64,000 bases of DNA from a virus (taxonomy: Duplodnaviria > Caudoviricetes), in IMG/VR virus record IMGVR_UViG_3300012665_000509, positions 1-64,000 of that record. One strand, written 5' to 3'. Of this stretch, positions 1-64,000 are shown in pieces. Positions within the stretch are counted from its first letter, which is position 1. Every line of letters starts with the position of its first letter. A program made the translations under genes and the position numbers. The notes beneath the pieces are model-generated. The model was not told the DNA's origin. It worked only from the letters and a program-made list of their open reading frames with translations, and made no database searches.

Positions 1-1
1 T

Positions 2-169
2 TTTGTGCGGGTTATTAATATTGAAAAGCGCAACCAAAATATTCGCGACGACATCTTAGAGATGAACGGAATGAATCCGTCATACACTAGAATGGGAGAA
101 GGCGAACATCAGGCCGCATTAAAGCGTCACAACGAAAGTGAAGGAACACCTAATGACTCAGCTGTTTAA
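2..169 (+). CDS. gp55: 3' end of T4 gp55-like late-transcription sigma factor (partial, runs off window)
   Basis: Hand translation from nt 2: FVRVINIEKRNQNIRDDILEMNGMNPSYTRM...SAV* (TAA 167-169). Resembles the gp55 C-terminal region and lies directly upstream of gp47/gp46 as in T4-like genomes; TAAATA late promoters occur throughout the window. Confidence 0.6.
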   Translation, partial: FVRVINIEKRNQNIRDDILEMNGMNPSYTRMGEGEHQAALKRHNESEGTPNDSAV

Positions 170-1166
170 GAAAGTAGCATGTTTTACAGACATACATTTT
201 GGTTTAAAATCTAACAGTAGCGTACACAACCAGGATTGCGAAGACTTCGTAGACTGGTATATTGCTAAAGCAAAGGAGGAAGGCTGTGATACTGGAATAT
301 TTATGGGGGACTGGCATCACAATCGTAATAGTCTTAACATCACTACTATGGACTATAGCCTTAGGGCCTTGGAAAAGTTGGGTCAAGCCTTTGATAACTT
401 TTACTTCTTTCCTGGCAATCATGATTTATATTACAAAGATAAGCGGGATATACATTCCGTCGAGTTTGGCAAGTATATTCCTGGGATTACTGTTGTACAC
501 GAGCCTACTACTATTGGGAACGTTACGCTGTGCCCGTGGCTTGTAGGCGACGAATGGAAGTCTATTGGTAAGAAAGGTGGCAAGTATATCTTTGGTCACT
601 TTGAATTGCCTAGCTTCTTTATGAACGCTATGGTACAAATGCCGGATCACGGTGAGATTCAATTAGACGCATTTAAAGAGTACGAGCTAGGTTTTAGCGG
701 ACACTTTCACAAGCGTCAGCAAAAAGGCAATATGGTTTATATTGGCAATGCTTTCCCGCACAACTACGCAGATGCGTGGGATGATGAACGAGGAATGATG
801 ATCCTAGAATGGGATGGTAAACCAGAATACCATAGTTGGCCTAAGCAGCCTACATTTAGAACTGTCAAGCTAAGTCAGCTTATTGACGAAGCTGACTCAT
901 TAATCTTGCCCAAGCAACATTTACGTGTTACACTAGATATTGATATCTCGTATGAAGAAGCAAGTTTTATTAAAGAAAAGTTTATTTCTGATTATGATAT
1001 TAGAGAACTTACATTAATTGCTGAAAAGAAAGAAGCAGAAATTAATACTAATATTGATATCCAAGCATTTGAATCAGTTGACCAAATTGTTTCAAGTCAG
1101 CTTGTAAACATTGACAGCGATACATATAACAAAAACACGCTACTAGCGATTTATAACAGCCTATGA
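153..1166 (+). CDS. gp47: Mre11/SbcD-like recombination nuclease subunit
   Basis: Metallophosphoesterase motifs FTDIHFG, GDWHH, GNHD, GHF, FSGHFH, YIGN. Start moved to ATG 153 (AAGGA at 141-145). Confidence 0.93.
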   Translation: MTQLFKKVACFTDIHFGLKSNSSVHNQDCEDFVDWYIAKAKEEGCDTGIFMGDWHHNRNSLNITTMDYSLRALEKLGQAFDNFYFFPGNHDLYYKDKRDIHSVEFGKYIPGITVVHEPTTIGNVTLCPWLVGDEWKSIGKKGGKYIFGHFELPSFFMNAMVQMPDHGEIQLDAFKEYELGFSGHFHKRQQKGNMVYIGNAFPHNYADAWDDERGMMILEWDGKPEYHSWPKQPTFRTVKLSQLIDEADSLILPKQHLRVTLDIDISYEEASFIKEKFISDYDIRELTLIAEKKEAEINTNIDIQAFESVDQIVSSQLVNIDSDTYNKNTLLAIYNSL

Positions 1167-2941
1167 TAAAGATTAAAGATCTAACAGTAAAAAACTTTAT
1201 GAGTGTGGGCAACCAGACTCAAGCAGTAGACTTTGGTAAGGAAAACTTAACCCTTGTGTTAGGTGAAAACTTAGACCAGGGCGGGGACGATAGTGGTTCA
1301 CGTAATGGTACAGGTAAAACTACCATTGTAAATGCGTTGAGTTTTGCCTTGTTTGGTAATGCGCTTACTAACATTAAAAAAGACAATCTAATTAACAAGA
1401 TCAATAATAAGAACATGTTAGTTACATTATCTTTTGAAAAAGACGGGACTGACTATCGCATTGAACGGGGACGCAAACCTACACTATTAAAGTTCTACGT
1501 CAACGATCAAGAGCAAGAAACAGACGAAACTGATGATGCTCAAGGCGACATGCGAGAAACACAAAAAGATGTTGATGACTTGTTAGGCATGAGTCATGAC
1601 ATGTTCAAACATATTGTAGCATTGAATACTTACACAGAGCCTTTCTTAAGTATGAAGTCGGCAGATCAACGAGTAATTATTGAGCAGTTGCTAGGAATTA
1701 CTTTGCTGTCAGAAAAGGCAGAAACACTTAAAGAAATGATTCGTACTACTAAAGACGAAATTCTACAAGAAAGTGCTAACATAGAAGCTACTAAAAAATC
1801 TAATGAAAAGATTCAGCTGAGTATTGATAGTTTGCTAACAAGACAAACTGCTTGGAATTCACAAAAAGAAAGCGACTTAGAAAAAATTGGTCGAGCTATT
1901 ATTGAATTAGAAGATGTAGATATTACAGCTGAATTAGAAGCCCACGCATTACTAAAAACTTATACAGAGCAGGCCGCTAAACTAAAGAGCCTAAACAAAG
2001 AGCGGGCAACCTTAGAGAGCGCGACAGCGCAAGCGGAGCGAAGCGTAAAAAAATACGCGAGCGAGCTTGCCGCACTAGATGGTAAAAAGTGTCACGCCTG
2101 TGAGCAGGATCTACATGATCACAAACATGAAGAAATGTCTGCTACTGCTAAAACACACTTGGCCGATGCCGAGTCGTATGCTCTTAAGGTAGCTACTGAT
2201 CTAGCTAAGATTAACAGCGAACTAACTGCTATTGGTGAGCAAACTGCTCGTCCAGACACTTACTATGACACCGTAGAAGAAGCATTAAAACACCAGAACA
2301 ATCTTAAAACGCTGGAAACACAGTTAGTTGTTAAGGCTGGTGAGAATGATCCGTATCAAGAGCAAATTGACGAACTGATGGAAACTGCCCTACAAGAAAT
2401 TACATGGGACACAGTTAACGAGCTTAACACACTCAAAGAACATCAAGAGTTCTTGCTCAAATTGTTGACATCCAAGGATTCGTTTATTCGTAAAAAGATC
2501 ATTGATCAAAACCTAGCATACTTGAACAACAGACTCACTTACTATCTTGATCGTATGGGTCTGCCTCATACTGTAGTGTTTCAAAATGACCTAACAGTTG
2601 AGATCACCCAGCTAGGGCAAGATTTAGATTTTGATAATCTAAGTCGAGGTGAGCGTAATAGACTTATCCTTGGTCTGTCATGGGCTTTCCGTGACGTGTG
2701 GGAATCACTATATCAAGGCATTAACTTGTTGTTTGTTGATGAACTTATTGACAACGGCTTAGATGCTAGTGGTGTTGAGTCAGCGTTAGCTGTGCTTAAG
2801 AAAATGGGTCGTGAACGTAAAAAGAACATTTTCTTGATATCGCACAAAGACGAACTTATTGGTCGTGTTAACAATGTACTACGTGTTATCAAAGAAAACG
2901 GATTCACTAGCTATGCTAATGATTTAGAAGTTAACGAATAA
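1163..2941 (+). CDS. gp46: Rad50/SbcC-like ATPase subunit
   Basis: KNFMS, Walker A NGTGKTT, coiled coil with zinc hook CHAC, signature LSRGE, Walker B LLFVDE, ISH; overlaps gp47 stop. Confidence 0.95.
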   Translation: MIKIKDLTVKNFMSVGNQTQAVDFGKENLTLVLGENLDQGGDDSGSRNGTGKTTIVNALSFALFGNALTNIKKDNLINKINNKNMLVTLSFEKDGTDYRIERGRKPTLLKFYVNDQEQETDETDDAQGDMRETQKDVDDLLGMSHDMFKHIVALNTYTEPFLSMKSADQRVIIEQLLGITLLSEKAETLKEMIRTTKDEILQESANIEATKKSNEKIQLSIDSLLTRQTAWNSQKESDLEKIGRAIIELEDVDITAELEAHALLKTYTEQAAKLKSLNKERATLESATAQAERSVKKYASELAALDGKKCHACEQDLHDHKHEEMSATAKTHLADAESYALKVATDLAKINSELTAIGEQTARPDTYYDTVEEALKHQNNLKTLETQLVVKAGENDPYQEQIDELMETALQEITWDTVNELNTLKEHQEFLLKLLTSKDSFIRKKIIDQNLAYLNNRLTYYLDRMGLPHTVVFQNDLTVEITQLGQDLDFDNLSRGERNRLILGLSWAFRDVWESLYQGINLLFVDELIDNGLDASGVESALAVLKKMGRERKKNIFLISHKDELIGRVNNVLRVIKENGFTSYANDLEVNE

Positions 2942-3201
2942 TGCAACAAGACGAAGAGCTACACGCAGAACTAATGCGGGCGTTTCGAGTATACTTTGAA
3001 GCCAATCAAACTTGGATTAACAAAGGTACTAAACGTTCCGCTATACGTCTGCGGCAAGCTCTTAGTGAAATTAGGCGAATTTGCTCCGAACGCAGAGTAG
3101 TAGTGCGTGAGTGGGCAGTAGAAAAAGAGGCACAACTTGACGCACGGGCAGAACGCCGCGCTCAGAAACAAGGCACAAAGAGGTCCAATGATGATAATTA
3201 G
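2941..3201 (+). CDS. small basic helical protein, Hc1 (histone H1-like) family-like
   Basis: Arg/Lys-rich KGTKRSAIRLRQALSEIRRICSERR fits the Hc1-type G-x-K-x-A-x-x-R-x-R pattern; translationally coupled to gp46. Confidence 0.5.
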   Translation: MQQDEELHAELMRAFRVYFEANQTWINKGTKRSAIRLRQALSEIRRICSERRVVVREWAVEKEAQLDARAERRAQKQGTKRSNDDN

Positions 3202-3206
3202 ACTAC

Positions 3207-3653
3207 ATGACATGGTTATATCAAAATCAGATATTAGAAACACTACCGGAAGACTGCGTAGGGTTCGTCTATGTCATTACCAATAATATCTCTGGGCGCA
3301 AATATATAGGCAAAAAGTTAGCTAAGTTTAGCAAGACCACTTACAAAGTAGTCAAGTTAAAAAATGGCACTAAAAAGAAAAAGAAGATTCGCAGTAAAAT
3401 TGACAGTGACTGGCGTGAGTATTATGGATCAAGTCCAAATCTTACAGCAGACATCGAGGCACTAGGCAAAGAAAACTTCACCAGAGAAATCTTATATTAT
3501 TGTAACTCAAAATCAGAATGTAGTTATATCGAGGCAAGAGAACAGTTTAGTCGCAGGGTTTTAGAATCCGACGATTATTACAACGGGCACATCCAGGTCA
3601 GAGTCCACGGCTCACATATTAAGAAAAACCCCCCAGGCCAAATCAACGGTTAA
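3207..3653 (+). CDS. stand-alone GIY-YIG endonuclease (148 aa)
   Basis: GFVYVITN...KYIGKK motif, later YYGSS and conserved E/N (YIEAREQF...YYNGHI); no C-terminal DNA-binding extension. Confidence 0.88.
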   Translation: MTWLYQNQILETLPEDCVGFVYVITNNISGRKYIGKKLAKFSKTTYKVVKLKNGTKKKKKIRSKIDSDWREYYGSSPNLTADIEALGKENFTREILYYCNSKSECSYIEAREQFSRRVLESDDYYNGHIQVRVHGSHIKKNPPGQING

Positions 3654-3654
3654 A

Positions 3655-3990
3655 AGCTAGCGCAGGCTAATTTCTTGCGCCCTTATACCTGGACCACGTG
3701 TCGCAGGGACGGAAACTCTCTTTGCCGTAAAGAGTGCTCAGCAACTATCCTTAACAGGACGACGATCGCAAATGCCGCGGTTTTGCTGTTTGAATAGAAT
3801 AAGGCCCAAAGAAGGGAGAAAAACCCTACGTTGTTATCAGTGTTAGCAGACCGATAATAACCGCCGTTGTGATAAAGACGGAGCTCGTGGTACCGGACAA
3901 CCGCCACTGTAATGCTCTACTGCTAGTGTGATACGTTCAACTCAGATAATGTATTTTTAATCTTTGCCCGCCCTGGGCAAAGTGTGACTG
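3655..3990 (+). ncRNA. candidate large structured non-coding element (family unassigned)
   Basis: About ten stems found by eye in ~330 nt, including a three-way junction (3739-3788) and a possible pseudoknot (3844-3849 with 3920-3925). Strand assumed from the upstream gene. Confidence 0.5.
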
Positions 3991-4008
3991 AACAATCTAG
4001 ATAATATC

Positions 4009-4099
4009 TAAGTGCTTCGCACTTAATAGTGTTTTAATAATTAAAGAAAAGAAGATAAGCTCGAGCTGTTAAGCGAAGAGCAGATGAACGTAGTTCATC
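4009..4099. repeat. short perfect inverted repeats with C-GNA-G triloops
   Basis: TAAGTGC-TTC-GCACTTA (4009-4025; minus strand reads GCGAAGC) and GATGAAC-GTA-GTTCATC (4083-4099). Confidence 0.75.
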
Positions 4100-4109
4100 G
4101 TTAAACTAG

Positions 4110-4117
4110 TATAAATA
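4110..4117 (+). promoter_or_regulatory. T4-type late promoter TATAAATA
   Basis: Exact T4 late consensus ~20 nt upstream of ATG 4139. Confidence 0.8.
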
Positions 4118-4138
4118 CCTAATAGCGAGATAATACAA

Positions 4139-4963
4139 ATGAAGATTTACGACATTATTAAAGAAGAAGAACAACAGGTAGACGAAGTTGTTGGACTACT
4201 ACGTGCCGCGGGTAATTTTATTAAGCCGGCTGTAAGTGCTGTTGGAAAGCTAGGATCTAAAACAGCTACAAAAGCACCTAAAACTAGTTTAAGTACTAAA
4301 GTTCAAAACACAAAAGCTAATGTCGTTTCTGGTTACGGTAAGACAATGGAGTTGTCCGATGAAGCTATTAAATGGTATACTCGTTACAAAGGTATTTGGG
4401 AGCCAATTAGCGAGTACCGCGAAAATATGGCTGTGTGGGAACAGAAACTTAAGAACGGTGAAATCACTGAGAAAGAATATGAGTATGCTAGAGAAAAATA
4501 TCTATCATACCTAGTTGGACGCATTGGTGCTTATGTAACAGTAAGCGGTATGATCCGTACAACTGTGTTGCCAGCAGTAGCAGGATTGAGATTATTTAGA
4601 GGTACTAGATCAGCAGGATCAACACTAAGCGTACTAGCACGTGGTGCTAACTTGTATGTTGTTACAGAATATCTAAACAGTCCAGAAGGTAAAGATCTTA
4701 TAGCCAAGGCTTTTGCCGAAGGCCCGTTAGGTGATATGGTTGCGCCGTTTATAGGCGGAAGTGCCGCTAAACTGATTGACAAGCTCCAGGGCAAAGTACG
4801 TGAAAAAGATCCAGAGGACGAAGAAGCTGAAAAAGAACCAGTTAATACCTTAGCCGGTCCTGAACCTGGATATGATCCAGCAAAGCCTCAAGACCAGGAT
4901 ACTCCAATTAATATGGTGCGCGATCCTGCTACAGGTAAATTGCGTATTAAGACTGACTATTAA
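4139..4963 (+). CDS. late-expressed hypothetical protein, possible internal head protein
   Basis: 274-aa ORF behind a late promoter; N-terminus MKIYDIIKEE resembles the T4 capsid-targeting leader MKTYQEFIAE. Confidence 0.6.
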   Translation: MKIYDIIKEEEQQVDEVVGLLRAAGNFIKPAVSAVGKLGSKTATKAPKTSLSTKVQNTKANVVSGYGKTMELSDEAIKWYTRYKGIWEPISEYRENMAVWEQKLKNGEITEKEYEYAREKYLSYLVGRIGAYVTVSGMIRTTVLPAVAGLRLFRGTRSAGSTLSVLARGANLYVVTEYLNSPEGKDLIAKAFAEGPLGDMVAPFIGGSAAKLIDKLQGKVREKDPEDEEAEKEPVNTLAGPEPGYDPAKPQDQDTPINMVRDPATGKLRIKTDY

Positions 4964-5193
4964 ACCAGCGGCATTTGTGTAGCTTTAGTAGTTTCTAAGT
5001 TGTCTTTGATGACAGTGTACATTGCTTCGCGATCGTCAAAAGAATACGAATGTAACAATTCAGCTACCGATACTCCGCCTCTCATGTACCAGCTAATTCG
5101 CATTAGCTCTTCTTTAAATTCTGTTATTTCTTTTTCTAGCCTAACTAAGTATTCTTCAATTTCTAAGGCGTTTAACTTAATTAGGCGTTCTCG
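4960..5193 (-). CDS. gp51: gp51/gpT-like tail-assembly chaperone C-terminal frame, probably reached by -1 frameshift
   Basis: Not in the ORF track. Hand translation RERLIKLNALEIEEYLVRLEKEITEFKEELMRISWYMRGGVSVAELLHSYSFDDREAMYTVIKDNLETTKATQMPLV*. The frame opens exactly at the T TTT TTC site, with an in-frame TAA immediately upstream. Confidence 0.7.
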   Translation of the reverse strand, partial: RERLIKLNALEIEEYLVRLEKEITEFKEELMRISWYMRGGVSVAELLHSYSFDDREAMYTVIKDNLETTKATQMPLV

Positions 5194-6008
5194 AAAAAAT
5201 TAGAATTATCTAGTTCAATGGCTAGTGTGTTGGTAGTATTACAGTTTTCACATACTACTACTTGATCAGGTGTTCGCCATTCTTCTTGGTTTTGCTGATA
5301 GCGTTCTTTAATTCGATCAAATATTGTTTTGTCAGTGTTTTGTAACCATTCTAAAATAAAGTCTTTTTCACTAACCACTTGATTTGACACGTTAACACTT
5401 TCAATTCCGGATGCGATAATTTGATTTTGTAATACCGCTAGCTCCTGTAGTAGCTCCGAGACAATTTTTTTACGTTCAACGTCGTCAATAATTGCGTCTG
5501 TTTGAAATATTTTTTGACGGATTTGAAAATTTTGCTGAGAGTAATCTGTTGATTCTTTGTAGGTAATTGGTCTAATTTTTACAGTTAATTCATCTAATAC
5601 AATAGAATTATTGTACTTGCATGTAGCTGTATGCTCAATAATAGTGGATAAATTAATGTCATATTCGTTTTCTGTAGAGCAGTTAGGACACACATGTTTA
5701 ACGTTCATAGTGTTACCGTAGGTAGCAATACGAATAGCAGAAAGTATTAGATCTAAGTCGATTACGCTGATATCCCAAGCATCTTTAATAAAGGGACAAC
5801 AGCTTTCAATAACCTTAACTGTGCTTTCTCCTGCTAGTAAAGCATCCGGTGTTTTCATTAGAATTTCATCCATGCCAGTCATACCAAATACAGGCATATG
5901 ACTAGCATCTCCGGCAATAGTTCCGGGTTTATTATAGACCCCATTAGACGGCAAACCAATGAAAATCTTTGGTTGTCTAAAATACTGCTGTAACGGATTT
6001 TGTGCCAT
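5181..6008 (-). CDS. gp26: T4 gp26-like baseplate hub / tail-assembly chaperone
   Basis: LPSNGVY, DEILMKTPD, DLDLILSAIRIATYG, two CxxC pairs (CPNC, CENC), ends SNFFENA; divergent from the tape-measure-like gene. Confidence 0.75.
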   Translation of the reverse strand: MAQNPLQQYFRQPKIFIGLPSNGVYNKPGTIAGDASHMPVFGMTGMDEILMKTPDALLAGESTVKVIESCCPFIKDAWDISVIDLDLILSAIRIATYGNTMNVKHVCPNCSTENEYDINLSTIIEHTATCKYNNSIVLDELTVKIRPITYKESTDYSQQNFQIRQKIFQTDAIIDDVERKKIVSELLQELAVLQNQIIASGIESVNVSNQVVSEKDFILEWLQNTDKTIFDRIKERYQQNQEEWRTPDQVVVCENCNTTNTLAIELDNSNFFENA

Positions 6009-6019
6009 TTTCTACTCCA

Positions 6020-6048
6020 GATAAATATATTGTACAACTGTATTTATA
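6020..6048. promoter_or_regulatory. divergent late promoter pair
   Basis: GATAAATA on + (6020-6027) and TATAAATA on - (6041-6048) in the 64-nt gap between gp26-like and tape-measure genes. Confidence 0.7.
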
Positions 6049-6072
6049 TGCGCAGTTTTCTAGGAAAATATA

Positions 6073-8130
6073 ATGAGTGAACCGGTCAAACTCGATAGGG
6101 AATCGTTAGAGTCTTTAGCTGATATAATCTCTCGTCGATCGTCAGGAGGCGGCACAACCTCGTCCGGTGGTGGCGGTGGTGGATCTTCTATCCCAGCAGC
6201 CAGTGGCGCCGCATTTAAAGGTGTAATTGATTCTAGTATCAATGGATTAGGTAAGCTAGCATCCGGATCATTTACTGCGGCAGATGCGTTAGGTGTAGCA
6301 ACTGGCATTATTAACAAAGTACCAGGTATTGGTGATACTATATCCAACGTAGTTGGTAAAGTTGGTACTGCTGGACTTGAACTCAATAGAGATCTTAATG
6401 AAGCGGGCAAATATGGTGTAAGTTTAAACAACGATCTTGGCATGTTTGGCAAAGGACTTGCTAATGCTCGTATGGAGTCAGGTGAGTTTGTTCGTACTTT
6501 TGAGAAAAACTCAGTTGGTCTAGGTGTACTAGGTGGAACTACTGACCGAGCAGCCAAAAACTTTTTGGCTCTGGCTAAAGACTTCCAAGAAAATCCTATA
6601 GCTAGACAACTACAAGAAACTGGTGTTGCTGCCAGTGAAATGAACGGATTCTTAGTACAGCAATTATCTAATAGACGAACATTAGACATTACCGATGCCA
6701 ACGCACGGAAATCAGCAATTGAAGCAACATTGTCATTGAATCTTGAAATGGATGCGCTGGCACGTCAAACTGGTAAGAGTCGCCAAGCGCAGATGGACGA
6801 CTTGAAAAAAGAACAGTCCAAGGCTGAAGTTCAAGCGATGTACTTACAGCTGGGGGAAAAAGGTAGACAACAGTTTGACGCAATGCAAGTCGCAATGGGT
6901 CCTTTAGGTTCTGGCGCTAGAATGTTAGCTAGTGAAATTGCTACAGGCGGAGTAAGATCTAAAGAAGGTGCCGCACAATTAGCAGCCATGGGGCCAGCAG
7001 CCGCTAGCTTCCAGGCTGCAGTTAAACAGCAAATGGCCGCAAGAACTGAAGAAGAGAAACTAGCGGCCGCGGCGGCAATGAAACGTGCCCAACAAGAAAT
7101 TACAGCGTATCAAAAAACTGATCAATATTTAAGCATGGTACGTGTAGATCGAGAAACTGATATTGGTAAAGCACGAGCTCAACAGTTAGTAGAAAATCAA
7201 TATATTAATTCTGAGCTTGCCGCTGAAAAAGAAGGTCGAGGAAAGACACAAGCAGAGATTGAAGCGGCTAGAAAGAAAGAAATTGCCGAAGCACAGTCCG
7301 GCAAACAAACAAAAGCACTAGACGGTACTGCTGACGGCAGTAAAGCTGGAAAAGCAATTAACGAAAGTAAAATTGTAGCTCAGGATATTAGAGCAGGCAT
7401 GGGGCCATATTTTGAAAAAGCCAATGACCTCGCAGGTAAAAGTGTTGACTATCTAAAAGAGATCAGCAACAATACACCAAAACTTAAAGCTATAATGAGC
7501 CAAGGTAACTCTGAAGAAAAAACAGCTCAATTTAGAGATGGCATGAGAAGTCTAACACCCGATGCGTTACTTGGCCCAACTGCTAGTAGCAATCCTGCTA
7601 ATCGACCTGCCGGCATGCCAAGCGTTACACAAAAGATGGAAGGCCGTGCTGATGGTTCGTTAGGTAGTGTAGGCAAGTTAATTGAAGACTTTGGCAAAGG
7701 TACTCCAATGATGTTACACGGTAAGGAAGGTGTTATTACCGAAAAGCAACTTAAAGATATTGTAGGCCAAACAGCTAGCATGAGTAAAAAAGCAACCGCG
7801 GCTCCACAGAATGTTATGGGACAATTTGGTCCTATGATTAGTGACATGCAGACTCAAATGAAAACAAAACTAGTTGAAGCCCAAGCACAAATGCCTACAA
7901 TTGAAAGTATGAAAGGCATGTTTGGTGGTATGGGAATACCACAAAGCGCACCGCCTACTGAAGCACCTCCAGCGCCTACAGGCGGTAATAACGCTACTCT
8001 AAATGATGTGGTTGGTAGCTTAGATAGGTTAAATACTGTGATGGCGCAACTCTTAAGTCAAAATGACGAGCTAGGCCGCCTACAAATAAGGGCTACTAAG
8101 AGCACATCTGGCAACAGATTGGCAGCATAA
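6073..8130 (+). CDS. tape-measure-like tail protein
   Basis: 685 aa, Ala/Gln/Lys-rich predicted helical, Gly/Ser-rich N-terminus, C-terminal TPMMLHGKEGVIT motif of the type seen at tape-measure ends; adjacent to the chaperone locus. Confidence 0.65.
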   Translation: MSEPVKLDRESLESLADIISRRSSGGGTTSSGGGGGGSSIPAASGAAFKGVIDSSINGLGKLASGSFTAADALGVATGIINKVPGIGDTISNVVGKVGTAGLELNRDLNEAGKYGVSLNNDLGMFGKGLANARMESGEFVRTFEKNSVGLGVLGGTTDRAAKNFLALAKDFQENPIARQLQETGVAASEMNGFLVQQLSNRRTLDITDANARKSAIEATLSLNLEMDALARQTGKSRQAQMDDLKKEQSKAEVQAMYLQLGEKGRQQFDAMQVAMGPLGSGARMLASEIATGGVRSKEGAAQLAAMGPAAASFQAAVKQQMAARTEEEKLAAAAAMKRAQQEITAYQKTDQYLSMVRVDRETDIGKARAQQLVENQYINSELAAEKEGRGKTQAEIEAARKKEIAEAQSGKQTKALDGTADGSKAGKAINESKIVAQDIRAGMGPYFEKANDLAGKSVDYLKEISNNTPKLKAIMSQGNSEEKTAQFRDGMRSLTPDALLGPTASSNPANRPAGMPSVTQKMEGRADGSLGSVGKLIEDFGKGTPMMLHGKEGVITEKQLKDIVGQTASMSKKATAAPQNVMGQFGPMISDMQTQMKTKLVEAQAQMPTIESMKGMFGGMGIPQSAPPTEAPPAPTGGNNATLNDVVGSLDRLNTVMAQLLSQNDELGRLQIRATKSTSGNRLAA

Positions 8131-8139
8131 GGATAATAG

Positions 8140-9873
8140 ATGAGTTGGAAAAAATACTTTACACCTGTACCAGTTGATGGACAAATTAGTCCAGTGTCAG
8201 GAGCCAACATGTCTAAAGCCGGCCCTGCTAAAACAAATTATTCAAGCTATTTGCCTGATGTATATTCAGGTAGTCCAAATCGAGTTGAACGATATCAGCA
8301 GTACGAAGTAATGGACAGTGATCCAGAAGTTAATGCCGCATTAGATATTCTAGCAGAATTTTGTACACAAAAATTAAAAGACGGTAAAACTCCATTTAGC
8401 TTAGGATGGAGACATAAAGCTACTAACACTGAAATTAAAATTTTAGGTGAGTACTTACAACAATGGTGTAAACTACAAAAGTTTGACACACGTATTTTCC
8501 GTGTAATGCGCAACACATTCAAATATGGTGATGCGTTTTTTGTTAGAGATCCAGAAACACAAAAATGGAACTATGTAGATCCAAGTAAGATTACTAAAGT
8601 TATTGTAAATGAAAGCGAAGGTAAGAAACCTGAGCAGTATGTGATTAGAGATTTAGCTCCTAACTTGATGAGTTTAGTAGTTACGCAAATTACACCTAAC
8701 ATTAACACTCCGAACATGCAAGGTGGTGGTAGCGGTGGTTACTTAGGACAAGGCGCCGGCGCCAAGACTAACAACGGCCCATGGCAAAGTGGTTCAACAG
8801 GTGGTCGATTCTCAATGGGTGTTACTGAACACGCAGTTGGCGCAGAACACGTGATCCATCTAAGTTTATCAGAAGGATTGGACAATAACTATCCGTTTGG
8901 TAACAGTCTTTTAGAAAATATCTTTAAAGTTTACAAGCAAAAAGAATTGCTTGAAGATGCTATTTTAATCTATCGTATACAACGTGCTCCAGAGCGCAGA
9001 GTATTTCACATTGACGTTGGTAATATGCCAAGTCATATGGCCATGGCATTCGTAGAGCGTGTCAAAAACGAAATCCATCAAAGACGTATTCCTAGCCAAA
9101 CCGGCGGTGGACAAAACGTTATTGATTCAGCTTATAATCCACTAAGCATTAACGAAGACTATTTCTTCCCGCAAACAGCAGAAGGTCGTGGATCAAAAGT
9201 TGAAACACTTCCAGGCGGAACTAACCTAGGTGAGATTGACGACTTAAAATACTTTACTAACAAGTTATTCCGTGGTTTAAGAATTCCATCAAGCTATCTG
9301 CCAACGGGCGCAGATGATAGCCAAGCATCATATAATGACGGTCGCGTTGGCACAGCATATATTCAAGAACTACGTTTTAACAAGTATTGTGAAAGATTAC
9401 AATCACTAGTTTCTAGTGTGTTTGACGAAGAATTTAAGATGTACATGTATTCACGTGGTGTGAATATTGATGCTAATCTATTTGAATTAAAGTTTAATCC
9501 TCCATTAAACTTCGCAAGTACACGTCAAAGTGCGTTAGATGCTGAACGTATTAACACATATAATACAATTCAAGCAGTGCCTTACATGTCAAAACGTTTT
9601 GCTATGAAGCGATTCTTAGGTTTAACAGACGACGATGTAGCAGAAAACGAACGCATGTGGGCTGAAGAGAATGGCAAAGGTATGCCAACATACACTGACA
9701 GTGCTGGTGAATTACGATCAGCAGGTATCAGTGCCGCAGGTATTGAAGGCGACCTCGGCGCCGCAGGCGATATGACAGCACCGGATGATATGGAAGGTGA
9801 CATGCCAGCAGATGCCGCTGTAGACGGTATGGCAGGAGCTACCGCTGCCCCAACTGCACCTCCAGTAGCATAA
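8140..9873 (+). CDS. gp20: portal vertex protein
   Basis: DPEVNAALDI, KQKELLEDAILIYRIQRAPERRVFHIDVGNMP, EDYFFP...GRGSKVETLPGG, LGEIDDLKYF. Confidence 0.96.
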   Translation: MSWKKYFTPVPVDGQISPVSGANMSKAGPAKTNYSSYLPDVYSGSPNRVERYQQYEVMDSDPEVNAALDILAEFCTQKLKDGKTPFSLGWRHKATNTEIKILGEYLQQWCKLQKFDTRIFRVMRNTFKYGDAFFVRDPETQKWNYVDPSKITKVIVNESEGKKPEQYVIRDLAPNLMSLVVTQITPNINTPNMQGGGSGGYLGQGAGAKTNNGPWQSGSTGGRFSMGVTEHAVGAEHVIHLSLSEGLDNNYPFGNSLLENIFKVYKQKELLEDAILIYRIQRAPERRVFHIDVGNMPSHMAMAFVERVKNEIHQRRIPSQTGGGQNVIDSAYNPLSINEDYFFPQTAEGRGSKVETLPGGTNLGEIDDLKYFTNKLFRGLRIPSSYLPTGADDSQASYNDGRVGTAYIQELRFNKYCERLQSLVSSVFDEEFKMYMYSRGVNIDANLFELKFNPPLNFASTRQSALDAERINTYNTIQAVPYMSKRFAMKRFLGLTDDDVAENERMWAEENGKGMPTYTDSAGELRSAGISAAGIEGDLGAAGDMTAPDDMEGDMPADAAVDGMAGATAAPTAPPVA

Positions 9874-9881
9874 ATATTATC

Positions 9882-10121
9882 ATGATCCTACGCGAATTAT
9901 TTTATATTGACCCCGATACACGACATGTGGCTAACGATATGCGTTATAGCCCCAATCGTGACCAGTCAACTATGCGCAGAGACGACACCCGTAAGACTAG
10001 ATTAACCTTACGTCAAATTAACGAATTACGCAAGAGCAGTGAAGCACATATACTTGGACAAGAACGAGAGTTAGAGTTCATTGAAGCAATGTATAAAGCA
10101 CCAGCGGCACCTCCGGCATAA
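9882..10121 (+). CDS. small head-morphogenesis protein (position of T4 gp67/68)
   Basis: 79 aa between portal and scaffold; own late promoter CATAAATA 9869-9876. Confidence 0.6.
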   Translation: MILRELFYIDPDTRHVANDMRYSPNRDQSTMRRDDTRKTRLTLRQINELRKSSEAHILGQERELEFIEAMYKAPAAPPA

Positions 10122-10236
10122 ATATCACGAACTTTTTAAAAACGAGTCGTTTTCCGGCTATATTATACCACTTTTGTAACATAAGTGTAAATATATTACA
10201 GCCTTGTATAACCATCATTCACAGGAGATAAGAACA

Positions 10237-11079
10237 ATGACTGACCGTACGCAATTTGAAGCCATGCTTGAGGCGTTGATCAATGAAGATCAAGAAACAG
10301 CAAAAGAAATTTTCCACAATATCGTAGTCGCAAAATCACGCGAAATTTACGAAGAATTACTAGCAGAAGACTTTGATCTAGAAGAAACTGGCAAACCAGT
10401 TGATGAGCCAGAAGAAGACGTTGAAGAAGCATTTGGTGCTGACGACGAAGAAGGTTCTGAAGATGACGGCGAAAGTGATGACGTAGGCGGCGACGCTACT
10501 GATGACTTCGTATCAGACATCGACGACGAAGAAGGCGAAGAAGAAGGCGATGGCGAAGGTGAAATTGAAGACCGCGTTATGGACCTAGAAGACGCTTTAG
10601 ACGAATTAAAAGCAGAATTTGAACAATTAATGGCCGGTGAAGAAGGCGACGACATGGGTGACGAGTTCGGCGGCGACGACATGGGCGACATGGATGACGA
10701 GTTTGCGCTAGGCGAACCAGACGAAATGGCTCCAATGGATCCAACAATGACCATGGAATATGTTAATAAAGTAGCTCTTCCAAAGCACGGTGACAACGGT
10801 GTTAACAACAAGTCAATCGTAGCTAAGAAGAACGATATGGGCGGTACAACTGCTAACATCGCTAAGTCATTCTCAACAGAGAAGGGCGGTACAGAAGGCG
10901 GTTTAGCTAGCCCTAAAGCTGGTGACTTAACAAGTGGTTTAGGTACAATCCATAACCGTGTTGATTCTAAAGCTGGCAAGACAGCATTTAAAAAGAAAGA
11001 GCCAGGTCACGGCGCTGAGAAGAAAGGCGCAGCCGACACAGCTCCAGATAAAAAGAGTTTAATCGGATCACGTAAGTAA
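10237..11079 (+). CDS. acidic prohead core/scaffold protein
   Basis: Very Asp/Glu-rich; start revised to ATG 10237 (AGGAG upstream); late promoter CATAAATA 10117-10124; position of T4 gp67/68. Confidence 0.7.
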   Translation: MTDRTQFEAMLEALINEDQETAKEIFHNIVVAKSREIYEELLAEDFDLEETGKPVDEPEEDVEEAFGADDEEGSEDDGESDDVGGDATDDFVSDIDDEEGEEEGDGEGEIEDRVMDLEDALDELKAEFEQLMAGEEGDDMGDEFGGDDMGDMDDEFALGEPDEMAPMDPTMTMEYVNKVALPKHGDNGVNNKSIVAKKNDMGGTTANIAKSFSTEKGGTEGGLASPKAGDLTSGLGTIHNRVDSKAGKTAFKKKEPGHGAEKKGAADTAPDKKSLIGSRK

Positions 11080-11082
11080 TCT

Positions 11083-11709
11083 ATGTTATATCTTCGAGAA
11101 AACCTTAGCTTCACTGAAGCGAAACTTGTTGTCGAGTCTGATGACAAAGAGGGTAAGAACCTATACATGTCCGGGATTTGTATCCAGGGCGGTATACGTA
11201 ACGCTAACCAGCGTGTTTACCCTGTGAATGAGATTGGCAAGGCTGTCAAAACCCTGAACGATCAGATTCAAAACGGTTATAGTGTTCTTGGAGAAGTAGA
11301 TCACCCAGATGATTTAAAGATTAATTTGGACCGTGTGTCGCATATGATTACTAATATGTGGATGGATGGTCCAAACGGTTACGGTAAATTGAAAATTTTA
11401 CCTACACCAATGGGACAACTAATTCGCACCATGCTTGAAAGTGGTGTGAAATTAGGCGTATCAAGCCGCGGATCCGGAAACGTCAAAGATGACGGCTCCG
11501 GTGAAGTATCAGATTTTGAGATTATCACAGTAGATATGGTAGCTCAACCTAGTGCTCCAGGAGCATATCCTACACCAATTTATGAACACCTCATGGGAAC
11601 ACGTGGTGGTTATAATGCCTTACGCATAGCGGAAGAGGTTAAGGGAGATCCTAAAGCACAGAAATATCTCAAAGAGAGCTTATTAGCGATAATAAGCAAA
11701 CTCCAATAA
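11083..11709 (+). CDS. gp21: prohead protease
   Basis: NANQRVYP, GEVDHP, INLDRVSH, GVKLGVSSRGSG, ITVDMVAQPSAP. Confidence 0.95.
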   Translation: MLYLRENLSFTEAKLVVESDDKEGKNLYMSGICIQGGIRNANQRVYPVNEIGKAVKTLNDQIQNGYSVLGEVDHPDDLKINLDRVSHMITNMWMDGPNGYGKLKILPTPMGQLIRTMLESGVKLGVSSRGSGNVKDDGSGEVSDFEIITVDMVAQPSAPGAYPTPIYEHLMGTRGGYNALRIAEEVKGDPKAQKYLKESLLAIISKLQ

Positions 11710-11722
11710 TAAGGAGAATCAC

Positions 11723-12817
11723 ATGTTGGATGCACTAAAAAGTTTATTTGAAAACAACGTGATTTCTGAAGAGATCAAAGAGTCTATTGAGTTAGCGTTC
11801 GAAGCCCGTATCAACGAAGCTAAAGAACAAGCTACTCAACAACTACGCGAAGAGTTCGCTCAACGATATGAGCACGACAAGAACACAATGATTGAAGCTG
11901 TTGATCGCATGATTACAGATAACCTTTCACAAGAACTTGTTGAATTTGCAGACGACCGTAAGCAATTAGCTGAAATGAAGGCAAAGTATGCTGTTAAGAT
12001 GAGAAATGACGCAAATGTAATGAAGGAATTTGTTACACGTCAATTAGCATCTGAAGTAGCAGAACTGCACGAAGATCAAGTAGCTATGGCTTCTAAATTC
12101 GGCGCATTAGAACAATTTGTAGTAGAGGCTCTTGCTCAAGAAATTACAGAGTTTTACAAAGACAAACAGGACTTAGCTGAAACTAAAGTCCGTCTAGTCC
12201 GTGAAGGACGTGAAGAGCTTAAGAAAGTTAAGCAACAGTTCGTAGAACGTGCTGCAGGAATGGTTGATCAAGTTGTTAGCGAGAGCCTAAGCTCAGAACT
12301 AACAGCATTGAAAGAAGACATTGATGCCGCTCGTCGTAACGATTTTGGTCGCAAGTTGTTCGAAGCTTTTGCTTCTGAATACCAAACTAGCTACCTTTCT
12401 GAGAAATCAGAAACTGCAAAATTACTCAAAGTCATAGACATTAAAGAGCTAGCTATTGCTGAAGCACAAGTTGCCGCAGAAGAAGCACAAGCCCTAGTAG
12501 AAAGTAAAGAAGCAGAAATTGCCGCTCTTAAAGAGTCGCAAGAAAGAAAAGCAATCATGAATGAATTACTAGCTCCGCTAAACACAGAGCAAAAAGACAT
12601 CATGGGTGAATTAATGGAGAGTGTGAAAACATCAAGACTTGTAGAAAGTTTTGACAAGTATCTACCAGCTGTAATCGCCGGTAAAGCTCCGCAGAAGAAA
12701 CAGGCACTTGTAGAGGCTAAAGAAATTACAGGAAACAAAGTTTCCAACAGCAATCGTAGCAGCGAGGATGATGGTAATATCATCGATATCCGTCGCCTTG
12801 CTGGACTAAAAATTTAA
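11723..12817 (+). CDS. gp22: major prohead scaffolding protein
   Basis: Acidic coiled-coil protein between protease and capsid genes, N-terminal IELAFEARI pattern. Confidence 0.85.
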   Translation: MLDALKSLFENNVISEEIKESIELAFEARINEAKEQATQQLREEFAQRYEHDKNTMIEAVDRMITDNLSQELVEFADDRKQLAEMKAKYAVKMRNDANVMKEFVTRQLASEVAELHEDQVAMASKFGALEQFVVEALAQEITEFYKDKQDLAETKVRLVREGREELKKVKQQFVERAAGMVDQVVSESLSSELTALKEDIDAARRNDFGRKLFEAFASEYQTSYLSEKSETAKLLKVIDIKELAIAEAQVAAEEAQALVESKEAEIAALKESQERKAIMNELLAPLNTEQKDIMGELMESVKTSRLVESFDKYLPAVIAGKAPQKKQALVEAKEITGNKVSNSNRSSEDDGNIIDIRRLAGLKI

Positions 12818-12829
12818 GGAGAAATTTAA

Positions 12830-14002
12830 ATGTCAGAACTACTAAATGGCCGTTGGGCAGAAACTAAAGAAGCTCTTTTAGAAGGCCTTCAAGGCACTAA
12901 AAAATCAGTTATGGGCGTTACACTAGAGAACACACGTAAGTATCTAGTTGAATCACCTACAGCTGGTGCCACTTCTGCCGGCAACGTCGCAACATTAAAT
13001 CGCGTGATTCTACCAGTAATCCGTCGTGTTATGCCAACAGTTATCGCTAACGAGTTGGTTGGTGTACAACCAATGACTGGCCCAGTTGGACAAATCCACA
13101 CTCTACGTGTTCGCTACAGCGATACATCAAGCGGTGCTGGCGTTGTTGCTGGTGAAGAGGCATTGAGCCCATTCAAGATCGCTGAAGCTTACTCAGGTAA
13201 TGAGGCAAGCCCAGCTAAGGCAGCGTCTACAGCTACACTAGAAGGTGCAGCAGGTAAGCGTATGTCAATTCAAATCTTGAAACAAACTGTAGAAGCTAAA
13301 ACTCGTAAGTTATCAGCTCGCTGGACTTTCGAAGCTGCACAAGATGCACAAGCCCAACAAGGTATTGACATCGAAGCAGAAGTTATGGCTGCTTTAGCTC
13401 AAGAAATCACTGCTGAAATCGACCAAGAAATTCTACAATCTTTAGATAGCTTGGCTGGTACAGCTTCAGAAACTTATAACCAAGCCGCTGTTAGCGGTAC
13501 TGCAACTTTCGTTGGTGACGAACACGCTGCATTAGCTGTTCAGATCAATCGCGTAAGCAACTTGATCGCTCAACGTACACGTCGTGGTGCTGGTAACTGG
13601 GCCGTAGTAAGTCCATTTGCTTTAACAATTTTACAATCTGCTACTACTAGCGCATTTGCTCGTACAACAGAAGGTACATTTGAAGCACCTACAAACACTA
13701 AGTTTGTTGGTACATTGAACTCAGCAATGAAAGTGTATGTTAACACATACGCCGCTGACAATTCAGCTGTTTTAATCGGTTACAAAGGTTCAAGCGAATC
13801 AGATGCGGCAGCATTCTATTGCCCATACATTCCATTGATGTCTTCTGGTGTTGTGCTAGATCCATCAACATTCGAACCAGTAGTAAGCTTCATGACACGT
13901 TATGGATATGTTGAGTTGTCAAACACAGCATCTTCATTAGGTAATGCAGCTGACTACCTAGGTAAGGTTGCTATCACTCACGGTAACGTGAAGTTTAGCT
14001 AA
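12830..14002 (+). CDS. gp23: major capsid protein
   Basis: VGVQPMTGPVGQI, VEAKTRKLSARWTFEAAQD, EITAEIDQEI, AFYCPYIPL, FMTRYG. Confidence 0.97.
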   Translation: MSELLNGRWAETKEALLEGLQGTKKSVMGVTLENTRKYLVESPTAGATSAGNVATLNRVILPVIRRVMPTVIANELVGVQPMTGPVGQIHTLRVRYSDTSSGAGVVAGEEALSPFKIAEAYSGNEASPAKAASTATLEGAAGKRMSIQILKQTVEAKTRKLSARWTFEAAQDAQAQQGIDIEAEVMAALAQEITAEIDQEILQSLDSLAGTASETYNQAAVSGTATFVGDEHAALAVQINRVSNLIAQRTRRGAGNWAVVSPFALTILQSATTSAFARTTEGTFEAPTNTKFVGTLNSAMKVYVNTYAADNSAVLIGYKGSSESDAAAFYCPYIPLMSSGVVLDPSTFEPVVSFMTRYGYVELSNTASSLGNAADYLGKVAITHGNVKFS

Positions 14003-14027
14003 TCAAACCTCGAGTTTGTTACTAAGC

Positions 14028-14053
14028 AAGGGCACTTCGGTGCCCTTTCTCTT
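14028..14053 (+). terminator. intrinsic terminator after major capsid gene
   Basis: AAGGGCAC-TTCG-GTGCCCTT followed by TCTCTT; C(UUCG)G loop. Confidence 0.8.
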
Positions 14054-14058
14054 GGGCA

Positions 14059-14153
14059 GATAAATACTTGGTATGACTTACATGGTGTAAGTTTTATGCG
14101 GAAATCCAACCGCGTATGGCCTAGAACGCCATCTTTCTTAAGGAGAAAACAAA
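14059..14153 (+). promoter_or_regulatory. late promoter plus three-hairpin 5' leader
   Basis: GATAAATA 14059-14066; stems 14075-14093, 14095-14116, 14117-14131; SD AAGGAG 14140-14145. Confidence 0.6.
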
Positions 14154-14549
14154 ATGGGACGTCCTTTAACTAAAACAAAACTTGACGGTATTGAGTGCGA
14201 AGCACAAATTGGTTCTGGTGGTTCAGAACTTTTAACAGGTTCTATTGTTAAACAAGTTAGCACACGCCGTTACAAAGTAACAACTACTGACGGTACAGCA
14301 GTATGTACACTAGTACAAACAGCTGACCTCGGTGCTAACGAAATGAGTATTATTGCTACAGACAGCACAAATGCTACATACTTTGTTAGCAAACTAACAG
14401 GTAAGAGAGCAACACTTACTCGTCTAACAGAATCAGACGGTGGCGGTTCAAGCCCTCCTGCTACTGGTTGGATCTATGTTACAGATTCTTCAGCTCCTTG
14501 GACAACAGGTGCCGCAACAGGTAACGTTGTATCTATCGCTCAGAAGTAA
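14154..14549 (+). CDS. probable virion (head-associated) protein
   Basis: 131 aa, Thr/Gly-rich beta-type, own late promoter and strong SD directly after the capsid gene. Confidence 0.6.
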   Translation: MGRPLTKTKLDGIECEAQIGSGGSELLTGSIVKQVSTRRYKVTTTDGTAVCTLVQTADLGANEMSIIATDSTNATYFVSKLTGKRATLTRLTESDGGGSSPPATGWIYVTDSSAPWTTGAATGNVVSIAQK

Positions 14550-14564
14550 TTGATTTATCAATCA

Positions 14565-14595
14565 AACAAAAAGGACCTTTGGGTCCTTTTTTGTT
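14565..14595. terminator. bidirectional terminator
   Basis: AACAAAAAGGACC-TTTG-GGTCCTTTTTTGTT between convergent genes. Confidence 0.85.
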
Positions 14596-14597
14596 GA

Positions 14598-15266
14598 CTA
14601 CACCATGTCACCATGCGGACTATCTGCCCGCAGTACCCTAACTTTTTCATGTCCTACTTGTATCAAAGGATCAGCCCACACATCGATACCTAGCTTTTTT
14701 ACTCTATTAACGAAACTACCGTCTTCTGCCTCAAACCATAAGACATCTCCATCGTCGTGTGCTGTGGGGAAGAACCACGGGTACTCTAACTGTTCAAAGA
14801 CTCCACGTTGTACAGCCATAAATCCCATACCGCATTCTTGAACTTTAAAGCGTTCGCCACTAAAATCAACATCTTCTCGAGTAAGCCATTTACAGTTATC
14901 ACGAGTTTTTTCTGTGTATACACTTACATTGTAATGTTTGTTGTCATTCATTAATACCATGCCGGTAACAATTTTGTGGTCAGCATTAGTTAGTAGCTGT
15001 GCTATATCTTCAGGATCCCATACTTGATCACTATCTATCCAAATTATCCAATCGTAGTGAACATTCCCGCCAAAAGGTTTAAGCGTCTTAGGGCTAGTTC
15101 TACTTCCGCCCATTAATTGATTACGGCAGTGATATATGATTGGTATGTAGGTCATACTAACATCGTAATCAATATCCATGTCGTGACACCATTGTAAGGT
15201 GCGTGTCCAACTAGTCAAAAACGACTTACTAAACATATTTCCTGGTATGCAAAATATTAGTTTCAT
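14598..15266 (-). CDS. GT-A fold (family 2-like) glycosyltransferase
   Basis: YDWIIWIDSD (DxD), CGMGFMAVQRGVFE, EDGSF, VGHEK; TTAAATA on minus strand at 15292-15298. Confidence 0.8.
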   Translation of the reverse strand: MKLIFCIPGNMFSKSFLTSWTRTLQWCHDMDIDYDVSMTYIPIIYHCRNQLMGGSRTSPKTLKPFGGNVHYDWIIWIDSDQVWDPEDIAQLLTNADHKIVTGMVLMNDNKHYNVSVYTEKTRDNCKWLTREDVDFSGERFKVQECGMGFMAVQRGVFEQLEYPWFFPTAHDDGDVLWFEAEDGSFVNRVKKLGIDVWADPLIQVGHEKVRVLRADSPHGDMV

Positions 15267-15408
15267 GTTATTCCTAAATTAATTATGTGAGTATTTAACT
15301 GTAACGCTGTTAGCTAGAAAAATTTCTCTATATTAGCTTTTTCGTTATCTGCTAAATACTGTACAGTAGCTTATTAGGGACAGCAGTCTCTAACAGTAAG
15401 GATAATAC

Positions 15409-16458
15409 ATGTCTAAGATATTAAAAGTTAGCGAAAGCAATTATAGAGTACAAGTACAAGAAGGCGGTACTATTACTCTTGATACTGGTACAGATAACGG
15501 TATCGTAATTGTCACGGGTGATTTAAGAGTAATGGGTAACACTACTACTATTGACACCGCTAATATGACTATTGAAGACAACATTATACTTTTAAACAAA
15601 GGCGAAACGGGCGCCGGTGTTACAGAAGGTACCTCAGGATTAGAAATTTCGAGAGGTACGCTTGATAATGCTCAATTGTTATTTGACGAATCATTGACTC
15701 ACTGGGATCAAACCCTAGCAGGCGGTCGTGGATCTGGCTTAGGCGGTGCTGATGCTAATGGTACATTTGTTTTACAAACAGATGCTGGTACTTTATCAAG
15801 TTTAAAAGTAGCAGGTATTGTTGCTCCTGAAGATTTAGACTTAACATTTGACTTAAGAAACAAACCGTACGCTTTACGTATTGCTAATGCTGATGCTACT
15901 GCGTATTCAAGTCGTGTGTTTGTGGGATTAAACGTTACAGAAGTTAACGATAATTTAATTCCAAACAGAAAGTTTATTACACAATACGTTTCAGCATCTG
16001 GATTAACCAGCGGTATGGCTGACGTAGATAAAATTTATAAAACTAACGGACTAGCACCAGTTGCTGGCGGTGTTATTCAAACTGAAGTTTTATCATCATT
16101 AACAAAAATTGAATTTTTAGTACGCTCAGGATCACCTAGCGCATTAAACACTCGCGCAGAAATTAACTCTGCTGGATTGTTTGTTGACAACGTTAACACG
16201 TTCTTAAATACAGTACAAACAAAACCAGGCAGTGCGGCTACGTTATTACTCAGAGGCGATAGTCAAAACGTTGAAGTTGATTCATACTTTAACTTAACCA
16301 ATCAAATTACTACACCGTTAGCACAAAGCGGTCGCAATAAAATATTCTCAAGAGCTGTAACAGGCCCAGGTAAAACGGGATTATTTTTTACAAACACTAC
16401 TACAGCCGATGAGCTGGTTGCTAAAAATAGAGCACTATTGTTTAGCATGTTATTTTAA
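15409..16458 (+). CDS. virion structural / fibre-associated protein
   Basis: TTTIDTANMTIEDNIILLNKG fibre-shaft-type motif; late promoter CTAAATA 15352-15358; hydrophobic C-terminus RALLFSMLF. Confidence 0.6.
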   Translation: MSKILKVSESNYRVQVQEGGTITLDTGTDNGIVIVTGDLRVMGNTTTIDTANMTIEDNIILLNKGETGAGVTEGTSGLEISRGTLDNAQLLFDESLTHWDQTLAGGRGSGLGGADANGTFVLQTDAGTLSSLKVAGIVAPEDLDLTFDLRNKPYALRIANADATAYSSRVFVGLNVTEVNDNLIPNRKFITQYVSASGLTSGMADVDKIYKTNGLAPVAGGVIQTEVLSSLTKIEFLVRSGSPSALNTRAEINSAGLFVDNVNTFLNTVQTKPGSAATLLLRGDSQNVEVDSYFNLTNQITTPLAQSGRNKIFSRAVTGPGKTGLFFTNTTTADELVAKNRALLFSMLF

Positions 16459-16467
16459 GGATAGAAC

Positions 16468-16827
16468 ATGGCAATTACCAACGCAAAAATTACAACATCT
16501 TCGGCAGCAATATACACTAGCCCATCTAATACGTCTAATGCGATTACTACCGTTATCATTTGTAACAGAAAAGTATTTGATCCATTAAATCCTACAGACA
16601 ATACTGCTAAGTTATCATTATATGCTGTTCCAAGTGGCGGATCAGCAACTTCTCCAGCAATAGAAACTATCATTGTAAACGAATTAGTTATTCCAGCAGG
16701 CGAAACTGTAACATTTGACCAAGAAAAGATGGTATTAGCAGACGGCGATATGTTAGTTGCTAAAGCAGATGTAGGTTCAACTGGTGACCCTACACTAGTA
16801 GCAACAGTAAGCACATTGGTGGTATAA
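16468..16827 (+). CDS. small beta-sandwich virion adaptor (paralogue 1 of 3)
   Basis: IYTSP...ITTVIICN...EKMVL pattern shared with 25530-25859 and 40317-40637. Confidence 0.6.
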   Translation: MAITNAKITTSSAAIYTSPSNTSNAITTVIICNRKVFDPLNPTDNTAKLSLYAVPSGGSATSPAIETIIVNELVIPAGETVTFDQEKMVLADGDMLVAKADVGSTGDPTLVATVSTLVV

Positions 16828-16828
16828 G

Positions 16829-17458
16829 ATGAGATTTTTAAAAAGACAAGTTATCAATCGCCGAGCACCAGCAGACGGCAGACTTGTTGTTGATGTTAAC
16901 AACGGTGTTGTTATGGATACAACAAATAGTTTACGGTTGCCAAGAGGTACTGGTGATCGTTTATACGCAATTGGCGAGCCTGAAAATCAAAGACCAATCG
17001 AACCAGAAGTTGGCATGATCCGTTATAATACTTCATACGATCAAGTAGAAGTATACCAAGGAACTGGCGCTCAAGCTAAATGGAGAGCTTTACGTTTTCA
17101 AGAATCTGGCAACATTGTACAACAAGACTTAGGTGTTGGTGACTTTGTTGAAGTATTGTTTGGGCCGTTAAACCCTCCTCCAGGATTTGTATATGGTTAT
17201 ACAACTGGCGGCGGCGGAAGCGGACCTGGTGATGCTCCTCCAATACAGAATAATGGCACATGGTCCGGCTCTAACATTCTAGTTTTTGTTGAAAACGTAT
17301 TTCAAATTTACAATACTAACTATACAATCACAGTAAATCCGCCAGGATTTAAACCAGGCGGCGGAAGTATTCCGTACGATCCAGGTTCATACATTACTTT
17401 TGATTCTGCTGTACCTACTGGAAAGTCTGTTACTGTATTACACGGCTTCGATAGCTAA
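16829..17458 (+). CDS. virion structural protein
   Basis: LPRGT...QRP...GMIRYNT...EVY...W motif shared with the 1120- and 1523-aa proteins. Confidence 0.6.
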   Translation: MRFLKRQVINRRAPADGRLVVDVNNGVVMDTTNSLRLPRGTGDRLYAIGEPENQRPIEPEVGMIRYNTSYDQVEVYQGTGAQAKWRALRFQESGNIVQQDLGVGDFVEVLFGPLNPPPGFVYGYTTGGGGSGPGDAPPIQNNGTWSGSNILVFVENVFQIYNTNYTITVNPPGFKPGGGSIPYDPGSYITFDSAVPTGKSVTVLHGFDS

Positions 17459-17468
17459 GGATTAAAAC

Positions 17469-20400
17469 ATGGGCGCAGAATTAGGCAGAATAAGCGGCCC
17501 GCTACTGTCAGCAAACTTGCTACGACAAGGTGTTGACCTTGCGTTTGAAACTGATCTTTTATATTTAAAAGTATCTCCAGCAATATCACGAGACCCTAAT
17601 GAGGATGGCGATGGCAATCCACAGGCAGGTCCTCATGCTATTGGTATTCACAATGACGGTCCTGCCTACGATTTAGATATCCTTGGCACAACTAATTTTA
17701 ATAATCTAATTGCGTTAACTAGCGCAAACTTAGCAAACTTTACAATTAGTGTCGCAACTATTGCCAACGCCGTTGGCAATATTACAATCAGTCCTAATCA
17801 ATTATTAGATCCAACAGTAGCTACTAATCAATTACAAGTTGGCAATCTTAATTTCTTTGATAGAACTGTATTAAACACAACTGTTGACGCTAATCTTGTA
17901 TTAGATCCTGCTGGAGCAGGACAAGTTGTCTTTAATACAACTAGAGTTAATGTAAACGGTAACTTACACGCCACTGGAGACATTACCTGGGACGGAAATA
18001 TTACCTTTGGTAATAATAATCTTGATAGTGTTGACTTTAATTCAGACTTTACAAGTGATATTATTCCAGACGCACCTAATCAATATGACTTAGGTTCGTT
18101 TAATAAACAATGGCAAACTTTAAGAACTAATACTCTTGTTACAGATCTGGTTACTACTGACGGTTTAACTATCAACGGTATTGATTTACTAACTACTCAG
18201 GGTAAAATTATATATGTTGCTCAGAACGGCAGTGATACAAACACCGGAGTACATCAACATTCGCCATTCAGAACAATTAAACATGCGTTAAGTGTTGCCC
18301 AAGCTGGAGATGAAGTTAATTTATTTCCTGGAATATATCAAGAAATATTTCCTTTAACTGTCCCAGTTGGTGTACATGTTAACGGAGTTAGTTTGCGCAG
18401 TACTACAGTTATGCCAACAGCGGCAACCAATCGTAATGATGCGTTTTTACTCAACGGAGAAACTACTGTTAGTAATTTAACTGTTAGAAATTTTTATTAC
18501 GATAGTGTAAATGATACAGGATACGGTTTTAGACTAGCACCTAATTGTAAGGTTACTACTCGTAGTCCGTATGTACAAAACGTATCTGTACTAAATCGCG
18601 GTACCCTAACAGATAATCGAGCAATACTAGACGGCGGCAACGCTGTTACTATTTTATTTGATGCTATCCTAGAAGGCGGAACAGCATTTTCAACTTACGT
18701 TGATGAATTAAACGGCGGCCCAGCTAGTCTTAGCGCAGGTCTTGGGTTTGTTTCTGGCGATGCTGGCCGCGGAGCACTAGTTGACGGCGCAGTTGTACAT
18801 CCTAACAGCAAAGAAGCAACAATATTATTCCACAGCGTGACATTTATTGTTCCAAATGCTGACGGTATTACTGCTAAGAATGGTGCTAGAGTTGAATGGT
18901 TAAACTCATTTACCTACTTTGCTAATAAAGGCATATACCTAACAGAAGGAACTGCCGGCTTTGCTGGCTTAGGTCTACGATTTGGTGCTGAAATGCGAAG
19001 CATTAACTCTGCTAACGTCTACGGAAATTACGGAGCAGTAGCAGACGGCCCAAGTACATTGGGATATCTAATTGGACATAACTTTGGATATATTGGTACA
19101 GGTGCCGATAGTCAAAACGATCCGCGATTAGTAATACAAGCAAACGAAGTAGTGGCAACTAATAGCGCCGAGTTGTATTACGATAGTATGGACCACAAAG
19201 GCGACTATCGTGTAGGTGACATTTTTTATGTTAGCCAAGAAACTGGCCGCATTTCATTTAACGCACAGCGTATTGATTTTTCATCTCAAGGAAGCATTGT
19301 ATTAGAAGGAGCCGGCGGCATAACAATAGTTGATGCTACTGGTATTCAGAATAGTAATATTAGAATATACGATAACAACATTGATTCTTTATCAGGCCCT
19401 GTTAACTTTTCAGCAATTAGCGGCAATACATATCTAAACACTGACGTATTTGTTACTGGCGCAATGAACATTTCTAATAATGTATTTGTAGACGGCAACG
19501 TATTTTTAGGAAATGATCCGTTAGATTTGATCACAGTTGCTCCTAACTTAACAGAAACAATTGAACCTAGACTTAATAACACATACTCTTTAGGATCTGA
19601 TAATGGGGTTGCTCCCAAACGTTGGGACGTTGCGTACCTTAGCCGTTTAAATATTGACGCAATTACACAAATTGATAGTAATACTATCAGTACGTTAACT
19701 AATGATTACGATTTAAGATTTGTAGCTGCCGGTACTGGCAAAGTTATTGTAAGCTCAACTGATGTACAAGTTGATAACGATTTAACAGTTGATGGAACGT
19801 TTACAGTTAACGGTACTAGCACGACCCAAGACACCGATATTACGGGCGATGTAATACAAACAGGTAATATTGTACAAACTGGTGATACTATCATTGACGG
19901 CGATCTCCAAACAAACAACTTAACAGTTACAAATACTGCTTATTTGCTTGTGCCTGACATTAAATTTATAGGTAACGCAGTCCAAGCAACTACAACTGAT
20001 GATGACATTGTGTTTAATGGAACAGGCACGGCAGGCGTAGTATTAGACCAACGATTAAAAGTTAAAGACAATGACATTAGCAACGTGTGGGCAAGTGCTA
20101 CTACAGATTTTCAAAAGAGTGTTCAACTAACGCCAAACGGCACCGGAAATCTTGTAATAAACTCTAATCGTTCAGTTACAATTCCCTACGGTAATAACAC
20201 AAATAGAGCAATGTATAGCGTAGGTGAAATTAGACAAAATAGCACATCTAATTGGTATCAAGGATACTTACCAACGGGCAATGTTAGCTTTAATAACTTG
20301 TTTGATAGCGATCTAAACACCTATATTATTCCAGAACTAACCCCGGGCGCAAACGATAACACATTAAGATTTGGTATTAATGGTGTTGAAAGAGCAACAA

Positions 20401-20831
20401 TTACATCGACTAAATTAACTACTCCTAAACTTGTAGTTGATTCTATTGACATGTCTGGCAACACGATACATAACAATACTAGTGACCTTGACTTGTTTAT
20501 TACTCCTAACGGGACAGGCTCTGTTAATGTTAATAATATTTTAATTAACGGAAATTCAGTTACTAATCAAGTTGCTGGAGCAATAACTCTAGTAAGTACT
20601 GGAACTGGCTACATTAAATTTGGCGGCACTGGAGCAGTAAGATTGCCCATAGGCGACGATAGCGGAAGAAGAGCCGCACCGGAGCGCGGTGAAATACGTT
20701 ATAACGAAGCTCGCACTTATATGGAAGTATTCAACGGCACAATCTGGATACCAGCAGTTGGTACTCTAGGAGCTGCATCTCTCAACGACGTGATGGAAAT
20801 CTTTGATTTCTGGAGCCTCACGCTCGGTTAA
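17469..20831 (+). CDS. large tail fibre/spike protein with beta-helix (pectin-lyase-like) region
   Basis: YVAQNGSD...PFRTIKHAL...GIYQE beta-helix entry motif; paralogue of 20952-25523 (shared GRISGPLL.ANLLR.GV.LAFETDLLYL). Confidence 0.7.
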   Translation: MGAELGRISGPLLSANLLRQGVDLAFETDLLYLKVSPAISRDPNEDGDGNPQAGPHAIGIHNDGPAYDLDILGTTNFNNLIALTSANLANFTISVATIANAVGNITISPNQLLDPTVATNQLQVGNLNFFDRTVLNTTVDANLVLDPAGAGQVVFNTTRVNVNGNLHATGDITWDGNITFGNNNLDSVDFNSDFTSDIIPDAPNQYDLGSFNKQWQTLRTNTLVTDLVTTDGLTINGIDLLTTQGKIIYVAQNGSDTNTGVHQHSPFRTIKHALSVAQAGDEVNLFPGIYQEIFPLTVPVGVHVNGVSLRSTTVMPTAATNRNDAFLLNGETTVSNLTVRNFYYDSVNDTGYGFRLAPNCKVTTRSPYVQNVSVLNRGTLTDNRAILDGGNAVTILFDAILEGGTAFSTYVDELNGGPASLSAGLGFVSGDAGRGALVDGAVVHPNSKEATILFHSVTFIVPNADGITAKNGARVEWLNSFTYFANKGIYLTEGTAGFAGLGLRFGAEMRSINSANVYGNYGAVADGPSTLGYLIGHNFGYIGTGADSQNDPRLVIQANEVVATNSAELYYDSMDHKGDYRVGDIFYVSQETGRISFNAQRIDFSSQGSIVLEGAGGITIVDATGIQNSNIRIYDNNIDSLSGPVNFSAISGNTYLNTDVFVTGAMNISNNVFVDGNVFLGNDPLDLITVAPNLTETIEPRLNNTYSLGSDNGVAPKRWDVAYLSRLNIDAITQIDSNTISTLTNDYDLRFVAAGTGKVIVSSTDVQVDNDLTVDGTFTVNGTSTTQDTDITGDVIQTGNIVQTGDTIIDGDLQTNNLTVTNTAYLLVPDIKFIGNAVQATTTDDDIVFNGTGTAGVVLDQRLKVKDNDISNVWASATTDFQKSVQLTPNGTGNLVINSNRSVTIPYGNNTNRAMYSVGEIRQNSTSNWYQGYLPTGNVSFNNLFDSDLNTYIIPELTPGANDNTLRFGINGVERATITSTKLTTPKLVVDSIDMSGNTIHNNTSDLDLFITPNGTGSVNVNNILINGNSVTNQVAGAITLVSTGTGYIKFGGTGAVRLPIGDDSGRRAAPERGEIRYNEARTYMEVFNGTIWIPAVGTLGAASLNDVMEIFDFWSLTLG

Positions 20832-20843
20832 AAACCCAAACAG

Positions 20844-20951
20844 CTAAATACTATTACTGTAAAAGTTGACCAAACTTTTACGATACTCAACTGTGGTAAA
20901 CCCGCAATGTAAGGTGGTTAACCGTGAAACACGGGGTAATTAGGAGAGCTC
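20844..20951 (+). promoter_or_regulatory. late promoter plus three-hairpin 5' leader
   Basis: CTAAATA 20844-20850; stems 20859-20881, 20892-20906, 20922-20934; SD AGGAG 20942-20946. Confidence 0.6.
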
Positions 20952-23900
20952 ATGGCTGTTGGTCGAATTTCCGGTCCGCTCTTAAAGGCTAATCTCTTAC
21001 GAGATGGAGTTCCGCTTGCCTTTGAGACCGACCTACTATATCTTGATGTCGTTAATGGCCGAGTTGGTATTAAAACGGCTTCTCCTGATTACGATTTAGA
21101 TGTCAACGGTACAGCTCGTACTACAAACTTAATAGTTCCAACTAACGCTGATATTGCCACGTTTACATTTAACGGCAATACTATTTCTAGCACTGCCGGA
21201 CAAATTAATATCAACCCAAGTACAGGCAATGCTGTACTGTATCAAGCAAAGTTACGTGTAAACAATAACTTAGAAATTTCTAGCAACTCTATTAAAACTA
21301 CAGTTGCTGATGACGATTTAGAATTAAGCACTCTCGGCACAGGCCAAGTACAGATCAACAGCAACGTGCTAGTTGATGGCGACTTACACGCAACAGGTAG
21401 CATTACTGCTGACGGTAGTATTACCATTGGTGATTCAAATACTGACAGCATTATCTTTAATGCTGATATTGCTAGTAACATTGTACCTGACGCAAACAAC
21501 ACTTATGATCTAGGTGAAGTAGGTAAAGAATGGCGCACATCATATATTCAAGATGTACAGACTACAACGCTTAGTGCCGCAAATATACAAGTTAACGGTA
21601 TTGATCTAGCATTACCGCAAGGCAATATTATCTATGTTGCTAAAAACGGTAACGATACAAATGCTGGCCTACACGAAAACAATCCAGTTGCTACAATTGA
21701 ACATGCGTTTACATTAGCAACCGCTGGCGACACAGTTTATGTATTTCCAGGAGTATACGAAGAACGTTTTCCACTAGAAGTGCCTCCGGGAGTTACAGTA
21801 CACGGTACTAGTTTACGCTCAGTAACAATCAAGCCAACAGCGGCAACTATGTATTATGACGCTTTTCACGTAAACGGCGAAGCTACTGTAGAAGATTTTA
21901 CCATCATGGGATTCCACCATGACGCAACAGGAACACTTCCAGAGTTTACTGATAACAGTCAAGGAACTGGTCACGCATTCCGTTTTAGTTCAAATACAAC
22001 AACTAAAACTCGTAGTCCTTACATTCGTAATATTACAGTAATAACGTTTGGTACTGCTAGTGTGTTAGCTATTGACGGACAAGTAACCGAAACGATAGAC
22101 GGACTAACTAGAATTAAAAGCATCATAGATGAGATTGTAACCAACGGAACTGTTGTAAAGACTCCGGGCAACTCACAAGATCCGGTCACTGGCGTAGCTA
22201 GTGATGCTGGTACTGGTACTTTGCTACAAGGGTTAATTGATGATGTTATTCATATTATCAATAACGGCACGCTAAAGGCTAATCTTCCAACTATTACAGC
22301 TAACGGTACAGCAGTAACATCGGGTATGTTATATAATGCCGCAGTACTATTAGAAGCAAACAGAGCATTTATCAAAGAAGAAATTACTGCGTATGTAACA
22401 GCTACATATCCAAGTCCTGGATTTACATATGATATAGCAACATGCCAACGTGACATGGGTTATATTTTAGACGCAATGATTTATGATATTGTTCGCGGCG
22501 GCAACGAACATACTGTATACGCAGGTCTAGCACATTGGGTACAACCAGAAAACGATCCTCGAGGTTATGGAAGAGGCGATGCTGGCCACGGCGCTCTAAT
22601 TGACGGATCTGCTGTGACAGCAAACAGTACTTCAGCCTCAATGTTATTCCACTCAGTGACATTCATTACTCCTGCCGCTGATACATTGATTGCTACCAAC
22701 GGCGCCCGTGTTGAGTGGCTAAACTCATTTACATACTTTGCTGGCAAAGGTCTATACATATATTCAAGTGAAGCAGGTTTTGCTAATGCTGGTAAAACAC
22801 GTTTGCGTATTAATACTCGCGTTGGTACATGGGCAGTTGGCAATACTGTAAGTTATTATGACACTGACGGCACTACGCTATTGGCATCGGGTGTTATTGA
22901 AGCTGTTGATGGTAACTACGTTGATCTAACTGGCCGTTGCTTGGGCTTTGAAACTGTTACCGATAGAACACCAACTACAATTTATGTACAAGGTAATGCT
23001 AAACTATCAACAACACAAAAGAAATTTGGAGTATCAAGTTTAGTATTAGACGGTAACGGCGATTATATTTCAGCCTTACCACAACCAGATTTTAACTTTG
23101 GTACAGGCGACTTCACTTTAGAATGTTGGGTTTATCCAACAGCAGTTCCTACCGCAGGGCAATACTCGTTTGTCATGGGACAAAGTGCCGCCGGCGCTGG
23201 CAACAGTAGTTGCGGACTATATCTAGGAAGTAGTGCTGGCACTATATACTTGTACTCATTTGGCACATTTGGAACAATTAACGGCGCCGCAGTTGCTGCC
23301 AATGCCTGGAGCCACATTGCTCTTACAAGAGAAGGCAACAGCTTTAAGTTATGGATTAACGGTACACAAGCTGGGTCAACATTAACGTATGCTGGCGCAA
23401 TGACCAGTGCTACAACAACAAACTTTACAATTGGCGGGAACGCAGGATTTAATTTATATTTCACAGGATATATTGATGATGCTCGAGTATCTAAAGGTAT
23501 TTCAAGATACTCAACAACATTTACAGCACCTACAGTTCCGCTAACTGGTGACTTGTCAACAGTATTGTTATTACACTTTAATGGTGCTAATAACTCAACA
23601 ACAATGTTAGATGACGGTATTACCTTCCAAGATTTGAGAACTAGCGCAGGCGGAACAGCAAGCATCATTAACTTTGCCGACTACTCACAGTTTGGTGCTG
23701 AAGTTCGTGCTATTGGTTCTGCTAACGTATACGGTAATTATGGCGCATACGGTGACGGCCCTGGTGTCATTGCTTATCTAGTATCGCAAAACTTTGCCTA
23801 TGTTGGCGCTGGAAGTTTAACTACAAACGATCCTAATGATCGTATAGATGCTAACGAAGTTGTTGAACTTAACGGTGCTAAAATATATCGCACATCAGTT

Positions 23901-25523
23901 GACAACGAAGGTAATTTTAGAGTTGGTGATAATTTTTACGTTAATCAGAAGACTGGTGAAGTATTATTTGATAACCAAGCAGTTAGTGTAACATCTGTAG
24001 AAGGTGTTGTGTTTACAGACGGTGTTAACACAACCACACTAACCCCAACAGATATTACTACTGGTAACATTCGTATTAGCGGTAATACAATTAGTAGCTT
24101 GTCCGGCGACATCAATGTGTCGTCTGCTAGTGGCGCAATTAATTTACAAAATACAACATACGTTACTGGTGACTTAGACATTACCGGCGACCTAACCATC
24201 GGCGGCAATATTCAAATTGGCGACCAAACAACTGATACAATTAGCTTTGTTGGCGGAATCAACAGCGATTTAATTCCAGCAACTAATACAACTTATGATT
24301 TAGGTACATCTAGCTTACGTTGGAACAATGCGTACTTGAGTCGTATTGAAGTTGATGGAGTTGTTATTGACAGTAATACAATCAGCACAACTGTGGGCAA
24401 TGATGATTTAAGTCTAGTTGCCAACGGTACTGGTCGTGTTTACATTCCAAGCAACGATGTACAAATTAATCAAAACTTAACTGTAACTCAAAACTTTACA
24501 GTTAGTACAGGAACAAGTTATTTAAAAAATATTGGTGTAACTGGAACTATTACACAAACCGGCGACTTTAATCAAACTGGTAATTTTACTACTAGCGGCA
24601 CAGTACAATCAGATAACTTAACAGTCACCGGTACTATAACATTACCAGAATTACAAATTAGTGCTAACACTATTTCAACAAAAGTTGCTGGCACAGATTT
24701 AAATCTTACTGCTAACGGCACTGGTAATGTTGTATTTGAAGGTATCAGAGTAACTAATAATGATATTCAAAGTACTGTTACTAATTCTAATATTACTTTA
24801 ACTCCACAAGGTACCGGTACTGTAATTGTTAACAGCAATCAAAGTATTCAAATACCTGTAGGTACAACACTACAACGTCCAGGCGTGGGTGTAGCAACTA
24901 ACGGTATGATCCGTTATAACACTGACCTTGGCGAATATGAAGGTTACAATAATGGTTACTGGTTAAAACTTGGTGGCGTTGCTGACGCAAGTCGTAATAC
25001 ACGCATCCTTCCAGAGCTAACACCTGGATCAAACAACAATACGTTATACTTTTATGCTAACGATAACTTAACTGCGTTTATAGACAGTACTAAGTTGTTT
25101 GCTGAAAAGTTTCAGACTAGTAATTTAGATGTTAACAATAATGTTATCAGTAGCATCAACACTGATACTGATATTAACATTACAACTAGTGGCACCGGCG
25201 GTGTTAGAGTAGGTAACTTAAAGATTTTTAACAATACTATCACTAATACTGTAGCAGGCGCTGTAACAGAATTTGTACAAGGTGTAAACGGATTTGTAAG
25301 AATTCCCGGAACCAACGGGGTAGTAATTCCGTCAGGTGATACGCTAACACAACGACCATCTGGTTCAAACGCTGAACGCGGTATGATGCGATTCAACACT
25401 GACGGACAGTTAGTAGAAGTATATAACGGTACTAGTTGGTCAAGCGTTGCTGGTGCGTCCGGCGGTGTAACAACAGCAGAAGCTACTGAATTAGGTATTG
25501 CTTCAGCATTAATTTTTGGATAA
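20952..25523 (+). CDS. large tail fibre/spike protein: beta-helix, LamG/ConA-like domain, one CxRD helical repeat
   Basis: YVAKNGND motif; FGTGDFTLECWVYPT...WSHIALTR...GYIDDARVSKG (LamG-like); ATCQRDMGYILD at nt 22443. Confidence 0.72.
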   Translation: MAVGRISGPLLKANLLRDGVPLAFETDLLYLDVVNGRVGIKTASPDYDLDVNGTARTTNLIVPTNADIATFTFNGNTISSTAGQININPSTGNAVLYQAKLRVNNNLEISSNSIKTTVADDDLELSTLGTGQVQINSNVLVDGDLHATGSITADGSITIGDSNTDSIIFNADIASNIVPDANNTYDLGEVGKEWRTSYIQDVQTTTLSAANIQVNGIDLALPQGNIIYVAKNGNDTNAGLHENNPVATIEHAFTLATAGDTVYVFPGVYEERFPLEVPPGVTVHGTSLRSVTIKPTAATMYYDAFHVNGEATVEDFTIMGFHHDATGTLPEFTDNSQGTGHAFRFSSNTTTKTRSPYIRNITVITFGTASVLAIDGQVTETIDGLTRIKSIIDEIVTNGTVVKTPGNSQDPVTGVASDAGTGTLLQGLIDDVIHIINNGTLKANLPTITANGTAVTSGMLYNAAVLLEANRAFIKEEITAYVTATYPSPGFTYDIATCQRDMGYILDAMIYDIVRGGNEHTVYAGLAHWVQPENDPRGYGRGDAGHGALIDGSAVTANSTSASMLFHSVTFITPAADTLIATNGARVEWLNSFTYFAGKGLYIYSSEAGFANAGKTRLRINTRVGTWAVGNTVSYYDTDGTTLLASGVIEAVDGNYVDLTGRCLGFETVTDRTPTTIYVQGNAKLSTTQKKFGVSSLVLDGNGDYISALPQPDFNFGTGDFTLECWVYPTAVPTAGQYSFVMGQSAAGAGNSSCGLYLGSSAGTIYLYSFGTFGTINGAAVAANAWSHIALTREGNSFKLWINGTQAGSTLTYAGAMTSATTTNFTIGGNAGFNLYFTGYIDDARVSKGISRYSTTFTAPTVPLTGDLSTVLLLHFNGANNSTTMLDDGITFQDLRTSAGGTASIINFADYSQFGAEVRAIGSANVYGNYGAYGDGPGVIAYLVSQNFAYVGAGSLTTNDPNDRIDANEVVELNGAKIYRTSVDNEGNFRVGDNFYVNQKTGEVLFDNQAVSVTSVEGVVFTDGVNTTTLTPTDITTGNIRISGNTISSLSGDINVSSASGAINLQNTTYVTGDLDITGDLTIGGNIQIGDQTTDTISFVGGINSDLIPATNTTYDLGTSSLRWNNAYLSRIEVDGVVIDSNTISTTVGNDDLSLVANGTGRVYIPSNDVQINQNLTVTQNFTVSTGTSYLKNIGVTGTITQTGDFNQTGNFTTSGTVQSDNLTVTGTITLPELQISANTISTKVAGTDLNLTANGTGNVVFEGIRVTNNDIQSTVTNSNITLTPQGTGTVIVNSNQSIQIPVGTTLQRPGVGVATNGMIRYNTDLGEYEGYNNGYWLKLGGVADASRNTRILPELTPGSNNNTLYFYANDNLTAFIDSTKLFAEKFQTSNLDVNNNVISSINTDTDINITTSGTGGVRVGNLKIFNNTITNTVAGAVTEFVQGVNGFVRIPGTNGVVIPSGDTLTQRPSGSNAERGMMRFNTDGQLVEVYNGTSWSSVAGASGGVTTAEATELGIASALIFG

Positions 25524-25529
25524 TAGAAT

Positions 25530-25859
25530 ATGGCAACCTTTTTTAGAACAGCAGTTGTACCCAACATTGGAACAACACCAGTTGATGTGCTAACAGTAGC
25601 ACCTGGTAATAGATTTACACTAGTTGGATGTAACTTGGCAAACACCACTGACTACACAGTCGTTATCGACATAAAAATTGAAGACGCAGGAGCAGTTCAA
25701 GCATACTACATCAAACAGTTAGTAATCGATCCATACACTAGTGCTAAGGTCGTAACCAACGGTGAAAAGATTATTTTAGCAGAAAGCTGTAAAATGATTA
25801 TAACTAGCGACACTGCTAACAGCGTTGATGCTGTGATCAGTTACGCTGAAATTGTTTAA
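25530..25859 (+). CDS. small beta-sandwich virion adaptor (paralogue 2 of 3)
   Basis: LTVAP...TLVGCNLAN...EKIIL; follows a fibre gene ending ASALIFG. Confidence 0.6.
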   Translation: MATFFRTAVVPNIGTTPVDVLTVAPGNRFTLVGCNLANTTDYTVVIDIKIEDAGAVQAYYIKQLVIDPYTSAKVVTNGEKIILAESCKMIITSDTANSVDAVISYAEIV

Positions 25860-25871
25860 TAGGAGAATAAA

Positions 25872-26231
25872 ATGAGTTATATTTTTGGCAGAGGCCAGCA
25901 AGATTTAATTGGAGATTCTCCTAAGTATCTATACGGACTAAGAAGAACTGACGAAGGCGAATTGTTTTTCTGTCGCGTTAATCAACTTAGTAGAGACGAC
26001 AGTTTCCAAGTTAATAAAATTGGTGATGAATTAGACAACTTTACAGAATTTGAAGTTGGCGTGGACTTTTTTGAAGGCCGCGATGTTGAACATGAAATTG
26101 TATTTGGTAACTTGATTTACGAACAGTATCGCTGGGACGATAAAGATTTGTACTATTATGTAGATACAGACGGTCAATTAGTATTAGTAGTAAATCAGAA
26201 GGTAGTTTATCCTGCTGGAATCAGCAGTTAA
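25872..26231 (+). CDS. hypothetical virion-associated protein
   Basis: 119-aa acidic ORF with AGGAG SD inside the structural operon. Confidence 0.6.
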   Translation: MSYIFGRGQQDLIGDSPKYLYGLRRTDEGELFFCRVNQLSRDDSFQVNKIGDELDNFTEFEVGVDFFEGRDVEHEIVFGNLIYEQYRWDDKDLYYYVDTDGQLVLVVNQKVVYPAGISS

Positions 26232-26266
26232 TAAATATACAAACTAGAAAATATTTGGGGTAAAAA

Positions 26267-29200
26267 ATGGCAGAATTTAAATTAGGTAGAATTAGATTTA
26301 CATGGCAAGGCGACTGGTCGGCAACAACAGCCTATACTAAAGACGATATTGTTCGTTACGGTAGCAGTTCGTACGTGTGCTTAGTAGGTCATACTGCTTC
26401 TACAGACTTTTATGACGACCTGTATTATGTTAATACAGCAACTCAGCCAGATACCGCTGCCCCAAAGTGGACACTATGGTTTGAAGGTTACGAGTGGACA
26501 GGCGACTGGGACACTGGAACTTTTTATAAAGTTGGTGATATTGCCAGATACGGTAGTATTGTATACCTATGTAATGAAAGCCACACATCAACAACTGATT
26601 CTAAAACCCTAACAGTTATCAACGCATTTGGTACTGGCACAAACGTTATTCCTACAACAGCAATGGCTGGAACTGGAACACTAGTAACATTAACATATGA
26701 CGAGCAAGATGATATTCCGTTCTATGTTGGCCAAAGTATTAGTATTGCTGGCGCAGATCCAGTTGAGTATAACGGCACTTGGATTGTTACTTTTGCTAGT
26801 AAAACTCAAATAAAGTTTGCTAGTACTGCTACCGGCGCACAAGTTGTTGCTGGCACTATTACATCTACTGACGGATTAATTACATTAGAGTTTGCTCCTG
26901 AGACAGTTGCTCCATTTTTAGCAGGCGATAGTATTACAGTTGCTGGAGTACGCTCAACTGTTTATAATGGTACATACACTATTAGAGATTGTACTACTTC
27001 ATCTGTAAGCTATCTAGGAACTAATCGAGCACCATTTATTCCACCGTTCCCAACAATCGTTGATGGCGCAACAGAAATTAGAATTACTAACGTAGTTGGC
27101 AACGGCGATCAAGTAACCATTACATTTGCTGAACAGAAAGTTGGCGAAATTCCAACAGCACCGTTTACTATTGGACAGACTATTACATTAGTCGGTGTAA
27201 ATCCTCCAGTATATAATGGAGTGAGAGTGGTATCAGCATGTACTCCAACTACTGTAGTGTATACTGCTTCGACACAGGACATATTTGTTCCGCCAGCAGC
27301 CAACGCGGCTTTTGGAACACTTGTTGGTCCACAATTAGCTGTACTAGAACAAGATCAAAGTAAGTGGACTGCTTACGCAAAAACAGACAACTGGCAAAAA
27401 GATTGGACTGTTGATACTCGATATCGTTTGAATGATATTGTAAAGTATAACGGTATCCTATATCGTTGTATTGGAAATCATACTAGTGCTGAAACAAATG
27501 CGCTGGGATTAGAAAACGATATTAGTAACTGGCAGTTGATCTCATTCTCTGAAGAATGGAGAACTGACTGGACTATATCAACACGCTATAGAAGAAATGA
27601 CATTATCAGATACGGCGGTATTGTTTATCGCTGTAACAGTGGACACACATCCGCTGCAACTGTTGCCCTAGGGTTAGAAGTAGACCTTTCAAACTGGCAA
27701 ATAGTTCATAGCGGTATTGAGTATAAAGGTGTGTGGGCTGTTGATTTTAGATATAAGTTAAACGACGTTGTAAAATACGGAGCAAATCAATGGATATGTA
27801 ATCTTGGCCACGTAAGTGACAGCGCAGAGTTTGAACCTGCCAAGTGGAATTTGTATCTACCAGGATTAGAGTATCAAGAAGAATGGAGCGCACTAGAAAA
27901 TTATATTCCTGGCGATGTAGTAAAATACGGCGGATATAGTTATTTTAGTAAGACACACAACTTTAATTTTAAACCTTCAGTATACCCATTAGAATGGGAA
28001 TTACTAACTACAGGATTTAAGATTGTTGGCGAATATAGTACAGCGACTCAGTATCGAACAGGTGATGTAGTTCGACGATTCGGTAAATTATTCCTAGCTA
28101 TTACCGATAGCCAAGGCAGTGAAACAACTAATGCTACAAATTGGGAACTAGTAGTTGATGGTATACAGTGGAAAGATAAATGGGAAGAAAATACCGAATA
28201 TCTGCCAGGTGACGTTATTAACTATATCGCAACTACTTACAAATGTGTTACTAAGCATTTGTCGGCACTTGGTAATAACCCCTTAAACGATATTATTGGT
28301 GACTATTGGATTACCTACGCACAAGGTGAAAAGACCAACAGACTATTAAAACAAGGTGACACGTTAACATATAACAACGGTTCAACTGTTCGTTATGCTC
28401 TAGACACTGTACAAGGTAACATCCTACAGACTAATTCAGAAATGCCTAGTTGGGAAGCCTGGGGTGAAATTGACAAAGTATATTACGTTTCAACTAACGG
28501 TGTTGATGACGTTAACCACGGTAGTTCATTGAACTCTCCTTGGAAAACTGTAGCATACGCCTGCTCACAAGTAACAGGTCCTGCTACTATTTTTATTAAG
28601 ACTGGTATTTACTACGAAGCGTTACCTATCAGTGTGCCTGCCGGTGTTGCGTTATGCGGTGATGAATTGCGTAGTACCGTGATTCGACCAATACCTGCCG
28701 ATGTGACAGCAGACATGTTCTATGTACGTAACGGTACAGGTATTCGTAATATGACATTACAAGGCTTAACTGGCACACTTGGAGAACCAAACCAGTATGG
28801 TACTCGCCGCCCAACGGCAGGTGCGTATGTGAGTTTAGATCCTGGATCAGGCCCAACTGACAGTTCTGTTTGGATTACTAACAAATCTTGCTACGTACAA
28901 AACGTAACAACATTCGGTACCGGATGTATTGGTTTAAAAATTGACGGAGCACTACACAACGGAGGCAACAAATCTATTGTTGCCAACGACTTTACACAGA
29001 TTCTTAGCGATGGTATTGCTTGTTGGTGTACAAACTTAGGATTAACTGAATTAGTATCGGTGTTCTCATACTACGGACACATTGGTTACCTAGCTGAGAA
29101 CGGTGGTAAGATTCGTGCTACCAATGGTAACAGCTCATACGGTACATACGGTTGTGTATCCGAAGGCGTGTCTGCTTTAGAAGTTCCTATTACAGGCAGC

Positions 29201-32140
29201 ATCAACAATAGATCAACAGAAGCACAAATTTCTAACGTGTTTATTGGTGAAGCAAGCGATCAAATTCTTAAATTAGAATTTAGCAATGCTGGAAACGCAT
29301 ATACTAATGTTAACTATACATTTACAGGATCTGGAACCCAGGGCAATGCTCGCGGCGATGAATTCCGTGATAACGCAGTATTTGAAGTTAGAATTTTACA
29401 ACAGAGCATTAACAGTGGATACGGTGGAACTGGATATGAGATTGTATCAAACAACGTTCAAGCTGGTAACACACTATCATTGACTATTGCTAGTAACGAT
29501 AAAAACCCAGAAGTTGATTTACTAGGTAAACGAATACTAGTAGTATCGGGTACTGGAGTTGGACAGTACGGCTATGTTGCTGGATTAGACTTTGTATCAA
29601 AAATTGTAGCAGTGGCCAAAGAGTCAGTTGAACAATTAACAGCAGTATCAACCGTTGCTAGCAACGATGTGATAAACGTTAACAACACAACATATTTCCC
29701 AGCTGGTACTCCAGTATACTTTAGTTATAAGACTTATGTTATTACTATTACAAATGCTTACGGCCCTTCAGACATTATAGGTCCAGGAGTGTTACGTCCT
29801 AATCAATTAATATGTAATTCAACATCGGGGCTTGTAATTGGAATGCCAATTACATTTAGTTCAGCTTATGGTGTAATTTCACAATCAACAGTTTACTATG
29901 TTTCTGAAATTGTTGACAGCACTAGCATTAGAATCAGCGCAACTAACAATGGTCCAACATTAACATTATCAACTCAAACAGGTGTTGTATTAGGAACTAT
30001 TGGTGGAACCCTAGGCGGATTATTAACTAACACATTGTATTATGTACTAGCTACTAACAGAACTGCTACACAATTTAGTGTAAGCCTTACACCCGGCGGC
30101 ACAGTTGAACCAGTGACTGATAGGGTTGGTCAAATGTTTGTCAACGCGGCAGGTTGGGACCATATTAATCAAGGAACACCGGCTGTTGAACTACTTGATA
30201 CTACATCAGTATACAGTATTGAGCCTCGAGTGACATTTTCAGCTCCCCCATACGCTACTATTGCTGGAGTATTGCCAGCAAGCACAGTATGGTCTAGTAT
30301 TGCTTACGGTAACGGTAAGTTTGTAGCTGTGTCAAGTAGCAGTGCTGATGTCGCAGTTAGTATTGATTCAGGCGGGTCTTGGACATTAGGTGCGTTACCA
30401 GCAAGCGATGTATGGACAAGTGTTACTTACGGAGACCCGGGCTGGGTAGCTGCCGGTGCTACTACTATGGCAGCATCGACTAACGGAACTGACTGGACTA
30501 CAATTCCAGGAACTCCAGTATACGCATGGACAGATGTACACTACGGTAATGGCAGATATATTGCTGTTGGCACAGACGTTATCGCAACATCAAACAATTC
30601 AGTTACATGGAGCGCATCAACAGTTACCGGAGCATGGTCAAGTGTTGCCTATGGTAAAGATATATGGGTAGCAGTTGCAGCAGGTACAGCCGCAGTATAT
30701 TCAACAGACGGCGGCGCAGTATGGAATCCAGTAGTAGTTGCTGATGCTACTTGGTCAAGCGTCACATACGGTAATGGCCGTTTTGTGGCAGTTGCCAGCG
30801 GTGGAACAGCAACAATGTACTCATTTGATGGAGCAGTTTGGTATAATTCAGCACTACCTTCATCGAGAACGTGGACTAGCATTACTTACGGCCAAGGTTT
30901 GTTTATGGCAGTAGCATCATCAGGTAACAGTGCAGCATCTAGCCAGGATGGACTAACCTGGGTAGCTAGATCGTTGTCAGCAAGTGCTAACTGGAAGAGT
31001 ATTGCCTTTGGTAATCCAACAGTTAGCGGAACAATAACTCCAAAATTTGTAGCAGTAGCATCTTCTGGGACTAGTGCTCGTATAATCAGCGCAGGCGCAA
31101 CAGCTATTGGAAGACCGGTAATTGAATCAAATGCTGTACAACAAATAAAAATTTGGGAACCAGGCAGCGGATATACTGTAACTCCAACCGTTACAGTGTA
31201 CGATGCTGTTAATACAACCGATGTGTTAACCTTGGCAAGAATAGGTAACGGTGTATTAGGAAATCCGTCGTTTATCAATCGAGGAACAGGATATAGAAGC
31301 TCAAGTACAGTGTGTACGGTAGTTGGCGACGGTTATGCTGATTCGTACCACGTAGGAAAATTTGTAATTGTTTCGGGACTAAGTAGAGTCCCTGGGCCAG
31401 GTGCTAACTTGTCGATTGACGGAATTCCTGACATAATTTATAAAATTGTTAAGATTTTTGATCTTGGATCAGGCAACGCAAAATTCCAAATTGCTCCGTA
31501 CTTAAAAGTATTCAACAGTCCGGTACATAACACTGGATTTATTATCCGTGAAAAATACTCACAAGTTCGTCTAACAGGACACGACTTCTTATTAATTGGT
31601 ACTGGAAATTTCCAACAGGCTAATTATCCTGACACAGATGTTAGACAGCTGGCGCAAGAAAGTGAAATTAAAGAGTCAGGAGGCGGCCGTTGCTTCTACA
31701 CAAGTACTGACCAAGACGGTAACTTCCGAGTCGGCGAACTGTTTAAAGTTGAACAAGCGACAGGTACTGTTACTATTAGTGCTGACTTCTTCCAGCTACG
31801 CGGTCTTGAAGAACTAAGTTTAGGTGGAGTAAGTATTGGTGGTTCAGCTGTTGTTGTACGTGAATTTAGTACAGACCAGTTCTTTACAGCTGATAGTAAT
31901 AACGTTGTTCCAACGCAGAAAGCAATTAAGGCCTACATTGGCAAACGTATTTCTGGTGGTGGATCTGACGCACAAACAGGTGTTTTAGTAGCAGGTATTG
32001 TTCGTGTTGGCCCACAACAAATTTCAACAACTACTAACACACAGGTGTTTATGAAAAATAAAGTAAAAATAACGAAAGGTATTGATGGTAGTATGTTAGC
32101 TATGACGTTCTTTGCAGACAGCTTTACTAACGACGATTAA
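26267..32140 (+). CDS. giant tail appendage protein: 8 CBM5/12-like W..Y..D.V.Y repeats, beta-helix, YGNG beta-propeller repeats
   Basis: Repeats such as WTVDTRYRLNDIVKYNGILYRC; YYVSTNGVDD...PWKTV; repeated W.S(I/V).YG.G.FVAV; late promoter AATAAATA 26230-26237. Confidence 0.75.
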   Translation: MAEFKLGRIRFTWQGDWSATTAYTKDDIVRYGSSSYVCLVGHTASTDFYDDLYYVNTATQPDTAAPKWTLWFEGYEWTGDWDTGTFYKVGDIARYGSIVYLCNESHTSTTDSKTLTVINAFGTGTNVIPTTAMAGTGTLVTLTYDEQDDIPFYVGQSISIAGADPVEYNGTWIVTFASKTQIKFASTATGAQVVAGTITSTDGLITLEFAPETVAPFLAGDSITVAGVRSTVYNGTYTIRDCTTSSVSYLGTNRAPFIPPFPTIVDGATEIRITNVVGNGDQVTITFAEQKVGEIPTAPFTIGQTITLVGVNPPVYNGVRVVSACTPTTVVYTASTQDIFVPPAANAAFGTLVGPQLAVLEQDQSKWTAYAKTDNWQKDWTVDTRYRLNDIVKYNGILYRCIGNHTSAETNALGLENDISNWQLISFSEEWRTDWTISTRYRRNDIIRYGGIVYRCNSGHTSAATVALGLEVDLSNWQIVHSGIEYKGVWAVDFRYKLNDVVKYGANQWICNLGHVSDSAEFEPAKWNLYLPGLEYQEEWSALENYIPGDVVKYGGYSYFSKTHNFNFKPSVYPLEWELLTTGFKIVGEYSTATQYRTGDVVRRFGKLFLAITDSQGSETTNATNWELVVDGIQWKDKWEENTEYLPGDVINYIATTYKCVTKHLSALGNNPLNDIIGDYWITYAQGEKTNRLLKQGDTLTYNNGSTVRYALDTVQGNILQTNSEMPSWEAWGEIDKVYYVSTNGVDDVNHGSSLNSPWKTVAYACSQVTGPATIFIKTGIYYEALPISVPAGVALCGDELRSTVIRPIPADVTADMFYVRNGTGIRNMTLQGLTGTLGEPNQYGTRRPTAGAYVSLDPGSGPTDSSVWITNKSCYVQNVTTFGTGCIGLKIDGALHNGGNKSIVANDFTQILSDGIACWCTNLGLTELVSVFSYYGHIGYLAENGGKIRATNGNSSYGTYGCVSEGVSALEVPITGSINNRSTEAQISNVFIGEASDQILKLEFSNAGNAYTNVNYTFTGSGTQGNARGDEFRDNAVFEVRILQQSINSGYGGTGYEIVSNNVQAGNTLSLTIASNDKNPEVDLLGKRILVVSGTGVGQYGYVAGLDFVSKIVAVAKESVEQLTAVSTVASNDVINVNNTTYFPAGTPVYFSYKTYVITITNAYGPSDIIGPGVLRPNQLICNSTSGLVIGMPITFSSAYGVISQSTVYYVSEIVDSTSIRISATNNGPTLTLSTQTGVVLGTIGGTLGGLLTNTLYYVLATNRTATQFSVSLTPGGTVEPVTDRVGQMFVNAAGWDHINQGTPAVELLDTTSVYSIEPRVTFSAPPYATIAGVLPASTVWSSIAYGNGKFVAVSSSSADVAVSIDSGGSWTLGALPASDVWTSVTYGDPGWVAAGATTMAASTNGTDWTTIPGTPVYAWTDVHYGNGRYIAVGTDVIATSNNSVTWSASTVTGAWSSVAYGKDIWVAVAAGTAAVYSTDGGAVWNPVVVADATWSSVTYGNGRFVAVASGGTATMYSFDGAVWYNSALPSSRTWTSITYGQGLFMAVASSGNSAASSQDGLTWVARSLSASANWKSIAFGNPTVSGTITPKFVAVASSGTSARIISAGATAIGRPVIESNAVQQIKIWEPGSGYTVTPTVTVYDAVNTTDVLTLARIGNGVLGNPSFINRGTGYRSSSTVCTVVGDGYADSYHVGKFVIVSGLSRVPGPGANLSIDGIPDIIYKIVKIFDLGSGNAKFQIAPYLKVFNSPVHNTGFIIREKYSQVRLTGHDFLLIGTGNFQQANYPDTDVRQLAQESEIKESGGGRCFYTSTDQDGNFRVGELFKVEQATGTVTISADFFQLRGLEELSLGGVSIGGSAVVVREFSTDQFFTADSNNVVPTQKAIKAYIGKRISGGGSDAQTGVLVAGIVRVGPQQISTTTNTQVFMKNKVKITKGIDGSMLAMTFFADSFTNDD

Positions 32141-32214
32141 GTCGTTGAATCGCTTAGAAAAATGTAAATTTAACAAACACATAAATACAATAACTTGATA
32201 ATCCGGAGCATTGA

Positions 32215-35200
32215 ATGGCTGAATTTAAACTAGGTAGAATACGTTTTATATGGAAAGACGTATGGACTCCAAACACAACATACATCAAAGATGATATCAT
32301 TAGAAATGGTGGTAAAACTTACGTCTGCGTTATCGGACACGTAAGTGACGCTAATTTCTATACAGACTTTGATAATATACCTACACGTTGGAATCAAGTA
32401 GCTGACGGGTCTGAGTGGAAAGGTGATTGGGCTACTGGTACATTTTACAAGTTAAATGACTTGGTAAAAGATGGCGGCCGTTTATATATTTGTAACGAAA
32501 GCCATACAAGTGCTGGCTCTATTTCAAGTGTAACTGTTACTGGTAACTTAGTTGCCGGTGCTACAACTGTTACAGGATTATCAGATACTTCACAACTATT
32601 AGCAGGCATGTCACTAGCCATCCAAGGTGGTGGCGGAACTGTAACAGTAGCAACTGATACAATTATTTTAAGTGTTGACAGCCCTACTCAAGTTACTATT
32701 GATAAAGCATTAACCGGATCATCAACTGCTTCCGGAGCAACATTAGTATGGACTACTTCAACAGCTGGTCAACCAGCTGGCGGATCATCTGCCTTAGATG
32801 ATGATCGTAGCAAGTGGGATTTATACATAACAGCATTAGATTGGAAAGGTGATTGGGCTGTTTATACACGTTACCGTATTAACGACATTGTTCGTTACGG
32901 CGGACAATCGTATGTGTGTAACGAAGAACACGTTTCAGCAACTACACTAGCAGATGGTTTAGAAGACGACCTAGCCAAGTGGGACATTTATTCAGAAAGC
33001 TTTGAATGGAACCAAGACTGGACTCCTGCCACACGTTACAAACGCAATGATGTAATTTTATACGGTGGTCAAAGTTACGTTTGTAATTTAGGACACACAT
33101 CGGCAGCTACTTATACACTAGGTTTAGAAGCAGATCAGAGCAAGTGGGATTACTTACACAAGGGTATCGAATACAAAACTGGTTGGGATCGTGGCGCAAC
33201 TATTACTGCTAAAATTGATGACGGCTCTGGCGGAGCAGGTGATACACTAACAGTTACCGCTATTGCGTTTGGTTCATTACAACCAGGACAGTTATTATTT
33301 GGATCAGGTGTTATTGCCGGCACATACATTGTATCTCAATTAACAGGCACAACTGGTAGTACTGGTACATACCTTGTAAGTCAAGACCACACAATTACTT
33401 CTACAACTGTAACTGCTAAACGCAGATACAAGATTAACGACATCGTTAAGTGGGGAGCAGATTTATGGATTTGTACAGACAACCATAGTTCAGACCCGGC
33501 TAACACATTTGAATCAGATGAAGATTTAGGTCGTTGGGAACGATTTGTTGAAGGTCTACAGTTTGAAAACAGCTGGGATAGCTCAACAATTTATCAACCA
33601 GGCGACGTAGTAACTTACGGTGGTTTTGCTTATATATGTGATACTAACCACTCTAACAAAGTACCTACACAAAACCCAGTTGACTGGCAGTTGTTTACTA
33701 CAGGATTTAAATTCCAAAACGACTACGACATTTCAACAGCATATAAAGTTGGCGATGTAGTTCGTCTAAGCGGTTATACATACGTTGCTATTTTAGACAA
33801 CGTTCAAGTAACCATTAACGCAATAAACACAACACCAACAGTTACAATTGGTATCGTTGATTATACAAACGTTATTACATTAAGTGCCCCGTCAACTAAT
33901 CTAGTTGCTGGATTACCTATTACATTCACGGGAACTACATTTGGTGGAATCCTTGACGTTGATCCAATTAGTGGTTTACCAAAACAATATTTTGTCAAGC
34001 AAGTAATCAGCGCAACACAATTTAATGTAAGTTTAGAACTAGCTGGCCCAGAAGTAGTTGTAACTACAGCCAACGGTACAATGGCACTTACAACAAATCC
34101 AGAACCACCATGCGAAGGATTCTGGAGCAGATTAAACAGTGGTGTTAAGTGGATTGACCAAGCAGTTACTAACTCAGCAGTTACAGGTACAAACCTTATT
34201 GGTACAGGTACCGGCGCTAAGTTTGATGTAGTTCGTGAAGGTACATACTACTCAGTAACGTTAGCTGCAGGTTATCTTGGCACTGGATATGCTGCCAATG
34301 ACACTATTAAGATTTTAGGTACATCATTAGGCGGTGTAACACCAACTAACGATTTAACAATTACAGTAGCAAGCATTAACGCTGGCGCTATTGATACTAT
34401 TACATGGTCTGGTACCGCAGTAACTTGGAAGATTGGTACAGAATATAAACAAGGTGACACTGTCAAGTGGGGTGTAAGTACATTCCTTTGCGTATTACGT
34501 CACGTAGCTGAATACGATGTAGGACCTCCTGTGACAGGTAACCGCCCTGACATCGACTTAGATGGTACATATTGGAACATGTTAGCGGCAGGTGCTGAAG
34601 CAGCCGTACTAACAACCAAAGGTGATACACTATACTTTGGCGGCGCTGGTCCTACAAGATTGCCAATTGGTCAACCTGGACAAGTACTTAAAGTTCTAGG
34701 CGACACACCAGGTTGGGAATACTTTGGTGTTGTTGATCACGTATACTATGTTGCTCCAAGCGGAATTGATTCGCCAGCTCCATTGTACGGAATTACAGTT
34801 GACAAGCCATGGAAAACTGTACGCTACGCAACTGAACAAATTGCCAAAGGTCCTAAGAATTATAATTCTAAATACCTAATCGAAAATAATAGACAGTTCA
34901 TACAAAAAGAAGTAACTGGATGGATTGCTAGTACATATACTGTAAACATTGGCAGTACTATTGCGTCTACAGACGGATTAAGACCAAATCAAATTGTGTT
35001 ATCTAGCGGCACTACTGTTAATTTATCAGTTAATATGCCTATTAAGGTTAGCGCAGACTTTGGTAATATGCTTGCCGCATCGACATATTATGTTAAGACT
35101 ATTGTTTCTAATACACACTTTACTGTTAGCGCAACTGCTGGCGGTGTAGTATTTGCCCAAACAACTGCTAGTGGATCTATTACTGCGTCATTATCATATG

Positions 35201-38200
35201 ATGCCGCTAAATGCGAAAGAGACGTTGGCTATGTAGTTGATGCGTTAGTATACGACTTGAGCCACGGTGGTAACTCACGTTCACGCAAAGCGGCTCTCAA
35301 ATATGTTAATGAAGCACCACTAGTATATTCAAAACAACAAAAAGTACAAACTGCAGCTGCCTTAAATTATGCGCTAACAGTTATTACTAATATTCTTAAT
35401 AATACTCCTCCAGTAACTAGTTACCAAAATACTGTAGATCAAATTATTATTCCGGAGTTAGTACAAGACGCAGTTGCGTTGCCAACATTAACTACATTGA
35501 CTGGTGTCATTACTAGTGCTATACTTGCTGGAACCGCAACTAATATTCCAGCTGAACAGTTAACCAACTACACTATCAACATTAAGACTGGTGTGTTCTA
35601 TGAAGTGTTGCCAATTACAGTACCAGCTAACGTTGCGTTAGTTGGTGACGAATTGCGTTCAACAAATATTCGCCCAGCAACATCGTTAGTAAGTATTAGC
35701 GATGCTCCGTACTCACTAGACGGTTATACTAGATTAAAAGCAGTTATTGGAGATATTGTACAAGGTAATGCTATTACACCTTCAGCAGGTAATACATTAA
35801 CACAATTTACTGATGGCCCTGTAGCAACTAGCACAGAAGCAACTACTGCTTCTTCATTAGTTAGCCAGCTAAGATATACAATTGATTCAAAATTAAATCT
35901 ATTGAATGACGTAACATTAACTGCGCCAACAGATTATAATACTGCTTACTTGGCAGGTTATGGCGATGCTCGTAATTTAATTGTAGCTAATACAGCATTT
36001 ATACAAGCTGAATTAATTCAACGTATTACTAATAACTATCCTTCATTAACATACGATCGTGTAAAATGTGCTAGAGATATTAAATTTATCATTGACGCAC
36101 TACGTTATGACTTAACCTATGGTGGTAATGTAGCTAGTTTAGTAGCAGGTAACGCTTACTATGCTGGCGTTGGTGGTGCTTTACAAATTGGTTCTAGCGA
36201 ATTAGCTGCAACTATTGACGCATACACTTACTTACAAAGTTTAGTACAAGACATAGCAGTTAACACAAGTGTAGTTCCGTTACAAACAGAAGTTACACAA
36301 GTTCCTGGTCCAGCAGGTAGTGCTCTAGCGGCTCTTGTTGCCATCGACTTAGTAAATAATATTATTACTACTATAAACTCTGGAACTGCTCCAGCAACAG
36401 TATTACCAGCTACAACTTGGGTTGCTAGTCCGTTAACTACTGCTCAGGCAACATTAGATGCTGCCAAGGCAACAATCCGATCAAATACTATTTCTTGGAT
36501 TAATTCAAACTACCCAACATTAGTATATGACACAGTAAAATGTTCACGTGATGTAGGTTATGTAATTGACGCATTGGGTTACGACTTTATGTTCAATGCT
36601 AACTTCCAAACATACAAAGCCGCACTAGCTTATGGTAGATTAAATGCTGCCGTAGCAGTGACTTCACAAAAAGCAGCCACAGTAGCGGCGTGGAATTATG
36701 TAAAGACTCAAGCACTTGCTAACGTTGGTGGTGACACAACTGCCCAAGCTAGAATTACTGCTAACATGGACATGTTAATTAGCATTGTTGAGGCTAGCAC
36801 ATTTAACGGATCAAACGAGCCAACTAGCACTCAAGCTGCATATGATGCGGCAAGAATGTTAGAACTTAATAAAGACTTTTTAGCATTAGAAGTTACTCGT
36901 TATATTGCGGCTACATATCCAAGCTACACATACGATGTAGAAAAATGTAAGCGTGATGTTAGAACTGTAGTTGACGCAATCAAAGAAGATTTAGTTTACG
37001 TTGGCAACTATAAAACAAGAACAGCGGCAATTTATTATGTAAATGCTGTAACTGGATCTGAAAAATCAGACATGTTCTATGTACGTAATGGTACAGGTAT
37101 TCGTAACATGACCTTACAAGGATTGTCAGGTTATCTAAGTTCTCCAAACGCTTATGGCACAAAACGTCCAACAGCCGGTTCATTCACTAGCTTAGATCCA
37201 GGATGGGGCCCAGATGATACATCAGCTTGGGTAACTAACAAATCTTGCTACGTACAAAACGTAACAACATTTGGTACAGGTTGCGTGGGCTGTAAGATTG
37301 ACGGAACATTACACAATGGTGGTAACCGTTCTATCGTGTCTAACGACTTTACACAGATCTTAAGTGACGGTATTGGTGTATGGTGTACAGGAACAGAAGC
37401 ACTAACTGAATTAGTGTCAGTGTTCTCATACTATGGACACATGGGATACTTGGCAGAAGACGGTGGTAAGATTCGTGCTACTAACGGTAACAGCTCATAT
37501 GGTACATATGGTTGCGTATCAGAAGGTGTTGACATTACCGAAGTGCCTATTACTGCGGTAGTAGATAATCGTTACAACGAAGCTTCAATTACAAACGTAA
37601 TTACTAATAACAGTCAAGTATGGGCAGTTGAATATCTTAACGCTGGATCATACTATGATCAGGCAACATATACAATTAACGGCGCTGGCGCAAACGCAAC
37701 CGCAGTTGCTAATGAATTCCGTGACGATGCGGTGTTTGAAGTACGTATTACAGACCCAACTGACAGTAACGATATTGGCGGTTTAGGTTACATTACTTCA
37801 AGTAACATTGCCCAAGGTGGTAACACTACACAAATCACACTAGCAGCCACTGACGGAAACCTAAGCAGTGCGTATGTTGGTATGCGTATTCAAATTACTA
37901 GTGGTACAGGTGTTGGCCAGTATGGTTATGTAAACACATACAATAACGGTAGTAAGATTGCTACAATTCTTAAAGAGTCAACTGGTACAGCAGGTTGGGA
38001 TCATGTAATTCCAGGCACACCGATTGCTTCTACACTCGACTTAACAACAGCATACATTGTTGAACCAAGAATTAGTTTTGGTGCTCCAGGATATGCTGCC
38101 ACAGAAACAACACAAGTATCAGGAACATGGGTTGATGCTACTTATGTTAGTATGAACGCTACATATACAGCAGTTGCAGCAACTGGCGGTAGTGGAACAC

Positions 38201-40302
38201 TTGGCTTATTTGATGTTGTAAAAACTGGTAATACATATACAGTAACACTAAGCAGTGGCGGTAGCAACTATGTTGCCGGCGAAACATTATATATCGCAGG
38301 ATCAGCACTTGGCGGCTTGGCAGGTGGATCACCTGGATTTGCTAATGATATAACAATTAAGATTGTTACAGTAACTAGTGTTTCAAAAGCAATTACTAAC
38401 TTTACATGGACTGGATATGCTAGTGGCGGACGTTATGTTGCTATATCTGGCAACAGTACAGCAACGCAATATTCAACAAACGGACTTGTATGGGCTTCAG
38501 GCGGCGCATTGCCAGCAGGCACATATAGATCAGTTGTTTCTGGATTAGTTAGTAGCGTAAGCACACTTGTTGCTACCTCAAGCGCAACTAGTAACGTAAC
38601 AGCAAAATCAGTAGATGGCGGTACTACTTGGACAGCAGGCGGTACATTACCGCAAAGCCGTAACTGGGAATCAGTTGCTTACGGTAACGGAGTATTTGTC
38701 ACAGTCGCAAAAGGCACTGGAACAAATCCATCAACAGATTCTGCGTATTCAGTAAACGGCGGAACAGCATGGGTATCGGCCGCGTTACCAAACGCAGCCT
38801 GGACCGGTGTAGCGTTTGGTGCTGGAAAATTTGTAGCAATCGCAACTGGTACACAAACTAGTGCTTATTCAACAAGCAACGGACAAATTTGGTTAACTGC
38901 TCCGGTAGGATTACCGTCAACAGCAACTTGGTCAAGTATTACATATGGTAATAACAGATTCGTAGCTATTGGTGGATACGGTGCTAACTCAACTGCGTCA
39001 GCATACTCGTTAGACGGTATTACATGGTACGCAGGCGGAACTTTACCAGCTAACCAGCAGTGGTCTAGTGTGCATTACGGCCAAGGTGTGTTTATGGCAT
39101 CAGCAGACACTGGAGTTATTGCTACCAGTGAAGATGGTGTATTGTGGACAACACAGGCTCTAACAACAAGCGGAATATGGACTGGCGCTGTTGCGTTTGG
39201 TAATCCAAATTGGAATCCAGCCTGGGTTCAATTATCTTCAACTACTACTGCTAACAGAATTGTTACTGGTGCTAAGGCCAAAGGCCGCGCAAGAGTAACT
39301 GACAATAAGATTGTAGAGATTAGAATTACCGATCCAGGTAGCGGTTACACATCAACACCGCTTATGGCGATTGGCGATCCTAATAGAACACAAGTATTAA
39401 CATGGCAAGTTCGTACAGGCAAAGGCGCATTAGCTAACCCAACCTTTACTAACAGAGGAACATTATATAGTACTGCTACCGCAACATTAACTGGTAACGG
39501 TTACTCGGACTTGTATCAATACGGTACATACGTTAACGTTAAGAGTTTAACAGCTAACCCAACAGCGGGTTCTAACGTAGTATTTGATGGAGTAGCTGGA
39601 ATTTACAAACTAGTTAACGTGAGAAACTTTGTTGCGGACAACGGCACTTATGTTGCTAGATTCCAAGTAAGTCCTCCAATGTCAGTGTTTGCTAGCCCAG
39701 AACACGAAGCTAGCACAGTTATGCGTATTAGATACTCACAAGTACGTCTAACTGGACATGACTTATTAAGTATTGGTACTGGTAATTTCCAGACTACTAA
39801 CTATCCAGGATTACCACTTCAAGCCGCTGATCCGGCAAAAGAATTGGTAGAACGTGGAGGCGGTCGTGTGTTCTACACAAGTACTGACCAAGATGGTAAC
39901 TTTAGAGTAGGTACATTGTTCAGTATTGAACAGGCAACGGGTGTTGCGACTCTAAACGCAGATGCGTTTAACTTAGCAGGATTGAACGAACTAACACTAG
40001 GTTCAGTGGCCTTAGGCGGCGCTGGTGCTACAATTAGTGAGTTCTCAACAGATCCGTTCTTTACTGCTAATAGTGACGCAATCATACCAACACAACGAGC
40101 AATCAAGGCGTATATTAACAGTCAAATTGGTGGCGGTGGCTCCCAATTGAACGTAAATACATTAACGGCGGGCGTAATCTTTATCGCGAATAACTCGATA
40201 TCGACAACATCTGGAGTTCAAATTAACGTACCAAGTAAGATGAACTTCACAGGCGGCATTGACGGAAGTCCAGTCGCAATGAACTTCTTTTTACTAGGAT
40301 AA
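32215..40302 (+). CDS. giant tail appendage protein, paralogue of 26267-32140, with four CxRD helical repeats
   Basis: Same MAEFKLGRIRF start, 8 CBM-like repeats, beta-helix and propeller; CxRD Cys codons at 35212, 36067, 36541, 36946; late promoter CATAAATA 32180-32187. Confidence 0.75.
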   Translation: MAEFKLGRIRFIWKDVWTPNTTYIKDDIIRNGGKTYVCVIGHVSDANFYTDFDNIPTRWNQVADGSEWKGDWATGTFYKLNDLVKDGGRLYICNESHTSAGSISSVTVTGNLVAGATTVTGLSDTSQLLAGMSLAIQGGGGTVTVATDTIILSVDSPTQVTIDKALTGSSTASGATLVWTTSTAGQPAGGSSALDDDRSKWDLYITALDWKGDWAVYTRYRINDIVRYGGQSYVCNEEHVSATTLADGLEDDLAKWDIYSESFEWNQDWTPATRYKRNDVILYGGQSYVCNLGHTSAATYTLGLEADQSKWDYLHKGIEYKTGWDRGATITAKIDDGSGGAGDTLTVTAIAFGSLQPGQLLFGSGVIAGTYIVSQLTGTTGSTGTYLVSQDHTITSTTVTAKRRYKINDIVKWGADLWICTDNHSSDPANTFESDEDLGRWERFVEGLQFENSWDSSTIYQPGDVVTYGGFAYICDTNHSNKVPTQNPVDWQLFTTGFKFQNDYDISTAYKVGDVVRLSGYTYVAILDNVQVTINAINTTPTVTIGIVDYTNVITLSAPSTNLVAGLPITFTGTTFGGILDVDPISGLPKQYFVKQVISATQFNVSLELAGPEVVVTTANGTMALTTNPEPPCEGFWSRLNSGVKWIDQAVTNSAVTGTNLIGTGTGAKFDVVREGTYYSVTLAAGYLGTGYAANDTIKILGTSLGGVTPTNDLTITVASINAGAIDTITWSGTAVTWKIGTEYKQGDTVKWGVSTFLCVLRHVAEYDVGPPVTGNRPDIDLDGTYWNMLAAGAEAAVLTTKGDTLYFGGAGPTRLPIGQPGQVLKVLGDTPGWEYFGVVDHVYYVAPSGIDSPAPLYGITVDKPWKTVRYATEQIAKGPKNYNSKYLIENNRQFIQKEVTGWIASTYTVNIGSTIASTDGLRPNQIVLSSGTTVNLSVNMPIKVSADFGNMLAASTYYVKTIVSNTHFTVSATAGGVVFAQTTASGSITASLSYDAAKCERDVGYVVDALVYDLSHGGNSRSRKAALKYVNEAPLVYSKQQKVQTAAALNYALTVITNILNNTPPVTSYQNTVDQIIIPELVQDAVALPTLTTLTGVITSAILAGTATNIPAEQLTNYTINIKTGVFYEVLPITVPANVALVGDELRSTNIRPATSLVSISDAPYSLDGYTRLKAVIGDIVQGNAITPSAGNTLTQFTDGPVATSTEATTASSLVSQLRYTIDSKLNLLNDVTLTAPTDYNTAYLAGYGDARNLIVANTAFIQAELIQRITNNYPSLTYDRVKCARDIKFIIDALRYDLTYGGNVASLVAGNAYYAGVGGALQIGSSELAATIDAYTYLQSLVQDIAVNTSVVPLQTEVTQVPGPAGSALAALVAIDLVNNIITTINSGTAPATVLPATTWVASPLTTAQATLDAAKATIRSNTISWINSNYPTLVYDTVKCSRDVGYVIDALGYDFMFNANFQTYKAALAYGRLNAAVAVTSQKAATVAAWNYVKTQALANVGGDTTAQARITANMDMLISIVEASTFNGSNEPTSTQAAYDAARMLELNKDFLALEVTRYIAATYPSYTYDVEKCKRDVRTVVDAIKEDLVYVGNYKTRTAAIYYVNAVTGSEKSDMFYVRNGTGIRNMTLQGLSGYLSSPNAYGTKRPTAGSFTSLDPGWGPDDTSAWVTNKSCYVQNVTTFGTGCVGCKIDGTLHNGGNRSIVSNDFTQILSDGIGVWCTGTEALTELVSVFSYYGHMGYLAEDGGKIRATNGNSSYGTYGCVSEGVDITEVPITAVVDNRYNEASITNVITNNSQVWAVEYLNAGSYYDQATYTINGAGANATAVANEFRDDAVFEVRITDPTDSNDIGGLGYITSSNIAQGGNTTQITLAATDGNLSSAYVGMRIQITSGTGVGQYGYVNTYNNGSKIATILKESTGTAGWDHVIPGTPIASTLDLTTAYIVEPRISFGAPGYAATETTQVSGTWVDATYVSMNATYTAVAATGGSGTLGLFDVVKTGNTYTVTLSSGGSNYVAGETLYIAGSALGGLAGGSPGFANDITIKIVTVTSVSKAITNFTWTGYASGGRYVAISGNSTATQYSTNGLVWASGGALPAGTYRSVVSGLVSSVSTLVATSSATSNVTAKSVDGGTTWTAGGTLPQSRNWESVAYGNGVFVTVAKGTGTNPSTDSAYSVNGGTAWVSAALPNAAWTGVAFGAGKFVAIATGTQTSAYSTSNGQIWLTAPVGLPSTATWSSITYGNNRFVAIGGYGANSTASAYSLDGITWYAGGTLPANQQWSSVHYGQGVFMASADTGVIATSEDGVLWTTQALTTSGIWTGAVAFGNPNWNPAWVQLSSTTTANRIVTGAKAKGRARVTDNKIVEIRITDPGSGYTSTPLMAIGDPNRTQVLTWQVRTGKGALANPTFTNRGTLYSTATATLTGNGYSDLYQYGTYVNVKSLTANPTAGSNVVFDGVAGIYKLVNVRNFVADNGTYVARFQVSPPMSVFASPEHEASTVMRIRYSQVRLTGHDLLSIGTGNFQTTNYPGLPLQAADPAKELVERGGGRVFYTSTDQDGNFRVGTLFSIEQATGVATLNADAFNLAGLNELTLGSVALGGAGATISEFSTDPFFTANSDAIIPTQRAIKAYINSQIGGGGSQLNVNTLTAGVIFIANNSISTTSGVQINVPSKMNFTGGIDGSPVAMNFFLLG

Positions 40303-40316
40303 TGGAGAAATAAATT

Positions 40317-40637
40317 ATGGCAACAGGTAGATTAGGTACCGCGGATTTAGCGGCAGCAACTAATACAAGTGTATATACTGTACCAAGTACAACTTTTACA
40401 GTAGCTACAGTATCAATTTGTAATCGGAGTAATTCTCCAATTACGATTAGATTGGCGGTTTCGGCATCAGGAACTCCAACAGCAGATGAATGGTTAGAAT
40501 ATGACGTTGAAGTCATGGCTAAAGGTGTACTAGAACGTACAGGTTTAGTATGTGATGCAGCGAAGCAAATCGTAGTACGTAGCAGTAGTGCTAACGTTAG
40601 TGCGGTTGTATTCGGCATTGAAACATCTACAGTATAA
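40317..40637 (+). CDS. small beta-sandwich virion adaptor (paralogue 3 of 3)
   Basis: VYTVP...ATVSICNR; follows a gene ending AMNFFLLG. Confidence 0.6.
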   Translation: MATGRLGTADLAAATNTSVYTVPSTTFTVATVSICNRSNSPITIRLAVSASGTPTADEWLEYDVEVMAKGVLERTGLVCDAAKQIVVRSSSANVSAVVFGIETSTV

Positions 40638-40660
40638 ATATAACGATAGAGGAATTCCAA

Positions 40661-40984
40661 ATGGGACGATATATAACAACAACCGGAACGGCAGCTAACG
40701 TAGTTAGAACAATCAGTTCATCATATAATGCTTTAGTAAACGATCGCATTATTTGTACAGCTGGTGGGTTTACAATTACTTTGCCAGTTTCATCATCTTT
40801 AATCGATAATGATACAATTCAAATCATTGACGGTACAGGTGTGTCAGCTAGCAGTAACATTACTGTTGCTCGTAACGGTGCTAAGATACAAAATTTAAGC
40901 GAAGATCTAGTTATCAACGTGGCAAATGCTTGCGTTACACTAGTTTATTCGACTGCAATCGGTACGTGGTTAATTACAAGATAA
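40661..40984 (+). CDS. tail-fibre attachment/hinge-type domain protein
   Basis: YNALVNDRII...FTITLP...D.IQIID...ITVARNG.KI...EDL...TLVY...W pattern typical of T4-like fibre proximal domains; TATAAATA at 40633-40640. Confidence 0.55.
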   Translation: MGRYITTTGTAANVVRTISSSYNALVNDRIICTAGGFTITLPVSSSLIDNDTIQIIDGTGVSASSNITVARNGAKIQNLSEDLVINVANACVTLVYSTAIGTWLITR

Positions 40985-40994
40985 GGATACAAAC

Positions 40995-41750
40995 ATGTCT
41001 AACTTAAGAGACCTGTTGCCGATCACACCAATTACTGCCAATTATAAACAGATTCAAATCGCTGTTTTTAATGGTAATATTGAAAGCGCGAATAACGGCG
41101 GCAGATGTTGTTGCTGGGTTGTTCCGCAAGGTGCGTCGTGGGCAACATTTGAATTATGGAGCGCAGGCGGTGACGGCGCAGGAGCCTGTTGCTGTATGGG
41201 TCCATACTGGGGTCCAGGGGCCGGACAGTATGTAAAACGAGAATTACAAGTAACTGGCGGATGCTTCTTTACTGTATGTGCAGCTGGTTCAGGATGTTGT
41301 GCTCAACAATGTTGCGGAGTATGCGGAAACCCTAGTTGGGTTACTTGCGGTACCGGTGGCGGCATGTCAGCGTGTGCTGGCGGTGGACACATGGGGTGCG
41401 TATTGTGCTTTAGAACATACATGGGCTGTACTGGTATTTGTATACCTGCTTGTAGTTATGGATGTTATAACGTGGGCAATATGGCTATGCCATCAGTTGC
41501 TAGCGTAAACAAAACGTCAAACTACTGCTGGAGTAACATGTGGCAGGGTGCTCAAGGAACACCAAAACTTGGAAATAATTTCCGCCAAGGGTTAGAATAC
41601 TGTACTACACAATTAACACGTGATGGTTACTTTGGTATTGAAGGACCAAAATGGCCAGGTGGTCCAGGAAATAGTGCTACTGCTTGCGGTGGCGGATGTT
41701 GCTGGGGCGGTTATGGCGCCGGCGGACTAGTTTTAATTACATACGGTTAA
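40995..41750 (+). CDS. Cys/Gly-rich distal fibre/adhesin-like protein A
   Basis: W.VP.G..WA.FE.W.AGG.G, 26 Cys counted in 251 aa, ends GGYGAGGLVLITYG. Confidence 0.65.
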   Translation: MSNLRDLLPITPITANYKQIQIAVFNGNIESANNGGRCCCWVVPQGASWATFELWSAGGDGAGACCCMGPYWGPGAGQYVKRELQVTGGCFFTVCAAGSGCCAQQCCGVCGNPSWVTCGTGGGMSACAGGGHMGCVLCFRTYMGCTGICIPACSYGCYNVGNMAMPSVASVNKTSNYCWSNMWQGAQGTPKLGNNFRQGLEYCTTQLTRDGYFGIEGPKWPGGPGNSATACGGGCCWGGYGAGGLVLITYG

Positions 41751-41766
41751 TCAGGGGTTAAAGAAA

Positions 41767-42414
41767 ATGCCAGAAATTACAAGAATTGAAAAAACGTTTA
41801 CGTATGATATCGCTGATGCGTATCTACATCAAACAAATGCGTTAAACAGAACAGCAGAATGGACATATACTGGCCCAGACAAGTTGTATATGTTTATTGA
41901 CGCTACAACACTACGTCCAACTAGTAGATATCATCTTACTGATCGTGACAATGGTGCTGAAGTGCCTACGCCAGAAGGTATGATTAAAGTAATGGTGAAT
42001 GCCAATACACATCCTGAAATTGCTAGCTTACTTCACGAAGAAAAAATATACGGAGAGCTTCCTCATACAGTTGAAAATCTTCCGGACAATACAACATACG
42101 GCCATCCAGATCCTATTCCACCAGATCATACATATGAACTAACAGAATTAGAATACGATCTTGAAGCACAAGAATTTAAAAAGCCATATCCTTGGAAAAA
42201 GCCACACATGACGTGGGAAGAATTAATATTAGTTCGTAATGCCGATTTAAAATCTAGTGATACTAAATTGTTAATGGCACAAGAAGAAGACAAGGCAGCT
42301 TGGGAAACTTACAGACAAAAACTACGAGATCTACCTACTACATTTGCGGGTGTAGATCCTTGGAAAGTAACATTCCCACAATCTCCTGAAGTAGTACCAA
42401 CTCCGGGAGTATAA
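41767..42414 (+). CDS. tail fibre assembly chaperone-like (Tfa-type C-terminus)
   Basis: RNADLKSSD...AAWETYRQKLRDLP...VTFPQSP. Confidence 0.7.
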   Translation: MPEITRIEKTFTYDIADAYLHQTNALNRTAEWTYTGPDKLYMFIDATTLRPTSRYHLTDRDNGAEVPTPEGMIKVMVNANTHPEIASLLHEEKIYGELPHTVENLPDNTTYGHPDPIPPDHTYELTELEYDLEAQEFKKPYPWKKPHMTWEELILVRNADLKSSDTKLLMAQEEDKAAWETYRQKLRDLPTTFAGVDPWKVTFPQSPEVVPTPGV

Positions 42415-42416
42415 AA

Positions 42417-43169
42417 ATGGCTAACCTAAGAGATCTTTTTCCAGATAGTTCGCTGTTTCAAGCACAGCTACCTACCAACGTATTTGGCACGTTATATGTT
42501 TATAATACCAACGTTGGTAACGTAAATAATGGCGGCCAGTGCTGTCTATGGACAGTGCCCACTGGAGCTAAATGGGCAAGATTCGAAGTGTGGGGCGGCG
42601 GTGGCGACGGTGGTGGCGCATGTTGCTGTCAACAACCTTCAAAAGGTGGCGGTTCAGGATCGTATGCTCGTAGAACTATTCGAGTAGTACCTGGACAAAC
42701 TTATACATTATGCGCAGCCGGTTCAGGTTGCTGTTCACAAAATAACTGCGGCACCAACGGATTTAGTTCCTATGCTTGTAACGCCAGCGCAACATATCCA
42801 CTATGTTTATGTGCTTCAGGCGGCGAAGGCGGCTCATCATGCTGTTGGGCGGCTATTGGCGGTAACTATCACTGTGCTAGTAATGTATGTGGATCAACAT
42901 GTAACGCAGACTTTGCTATTTGCGGTATCCAAGGATCAGCACACCAAAGTTGGTGCGGATTTGACTCATGGCACTACGTAGCTCAAGGTCCGTATATCGG
43001 TGGCGGCATGAGACCAACGAGAACACATTGCGGTGAATACTGGATGGGTTGCGACTCGGTTGGCGGAAATATTTGGCCAGGTGGTGGCGGCGGAACTGCT
43101 ATTAGCTACGGCGGATGTTGCTGGGGTGGCTGGGGTGCCGGCGGCTTAGTAGTTGTTACATACAAATAA
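42417..43169 (+). CDS. Cys/Gly-rich distal fibre/adhesin-like protein B
   Basis: Paralogue of A; 23 Cys counted; ends GGWGAGGLVVVTYK. Confidence 0.65.
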   Translation: MANLRDLFPDSSLFQAQLPTNVFGTLYVYNTNVGNVNNGGQCCLWTVPTGAKWARFEVWGGGGDGGGACCCQQPSKGGGSGSYARRTIRVVPGQTYTLCAAGSGCCSQNNCGTNGFSSYACNASATYPLCLCASGGEGGSSCCWAAIGGNYHCASNVCGSTCNADFAICGIQGSAHQSWCGFDSWHYVAQGPYIGGGMRPTRTHCGEYWMGCDSVGGNIWPGGGGGTAISYGGCCWGGWGAGGLVVVTYK

Positions 43170-43178
43170 GGATATAGA

Positions 43179-43934
43179 ATGGCAAATTTAAGATCATTAG
43201 TTTATACATTAGCACCGCCCGATTCTGTTAACTTTCCTACTGAGTTTTTAGTTTATAACACCAACGTTAACTCACAAAATAACGGTGGCAGATGCTGTCA
43301 ATGGACTGTACCAGCTGGTACAACTTGGGTTAGTTTTGAGATGTGGGGTAGTGGTGGTGGTGGCGCAGGTTCGTGCTGTTGCCAACAAGGCTGGCCAGGT
43401 GGTAGTGGATCATATACTAGAAAAACAGTATGTTCTACAAACATGGGCGGATGTCAATATACAATATGCGCAGGCGGAACAACTCCAATGAGTCCAGTAT
43501 GCTTTGGATGCGCAGGAAATACTAGTTATGTTAACGGTTACGGTTTAAGTAACTTCTGTGCTAACGGCGGATCATACGGCGAAGTTCACTGCTTCCAATA
43601 TCAAGGTTGCTACACATGTTCAGTGCCATATCCAAACTGTTGCTGTGCTTACGGTGGCGATATTAACGTTCACGGAACACGTTCAACATACACATCATCA
43701 ACATGGTGTACACAATACGGTCAACAACAAGCTATGGTTGCTCCTAATACAGTATCTGGACCACAGTTAGGCCCAGGCGGTTGTATTAACGGATCTGCTA
43801 ACGGTAGCTGTACAGGTTGGTTCCCTTGCTCGTTCTTCCCAGGTGGTGGAGGGCACAGCGCACAAACACACGGCGGTAACTGCTGGTGCGGTACTTGGGG
43901 CGGCGGCGGCTTAGTATCAATTACGTACGGTTAA
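43179..43934 (+). CDS. Cys/Gly-rich distal fibre/adhesin-like protein C
   Basis: Paralogue of A and B; 23 Cys counted; ends GTWGGGGLVSITYG. Confidence 0.65.
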   Translation: MANLRSLVYTLAPPDSVNFPTEFLVYNTNVNSQNNGGRCCQWTVPAGTTWVSFEMWGSGGGGAGSCCCQQGWPGGSGSYTRKTVCSTNMGGCQYTICAGGTTPMSPVCFGCAGNTSYVNGYGLSNFCANGGSYGEVHCFQYQGCYTCSVPYPNCCCAYGGDINVHGTRSTYTSSTWCTQYGQQQAMVAPNTVSGPQLGPGGCINGSANGSCTGWFPCSFFPGGGGHSAQTHGGNCWCGTWGGGGLVSITYG

Positions 43935-43947
43935 TCAGGAATAGAAA

Positions 43948-44901
43948 ATGGAAGAAAAATCAAACAATATTATAGACGTGCCATTTATCTACGATGCGCC
44001 TGATGATTATTTGTCTCAAACAAATGAATTAGGCAAGACAGGTAATTGGGTATATAACGGCCCAGATAAAATTTGGGTATTTGTAAACAAAGAAGCACTA
44101 GTATACGAAGGTCGATTCTTAACAGAAAAAGAAGATGGGGCACATGTTCCAACTCCTTTACATCAGTACAAAGTTGAAATTGACTGCGCAAGCAATCCAT
44201 TACTATGTACAATTTTTGGCGCTGATCAAATTAGAGATTATAATCTTTTAGATCAGTACGAAGAAGTTATGCCCGACGGTACAACATATAGTAGACCGTT
44301 AACTCCTCCACCAGATCATACATATGACCTAGCGGAAATTAAGTATAATCCAAGAACTGGCGAGTTTACACAACCTTATCCGTGGAAGAAACCACACATG
44401 GATTGGGAACTTATGCGTTTATGGCGTAATAATCAATTAACAGCAACCGACGACCAGGGTAGAGTCCCTGACATGCCAGATAGTTTAAAAGCTACATGGG
44501 ATGAATATCGCCAAGCGTTACGTGATATGCCACAAATACATGGTGCTACCAACGTTAAAACTACTATTGACTTGACAGCAAGTTCACCAATCAATACAAC
44601 AGGCCAGTCAGTTATTAAAGTTGCCTCAGTAACAGGTATCAACGTTGGTGACGATGTGGGCATGACAGGGCATCCGGTAACAGATATATTTGGGCCAACT
44701 ACAACTGTAGTAAGTATCAATTCAGGAAGCAAAGAAATTACACTAGACAAACCACTAGTTTCTACTCCTGTTGATTCTAACAAGGCTATTACATTTAGTC
44801 CGCCACCGGCATTTGATGCTTGGAAAGTTAGTCCTCCTGCGCATCCTTTTGAAAGTGACCCAGGTCCTGCTATTCCAGCAGAACTGCGTAACAGAGTATA
44901 A
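43948..44901 (+). CDS. tail fibre assembly chaperone-like, with inserted beta module
   Basis: Paralogue of 41767-42414 (GPDK, PPDHTY.L.E, PYPWKKPHM.W, W..YRQ.LRD.P) plus an insert before AWKV. Confidence 0.7.
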   Translation: MEEKSNNIIDVPFIYDAPDDYLSQTNELGKTGNWVYNGPDKIWVFVNKEALVYEGRFLTEKEDGAHVPTPLHQYKVEIDCASNPLLCTIFGADQIRDYNLLDQYEEVMPDGTTYSRPLTPPPDHTYDLAEIKYNPRTGEFTQPYPWKKPHMDWELMRLWRNNQLTATDDQGRVPDMPDSLKATWDEYRQALRDMPQIHGATNVKTTIDLTASSPINTTGQSVIKVASVTGINVGDDVGMTGHPVTDIFGPTTTVVSINSGSKEITLDKPLVSTPVDSNKAITFSPPPAFDAWKVSPPAHPFESDPGPAIPAELRNRV

Positions 44902-44926
44902 AAAAAGCACCCTAGGGTGCTTTTTT
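44901..44926. terminator. bidirectional terminator
   Basis: Perfect 26-nt palindrome AAAAAAGCACCCTAGGGTGCTTTTTT between convergent operons. Confidence 0.9.
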
Positions 44927-44927
44927 A

Positions 44928-46748
44928 TTAGTTGGATATTTTAATTAACTTACCGTATTCTGGCAAGTATAAGTATTCAATATCGCTTTGTTGTAAGGTC
45001 CATAACGCATCAGATAATGTTTCTACTAATGGTTCACCGCCTAGATTAAAGCTAGTATTAAACAGTATAGGAACTCCTGTTTTCTTATAGAACGCATTGA
45101 TCAAATTATAATAGTTTTTATTTTGTTCTTGAGTAACTGTTTGAATACGACATGTACCGTCTACGTGAATAATACTAGGGATCTTTTCTTCAATACCTGG
45201 CTGACAGTTGACAGCGTACATCATGTAAGGACTGTCTTTCATGCCACGCAAGTCAAACCAATCATGTACATGCTCTTGTAGTATAGTACCAGCAAACGGA
45301 CGGAAGTATTCGCGATGTTTAACTTCATTAACAAAGTCCTTACCGTCTTCATATGTAGGATTAAACAAGATACTACGATTACCTAATGCTCTTGGCCCGT
45401 TCTCACTACGACCTTGGAAGAATGTAACAATATTTTTGTTTAATAATAACTCTACTACATCGTCATCAGTAGCATCAATAATTTCACCACCGTGGCTTGC
45501 TACACAATCGTTAATGTCTGAGTCACTATAATTATATTCAAAACCTAAATATAGTCCATCTTTAGTATAGTCGTTAGTGCTGTCTGGCATCATATCTTTG
45601 TAGAACATCAACGCCGCACCAATAGCAGTCCCAGCATCATTACTAATAGGTTCTACATATATTTCAATCCCGTCTTCTTTAAGACCGTCTAGGTAAAAAT
45701 AGTTAGCAACACAGTTTAATCCATATCCGCCACTAATAACTACCTTCTTATGTCCAGTCATTTCACTAGCTTTACGAATCAAACGCAACACTTGTTCTTG
45801 TGTTTCAGTTTGACAAGCATAAGCTAGATCTCGTCTGTTTTCTAAATGAGTAAGATCGTCAGCATCACCGTTGTTCAAGTAAGGAAACAAGCCAGCATTA
45901 ACTTGCGCACCATTTGGATATGTTGGCACAATGATATTTCTATTAGCTAGTGGAACTGTACTGCTATGGTCAAACAGTGGCGGAATTGCGTCACTAGCCT
46001 TACCATACGGAAATAATCCCATAGTCTTGCCTGCTTCGATTCCAGACCAGCCACAGTATTGAGTAACTGCTTCGTAAATTTTTGTAATGCCAGCTCTATC
46101 AGTTATCAATGCTTCGTGAAATTGTCCAACTTCGTCGTACAGTCCGCTGTCAAACTCAGCAATATGAACACCTTGATTTGGTCCACGCAGACCGATGTGC
46201 TTGTACATTGTTTTAAAATTAGCAGGGTATGAACAGTTATAAATGCTTTCAGTTTCCCAGCCTATTGTATTTTCTCCATTAATGACTAATGGTATAAATG
46301 TACCAGCACCGTCAACAATTAACGCAACAGCTTCATCAAATCCTGAACGATAAAACGCACAAGCGGCGTGTAATTTGTGATGAACGTGACTTAGATCAAC
46401 TACCTGTGGATGATCGTAACCGCTAGCTTTTCTGTCAATTAGACCTAATTTTCTTGCTAGTCCAGTGTAGACATCATCACCACTAAAGTCAACACGACCT
46501 GCAGTTTCTTTTAAATTTTGTGTATGAGCAATTACTAGGTAATCTAGTCTGTCAGTATATTCAAGAATTTTTAACATAGCGGCATACGGCCCGCCGTCAT
46601 ACTTGTGGCGACTTAATCGTTCTTCTTCAATTGAAAAAACAATCTCACCGTTTTTTAACAAACAGACACTACTGTTATGCCCACGGGCAAGTCCGGCAAT
46701 CCATATATCTTTTTTTGATTCGTTCATATTTGAAATTCTCTGTCTCAT
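44928..46748 (-). CDS. O-carbamoyltransferase (NodU/CmcH/TobZ family)
   Basis: EEERLSRHK, HHKLHA, IVDGAG, GKTMGL.PYG, SGGYGLNCVAN, NDAGTAIG, GPRALGNRSIL, KHREYFRPFA, HVDGTCRIQTV, NTSFN. Confidence 0.93.
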   Translation of the reverse strand: MRQRISNMNESKKDIWIAGLARGHNSSVCLLKNGEIVFSIEEERLSRHKYDGGPYAAMLKILEYTDRLDYLVIAHTQNLKETAGRVDFSGDDVYTGLARKLGLIDRKASGYDHPQVVDLSHVHHKLHAACAFYRSGFDEAVALIVDGAGTFIPLVINGENTIGWETESIYNCSYPANFKTMYKHIGLRGPNQGVHIAEFDSGLYDEVGQFHEALITDRAGITKIYEAVTQYCGWSGIEAGKTMGLFPYGKASDAIPPLFDHSSTVPLANRNIIVPTYPNGAQVNAGLFPYLNNGDADDLTHLENRRDLAYACQTETQEQVLRLIRKASEMTGHKKVVISGGYGLNCVANYFYLDGLKEDGIEIYVEPISNDAGTAIGAALMFYKDMMPDSTNDYTKDGLYLGFEYNYSDSDINDCVASHGGEIIDATDDDVVELLLNKNIVTFFQGRSENGPRALGNRSILFNPTYEDGKDFVNEVKHREYFRPFAGTILQEHVHDWFDLRGMKDSPYMMYAVNCQPGIEEKIPSIIHVDGTCRIQTVTQEQNKNYYNLINAFYKKTGVPILFNTSFNLGGEPLVETLSDALWTLQQSDIEYLYLPEYGKLIKISN

Positions 46749-46750
46749 GT

Positions 46751-47671
46751 TTAAAACCCTTCGTATCTAGTTGGCCATTTAACGTTAACTGCTGAATTAG
46801 GGAACATTGCCCGTTTAGCTAACATCAATTCAAATGTTGCTTTGTTAAATTTAAATTTTTGATGTAATTCGTTAACTGCTAATGCCAAGTCCATCATGGC
46901 ATTCATTGTTTCATTACTTAATTGTAACTTTTCTTTTAGTTCTTTGTCAATCCAAATGGCGTGCTGCATTGAAGTTGGATGTGTATCTAAAAATGTCTTA
47001 TGTTTACGAACTGTATCAGTGAACTCAAAAGTTAACTGTGGTGTTTCCTTAGCCATAGTTTCCATGGGGGTTAACCAGTGGTCTGCGTACTTCTCCCATA
47101 TTTGGCGTTCGTATATTTTTAGTTCAGGAATCTTATGCCATGCCGCTTTTTCTTCTGTAAGCAGTACATCTTCTAAAAAGTCAGTATGTTCACCAATACC
47201 GTCGTTATCACGCAAATCAGTGCCCATATTTCTAATATCACCAATACTGGTCATGTACCAAGTACACCCTGTTGACTCTAATAGTCCTTGAGTTAGACTA
47301 ATATGATTTAAGGTGTGCATAAAATATGCTGGCTCAAAGAAGAATGTATTAATCCACTTTTTATCGTACAGCTTGGCATTAATATAGTTAAAAATACTTC
47401 CAGCAGTTTTCCAGTTAGCAAGCCTTTCTGGCAAACTGTGCATGTGCCAAAAATCATTACGTAGATGACTTGACCATTGTACAATTACAACGTCGTCTTT
47501 AGTAAATTGGTGCTTGGCATTTGCCTCTGCTATGCGTTCAGCAATAGCACGATTACCGATACCGGACAACCCCCAGTTTTCCATGTAGTCAAACTCTAGC
47601 CCTAACATGTCAGCCCAAGTGGGCCAACTGTAACTAGTATAACTACAACCAAAAGCAAATAGTCTTCTCAT
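46751..47671 (-). CDS. SGNH/GDSL-like acyl hydrolase or transferase
   Basis: N-terminal FAFGCSYT, NWGLSGIGN, IVQWS, distal DTHP. Confidence 0.6.
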   Translation of the reverse strand: MRRLFAFGCSYTSYSWPTWADMLGLEFDYMENWGLSGIGNRAIAERIAEANAKHQFTKDDVVIVQWSSHLRNDFWHMHSLPERLANWKTAGSIFNYINAKLYDKKWINTFFFEPAYFMHTLNHISLTQGLLESTGCTWYMTSIGDIRNMGTDLRDNDGIGEHTDFLEDVLLTEEKAAWHKIPELKIYERQIWEKYADHWLTPMETMAKETPQLTFEFTDTVRKHKTFLDTHPTSMQHAIWIDKELKEKLQLSNETMNAMMDLALAVNELHQKFKFNKATFELMLAKRAMFPNSAVNVKWPTRYEGF

Positions 47672-48688
47672 TTACTTCTGTTCTGGAGGGCAACAAGCCG
47701 CTGGTGCTTGAGTAGTAATGGCAATGGCAGCGCCTGGGTTGTCATGTCGCTTGTATTTTGCTTCGCCTTTGACTACTGAATCAATAATAGCATCTTCAAT
47801 TTTTTCATTCATAATCATAATACCGTCATTGCCGCGATCAGCAACTTCGTCCATAGTGATTCTAATTGGGCTATAACGTCTTACATCACCGCCCATGTCT
47901 AATACATCAAACTTTTTATAGTTAGGATATGTTACATTAATACCAAATGTAGAACCAGTAACAACTGTAGCAGGGATATCTAAAGAATACGCAATGTGTT
48001 GTCCCACACTATCACAACCTAAGAAATAATTACAACCGGCAATAACTGCCGACCATTGGCGTAAACTAATTCCCTGGGGATGAGCAACAGGATCTTTACA
48101 GCCGTACTGGGCAAAATCAATACCAATTTCACTCATTAGTACAACAGCATATTTCTTTTGTAGTTTCTTAACAATATTAATAACGTGTTGACCTTCAAAG
48201 CTACGTGCTGATGGATCAAAAATAACACCATTTTGACTTTGAACACCACGACCAAACGGTTGGAATACAACTACTTTATCTTTTTTAGTTTTTTCTTTTA
48301 CTTCTTTAATCACGTTAAAGCCAGTAAACAGCTCTTCATTTGATAATTTAAGGCTTGGCTTTTGTAACTCTCTAACACCTTTGTTATTAATGGCAATGTC
48401 ATAAGCCTGCGCAATTGAACATTGCTGGTTATAATATTCCCAAACTCTGTAAGGTTCTGGACTTACAATGTCCATATTGATCAACTTGTCTTCAAACAAG
48501 TTTTTGTGCCAATGATCGTAGGCACGTTCGTGTAGTAATGGGTGTCCTTTGTAAAAGTCCGTTCCGCCTTCACACACAATAATAAAATCTTTACCGTTTT
48601 CTTCTGCGTACTTTTCCAATGCTGGAATTGAGCATAATACGCGACCTGCGCCGCCGTTAATAAAGAATGCTTTTGCTCTTTGGGTCAT
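47672..48688 (-). CDS. GT-B fold, family 9-like (heptosyltransferase-like) glycosyltransferase
   Basis: GGAGRVLCSIPAL (cf. GIGD....P) and FLGCDSVGQHIAYSL (cf. DSG..H.A.A); start revised to ATG 48688. Confidence 0.72.
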   Translation of the reverse strand: MTQRAKAFFINGGAGRVLCSIPALEKYAEENGKDFIIVCEGGTDFYKGHPLLHERAYDHWHKNLFEDKLINMDIVSPEPYRVWEYYNQQCSIAQAYDIAINNKGVRELQKPSLKLSNEELFTGFNVIKEVKEKTKKDKVVVFQPFGRGVQSQNGVIFDPSARSFEGQHVINIVKKLQKKYAVVLMSEIGIDFAQYGCKDPVAHPQGISLRQWSAVIAGCNYFLGCDSVGQHIAYSLDIPATVVTGSTFGINVTYPNYKKFDVLDMGGDVRRYSPIRITMDEVADRGNDGIMIMNEKIEDAIIDSVVKGEAKYKRHDNPGAAIAITTQAPAACCPPEQK

Positions 48689-48780
48689 ATGATATCCTAA
48701 TCTGATAGTAATGCAATTTAGCATATTTTTAAGTTGCGAGCAAGAGTTTTGAATAGCTAAATATGTAAAAGGGCGAGAAA

Positions 48781-49179
48781 ATGAACTTTGCAAAATACTT
48801 TACCCGTGGCTTAAAAAACACCCTAAGATTGATAAATGGGGTAAATTTCTCACACCAAGGCCCATGGGTTTCAGTTGGTACTAACGGCATAACCGTTGAT
48901 AATTTCCATGTAGGAGATTTTATGGCTGTAGATTACACTATTGCTGTAGACCATAGTACCGGAAAAAAAGAACTTATTAAATGTTTGGTAGTTGCTGGCC
49001 CACAAGAAGCTAGTTTAACTATCTATGGCCGAACAAATCTTGGGGAAAATCTAGTAGAATTAACAGCTACAGTTGACAGTTCTCGTGTATTTTTAAACGC
49101 AACGCAAGCTAACAGTTTAGGCGGCAAGCTGATTTTTAGTGCCAACTATTACAAAACGTTAAATGAATTGCACGTATAA
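48781..49179 (+). CDS. small beta-rich virion protein
   Basis: 132 aa after late promoter CTAAATA 48757-48763. Confidence 0.55.
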   Translation: MNFAKYFTRGLKNTLRLINGVNFSHQGPWVSVGTNGITVDNFHVGDFMAVDYTIAVDHSTGKKELIKCLVVAGPQEASLTIYGRTNLGENLVELTATVDSSRVFLNATQANSLGGKLIFSANYYKTLNELHV

Positions 49180-49212
49180 TACACCTAGATAAATATAAGA
49201 TCGGAGCAATCA

Positions 49213-49929
49213 ATGACAATTAATTTAACGCCGTTAGAGTCCAAATTTGGTTTTAAAGCACCGGGATTCTCTGTCGATACTGCGGGTAACTTAATTGCTA
49301 CCTCTGTACAAGCAAGTAGTTTTACATCCGATGGTGCCGCAATTACGCTAGGTAATATTGTACTTCAAGATAACTTCATTGCTAACGAGTTTATTAATTC
49401 GTCAATCGGCACTGTTGATGAAACTGATCTACATATTAGTACAAATCTTGTTTTAGAACAAGGCACTATACAATACGACATTACTGCCAAAGATATATAT
49501 GTTCAAAAAATATTGGCCAGTCAAGGTAGCCTGACTATAGAAACAACAGATGCTCCGCTTTTCTTAAAAACAAATTTTAGAGTTACAGTACAAAGCAGTC
49601 CGTTAAGACTGGCAGAGTTTGAAGAAGCAGACCGTGATGATATTATTCCAGCTACAGGCGATCTTGTTTTTAACTCGGATACTAACGCAATAAATTTCTA
49701 TAACGGTAGTGCCTGGAAAAATATTAATAGTATGGGTAACATATCAGTTACTAATACTACTATGTCTGCGGGACTTGCCGAAGACATCTCAATCATTCCG
49801 CAAACAGGCGGCAGTGTAATTGTTAACAATCTTGTAATTAACGATTTACCAGTAGAAAATGAACAAGCAACACGAAAAGATTACGTGGATAGAAGAATCG
49901 CCGCATTTGCAATTGCGTTTGGGGCATAA
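49213..49929 (+). CDS. virion fibre-type protein
   Basis: GDLVFNSDTNAINFYNGSAW; ATRKDYVD; ends IAAFAIAFGA; late promoter GATAAATA 49188-49195. Confidence 0.6.
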   Translation: MTINLTPLESKFGFKAPGFSVDTAGNLIATSVQASSFTSDGAAITLGNIVLQDNFIANEFINSSIGTVDETDLHISTNLVLEQGTIQYDITAKDIYVQKILASQGSLTIETTDAPLFLKTNFRVTVQSSPLRLAEFEEADRDDIIPATGDLVFNSDTNAINFYNGSAWKNINSMGNISVTNTTMSAGLAEDISIIPQTGGSVIVNNLVINDLPVENEQATRKDYVDRRIAAFAIAFGA

Positions 49930-49939
49930 AGGATAATAA

Positions 49940-52900
49940 ATGGCTAAGCAAAGACTTCAAAATTATGTGTTTTTACCAGGAGTGGCTAGTAGCAGTAATG
50001 CCTACCCCGACGCTTATTGGTTAATAGAAGCTAACAAAACTTTTATTAAGAAAGAAGCAATCGCATATTTAGGTGCGACAATTGCTAGCGATACCGCAGT
50101 AAACTATAATCCGTATGCTGTTACTCTATTAACACTTAACAAAGCATTTTTATTAGATGAAATGGTAGCTTGGATTAATTACCAAGTAGCTAACAGTATT
50201 TCTCCGTTTGTAGGTTATACCTACGATGCTAGCAAGTGTCGTAGAGATCTAGGTTATATGATTGACGCTATCATATATGACGTTCGATACGGCGGTAATG
50301 AAAAAACTATTGAGACATTAAAACAATACTGGCTAAGCGGTGTTGCTCAAGTACGCCAGTTTGCCGAAGTAGCATTTTACGGACAATTAAGAACAATTTT
50401 AAACAACAGCATTTTATCAAACTCGCTGTATATTAGCCAACAAAGTCCCGTAGTTTCAACACAACAAGTAACATTAAACAATGCTGAAGATTCAGCAGTT
50501 ACTAATGTGTACACTCTATTAACACTTACGAGTAACGTAATACAAAACGGATTGTCAGTATTACCTGCGCCAGCAAGCATTGTATACCCTGACGCGGTTA
50601 ATGCTATTAGTATTAACAAACAATTCTTAAAAGATGAAATTGCCGCATGGATTGCTGAACAAGTAGAGGCTGAAAGTGAGTATAATTTAAAGCCTAATGC
50701 CTATTCATCATTAATACTTAATAAAACATTTATTGGTGAAGAAGCAGTTGCTTGGATCAATATACAAATAGCCGGCAACATTGCGCCATTTGTTAGCCCA
50801 AACATTGTTACATACGATCCAAGCGGAACTAAGTGTAAACGTGACATTGGCTATATTGTAGATGCTATTGCTAAAGACTTACGATTTGGCGGCAATGAAA
50901 ATTTAAGAAAAGTATTGTCAATGTATTGGATTAACGGCGTTGCGCAAATTGACGGCCCACGTACTCCAGAAGTTGCTACTTACGAATTTGTTAAGACATT
51001 AATTAACAATTATATTTTACCGCAAGTCACATATACTAGCGCACAAACAAACGTATCTCAAAACTTATCCGGTAGTGCTCCTGAGACAGGTGTAATTACT
51101 ACAGTTGCTAGTTTCCTTGACTCAGCTAAGAGTACTATTGAACTTGGCCTTGCTAGTTTGCCAACAGCAGTAGCTCCAACATATCCGTGGGGTGCCTACA
51201 CTTATAATAAAGAAAAATGTAAACGCGATGTTGGTTATATTGTTGATGCGTACATCTATGACCTAAGCTACGGCGGAAATGAAAAGACTAGAGAAACTGT
51301 TAGCTTATATTGGTCAGGTACTACTCCGCAGATTGACGGCAGTAGAATACAGGAAGAATTAGCACACACCCAATTACGCGACATTATTAAAAATTATATT
51401 ATTCCAGGTGTGACGTACGAAACATCGCAGGCTACACCAGTAGACAGTAGTCAAGTGTTAGTAGCCGCAGGTGAAGTAGCCGCCGTTACAAAAATTAACA
51501 CACTAGCAGGCATCGTTACAGATGTGATAGTTAACGGATTAACAGCACTACCAGATTTAGAAACAGGTGCTAACTTAAACTTCTCAACTAGAAATTTTGC
51601 CGGCTACACTTATGATTCAGCTAAGTGCGAACGAGACATGAACTATGTGTTAGACGCATACTTAAATGACTTACGTTACGGCGGAAATTATAGAACTAGA
51701 TTTATTGTATCTCGTTACTGGGAAGGAACACAAGCACAAGTTGACGGTGATAGAAAACCAGAAATTGCTGTACATAATTTTATTCGTGACTTAATCAACA
51801 ATCGAATTATACCACAGTCAGTTAGTGATGCCCCATATCAAAGTACTTACGATCAAGTTACTAATTTAGGTAAGACTGGTGAAGTAGCCGCAAAATCTAG
51901 TATCAGTGCTTTAGCATTTATTGTTACTAACGTAATAACCAACGGGTTATCAGCAATACCAGCATTAGTTAACGGTGTTACTACTATTAAGGTTCAAGGC
52001 AAACACGAGTTAGGTGAAATATTATTAATTACAAATACATCTAACAATGAAATATTATACAACTTTAGTGATCCAACAATTAAAGGTATCATTACATTTG
52101 ATTCAACATATAACAGTAACGGTATTGCTAGAGAAGAAGACTTTCCTAAATTCTTACAAACAGCAGACTACGTTACAACTATTACCTTAGACGTTGATAC
52201 AAGCAACCGCTTCCGTGACGATCAAATTCAAATATTTGTTGAACAAAAAGAAATGCGTGTTCGACCATACGACTTTGGCACAGATGCTATCGAACGTATG
52301 CGTGTTGCGCAACCACAGTCTATGCTTGACGCTGACTTTGAGTATGGATTACAACCAACTAAGTGGCAAGCAATTGGTATTAGCCGAGGCTACCCGTCAG
52401 TGTACGAAATCCCAGGTACTGATACACAAGTATTATCAGTAGTAACTGATGCGTCTACTGGAACAGGCGGCATCGGCCAATCATTAATTACAGTTACAAC
52501 AGCCGGCTCACATGGTTTTACTGTTGGTACTCCAATAACTATCCGAGCACTGGCTAATACAATTAGCGGCTTTAGTCGAGCAGAAGGCACTTTCTTAATA
52601 CAAGGTGTACCGTCGCTAACAACATTTACATATTATGCCGTATCTAAAGTAGGTACTAGTAATGGCCAAATTCTTGCTACTACATATACACAGTTACGCA
52701 AAGGTGCGTTCTATACAGGCGCGGCACTAGGCCAGCCAACATTTAACGTTGCTTCAAACGGAACATTAGCTACTCTTACAACAGTATTCAACACACCGGC
52801 AGGCGGAGACCAGTTAGCATGGTCTGGATCAAATGTCCCAGACATTGGTTCACCGTTATCTGGAACAGGAATAGGTAGTGGCGCACAGATTACTGCTGTT

Positions 52901-55900
52901 GTTGGTACAGGCGGATTATCAGTAACTTCAGACATTGAGTTTGACGTGCCAATTAATGCTACTTCAATGGTACTAACAGACGCAACCGGCGTATTAGAAG
53001 GTATGGCCATAGACAACGGCTCTGGTACTGCTATATTTGTATCGGGCATTGCTAGTAACACTATTAGTTTTACTGGCCCTATTACAACATTCCGACGCGG
53101 TAATACAGCAACCTATATAAATGTATCTGGTACAAACATAAATTCTAACGGCACTGGAGCAACGTTCAGTGTTGATCGTGTGCTAGGAGTATATCAAGTA
53201 TCAATTATTACACCAGGTAGTGATTATATTGTTGGAAATCGAATTAAAATATTAGGTACTGACCTTGGTGGTGCTGACGGTGTTAACGATTTAATTATAA
53301 CTGCTGCCACTGTAACAGAACCTAACGGTGTACTTACTTTTGACAACGCAACATTAGTTGGTGGTACTGGCTATAGCAATACAACTTATCCTACAACAGG
53401 TGGCGACGGTACCGGATTAACTGTTGATGTAGTAGTTGACGGTAGCAATATTATTACAAGCGTAACAATTAATAATCCAGGCACAGGATATGCCGCAGCC
53501 GACGTTATTACTATAGACGGCGGCGACGATAATGCTACAATAACTGTACTAACTGTAGGCGGCGGCCTAATTACTGGAATTACAACACAAGGTACGTCAG
53601 TGACTGGCGGTGCGTCATATCCGTTGTTAACACAAAATTCTGTAACAAGCGGAGGTTCATATACTGAAGTTCCGCAACAAAGCACAAGTGGTGGCGGAAG
53701 TGGATCTAAGTTTAATGTCATCCGTCAATTTGGTGCTTATGGTGTTACACTTGCTACCGGATTTGAAGGTACTGGGTACGCTGTAAATGATACTATTACT
53801 TTATTAGGAACCTTAGTTGGCGGTTCAACTCCGGCAAACGACATCACAATAACCGTAACTGGTATTACCGATGAAGGTGCCGGTACTGGCCCAATTACAA
53901 CATTTACTAGCGCAGGTACTGGTACTAGCACAAGTTCAGGTGCTGATGTATTGTTCACAATCAATCGAGCGTTAAGTGTGTACACTATTGGAGAAATTAC
54001 ACAAGCCGGTACTGGATATCTAGAAGGTGATAACATTGTAATTTTAGGAACAGATCTTGGCGGCTTAACACCAGACAATGATTTAATTATTACCGTAACC
54101 GGAGTAGACCTTGACGGCGGCGTGGCAGCAACATCGGTTGCTGGTGTGGCTATTACTGGTAACGCAACGTTTGGAACATTACCTGGCACTAATATTGTAC
54201 CAACAGGCGCAGATGCTTCGTTTAATGTTACCCGTTCAGGTGGCGGCTACACTAACGTTGTAGTCAATAATCCAGGTACTAATTATTTCCAAGGCGATCA
54301 GATTACATTGTTAGGTACAAGTCTAGGTGGATTAAGCCCGGCAAACGATGTAGTTATTCGTGTAACTGGCGTAACATCTAACAGTATTAATACAGCTTCA
54401 ATTATATCTGGTACTGCTATTACAGGAACAACAGTTGGTTATTATTCAGGAATAGCATTTAGTGAATTAACAACAGCCGCAATTCCCGCAGGTTCTACAA
54501 TTAACGCATCGGCAATCGCATTAATTGAAGTTATTTTCCAATCACCGCACGGATTAATTCCAGGCGCAAACTTATTAGTTGATATTACTAGTAACGGTAC
54601 AAACCATGCGTTAGCAAAAGGTCCGTTCTATGCTGAACAAGTACCTACAGTAAACACTGTACGATATACCGTAAGAGCGACCGGTACTGTTGATACCGGT
54701 ACGGCGTTGGCCGGTATTGTGTACGCTAGACCAGACAGCTACTTTGTCCACAGACCATATGACGGCGGTGTTCAATTAGGTACCGGCGGTCCACAACACG
54801 GTGCTCAAGCAATTCGTATGAGTAAGAAATATATTCGTTACCAATCAGGTAAGGGTATTATGTACACCACCGGTGCGCTATTTGCTCCGAGCTATAGTTT
54901 ACAAAACTTAACAGCTACTGGTCTTACTGCTGGATCATATATCACTATTACTACAGACGATGTTGACCACGGCTGTCAAGTTGGCGGTGTTATTAAGATC
55001 AATGGTGTAGATACTGGCGGATATAACGGCATCTATACAGTAGTTGATGTGATTAATGAACGTCAACTAAGAGTTCAAGCACAGGGCGGCTTAGCCAATG
55101 TATACGCAACTATTACAACTAACGCACAAATGTCCATACAAAACTGGCACGGTGCTACTGTACGAGCAGGTGTGTATGATGACCAGAACGGTATGTATTG
55201 GCAATATGACGGTAGAAATCTAGCAGTTGGTCGTAGAAGCTCAACATTCCAGTTATCGGGTGTAGTAAACATTGCTAGAGACACTAACGTGATCACTGGT
55301 ATTAATACACGATTCCGTGATCAAATTAAAGCAGGTGACAGAATTGTTATCAAAGGTATGACTCATGTGGTATCAAACGTAACAAGTCAGACCAGCATGT
55401 CAGTGACTCCAGACTATCGTGGAGCAGTTGATTGCGTACAATCTAAAGTGTGTTTAGTACAAGATTTAATTATTAATCAAAATGACTTTAACTTAGATCG
55501 ATTAGACGGCACAGGGCCAAGCGGCTATAATCTTGACACATCATTTATGCAGATGATTGGTATTCAGTATAGCTGGTATGGTGCTGGATTTATTGATTAC
55601 ATGCTACGTGGTAGTGACGGTAATTATGTATTCGCGCACAGAATTCGTAACAGTAACGTAAACACTGAAGCGTATATGCGTACTGGTAACTTACCAGTTC
55701 GATACGAAGTTATTAATGAAAGTGCTTTTGGTAAACTAGCGCAATCTATTACTAGAACACAAACAACAATACCTTTATTAGATGCGTCTGCTTTCCCAGA
55801 TGAGTCTGGCATTGTTTATATTGACAACGAATTAATTGCGTTCAGCGGCAAAGTAGACAATTCATTAGTTGGATGTACACGTGGCGCACCAATGACAAAC

Positions 55901-57898
55901 TTTGTGGGAGGCGCACAACGCACATTCCGAGCAGGTTTTGCCGCAACACACGAATACAATACTGGGGTAATTTTAGTAAGTAACACCATTAGTCCAATTA
56001 TTAGTCACTGGGGTAGTGCGTTCTTAACAGACGGTTTATTTGACGAAGATCGCGGTTACATTTTTAACTACGCATCTACAGGTATTTCAATTAGTACTAC
56101 AAAAACCACAGCGTTCTTAATACGATTAGCACCAAGTGTGTCAAACGCTATTGTTGGTGACTTAGGCGAACGAGAATTAATTAACAGAGCGCAATTACTA
56201 TTAAAAGAAATTGCTATTACTTCTGATACAGGTACTGGTGGTATCGTTGTTGAAGGGGTATTGAATCCACAAAACTATCCATTAAACCCTAGCGCAATTA
56301 GTTGGGGCGGATTAGCTGGACTATCACAAGGTGGTCAGCCTAGCTTTGCGCAGATTGCTCCAGGCGGTTCTGTAAACTGGAATAGCGGATCATCACAACA
56401 AACGTCTACAGGTACAACACTAGGCACAATATCAGGAAACTTAACAGTTCCAACTGGCACTGCTTTTAACAGACCAAGCGGCACTACATTTGCCTATGTT
56501 ACAAAAACAAGTTGGGATAATTTAGGAGCGTCAACTGGATTTGCAATAAGTGACGGTAAAATCCCAGCAGGCGCAACAATAACAACTGTTACAGCTAGCC
56601 CACTTCCTATAGCAACTGTACTTGACACTGTGTCGACTACAATGGCAACATTTGGCCCAACATTGTCAACTGCCGGCGGAAGTATTTCTGGCACAACTGC
56701 TACAGTATTTTTACCTAACCAGTCGTTTGTACCGTACCCAACTGGTAGCACTATTGCTGTTGCAGGAGTATCGCCGGCAAACTTTAATGGAACGTTTACT
56801 GTTATTAATGCTGGCACTAACTTTGTACAATATACCACTAGTGGCGCCGCTGGTAATATGACTGTTAACGGTAACGTATCTACTAGATACCCAGCAGGCA
56901 GTAACGTGTTGAGAATCACTAAAGCAAGTTGGGAAGCTATGACTAACCCAGTGAACGCAACTGGATTTAGAGCAAGTACTAGTTACTTCCCGGTTGACAC
57001 ATTTGTAACTGCGGTAAGTGTTATTCAAGGCACTACACCTAATCAGTGGTACAACGTTACTTTTAGTAAAGTAACTAGCACAGTGATTGCTAACAACGTT
57101 AACATACCAATGTCTATTGGTGGAACATACGGTTCACAAACTACTGCGTACTATACCTCAGCAAGCTGGAACGCTTTACCAGTTGATGTGCCTATTGTTG
57201 GTGCCACAACTTCTGATGCTAAATGGATTAGCGGCGCTACTATTACTAGTATTACCGCACTAAGAACGTTTGCCGGCACTGGTTATTATGCTGTGGTTCA
57301 TAATAATCCTGCGGCGCTAAGTGGTAATCAAACAGTAACATATAATTCTACACAATACTATACAGTATTCTTTAGTACAGCATCTTCAAGCGCAATAAGT
57401 TCTACAAATACTATTGGATTACAACTAGCACCAAGTACTATTACTACCAACACGTTGTATTTTACACAAGCAAGTTGGGAAGCCTTAGTTGCTAGTTATG
57501 GTATTTCAACTGGTACTGAATTGGGAGATACTAAGTATCCAGCTGGTACTCGTGTACAAACAGTTAGCGCATTAAGAACGTTCTCGGGCACTACTTACTA
57601 TACGGTAACATTTACGCAGACGTCTAATGCTGTTATTCCAGGCGCAAGTACAATTACATTCAAGTTTGGACAACCGCCTTACGCACTACCAGGTGAAACA
57701 GTATTTTCGTTCATTGCGCAACCAGGTGGTAACTCAGCACTTGACTTGTCAGAATTGAAAGAATTGACTAATACTACATTAGGTGGTAGAGGAACATATC
57801 CAAACGGTCCTGACGTATTAGCGATTAACGTCTATAAGGTGTCAGGCACACCAGTTACATCTAACATTGTTGTACGTTGGGGTGAAGCGCAGGCTTAA
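49940..57898 (+). CDS. giant virion protein (2652 aa): four nested CxRD helical repeats, repeated Gly/Thr-rich beta modules
   Basis: CxRD Cys codons at 50237, 50834, 51218, 51626; several G..Y..GD.I.ILGT.LGG..P.NDL.ITVT modules; C-terminal ASW.AL...ALRTF.GT.YY repeats. Confidence 0.7.
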   Translation: MAKQRLQNYVFLPGVASSSNAYPDAYWLIEANKTFIKKEAIAYLGATIASDTAVNYNPYAVTLLTLNKAFLLDEMVAWINYQVANSISPFVGYTYDASKCRRDLGYMIDAIIYDVRYGGNEKTIETLKQYWLSGVAQVRQFAEVAFYGQLRTILNNSILSNSLYISQQSPVVSTQQVTLNNAEDSAVTNVYTLLTLTSNVIQNGLSVLPAPASIVYPDAVNAISINKQFLKDEIAAWIAEQVEAESEYNLKPNAYSSLILNKTFIGEEAVAWINIQIAGNIAPFVSPNIVTYDPSGTKCKRDIGYIVDAIAKDLRFGGNENLRKVLSMYWINGVAQIDGPRTPEVATYEFVKTLINNYILPQVTYTSAQTNVSQNLSGSAPETGVITTVASFLDSAKSTIELGLASLPTAVAPTYPWGAYTYNKEKCKRDVGYIVDAYIYDLSYGGNEKTRETVSLYWSGTTPQIDGSRIQEELAHTQLRDIIKNYIIPGVTYETSQATPVDSSQVLVAAGEVAAVTKINTLAGIVTDVIVNGLTALPDLETGANLNFSTRNFAGYTYDSAKCERDMNYVLDAYLNDLRYGGNYRTRFIVSRYWEGTQAQVDGDRKPEIAVHNFIRDLINNRIIPQSVSDAPYQSTYDQVTNLGKTGEVAAKSSISALAFIVTNVITNGLSAIPALVNGVTTIKVQGKHELGEILLITNTSNNEILYNFSDPTIKGIITFDSTYNSNGIAREEDFPKFLQTADYVTTITLDVDTSNRFRDDQIQIFVEQKEMRVRPYDFGTDAIERMRVAQPQSMLDADFEYGLQPTKWQAIGISRGYPSVYEIPGTDTQVLSVVTDASTGTGGIGQSLITVTTAGSHGFTVGTPITIRALANTISGFSRAEGTFLIQGVPSLTTFTYYAVSKVGTSNGQILATTYTQLRKGAFYTGAALGQPTFNVASNGTLATLTTVFNTPAGGDQLAWSGSNVPDIGSPLSGTGIGSGAQITAVVGTGGLSVTSDIEFDVPINATSMVLTDATGVLEGMAIDNGSGTAIFVSGIASNTISFTGPITTFRRGNTATYINVSGTNINSNGTGATFSVDRVLGVYQVSIITPGSDYIVGNRIKILGTDLGGADGVNDLIITAATVTEPNGVLTFDNATLVGGTGYSNTTYPTTGGDGTGLTVDVVVDGSNIITSVTINNPGTGYAAADVITIDGGDDNATITVLTVGGGLITGITTQGTSVTGGASYPLLTQNSVTSGGSYTEVPQQSTSGGGSGSKFNVIRQFGAYGVTLATGFEGTGYAVNDTITLLGTLVGGSTPANDITITVTGITDEGAGTGPITTFTSAGTGTSTSSGADVLFTINRALSVYTIGEITQAGTGYLEGDNIVILGTDLGGLTPDNDLIITVTGVDLDGGVAATSVAGVAITGNATFGTLPGTNIVPTGADASFNVTRSGGGYTNVVVNNPGTNYFQGDQITLLGTSLGGLSPANDVVIRVTGVTSNSINTASIISGTAITGTTVGYYSGIAFSELTTAAIPAGSTINASAIALIEVIFQSPHGLIPGANLLVDITSNGTNHALAKGPFYAEQVPTVNTVRYTVRATGTVDTGTALAGIVYARPDSYFVHRPYDGGVQLGTGGPQHGAQAIRMSKKYIRYQSGKGIMYTTGALFAPSYSLQNLTATGLTAGSYITITTDDVDHGCQVGGVIKINGVDTGGYNGIYTVVDVINERQLRVQAQGGLANVYATITTNAQMSIQNWHGATVRAGVYDDQNGMYWQYDGRNLAVGRRSSTFQLSGVVNIARDTNVITGINTRFRDQIKAGDRIVIKGMTHVVSNVTSQTSMSVTPDYRGAVDCVQSKVCLVQDLIINQNDFNLDRLDGTGPSGYNLDTSFMQMIGIQYSWYGAGFIDYMLRGSDGNYVFAHRIRNSNVNTEAYMRTGNLPVRYEVINESAFGKLAQSITRTQTTIPLLDASAFPDESGIVYIDNELIAFSGKVDNSLVGCTRGAPMTNFVGGAQRTFRAGFAATHEYNTGVILVSNTISPIISHWGSAFLTDGLFDEDRGYIFNYASTGISISTTKTTAFLIRLAPSVSNAIVGDLGERELINRAQLLLKEIAITSDTGTGGIVVEGVLNPQNYPLNPSAISWGGLAGLSQGGQPSFAQIAPGGSVNWNSGSSQQTSTGTTLGTISGNLTVPTGTAFNRPSGTTFAYVTKTSWDNLGASTGFAISDGKIPAGATITTVTASPLPIATVLDTVSTTMATFGPTLSTAGGSISGTTATVFLPNQSFVPYPTGSTIAVAGVSPANFNGTFTVINAGTNFVQYTTSGAAGNMTVNGNVSTRYPAGSNVLRITKASWEAMTNPVNATGFRASTSYFPVDTFVTAVSVIQGTTPNQWYNVTFSKVTSTVIANNVNIPMSIGGTYGSQTTAYYTSASWNALPVDVPIVGATTSDAKWISGATITSITALRTFAGTGYYAVVHNNPAALSGNQTVTYNSTQYYTVFFSTASSSAISSTNTIGLQLAPSTITTNTLYFTQASWEALVASYGISTGTELGDTKYPAGTRVQTVSALRTFSGTTYYTVTFTQTSNAVIPGASTITFKFGQPPYALPGETVFSFIAQPGGNSALDLSELKELTNTTLGGRGTYPNGPDVLAINVYKVSGTPVTSNIVVRWGEAQA

Positions 57899-58344
57899 AC
57901 GATATCGATGATATCAATAATGGTTTGAATCTTAGCTTGTATAATTTTATTACGCAAGCTAAGAGCAAGACCGTTGTGTAACGGCTTAGGCAATGACTCT
58001 AAACTAAACCAGCCCCAAGCAGTATGCTCTTCACTTAGTGTTGGAATAAATTCGTCATCAATAATACAGAAATAAGTGTGGAAATTAAACACTGAGTCGT
58101 TTGACACAAATGTTTCTAATGGCATTGTTTTGATGAAAGCAGGAACGTGTCCAATTTCTTCTTGAACTTCGCGCTGTAGCCCACTCCATGGATTTTCGTA
58201 CTCGTGATTAGTACCACCAATAAGACCCCATGTACCTGCGTGTTTGCCGTGTGCTTTTTGAACTAATAAAAACCTGCGAACAGACCTAGCGTAGATTAAT
58301 GCTCCGCTACAAACTATCTTATCTGTTAAAGTTCTATTCTCCAT
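57895..58344 (-). CDS. Nudix hydrolase
   Basis: WGLIGG...E.P...LQREVQEEIG (degenerate Nudix box), EEHTAWGWF. Confidence 0.85.
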   Translation of the reverse strand: MENRTLTDKIVCSGALIYARSVRRFLLVQKAHGKHAGTWGLIGGTNHEYENPWSGLQREVQEEIGHVPAFIKTMPLETFVSNDSVFNFHTYFCIIDDEFIPTLSEEHTAWGWFSLESLPKPLHNGLALSLRNKIIQAKIQTIIDIIDIV

Positions 58345-59825
58345 AACCCAGCTTTATATTGACCTTCGAATGATTTAGCCCATTGTACACCGTTCCATAC
58401 GTATTGTACTTTGTTCCCATTGTATATATTGCTTTGATAGATGTGAGTATCAGTTTCTTGAGCGGCTTCAAATATAACTTGCCAGTGATCGCCTTGCCAC
58501 TCGATAATATCATTAATTTTAGCAACAAAATCAGTACCGTTAGAGTTCTTCCAACCATCAGGGCCGTTGTTAGTAGCAGTACCTGTGTTGCCAGTATAGT
58601 CGTTATTTTTAAAGTTTACATCTGAACCGATGTCTTCAATAATTAAAAATCTATCGCCAGCAACTACATTCTGCATTCCATGGCCAGGATAGACTGTATG
58701 AGGATCAATAATAGCATCAAAGCTGCCGTTACTTCTACCGCCACTTGACGAACGGTCACCTGTAGTAACTATGTCATCATCTTGAGGATATGTATCGGAA
58801 TCCCAAATAACTGTCAATGATGTAAAGTCTGTAGGTGTAACAACAAATGTGCCAACGACTTCATTACCGTTTGGTTGTACTAAGTATATCATGCTTGAAC
58901 CTGGGGTAAATTTACCAGGATATAGACTAAAGACCATGTTCCAATCTAGTGGTTGTCCTTGTCTAACAGCAACTTCAAAATTTGGTTCTCTTGGAATACT
59001 GCTTTCAGTAGGCCCGAGCAATTCTACTTTATTGTTATATACTTGAATATTATAATCAGTGATGGTTACAATATCTTTTGATAATACTGTTGATAGTGTT
59101 GTATCACCGGACACCAACGGAATACCAAGTCCGTCAATGTATTCGTTACTATCACTACCTGAATTTTGATACAGGCTTGTAATAATACTAGTAATAACAC
59201 CAAGGTGTTTGACCTTAACTGGCGGGCTAATCCATATAGGAGTATCTAAGGTTAATGTAGCAATGTCAATAGGCGCATCTTGCGTGCCAATTGGAATAGA
59301 CTTGCTTGACCAGCTCATGTTGGCTAAGTTCAATACTGATAAACTTGTCCAGTCAATGTAGTTGTCAGTTGTTTGTAATTCTAAACTTGGATTAAACAAT
59401 ACTAGTATCTGTTCAAGTATTTGTAATTTTTGGTCAGTGTTAGCAGACCAAATATCAACCTTCATCGTTAATTTAAACGGAGTTGGCATTAGTCGTTCTA
59501 CTGTATAGTTACGACCTTGACCTTGTGTGTATGCTCCGCCTTCAATGTCTCGTTCTCTAATATGAACTTTTCCAACATACGTAGAATCACCTAAGCGTTC
59601 TTTATCAAGTTGTAGATCACTAATGTACACGCTGATGCGCGGCACTGAGTTAATTTTATTTTCACTGTTCTGACGGATAATTGATGCGACTTGTTTGTCC
59701 GCATCACCGTACAATACAGGAATACGTACTAACGATCCGTCAGCGTATTTTACAGTAAAATGACTCAATATACGAATAGTCTGCGTAATATAGCGTCTTA
59801 TCTGGCCATCATAAAAATGTAACAT
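58326..59825 (-). CDS. gp15: tail terminator / sheath stabiliser with C-terminal extension
   Basis: HFYDGQIRRY, RIPVLYG, VPRISV, QKLQILEQILVLFNP; extra C-terminal half (AGDRFLI...NDIIEWQG.HW). Confidence 0.8.
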   Translation of the reverse strand: MLHFYDGQIRRYITQTIRILSHFTVKYADGSLVRIPVLYGDADKQVASIIRQNSENKINSVPRISVYISDLQLDKERLGDSTYVGKVHIRERDIEGGAYTQGQGRNYTVERLMPTPFKLTMKVDIWSANTDQKLQILEQILVLFNPSLELQTTDNYIDWTSLSVLNLANMSWSSKSIPIGTQDAPIDIATLTLDTPIWISPPVKVKHLGVITSIITSLYQNSGSDSNEYIDGLGIPLVSGDTTLSTVLSKDIVTITDYNIQVYNNKVELLGPTESSIPREPNFEVAVRQGQPLDWNMVFSLYPGKFTPGSSMIYLVQPNGNEVVGTFVVTPTDFTSLTVIWDSDTYPQDDDIVTTGDRSSSGGRSNGSFDAIIDPHTVYPGHGMQNVVAGDRFLIIEDIGSDVNFKNNDYTGNTGTATNNGPDGWKNSNGTDFVAKINDIIEWQGDHWQVIFEAAQETDTHIYQSNIYNGNKVQYVWNGVQWAKSFEGQYKAGLWRIEL

Positions 59826-61384
59826 TATAAATCTGCCCTAGGTTTAAGTGCCTTTGATAGCGATTGGCGAATTGGTTCTCTATGGTTACATAAGCTAATA
59901 GTCCATGTACCAGTATACGGAATTTTTTGTTGTACGCTGTCAATGATAGGTAATGTAATAGTAAGTTTTCCAGCAGTATTTGTAAAAATACCAGAATGGT
60001 CAGCTACTGTGTATGCTATTTCAACGGTGTCTAATTTTAATACAAGATACAATGCTGTTTGATATGTGATATTAGTTGTAATAGTAAACGTATCTTTTTC
60101 TATCAGTACTGGGTCAGTAGCAACTGAATCATTATAAATGTAATCAGTATTATTAATAAATCCAGTCTTGAGAGTTTTTCTACTATTGTTGTTTGTCATT
60201 GACATGCGTACCGCATCTTCAATTTTAACCCAACGAGTTCCGTCAAATCTAAATAATCTGTTAGGCATAAAGTCAGTGCGCAAAAAGAAATCATTTGCCT
60301 CAGGTGCTTCTGGAAAGTGTATTCCAAAACCGAACATACTCAATTCGCCGGCGGATGGTTCATATCCGTTAGATGGTTTGCCGTCTCCTACAAGATACCC
60401 AGTGTATCCTGTTCTAACAGGCACTGCTCTAGCTAAGTCAGCAGTATCACCTGTGTTACTAGCATCAAGCGTTGTAAGATCACTTGTTCTTTCTAAAATA
60501 GGTTTGCCGGTAGATGGATCAACTGCTAGTGTGTAAAATTGTCTAGTTTCATAGCCGCTCATAGGAGCGTCTTCTTCTGCTTGCTCTAAGACCTTATCAT
60601 TAATTTCTAATTCTTTAGCACGAGTACTTAATAAGTTTTCAATACTGTTAGTGTAGACAGTAAAGTATGAAGTGTTAGGCGGCGCATTGCCGGTAGTGTT
60701 GGCTGTAACTGTAAACAGTTCTCCGTCTTTACGAACAATTTGTCCAGTCACATAAGCAGTAGCTGGATTATAATCTCCAACAAATTTATCTAAATCAGCA
60801 CCTGCTGGCGTTCTAAGTATGTCAGCAAATTGTTGGCTGTCAGTAATCTTTCTCATCTTTAATCTATAAAGATGCGGGAACCAAGTTGAGCTAAATCCTT
60901 CGCTAGCACGACCTACGTCTTCAATAACATAGTAACGTGGTAGACTAATATCACCATCACCTAAGGCAAATTGATCAGTTAAGTGTGGTAGTTCAAGTAC
61001 ATCACCGCTAAGTGGCTTACGGCCAATAAATTTAATAAAGTCATTAATGTGTACTGTCATGAACAACGTGTCGTTATCAATAAACAGACCAAACTGGCTT
61101 AGGTTAAAATCAATATTTTGTACGTTATACAAGCCACGAATTTTATAAATTTCAGTATCGTATTTTCTGTCGCGATTTTCTAAAAATAACAAATCTTGAA
61201 TGTTGGTAACATTGTACGAGTCAATAGTGGGCTGATCATGCGTTCCGTTAGCGTTTAGCTTTGGGCCCATATATTTGTGGATATAAACGTCAGTTCCACC
61301 GGCCTGAAACATTTCAGAAATCTGTCGATCTATGAATTTATAGTCTTGCCCACGTTCGGGTTTATATAGAGATAGTCTTGGCAT
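59825..61384 (-). CDS. gp14: neck (head-tail connector) protein with accessory domains
   Basis: LLFLENRDRKY, FNLSQFGLF, GDVLELPH; start revised to ATG 61384 (MPRLSLY) because the minus-strand late promoter (61389-61396) lies within the longer call. Confidence 0.75.
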   Translation of the reverse strand: MPRLSLYKPERGQDYKFIDRQISEMFQAGGTDVYIHKYMGPKLNANGTHDQPTIDSYNVTNIQDLLFLENRDRKYDTEIYKIRGLYNVQNIDFNLSQFGLFIDNDTLFMTVHINDFIKFIGRKPLSGDVLELPHLTDQFALGDGDISLPRYYVIEDVGRASEGFSSTWFPHLYRLKMRKITDSQQFADILRTPAGADLDKFVGDYNPATAYVTGQIVRKDGELFTVTANTTGNAPPNTSYFTVYTNSIENLLSTRAKELEINDKVLEQAEEDAPMSGYETRQFYTLAVDPSTGKPILERTSDLTTLDASNTGDTADLARAVPVRTGYTGYLVGDGKPSNGYEPSAGELSMFGFGIHFPEAPEANDFFLRTDFMPNRLFRFDGTRWVKIEDAVRMSMTNNNSRKTLKTGFINNTDYIYNDSVATDPVLIEKDTFTITTNITYQTALYLVLKLDTVEIAYTVADHSGIFTNTAGKLTITLPIIDSVQQKIPYTGTWTISLCNHREPIRQSLSKALKPRADL

Positions 61385-61388
61385 ATGA

Positions 61389-61408
61389 TATTTATCGTAA
61401 GATAAATA
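61389..61408. promoter_or_regulatory. divergent late promoter pair
   Basis: GATAAATA on - (61389-61396) and GATAAATA on + (61401-61408). Confidence 0.75.
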
Positions 61409-61425
61409 TGAGTGGAGAGTAAAAC

Positions 61426-62193
61426 ATGGCAGATCCAACATCACTATTAGAACGCAATAAGGTATTTGACTACGTAAGAACTATGCTGGGTGACGGCATG
61501 GTTGAAGTAGAATTAGACCCTAAGCACTACGAAACAGCACTAGATCGTGCGATTACACGCTTTAGACAGCGTAGTAGTAATGCGGTAGAAGAAAGCTATA
61601 TGTTTCTCGAATTAATTCAAGATACTAACGAGTATAGATTACCAGACGAAGTTGTTGAAGTACAAAGCATTTATCGTAGAGCAATCGGTAGTCGTAGCGG
61701 CAACGGCGCAGGCGGAACACTATTTGAGCCGTTTAACTTGGCCTATACTAATACCTACTTGTTAAGCGGAACCATGATGGGCGGCCTAGCTACTTACGAA
61801 TTGTTTGCTGGATATCAAAAATTGGTAGGTCGTATGTTTGGTAGTTTTATGGAATTTAAGTGGAAACCTACAAGCCACATATTAACTATACTACAACGCC
61901 CGTTTGCCCAAGGCGAACAAGTAATGCTTCGTTGCCATAACTACCGCCCAGATTACGTATTGTTAACTGATATCTACGCAAAGCAATGGCTGTACGACTA
62001 CACACTAGCAGTTTGTAAACTAATGCTAGGCGAAGCTCGTAGTAAGTTTGGTAGTATTGCTGGCCCAGGATCACCAATTACATTAAACGGTACAGCACTT
62101 CAAACCCAGGGTAAAGAAGAGATTGCCGCGCTAGATAAAGAAATTGAAAACTTGGTTTCTGGCGGAAGCCCAATGACATTCGTTATTGGCTAA
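61426..62193 (+). CDS. gp13: neck protein
   Basis: LG...VEVELD...A.D.A...F, WLYDYTLAVCKLMLGEARSKF..IAGPG..ITLNG. Confidence 0.85.
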   Translation: MADPTSLLERNKVFDYVRTMLGDGMVEVELDPKHYETALDRAITRFRQRSSNAVEESYMFLELIQDTNEYRLPDEVVEVQSIYRRAIGSRSGNGAGGTLFEPFNLAYTNTYLLSGTMMGGLATYELFAGYQKLVGRMFGSFMEFKWKPTSHILTILQRPFAQGEQVMLRCHNYRPDYVLLTDIYAKQWLYDYTLAVCKLMLGEARSKFGSIAGPGSPITLNGTALQTQGKEEIAALDKEIENLVSGGSPMTFVIG

Positions 62194-62201
62194 CAAATTA
62201 T

Positions 62202-62230
62202 TTGACCTTGTAATAAAACTGTTATATACT
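62202..62230 (+). promoter_or_regulatory. sigma70-type (early) promoter
   Basis: TTGACC (62202-62207), 17 nt, TATACT (62225-62230), then AGGAG SD and ATG 62253. Confidence 0.7.
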
Positions 62231-62252
62231 AGTAGTTCATTAGGAGACTACT

Positions 62253-62903
62253 ATGATTATTGGTGTATGCGGTTTTATTGGTTCTGGCAAAGATACTATT
62301 GCTGATTACCTAACTAACTTCCACGAATTTCGACGAGAAAGTTTCGCCAATACTCTTAAAGATGCTGTAGCCAATGTGTTTGGTTGGGACAGAACTATGC
62401 TAGAAGGCCGCACAAAACAAGCCCGCGAATGGCGTGAACAAGTAGATCCATGGTGGGCAGAACGCTTAAACATGCCTAACCTAACACCACGTTGGGTGCT
62501 ACAATATTGGGGCACTGAAGTTTGTCGTCGAGGCTTTCACGATGATATTTGGATTGCGTCATTAGAAAACAAACTACGCAACAGCAAAGACGATGTAGTC
62601 ATTTCAGACTGTCGTTTCCCCAACGAAATTAAATCAATTAAAGCCGCAGGCGGCATTGTCGTACGTGTTGTCCGTGGTCCAGAACCTGAATGGTACGAAG
62701 ATGCTATTAATGCTAACCGCGGAGAAGTTGGTAATTTTTCATGGTCCACTAGCCGTAGCAAACTTGAAAAAGCTGGTATTCATGCTAGCGAAACTGCTTG
62801 GGTTGGAACTAAGTTTGATGCGGTATTAGATAATAATGGCAGTATAGACGACTTGTTTGCCCAAGTTAAAGGTCTGGTACAAGATCACCCTGCCGCCATT
62901 TAA
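62253..62903 (+). CDS. gp1: deoxynucleoside monophosphate kinase
   Basis: IIGVCGFIGSGKDT, SFANTLKD, TPRWVLQYWGTEV, VVISDCRFPNE. Confidence 0.93.
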   Translation: MIIGVCGFIGSGKDTIADYLTNFHEFRRESFANTLKDAVANVFGWDRTMLEGRTKQAREWREQVDPWWAERLNMPNLTPRWVLQYWGTEVCRRGFHDDIWIASLENKLRNSKDDVVISDCRFPNEIKSIKAAGGIVVRVVRGPEPEWYEDAINANRGEVGNFSWSTSRSKLEKAGIHASETAWVGTKFDAVLDNNGSIDDLFAQVKGLVQDHPAAI

Positions 62904-63201
62904 TACCTTCTTTGTGTAGCACACGCTGACAGTTAGCACAAACTGTTTTAAGATTACCGTGCTTACAATTATTTAAATCCCCGTCTATATGAAACACAGC
63001 ATATACTTCGGGGTGTATGCTTTTAAATCCACACTTATCACATTGCGGTTTTACTTTATAGCCTGCTCTTGACCATCGTGGTATTCCATAGTATAAACCG
63101 TGGGTTAAACACACTTCGCATAGCCTGCGATAGTAGGTTCTGCCGTTCTTTTTATAATTAACGGCAGCAGGACGTTGTCCGCAAGTACATAAAGGTCTCA
63201 T
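62866..63201 (-). CDS. zinc-finger HNH endonuclease-like protein
   Basis: CTC...LCEVC, CDKCG...FHIDGDLNNC...NLKTVCANCQ; start revised to ATG 63201; GTAAATA on minus at 63207-63213. Confidence 0.75.
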   Translation of the reverse strand: MRPLCTCGQRPAAVNYKKNGRTYYRRLCEVCLTHGLYYGIPRWSRAGYKVKPQCDKCGFKSIHPEVYAVFHIDGDLNNCKHGNLKTVCANCQRVLHKEGIKWRQGDLVPDL

Positions 63202-63266
63202 GTACGTATTTACACCTTTGCTACCCCTTTTCGTGGCGGTATTACAAGTATAAAAAGCCAAAAACC

Positions 63267-63274
63267 TATAAATA
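63267..63274 (+). promoter_or_regulatory. T4-type late promoter TATAAATA
   Basis: Exact consensus upstream of the sheath gene. Confidence 0.8.
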
Positions 63275-63306
63275 CATGTAGAATTCGTATTCATGGAGAT
63301 TACAAT

Positions 63307-64000
63307 ATGGCTCAATTAAGTTCACCAGGCGTAAGCGTAACGGTTATAGACGAATCGTTCTATACCCCAGCTGCACCCGGAACAGTCCCTTTAATTATCG
63401 TTGCTTCTGAAGAAAGCAAACAGAACGGTGCTGGTACAGGTACTGCCGCTGGTACATTAAAAGCAAACGCAGGTCAAGTTTATTTACTAACAAGTCAGAA
63501 AGATTTGTCAGACACCTTTGGTACACCAGTATTTAAAACTGATGCTAACAACAACCCAATACACGCTGGAGAGCAAAACGAATACGGTTTACAAGCCGCA
63601 TACAGCTTTCTAGGCGTAAGTAATCGTGCGTATGTTGTACGTGCTGATATTGATACTGCTCAATTAAATGCTTCAGCTACTGCTCCGGCAGGAAACCCGG
63701 AAGATGGTACATTTTGGTTTGACACAGCAAATACTAAGTTTGGTGTATTTGAATGGAACTCAGCTGATGCTGACGTAACCGGTGGTCAAACATTTATAAA
63801 CAAAGTTCCTACAATCATTACAGATCCAACTAAGTTAGATGGTTATTCAAATGACGGTTCATACACTGGCATTAAAAATAACGTTGGCGCAGTTGGTAGC
63901 TATGCGATTGTAGCAGTTTCAACATTAAACAAATTATGGTATAAAAAGCCAGCAACAAACACAGCGGCTCACGTATGGGTTGAAGTTGGTTCTGAAGCTT
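63307..64000 (+). CDS. gp18: tail sheath protein, 5' part (runs off window)
   Basis: Not in the ORF track. MAQLSSPGVSVTVIDESFY...SQKDLSDTFGTP...NEYGLQAAYSFLGVSNRAYVVRAD, typical sheath N-terminus. Confidence 0.9.
   Translation, partial: MAQLSSPGVSVTVIDESFYTPAAPGTVPLIIVASEESKQNGAGTGTAAGTLKANAGQVYLLTSQKDLSDTFGTPVFKTDANNNPIHAGEQNEYGLQAAYSFLGVSNRAYVVRADIDTAQLNASATAPAGNPEDGTFWFDTANTKFGVFEWNSADADVTGGQTFINKVPTIITDPTKLDGYSNDGSYTGIKNNVGAVGSYAIVAVSTLNKLWYKKPATNTAAHVWVEVGSEA

Follow-up and report, generated by a model that had tools for sequence, protein, structure and literature searches.

The window analysed here is a 64,000-nt stretch (positions 1 to 64,000) of the IMG/VR virus record IMGVR_UViG_3300012665_000509, from an uncultured giant T4-like phage. 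In it, a gene-free stretch lies behind a small nuclease gene and ahead of a gene for a 274-aa protein (Table 1). The 148-aa nuclease matches PF19835 SegE_GIY-YIG over residues 3-129 (E 4.6e-33, 114.5 bits against a cut-off of 25), belongs to phrog_447 and has at least 588 relatives in IMG/VR. The 274-aa protein has no Pfam or PHROG family. A search of viral_contigs for its relatives gave 22 pattern matches, none of them confirmed, and only 2 of 160 related loci have weak tblastn matches to it. Ahead of its gene is the motif TATAAATA, a T4 late-promoter-like box. In 13 of 20 sequences inspected, ATAAATA follows the last conserved hairpin (count by eye).

Judged by conservation and covariation among related phages, positions ~3630-4100 (+ strand) are a gene for a structured non-coding RNA of about 450-470 nt. 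There is no conserved open reading frame in the RNA (the longest open frames span 38-143 codons and their strands vary), and the stretch has no Pfam or PHROG match to a coding family. An earlier note, made from the sequence alone, had called the element more GC-rich than its surroundings and distinct from tRNA, tmRNA, RNase P RNA and group I/II introns. Both observations hold: GC is 0.46-0.49 over 3601-4000 versus 0.32 in 4001-4200, ARAGORN finds 0 genes in the window, and Rfam returns no such match in 3400-4300 at E<=10. The boundaries given at that time, 3655-3990, are too narrow, as conservation and covarying helices reach 4099.

Table 1. Features of the RNA locus and of its flanking genes, in window coordinates
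Feature	Position	Strand	Remarks
SegE-like stand-alone GIY-YIG nuclease gene, 148 aa	3207..3653	+	lies upstream, outside the RNA proper
Probable 5′ leader	3630..3654	+	overlaps the 3′ end of the nuclease ORF, stop codon included; AGGC at 3635-3638
5′ domain helices P1, P2, P3	P1 3660-64/3676-80; P2 3689-94/3700-06; P3 3718-21/3731-34	+	
5′ domain helices P4, P5, P6	P4 3739-44/3783-88; P5 3748-50/3757-59; P6 3764-69/3777-82	+	
Hairpin H7	3813..3827	+	compensatory variants
Hairpin H8	3830..3861	+	loop 3842-3849 holds the 5′ strand of PK1
Pseudoknot PK1	3843-3849 with 3920-3926	+	covariation
Second pseudoknot H9	3866-3870 with 3897-3901	+	3′ strand inside the H11/H10 hairpin loop; covariation
Hairpin H11/H10	H11 3881-84/3914-17; H10 3887-90/3904-07	+	
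Box module 1	3927..3952	+	GUGA, spacer, ACUC and variable heptamer AGAUAAU (3944-3950)
Hairpin H12	3962..3982	+	between the boxes; variants GCCC/GGGC, AGCCC/GGGCU, CACCG/CGGUG
Box module 2	3982..4008	+	GUGUGAC, spacer, AUCU and the same heptamer AGAUAAU (3999-4005)
Small hairpin H13	4010..4024	+	GCUUCGC core, terminator-like; the terminator-like scan lists 4009-4025
Hairpin H14	4059..4081	+	GA/GAA internal loop, GNRA-type loop; 84% and 98% paired, 5/6 covary
Hairpin H15	4083..4099	+	last conserved RNA element; 99% paired, 6/7 covary
T4 late-promoter-like box (presumed)	4110..4117	+	between the RNA and the next gene
Downstream gene, 274 aa	4139..4963	+	not conserved with the RNA

Extent and fold of the RNA

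The 5′ part of the RNA belongs to a known family. A cmscan search matches RF01718 (Polynucleobacter-1) at 3655-3791 (+) with 102.2 bits and E 5.4e-21, covering model positions 1-141 of 141; the curated gathering score is 37 bits. The statement that no known family matches was therefore wrong for this part, and a confident Rfam hit is a result that the earlier note had itself named as a refutation. Its description of a novel large phage RNA stands as to size, conservation, multiple domains and structure, and fails as to novelty, since the first 137 nt are RF01718. What is uncatalogued is only the remainder of ~310 nt and the architecture as a whole. The RF01718 model falls short of the whole RNA: outside it lie ~310 further conserved and covarying nucleotides (3792-4099), and sequence beyond the Rfam match also follows RF01718 in Polynucleobacter rarus (L286) and in L283.

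The 5′ end is probably near the leader. Most of 60 upstream stretches retain AGGC(A/C/T), ~20 nt ahead of the first Rfam position (by eye). L023 has the motif too, and there the upstream gene encodes a PD-(D/E)XK nuclease. Downstream of the RF01718 domain, the RNA continues with a middle domain locked by two pseudoknots and then a 3′ module, in the order box 1, H12, box 2, A-rich linker, H14 and H15.

By blastn and an nhmmer profile, the whole ~445 nt is found in related IMG/VR contigs; matches occur in 132 of 162 loci, and 68 of these are full length. A blastn search of 3655-4138 against 50,697 GenBank phage records gave no match; the closest records possibly lie outside that set. To assess covariation, 60 distinct homologues from related phage contigs were aligned with MAFFT by sequence only. 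Over 91 base pairs, 89.5% of alignment cells are paired, compared with 36-42% when the partner is slid. Two-sided changes occur at 71 of the 91 pairs (28-39 in the slid controls) and in 737 cells (87-136). None of 500 shuffles matched the observed pairing and covariation values. In the 61 best pairs, G-U/U-G combinations number 261 and A-C/C-A combinations 26, so the + strand is the strand that folds, either as RNA or as single-stranded + strand DNA. The predicted folding energy does not stand out from chance (-91.9 versus -90.7 +/- 5.1 kcal/mol for shuffles, z = -0.24), and minimum free energy against shuffles is insignificant on either strand; the evidence for the fold is therefore comparative, not thermodynamic. 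RNAalifold on raw alignments recovered only part of the structure. It also proposed a helix between the two boxes, which we rejected because CGCAU/UGCAU-type variants break it.

Most of the stems proposed from the single sequence are supported by the homologues. In the 5′ domain, the RF01718 consensus helices P1, P4 and P6 covary in the phages. The stem at 3660-3680 (P1) is paired in 98% of cells, with two-sided changes at 4 of 5 pairs. The stem drawn at 3688-3707 is Rfam P2 (81-84% paired, weaker on the MAFFT alignment), and that at 3718-3734 is Rfam P3 (71% paired; the alignment is poor there). The CAGCAA/TTGCTG junction stem, P4, is 97% paired with two-sided changes at 5 of 6 pairs. It encloses 3748-3759 and 3764-3782; P6 is 99% and 82% paired, also with two-sided changes.

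In the middle domain, H7 is paired in 77-83% of cells despite register errors, and H8 is 89.2% paired with two-sided changes at 11/11 pairs. The loop-tail pseudoknot, first seen as TAGCAG with CTGCTA, extends by a pair to PK1, which is 97.8% paired with 7/7 pairs changing on both sides. The proposed nested stem at 3881-3917 survives in its outer (H11, 92.1% paired, 4/4 covarying) and middle (H10, 100%) parts. Its inner CGG-ACAA-CCG hairpin is unconfirmed because ACAAC (3897-3901) covaries with 3866-3870, forming the second pseudoknot, H9. This helix is 98.7% paired, with UA in 35 and CG in 25 sequences at one pair and GC in 36 and AU in 20 at another. The stem proposed at 3864-3881 is not upheld, its outer pairs being canonical in just 14/60 and 30/60 sequences. 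The second-pseudoknot region (3866..3917) also contains the invariant motifs GGUACCGG and ACCGCC. In the 3′ module, H12 is 78.9% paired and has compensatory variants. H13 is variable and missing from some homologues; H14 is found too in type B, type C and Polynucleobacter copies of the RNA.

The twin boxes

The repeat first noticed as AGTGTGA...AGATAAT is real and appears in the homologues as two boxes that vary together. Among 60 sequences, columns 3944/3999 are AA in 32, GG in 27 and GA in 1; columns 3945/4000 are GG in 55, CC in 4 and AA in 1; and columns 3948/4003 are AA in 50 and GG in 10. There are 12 different heptamers, and each is identical in both boxes of its RNA. The difference between CUC in box 1 and UCU in box 2 is fixed in 60/60 sequences.

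Each variable box column shares its strongest mutual information with its twin column. The same search for a partner in cis found no complementary column, only the twin box. When the box columns are left out of the tree, 3944 requires 11 changes and 3999 requires 12. Independent pairs of sequences show both boxes changing in the same direction at three positions (5:0, 3:0 and 3:0); each positional sign test lacks power by itself (p about 0.06-0.25). Outside the RNA, the window shows no enrichment of the box motif, with 4 matches versus 1.4 expected, two of the four being the boxes themselves. Of 80 loci with the box pattern, three (L177, L180 and L234) match by chance, within acidic coding repeats. 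Searching viral_contigs with an exact 22-mer of this sequence returned L001 alone, likewise a chance match, in a high-GC coding region.

Since the heptamer is always the same in both boxes while the CUC/UCU difference stays fixed, the boxes may be two equivalent docking sites for one co-evolving partner, which could be a dimeric protein or a second nucleic acid present in two copies. The boxes might instead evolve in concert by gene conversion; we argue against this, with the fixed CUC/UCU difference as the one counter-argument. The twin boxes offer an experimental handle: changing the seven bases in both should alter what the RNA binds.

Distribution and neighbouring genes

In hundreds of uncultured giant T4-like phages, the RNA occupies a single fixed position beside recombination genes. 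Its position, at the end of a block of gp47, gp46, a small ORF and the nuclease gene, is conserved. In 76 of 78 full-length loci the RNA starts 0-78 nt (median 23) past the nuclease stop. An RNA of the superfamily is present in 132/132 GIY-YIG loci with at least 600 nt downstream (129 by profile, 3 by eye).

Neither the RF01718 domain nor the GIY-YIG gene is a constant companion of the 3′ module. RF01718 was found in 0 of 38 records without a full-length profile match, compared with 12/12 full-length controls, and most of those 38 records still have the 3′ part. In the records compared, the uncatalogued 3′ part is thus more widespread than the Rfam part. A type B 5′ domain with no Rfam family also accompanies the 3′ module, and a third 5′ type precedes the same module in L114, L145, L151 and L055. 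In bacteria, Polynucleobacter rarus and MAG loci carry RF01718 together with the boxes, H14 and H15. These copies lie in Polynucleobacter-type islands, in another orientation than in the phages and next to DUF6641 and an integrase. We looked for DUF6641 in 5 phage records and found 0 matches; control genomes were equally silent. An ORF downstream of the Polynucleobacter rarus copy resembles GIY-YIG by eye, with no support from Pfam, NCBIfam or PDB.

The GIY-YIG gene is replaced by a PF24608 PD-(D/E)XK nuclease gene, labelled resolvase-like in PHROGs, in six loci. It lies directly before the RNA in L023, L069 and L201, and 0.5-1 kb from it in L170, L196 and L055. The five bacterial loci have neither a SegE-like nor a PF24608 gene by tblastn. 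The RNA does not, then, occur obligately with one nuclease family, and the idea that it is the partner of the 148-aa nuclease fails in the form first proposed, as the RNA is found with PD-(D/E)XK instead and in bacterial loci that lack the SegE-like gene. From the gene orders compared, the adjacency looks like conserved synteny, with the GIY-YIG gene a long-standing neighbour rather than a dedicated partner of the RNA.

The nuclease itself is probably a structure-specific enzyme of the recombination module. Free-standing GIY-YIG homing endonucleases such as T4 SegE resemble it in the PF19835 match, and T4 Seg genes often adjoin conserved RNA genes. Unlike SegE-type enzymes, it has 148 aa and no DNA-binding extension. 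A selfish homing gene would also differ in its distribution: the nuclease gene here stays at the same place throughout the clade and is in some lineages exchanged for PD-(D/E)XK, and a core recombination enzyme therefore fits better. This suggests that the small GIY-YIG protein belongs to the core recombination machinery and is replaceable by a PD-(D/E)XK enzyme.

A sigma-70 scan gave 5 promoter-like sites versus 4.7 expected from shuffles, and no promoter was found for the RNA. Public RNA runs contain small shares (0.04-0.18) of the sampled words. Contigs from the metatranscriptomes X3, X4 and X6 cover parts of both the RNA and the nuclease gene to a similarly low depth, where DNA carry-over is possible. 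X1 may be DNA.

Role of the RNA and alternatives

We lean, with slightly better than even confidence, towards a non-coding RNA gene at ~3630-4100, composed of an RF01718 head, a pseudoknotted middle and a twin-box 3′ module, that acts in trans and to which the GIY-YIG gene is merely syntenic. It would be expressed together with the nuclease gene or immediately behind it, as the last part of an early or middle recombination operon. Its transcript would end at H13-H15, ahead of the late promoter. Our best guess at its function is a trans-acting scaffold with two equivalent recognition sites.

An operon 3′ UTR acting in cis is unlikely in our judgement. Such an element would stabilise, terminate or antiterminate the early recombination transcript, or time the entry into late genes. 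Its place, closing the gp47-gp46-nuclease block and preceding the late-promoter-like box, would suit this role, as would the terminator-like H13 and the conserved terminal hairpins H14 and H15. However, a terminator or stabiliser needs far less than ~450 nt, two pseudoknots and numerous invariant unpaired positions, and few U residues follow H13 and H15. The same RNA also occurs in the bacterial islands with other neighbours and orientation, and the genes downstream of it vary among phages. The discovery paper, in the part that deals with the motif, scored it as probably cis-regulatory ('cis-reg? y') with a possible 5′ UTR position (Weinberg et al., 2010, Genome Biol 11:R31, PMC2864571). A 5′ UTR role misfits here, where a gene precedes the RNA and a late-promoter-like box follows it; because that box intervenes and the downstream gene is unconserved, the RNA is not the 5′ UTR of the next gene.

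We think it improbable that the RNA joins the small nuclease encoded just upstream, of either family, in a ribonucleoprotein and targets or regulates that enzyme, a reading suggested by loose analogy. It accounts for several observations: the RNA begins just past the nuclease stop and its conserved leader overlaps the ORF end; every GIY-YIG locus with room carries the RNA, as functional pairing predicts; another nuclease fills the same slot where GIY-YIG is missing; and the boxes vary by lineage, as expected of a specificity element. But because all these loci come from a single syntenic clade, the adjacency carries no independent weight. The same RNA would have to be bound by two unrelated nuclease folds, and identical box variants occur with both nuclease types. 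The distance of the PD-(D/E)XK gene in half of the exchanged loci and the bacterial copies without either nuclease also count against it. The 148-aa protein is almost all catalytic domain, and no box-complementary target was found in the window or in cis. The result corrects a tempting over-reading, in which a nuclease plus an RNA makes a ribonucleoprotein.

The analogy is with the omega RNAs of IscB and TnpB (IS200/IS605), structured RNAs that abut or overlap the end of a nuclease ORF and have a lineage-variable short segment. The RNA described here likewise abuts a nuclease ORF end and has a short segment that varies by lineage, in 12 variants. It differs in that the nucleases are single-domain GIY-YIG or PD-(D/E)XK proteins and no transposon ends are present, and the RNA occurs without these nucleases. 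Its variable segment is duplicated and internal to the scaffold rather than terminal; sites complementary to it are neither enriched in the window nor present in cis.

Very improbable, finally, is a DNA-level element (an origin, a single-strand initiation or recombination signal, or a homing target) with the boxes as direct-repeat protein sites: the location at a module boundary, the tolerance of folded single-stranded DNA for G-T wobble pairs and direct repeats that change in parallel, as is typical of sites co-evolving with a protein, would fit it, but strand-specific compensatory pairing and two pseudoknots would be surprising for sites on duplex DNA, the 5′ domain belongs to a curated RNA family, and the nuclease gene is conserved and co-linear across the clade, unlike a sporadic homing gene. 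The structured origin suggested in the earlier note is opposed by the same selection on strand-specific pairing and by the absence of the promoter and AT-rich unwinding tract of T4-type origins, with GC at 0.46-0.49 and promoter-like sites at shuffle level.

Among known RNAs, the element resembles GOLLD, ROOL, OLE and HEARO, large multi-domain pseudoknotted RNAs of phages and mobile islands with no known function. It shares with them size, multiple domains, pseudoknots and occurrence in phages and mobile islands. It is smaller, and 3400-4300 has no Rfam match to them at E<=10. To our knowledge, interchangeable 5′ domains and twin boxes that covary by identity are not found in those classes. 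A bolder proposal, which we regard as improbable, is that three or more exchangeable 5′ heads, Polynucleobacter-1 among them, sit on a much larger modular RNA class spread over giant aquatic T4-like phages and freshwater bacterial islands. The 3′ module common to the whole class would carry a duplicated, lineage-specific 7-nt 'address' that programs recognition of a co-evolving partner, possibly directing the nuclease in the adjoining slot or some other effector. If true, the modular RNA and its partner would form a novel type of programmable RNA-protein system.

For Polynucleobacter-1, an orphan motif of 141 nt since 2010, the analysis supplies a larger context, as the head of a ~450-470-nt RNA with two pseudoknots. 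The Rfam model covers only ~140 nt, which here form the 5′ domain. The part of the discovery paper on the motif lists 16 sequences and one RefSeq hit, with no phage link there (Weinberg et al., 2010). Our full-text literature search for Polynucleobacter-1 and RF01718 found nothing beyond that paper. The main text of a 2023 catalogue of >10,000 viral structured RNAs (PMC10690425) names neither the RNA nor GIY-YIG; its supplementary tables may list parts. Freshwater labels are common to the motif, as described in that part of the 2010 paper, and to the public RNA runs compared here.

Identity, extent and fold

The element behind the GIY-YIG nuclease gene is identified by sequence comparison as a member, about 450-470 nt long, of an extended, modular Polynucleobacter-1 class. 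Searching the whole window against Rfam 15 gave a full-length match to RF01718, Polynucleobacter-1 RNA, at 3655-3791 (+), scoring 102.2 bits where the gathering score is 37 and covering all of model positions 1-141. The earlier note had described an unassigned element at 3655-3990; that label falls for the first 137 nt and stands for the remainder, which lies outside the match. The stems it placed at 3660-3680, 3688-3707 and 3718-3734 are P1-P3 of RF01718, and its CAGCAA/TTGCTG three-way junction is P4-P6. Besides RF01718, a search of 3400-4300 against Rfam at E up to 10 gave two snoRNA-like chance matches, and neither tRNA nor tmRNA is present.

RF01718 was described in Weinberg et al., 2010 (PMC2864571). 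Its account of the motif covers 16 sequences and gives no function. One RefSeq match, in a Polynucleobacter genome, is reported there, the other sequences coming from fresh water or estuary, and the motif is scored 'RNA? y, cis-reg? y, switch ?'. Across full-text literature, 'Polynucleobacter-1' and 'RF01718' were found in that paper alone.

From IMG/VR we took 80 loci anchored on gp46 relatives and another 80 anchored on relatives of the GIY-YIG protein. With 3655-4138 as query, blastn matched 87 loci, many of them with 66-84% identity over query positions 1-450. An nhmmer profile of 20 full-length homologues matched 132 of 162 loci, and in 68 of these the match was end to end. The conserved stretch extends from 3655 to about 4100 and stops a little short of a TATAAATA box (4110-4117), which lies ahead of the next ATG. 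The 3655-3990 boundaries were thus too narrow, and the element as delimited by conservation exceeds both them and the Rfam motif. By eye, 13 of 20 homologues have ATAAATA after the last hairpin. AGGC at 3635-3638, about 20 nt upstream of 3655, is retained by eye even where the upstream gene differs, so the RNA probably starts within the last codons of the nuclease gene.

On neither strand does the predicted folding energy of 3655-3990 beat that of shuffles (z = -0.24 and -0.03), and the case for a fold therefore rests on sequence comparison. We evaluated a hand-written structure of 91 pairs in 23 helices on A2, in which MAFFT had aligned 60 distinct full-length homologues without regard to any structure. 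Standard pairs fill 89.5% of cells, against 36-42% when the partner is slid by 1-3 columns. Changes on both sides occur at 71 of 91 pairs (28-39 when slid) and in 737 cells (87-136), and the covariation score is 0.403 (0.056-0.084). None of 500 shuffles reached the observed value of any of these measures, and covariation among homologues gives the fold strong support.

The strongest helices are P1, P4, P6, 3830-3861, H11/H10 (3881-3917), H14 and H15 (4059-4099), where P denotes helices of the Rfam domain and H those 3' of it. The long hairpin 3830-3861 covaries at all 11 pairs. A pseudoknot proposed earlier, TAGCAG/CTGCTA, holds as PK1 and extends to 3843-3849/3920-3926 (7/7 pairs covary; 97.8% paired). 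A second, PK2, joins 3866-3870 to 3897-3901 inside the H10 loop (98.7% paired; UA 35 / CG 25 and GC 36 / AU 20 at two pairs) and supersedes the inner CGG-ACAA-CCG hairpin of the earlier note. The stem suggested at 3864-3881 does not survive, its outer pairs being canonical in just 14 and 30 of the 60 sequences. Apart from the boundaries, these two stems and the unassigned status of the first 137 nt, that reading was largely right.

The 61 best pairs contain 261 G-U/U-G cells and 26 A-C/C-A cells, an excess that marks the + strand as the one selected to fold. No reading frame conserved across homologues was found. Rfam membership and the pseudoknotted architecture favour a fold in RNA over one in single-stranded DNA.

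Two further pairings stand outside the RF01718 consensus line: a possible 3-bp pseudoknot of the 5' end with the P1 loop (3656-3658 with 3665-3667; GC 53 / AU 4 at one pair) and a 2-bp closure of P2 (3681-3682 with 3711-3712; CG 45 / GC 9 at one pair).

Features of the RNA, its surroundings and related loci (column counts from A2, n=60)
Feature	Position	Strand	Remarks
SbcD/gp47-like gene	138-1166
SbcC/gp46-like gene	1163-2941
86-aa ORF	2941-3201	+	Arg/Lys-rich; no Pfam or PHROG family
148-aa protein	3207-3653	+	nearly all SegE-type GIY-YIG domain; PF19835, E 4.6e-33, residues 3-129
Gap, then 274-aa ORF			485 nt after nuclease gene; ORF without family
gp26-like baseplate-hub gene	beyond 274-aa ORF	opposite
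ACUC (box 1)	3940-3943	+
AUCU (box 2)	3995-3998	+
Box columns	3941-3943 / 3996-3998		CUC / UCU fixed, 60/60
Box columns	3944 / 3999		AA 32, GG 27, GA 1
Box columns	3945 / 4000		GG 55, CC 4, AA 1
Box columns	3948 / 4003		AA 50, GG 10
Box columns	3950 / 4005		UU 58, AA 2
PD-(D/E)XK genes	L023 6060-6581; L069 6017-6583; L055 about 6098-6606; L201 667-1167
Type B 5' regions	L090 2915-3113		also L105, L113 and others
Type C 5' regions	L114 1760-2075; L145 2930-3250; L151 2935-3265

Twin boxes

The repeat AGTGTGA...AGATAAT, picked out earlier, is a real duplicated module in A2. Each copy comes after a helix and reads (G/A)UGA(C), then a short spacer, ACUC or AUCU, and a heptamer. The two heptamers are alike within each RNA and different between RNAs: exact twins occur in 119 of the first 160 loci, and over all loci (duplicate loci counted) there are 12 different heptamers, each identical in both boxes. 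For each variable box column, the column with the highest mutual information is its twin (0.89, 0.47 and 0.65 bits); by the same measure in A2, no column elsewhere in the RNA is complementary to the boxes. A tree computed from A2 minus the box columns requires no fewer than 11 changes at 3944 and 12 at 3999. Phylogenetically independent pairs on supported branches run in the same direction by 5:0, 3:0 and 3:0 at three positions; each of these sign tests is under-powered alone, and the pooled 11:0 is our own arithmetic and assumes independence.

The fixed CUC/UCU difference sits inside the co-varying stretch, which speaks against simple gene conversion and favours selection for box identity. 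The boxes would fit two equivalent binding sites for one co-evolving, putative partner; none was found. Our preferred mechanism is that the RNA would act in trans as a scaffold with twin recognition boxes.

Modular 5' regions and bacterial copies

Judged by what recurs between loci, the class has its common core in the uncatalogued 3' part. In about 48 of the first 160 loci the match is confined to the profile's 3' half, from the PK2 strand onward. These type B loci carry a different conserved sequence of about 190 nt between nuclease stop and core, and have no Rfam match at all. When whole records were searched, RF01718 occurred in 12 of 12 full-length control records, one copy each (including a 345-kb genome, 99% complete), and in none of 38 records without a full-length profile match (including a 347-kb genome, 100% complete). 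A third 5' region, type C, precedes the same boxes, H14 and H15 in the three GIY-YIG loci not picked up by the profile (L114, L145, L151) and also in phage locus L055. The type B and C regions, about 190-320 nt, conserved, visibly covarying and without an Rfam family, replace the Polynucleobacter-1 domain.

Scanning a single genome of each prokaryotic species for the pattern gave five bacterial loci, in Polynucleobacter rarus (L286) and four MAG contigs. RF01718 scores 86 bits in L286 and 98.5 bits in the MAG contig L283. About 250 nt downstream of the match, both have an ACCGCC element, two boxes and H14-like and H15-like hairpins, so the Rfam motif heads a longer RNA in bacteria too. The P. 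rarus box pair is ACUCAGCGAAAG / AUCUAGCGAAAG. Neighbours of the bacterial copies are a DUF6641 protein and, in L283, also a small tyrosine integrase. L283 and a second MAG contig, L285 (81 and 156 kb; labelled Nitrospira lenta and Bordetella parapertussis), are binned to unrelated bacteria, and both carry the RF01718-derived pattern; mobile islands are one possible explanation, mis-binned DNA another. Just downstream of the P. rarus copy, an ORF at L286 1124-1567 (-) with GIYILVG...LYIGEG looks GIY-YIG-like by eye, the remainder of its sequence being masked; searches of Pfam, NCBIfam and PDB sequences gave no match for it, and it does not resemble the phage nuclease.

The neighbouring nuclease and expression

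The window comes from a 76-kb fragment of an uncultured virus (completeness estimate 21%), whose clade has near-complete relatives of about 345 kb. The gene surroundings are T4-like, and related loci keep, with few exceptions, the order gp47, gp46, (small ORF), nuclease, RNA, ..., gp26 (opposite strand). The small 86-aa ORF is kept between gp46 and nuclease in roughly half of them.

The profile matched downstream in 129 of 132 GIY-YIG loci having at least 600 nt there; by eye, the remaining three carry type C RNA. A sample anchored on the box pattern comprised 80 loci, 77 real and 3 chance matches, with some contigs overlapping the first sets. Five of the real loci break off upstream; in the other 72 the upstream gene is GIY-YIG in 68 and PD-(D/E)XK in 4. 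The latter nuclease (PF24608, E about 1e-29; PHROGs phrog_244, 'RusA-like Holliday junction resolvase'; 173-188 aa) occupies the exact GIY-YIG slot in phage loci L023 and L069, with 11 and about 20 nt separating its end from the RNA. This replacement suggests that both folds do the same recombination job. The 86-aa ORF is present before the gene in these two loci also, and in L055 and L201, too, the gene lies between small ORF and RNA.

That the RNA is the partner of the adjacent nuclease seems to us improbable: co-occurrence with GIY-YIG breaks at the PD-(D/E)XK loci, and neither nuclease was found at the five bacterial loci. Box variants are common to GIY-YIG and PD-(D/E)XK loci. We read the small nuclease as a putative structure-specific enzyme of the recombination module, suppliable by two folds, and the RNA, our candidate scaffold, as its neighbour by synteny, placed last in that transcription unit.

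Expression was read from contigs of public runs, in which neither ends nor strand are readable. Three metatranscriptomes from three studies hold short pieces, at least 85% alike, of the RNA region and nuclease gene at low depth, compatible with transcription of the region. In X1, a freshwater run labelled RNA-Seq and possibly DNA, relatives' contigs reach a summed word depth of 500-730 over 3876-3997 and 20-140 in the flanks. If this library is RNA, that depth would point to an abundant core RNA.

The window holds a second Rfam element, RF02980 freshwater-2 RNA, at 14076-14156 (+) (73.3 bits against a gathering score of 49.9). It is flanked by a late-promoter-like GATAAATA box (~14060) and by an ATG (14155) that has a Shine-Dalgarno sequence, a placement suggesting that it serves a late gene as a 5' UTR element.

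Follow-up and report, generated by a model that had tools for sequence, protein, structure and literature searches.

The window analysed here, a 64,000-nucleotide stretch of a 76-kb viral record, carries on its minus strand a gene for a gp26-like protein, the 3' end of which overlaps a second open frame displaced by -1 (Table 1). The zero frame ends TCT AAT TTT TTC GAG AAC GCC TAA, with its stop codon (5183-5181) lying inside the 5' arm of a predicted hairpin. A slip of one base at the heptamer would open 77 further codons (5193 to 4963) before a stop at 4962-4960, and the two predicted products, of 275 and 349 amino acids, are those given in the initial annotation (275 and about 349), which had also placed the end of the gp26-like frame, the heptamer, the spacer, the -1 frame, and the upstream TAA correctly. 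The earliest ATG, GTG, or TTG of the -1 frame is at 5103, and a search for a T4-type late promoter motif before the extension found none. The window holds 13 copies of TTTTTTC where 16 +/- 4 would be expected, so the heptamer is not enriched there, and the significance of this copy comes not from the count but from its position, its phase, the hairpin, and its conservation in relatives.

Table 1. Features of the gp26-like locus and its surroundings in the window
Feature	Coordinates	Strand	Evidence
Zero-frame ORF, 275 aa, gp26-like baseplate-hub / tail assembly chaperone, short form (TAC-N)	5181..6008	minus	
Slippery heptamer T_TTT_TTC in X_XXY_YYZ phase	5193..5199	minus	sequence; relatives
TAA closing the -1 frame directly before the heptamer	5200..5202	minus	
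Spacer GAGAAC, 6 nt	5187..5192	minus	
Putative stimulatory hairpin, 5186-5175 paired with 5150-5139	5139..5186	minus	
-1 frame extension, 77 codons + stop, TAC-C part of the long form	4960..5193	minus	
TATAAATA, T4-type late promoter motif, 33 nt upstream of the ATG	6041..6048	minus	motif match only
Divergent 685-aa neighbour, possible tape measure / virion protein, outside the signal	6073..8130	plus	

The 275-residue protein belongs to the T4_baseplate family PF12322 (E value 7.3e-14; 52.4 bits against a gathering cut-off of 24.5; residues 60 to 272) and also matches the baseplate hub family phrog_150 (4e-16). It is the sole PF12322 match in the record, and the complete genomes of PBECO4, PA5oct, Atu_ph07, and RaK2 likewise have a single PF12322 gene each, compared with two in T4. 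For comparison, we assembled 56 distinct related sequences from IMG/VR contigs and 11 cultured jumbo phages, among them RaK2, PBECO4, GAP32, CBB, PA5oct, Atu_ph07, Phosso, XacN1, and SCTP-2. A megablast search of the locus against cultured phages gave no match.

Conservation of the heptamer, on which the initial annotation had made its reading depend, is complete: it is found in frame in all 56 relatives, at 20 to 57% protein identity, as TTTTTTC in 54 and TTTTTTT in two, and it is present at the expected place in L034. The two phenylalanines that it encodes are the only phenylalanine columns in the protein with a conservation of 80% or more, and the second is written TTC in 37 of 39 sequences, when TTC makes up 28% of the phenylalanine codons in these genes. 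Downstream of it, the hairpin appears in both the minimum free energy and the centroid structure exactly as first described, with 12 pairs, one of them U-G, and a 24-nt loop. Its energy of -14.4 kcal/mol compares with -5.9 +/- 2.0 for 200 shuffled sequences (z, -4.25), none of which is as stable. Across 18 sequences, 94.4% of the stem cells are paired, and 5 of the 12 pairs have changed on both sides, the compensatory changes by which the proposal was to be judged; none of 500 shuffles reaches the observed stem, and slid controls reach 18 to 53%. The distance from heptamer to stem, a further point on which the proposal could be checked, is 5 to 6 nt throughout the clade of the window. Other clades have different stems, which start 6 to 9 nt past the heptamer and have z values of -7.8 in Atu_ph07, -4.4 in Phosso, and -4.5 in XacN1. 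The stem thus covaries across the 18 sequences, but several distant lineages are without a significant one: in RaK2, GAP32, L037, L042, and L046 we found no hairpin more stable than shuffles.

The same signals bear on whether the frame is changed during transcription rather than translation. RNA polymerase could insert an extra U while transcribing the T6 run, and straight reading of such an mRNA would yield a product identical to that of a ribosomal frameshift; the site is indeed a homopolymer, which reaches T7 in XacN1 and RAS14. Efficient slippage by bacterial RNA polymerase, however, requires runs of about 8 to 9 or more, beyond the T6 seen here, and the run has not been lengthened in the relatives, the C after T6 being kept in 54 of 56. 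A ribosomal mechanism furthermore needs what the site has, a strict X_XXY_YYZ phase and, 6 nt on, a hairpin that covaries, neither of which would matter to a polymerase. Transcriptional slippage is consequently a highly improbable account of the locus.

A different possibility is that the -1 frame forms a small gene of its own, reinitiated or independently started, that yields a free peptide of 41 to 77 amino acids and no fusion. The window reads TAATT at the stop, so that an AUU start at 5181-5179 is conceivable, and internal AUGs lie at 5103 and 5085. T4 gene 26 has an internal in-frame start, with a 26' CDS annotated, and could offer a precedent, since that start is said to be an AUU, as Nivinskas and colleagues reportedly found in 1992. 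An ATG or TTG overlaps or lies near the stop in 16 of the 56 relatives; in PBECO4 (TAATG), Phosso, and Atu_ph07 (both ATGA), start and stop overlap and GenBank annotates two CDS, and gene callers list many stand-alone products of 41 to 98 amino acids. An overlap of the ATGA or TAATG kind places the next gene automatically in the -1 frame. In the other 40 of the 56 sequences, however, no ATG, GTG, or TTG occurs within 30 nt past the stop, PA5oct has none anywhere in its -1 ORF, and the methionine of "ELM" at 5103, one of the internal starts in question, is not conserved.

The position at which coding constraint changes frame also speaks against a separate gene. Variability at codon positions 1, 2, and 3 is 1.18, 0.77, and 1.35 in the zero frame upstream of the heptamer and 1.09, 0.72, and 1.34 in the -1 frame over the first 30 codons downstream; coding constraint switches frame at the heptamer. 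In 28 aligned relatives, the extension is conserved from its first post-slip residues (FFRxxL...), and the zero-frame tail past the heptamer is 1 to 11 codons long and variable in sequence. Both the residue conservation and the codon-position signature therefore begin upstream of every candidate start. A separate gene would in addition leave the invariant heptamer, the bias toward TTC, and the spaced hairpin unexplained, and it sits poorly with the natural in-frame fusions described next. We regard it as highly improbable.

An exhaustive HMMER search with a profile of the extension returned 310 proteins at an E value of 1e-3 or better, about 20 of which are fused in frame to PF12322. These natural long forms, 319 to 351 amino acids in length, carry both parts in one reading frame and align without gaps across the junction. 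The FF pair at the junction is present in all 39 sequences of the frameshift type and in none of the 20 in-frame fusions, which also lack the T-run. A previous word-indexed search for longer extension-bearing proteins had found none, which the HMMER result reveals to be a limit of that method. One further match to the profile, a 1435-residue repeat protein (P0150), was set aside as an apparently spurious repeat match, and P0125 and P0116 were not recovered from viral contigs. In an AlphaFold2 (AF2) model of an in-frame long form (pLDDT, 92.3; pTM, 0.87), the junction lies within a helix.

A reading without recoding, in which the -1 frame is either a remnant in decay or open by chance in AT-rich DNA and the 275-residue protein alone is made, could draw on the commonness of TTTTTTC in the window and on the extension having no credible Pfam or PHROGs match even at an E value of 10, but this reading is close to refuted by conservation, as judged from the sequences: the -1 ORF is 70 to 81 codons long, its sequence is conserved in 56 lineages that diverge to as little as about 20% identity, its profile finds the 310 proteins above, and its third codon positions vary most.

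On the strength of the invariant heptamer, the covarying hairpin, the frame switch, the scarcity of starts, and the in-frame fusions, the comparative evidence strongly supports the programmed -1 frameshift that had been proposed to join the gp26-like ORF to the frame beyond it, and it is very probable that the gene at 6008..5181 of this uncultured, T4-related giant phage makes a 275- and a 349-residue chaperone in this conserved way. From the signals we infer both the slip itself and an efficiency at which most ribosomes would stop at the TAA and release the short form. A minority may pause over U_UUU_UUC owing to the hairpin that begins 6 nt downstream; both tRNA-Phe would then re-pair one base back, from UUU-UUC to UUU-UUU, and the ribosome would read 77 more codons to give the long form, with the junction ...SNFF-RERLIK.... 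Lambda G/GT and T4 gp26/gp51 suggest, by analogy, that the N-terminal part common to both forms may bind the tape measure or hub and that the C-terminal helical extension could add a second contact that is needed in small amounts.

A role as tail assembly chaperone is consistent with the structural comparisons. PF12322 is the only significant Pfam match of the window protein, and the protein gave no match to any Pfam Phage_TAC family. A model of its N-domain (residues 1 to 130; pLDDT, 86.6) was compared with 48,161 PDB chains, of which the first-ranked is YqbN (3klu; Z, 6.0; root mean square deviation [rmsd], 6.3 Å; 88 residues aligned) and the second the HK97 chaperone (2ob9; Z, 5.0; rmsd, 6.9 Å; 90 residues aligned), with unrelated chains at Z values of 3.4 or less. 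The modelled domain thus appears to fold like tail assembly chaperones of solved structure, a match that, because the Z values are modest and the rmsd values high, is support rather than proof. Foldseek searches against the PDB gave no matches for either model, nor did a sequence profile against PDB chains, and a VIA comparison of the complete long-form model was dominated by matches to helical hairpins. An in-frame homologue has structural matches in BFVD to T4-like hub assembly proteins (E values down to 3.5e-13), and the homologue in CBB is annotated as "structural protein."

The neighbour across the intergenic region had been described as adjacent, divergent, and tape-measure-like. The first two terms hold, and a homologue of this 685-residue protein adjoins the gene in PBECO4, PA5oct, RaK2, GAP32, and CBB. 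The third comes from an annotation note in RaK2, which likens the homologue there to a tape measure protein, and from T4 gp29, to which BLASTP gives a weak match (E value, 5e-4); searches of Pfam and PHROGs gave no match. In PA5oct, the homologue was found in virions by mass spectrometry.

T4 offers a point of comparison within the protein family. There, PF12322 covers residues 1 to 206 of gp26 (208 amino acids) and residues 1 to 201 of gp51 (249 amino acids), which makes both of them members of the same family as the window protein. Like the long form in the window, gp51 extends further at its C terminus, by a segment of about 48 amino acids, which is PF28602 in precomputed matches. The description of the extension as gp51-like is moderately supported by profile comparison: the profile of the fused product aligns with the gp51 family end to end, to the last gp51 residue (hhalign probability, 65%; E value, 6e-5), but the extension against the gp51 C terminus alone scores 14.7, which is not significant against 60 column shuffles (10.5 +/- 2.1; maximum, 17.7). 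An hhalign alignment in global mode was rejected as it mis-paired the two zinc knuckles, and hub, extension, and fusion HMMs gave results too weak to use against the single T4 gp26 and gp51 sequences. T4 gp26 ends ...EFFELL and so retains the FF, coded TTC TTT with no slip site, and genes 26 and 51 are separate and divergently transcribed, whereas the window phage has one gene and a slip. T4 particles lack gp51 (PMC3004832).

A two-gene arrangement is found within the same clade in L086, an IMG/VR phage contig of 195,761 bp, in which a 305-residue protein (P0250) is followed directly by one of 325 residues (P0171). The latter is a single ORF that combines PF12322 with the extension (profile E value, 2.8e-12), its junction reading ...CNIFRNKL... 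with neither FF nor T-run. The former, a PF12322 paralogue, lacks the extension, ends ...SNFNTEK, and has lost the zinc-knuckle cysteines. The L086 pair therefore resembles T4 26/51 in that a long form stands beside a short paralogue, and it shares PF12322 and the same extension with the window gene but consists of two genes without a slip.

As cited in PMC10885494 and PMC12846349, Vladimirov, Gautam & Davidson (2022, Virology 566:9) identify T4 gp26 as the short tail assembly chaperone and gp51 as the long one and describe, for T4-like phages, slip signals of poly-T within TAC-N genes. Judging from these citations, that work probably covers the concept of such a frameshift. It weakens the novelty of the link of T4 gp26/gp51 to frameshifting that the initial annotation had offered. 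The GenBank records examined have no frameshift annotation, and the literature searched yielded no account of the slip in jumbo phages. We can suggest only tentatively, and with considerable doubt, that the PF12322-type frameshift is undescribed for RaK2/PBECO4/GAP32, PA5oct, Atu_ph07, XacN1, SCTP-2, and uncultured freshwater and soil giant phages, that one gene plus a slip is ancestral, and that T4 26/51 and the L086 pair are independent duplications that replaced recoding. Were the first of these true, every public record of the frameshift would be mis-annotated; were the slip ancestral, the family would form a natural series for asking why tail assembly needs a fixed short-to-long ratio. 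The mechanism is a textbook one and gp26/gp51 are already in print as chaperones, so the advance lies mainly in annotation and evolution. A short ORF that was unannotated or "hypothetical" in the contig gains a function and a mode of expression, as by extension do those in each cultured RaK2-like, PA5oct-like, and Atu_ph07-like jumbo phage examined. With an invariant heptamer, hairpins that are variable or absent, and in-frame relatives, the family also offers a natural system for the control of frameshift efficiency.

Beyond T4, the arrangement recalls lambda gpG/gpGT, in which two products likewise have a common N terminus, a -1 extension of about 70 to 80 amino acids follows an X_XXY_YYZ slip a few codons before the short-form stop, and the gene adjoins the tape measure gene (in the window, a possible tape measure gene). 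A conserved -1 frameshift in the genes for tail assembly chaperones in long-tailed phages was reportedly described by Xu, Hendrix, and Duda in 2004. The solved chaperones ranked first and second for the N-domain, YqbN and that of HK97, are of the same class. The window protein differs from lambda gpG in being a much larger PF12322 protein of 275 amino acids with a four-Cys, zinc-ribbon-like insertion, and its gene points away from the possible tape measure gene instead of preceding it on the same strand. The slip site of lambda (G GGA AAG) is not known to be followed by a strong hairpin, unlike that of the window, with its covarying 12-bp stem.

In T7, gene 10A/10B undergoes -1 frameshifting at G_GUU_UUC in the capsid gene. 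It shares with the window the A-site slip from UUC to UUU by tRNA-Phe, a late structural gene, and a Gram-negative host, and differs in the gene concerned, the P-site codon, and the stimulators; the T7 gene 10 frameshift is mentioned in PMC12846349. The locus described here could tie T4 gp26/gp51 to the G/GT scheme general among long-tailed phages, as it supplies a concrete intermediate in which one gene plus a slip and two genes stand side by side within one protein family.

The 275-residue hub protein frame matches PF12322 (T4_baseplate; 7e-14, Pfam) and phrog_150 (baseplate hub; PHROG), and the features that the initial annotation described at its 3' end, namely the end of the frame, the heptamer, the spacer, the stem, and the -1 frame, are correct in every detail. 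The first ATG, GTG, or TTG of the -1 frame occurs only at 5103, and slippage is predicted to yield a product of 349 residues with the junction ...SNFF-RERLIK.... TTTTTTC is not enriched by itself, with 13 copies in the window versus 16 expected. A TATAAATA motif match lies 33 nt 5' of the chaperone ATG and no such motif precedes the extension, a placement that, judged from motif positions, fits a single late transcript. Convergent with the extension is a 274-residue frame at 4139-4963 (+), which has no Pfam or PHROG match and a late-promoter-like TATAAATA at 4110-4117, 22 nt upstream; the stop codons of both overlap at 4960-4963.

Features of the chaperone locus and its surroundings
Feature	Position	Strand	Remarks
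gp46-like gene	1163-2941		nuclease subunit; gp47-like subunit also among neighbors
segE-like GIY-YIG homing endonuclease ORF	3207-3653	+	PF19835, 4.6e-33; between gp46-like gene and chaperone locus
-1 extension	stop 4962-4960	-	77 open codons after the slip
Stem, 12 bp	5186-5175 with 5150-5139	-	one U-G pair; 24-nt loop; 6 nt after heptamer
Heptamer T_TTT_TTC	5199-5193	-	in X_XXY_YYZ phase
TAA closing the -1 frame	5202-5200	-	directly 5' of heptamer
Chaperone ORF, 275 aa	6008..5181	-	3' end TCT AAT TTT TTC GAG AAC GCC TAA
Divergent neighbor, 685 aa	6073-8130	+	no family match

Three sets of relatives were compared: 49 IMG/VR loci (39-57% identity), 22 loci of another clade, and 11 cultured jumbo phages, which combined give 56 distinct sequences. 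Conservation of the heptamer, proposed earlier as a check, is complete, as it is in phase in 56/56 (54 TTTTTTC and 2 TTTTTTT), lies 1-11 codons ahead of the stop, and is followed by a -1 frame that stays open for 70-81 codons past the slip. The two slip-site phenylalanines are the only Phe columns along the protein conserved in at least 80%, and the second is TTC in 37 of 39 sequences, although these genes encode Phe by TTC in just 28% of cases. The zero-frame tail 3' of the heptamer varies in both length and sequence, and in the -1 peptide conservation sets in at the first residues (FFRxxL...). Variability at codon positions 1/2/3 is 1.18/0.77/1.35 in the zero frame 5' of the heptamer and 1.09/0.72/1.34 in the first 30 codons of the -1 frame after it, and consequently coding constraint switches frame exactly at the heptamer, upstream of any start codon. 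In one relative (L034:2501-3325), the zero frame as followed from the tblastn start contains a stop, which may be an assembly error or an intragenic frame change; the heptamer is still present at 3310-3316.

The 12-bp stem is both the minimum free energy and the centroid fold, at -14.4 kcal/mol; shuffled sequences give -5.9 +/- 2.0 (z -4.25), and 0/200 of them are as stable. Within the clade to which the window belongs (18 sequences), 94.4% of stem cells pair and both-side changes occur in 5 of the 12 stem pairs (16 cells); 0/500 shuffles reach the observed covariation, and slid controls pair at 18-53%. The conservation and compensatory change expected of the stem therefore hold within this clade, whereas other clades carry unrelated stems that start 6-9 nt past the heptamer (z -7.8 in Atu_ph07, -4.4 in Phosso, -4.5 in XacN1, and -3.1 at locus L040), and no stem better than shuffles was found in RaK2, GAP32, or loci L037, L042, and L046. 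As the heptamer is present in all and the stems differ or are missing by clade, the slip site is universal here and the stimulator common but replaceable.

An exhaustive search of 1.84 billion representatives with the extension profile (E<=1e-3) matched 310 proteins, mostly stand-alone calls of 41-98 residues. About 20 clusters are single frames of 319-351 residues with the extension at the extreme C-terminus, and PF12322 occupies the N-terminal part in 9/9 of those tested. Computed frameshift products align with these in-frame long forms gaplessly across the junction, where FF is found in 39/39 of the frameshift type and 0/20 of the in-frame type (xF[R/Y/K/F]), so that retention of the first Phe and of the T run is confined to sequences that need the slip. 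In the model of an in-frame long form (pLDDT 92.3, pTM 0.87), the junction falls within helix 245-253 and the extension comprises helices 258-287, 292-296, and 300-319; in BFVD it matches hub assembly proteins of the T4-like type, and Foldseek returned no match in the PDB. The window's own N-terminal 130 residues (modeled at pLDDT 86.6) were compared with 48,161 PDB chains and best matched YqbN (3klu; Z 6.0, 88 residues aligned at rmsd 6.3 A), followed by the tail assembly chaperone of HK97 (2ob9; Z 5.0, 90 residues aligned at rmsd 6.9 A), with unrelated rows at Z<=3.4. This ranking, specific though modest in score, independently supports a predicted identity as tail assembly chaperone. C107, C110, C252, and C255 make up two CxxC knuckles (about 5690-5679 and 5255-5244, -), the second 15 residues ahead of the slip site; neither the frameshift type nor the in-frame long forms show any variation at these four positions, and the cysteines, lying on two beta-hairpins in the long-form model, probably form a zinc ribbon from distant segments.

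The proposed joining of the gp26-like frame to the downstream frame is thus strongly supported by the heptamer being invariant, by constraint switching frame there, by the covarying hairpin, and by the in-frame fusions, and a programmed -1 frameshift in this PF12322-type gene of a giant T4-related phage is, from comparative sequence evidence, very probably real and conserved. It is highly likely that both tRNA-Phe would slip back by one in tandem on U_UUU_UUC, stimulated by the hairpin, to give a minor long form beside a major short form. Transcriptional slippage at the T run would make an identical protein, yet the run is short for it, 54/56 sequences keep the C that follows T6, and both the phasing of the heptamer and the covariation of a hairpin at fixed spacing from it argue against this route, such that we regard it as unlikely. 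Slightly less likely still is separate initiation of the downstream frame: it is feasible in the 16/56 lineages with a start near the stop, and is how GenBank annotates them, but it leaves the heptamer, the frame switch, and the fusions unexplained; a canonical start within 30 nt after the stop is absent in 40/56 sequences, and PA5oct has none anywhere in its -1 frame. That no recoding occurs is scarcely credible, being incompatible with the conservation.

The source record, a 76-kb fragment in IMG/VR, has an estimated completeness of 21%, which points to a giant phage; its nearest cultured relatives (25-33% protein identity) include RaK2, PBECO4/121Q, GAP32, CBB, PA5oct, Atu_ph07, Phosso, XacN1, and SCTP-2. 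A T4-type portal gene is also among the chaperone gene's neighbors. The divergent neighbor had been called tape-measure-like, a putative identity that lacks a family match but would agree with a BLASTP alignment of 98 residues with T4 gp29 (E 5e-4, single comparison) and with a RaK2 note likening its homologue to a tape measure protein; in PA5oct, the homologue is a virion protein. The frameshift is annotated in 0/11 GenBank records inspected. The homologous chaperone gene is evidently misannotated in two phages: WPEC5 (PV654397.1) has it as "portal protein", fHe-Yen9-04 (LT960551.1/NC_042116.1) as "Lead, cadmium, zinc and mercury transporting ATPase".

That tail assembly chaperone genes share a conserved -1 frameshift is a classical finding, reportedly from Xu et al. 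in 2004, and the one here is mechanistically not new. As recounted in PMC10885494, Vladimirov, Gautam & Davidson 2022 found that some T4-like phages pair a short gene with a long, fused one in place of frameshifting, and a passage of PMC12846349 cites the same work on T4-like phages whose TAC-N genes contain poly-T slip signals; going by these accounts, the concept is already published, and the slip itself in such genes may be as well. The value of the present case lies in annotation and in an evolutionary link between the one-gene and two-gene solutions.

PMC3004832 counts T4 gp26 and gp51 among the hub assembly chaperones. PF12322 spans residues 1-206 of gp26 and 1-201 of gp51, leaving gp51 48 further C-terminal residues that carry PF28602 (precomputed matches). 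A profile of all fused forms is collinear with the gp51 family (14-339 against 4-249; probability 65%, E 6e-5), but the C-terminal part, aligned by itself, does not score significantly above shuffles, so that "gp51-like", as the extension was first labeled, is reasonable but unproven. Complete genomes hold one PF12322 gene in PBECO4, PA5oct, Atu_ph07, and RaK2 and two in T4. On a 195-kb phage contig, an in-frame long form (P0171) directly follows a PF12322 paralogue (P0250) of 305 residues that has neither extension nor knuckle cysteines and ends in ...SNFNTEK, an arrangement that resembles the two genes of T4. The T4 gene 26 stop overlaps the gene 25 start (TAATG). The C-terminus of T4 gp26, ...KEFFELL, retains the slip-site FF dipeptide, coded there by the nonslippery TTC TTT, unlike the TTT TTC of the window (T4 gene 26 region, L056:1303-1330, -), and the minor long form predicted here beside a major short form would have its likeness in lambda G/GT.
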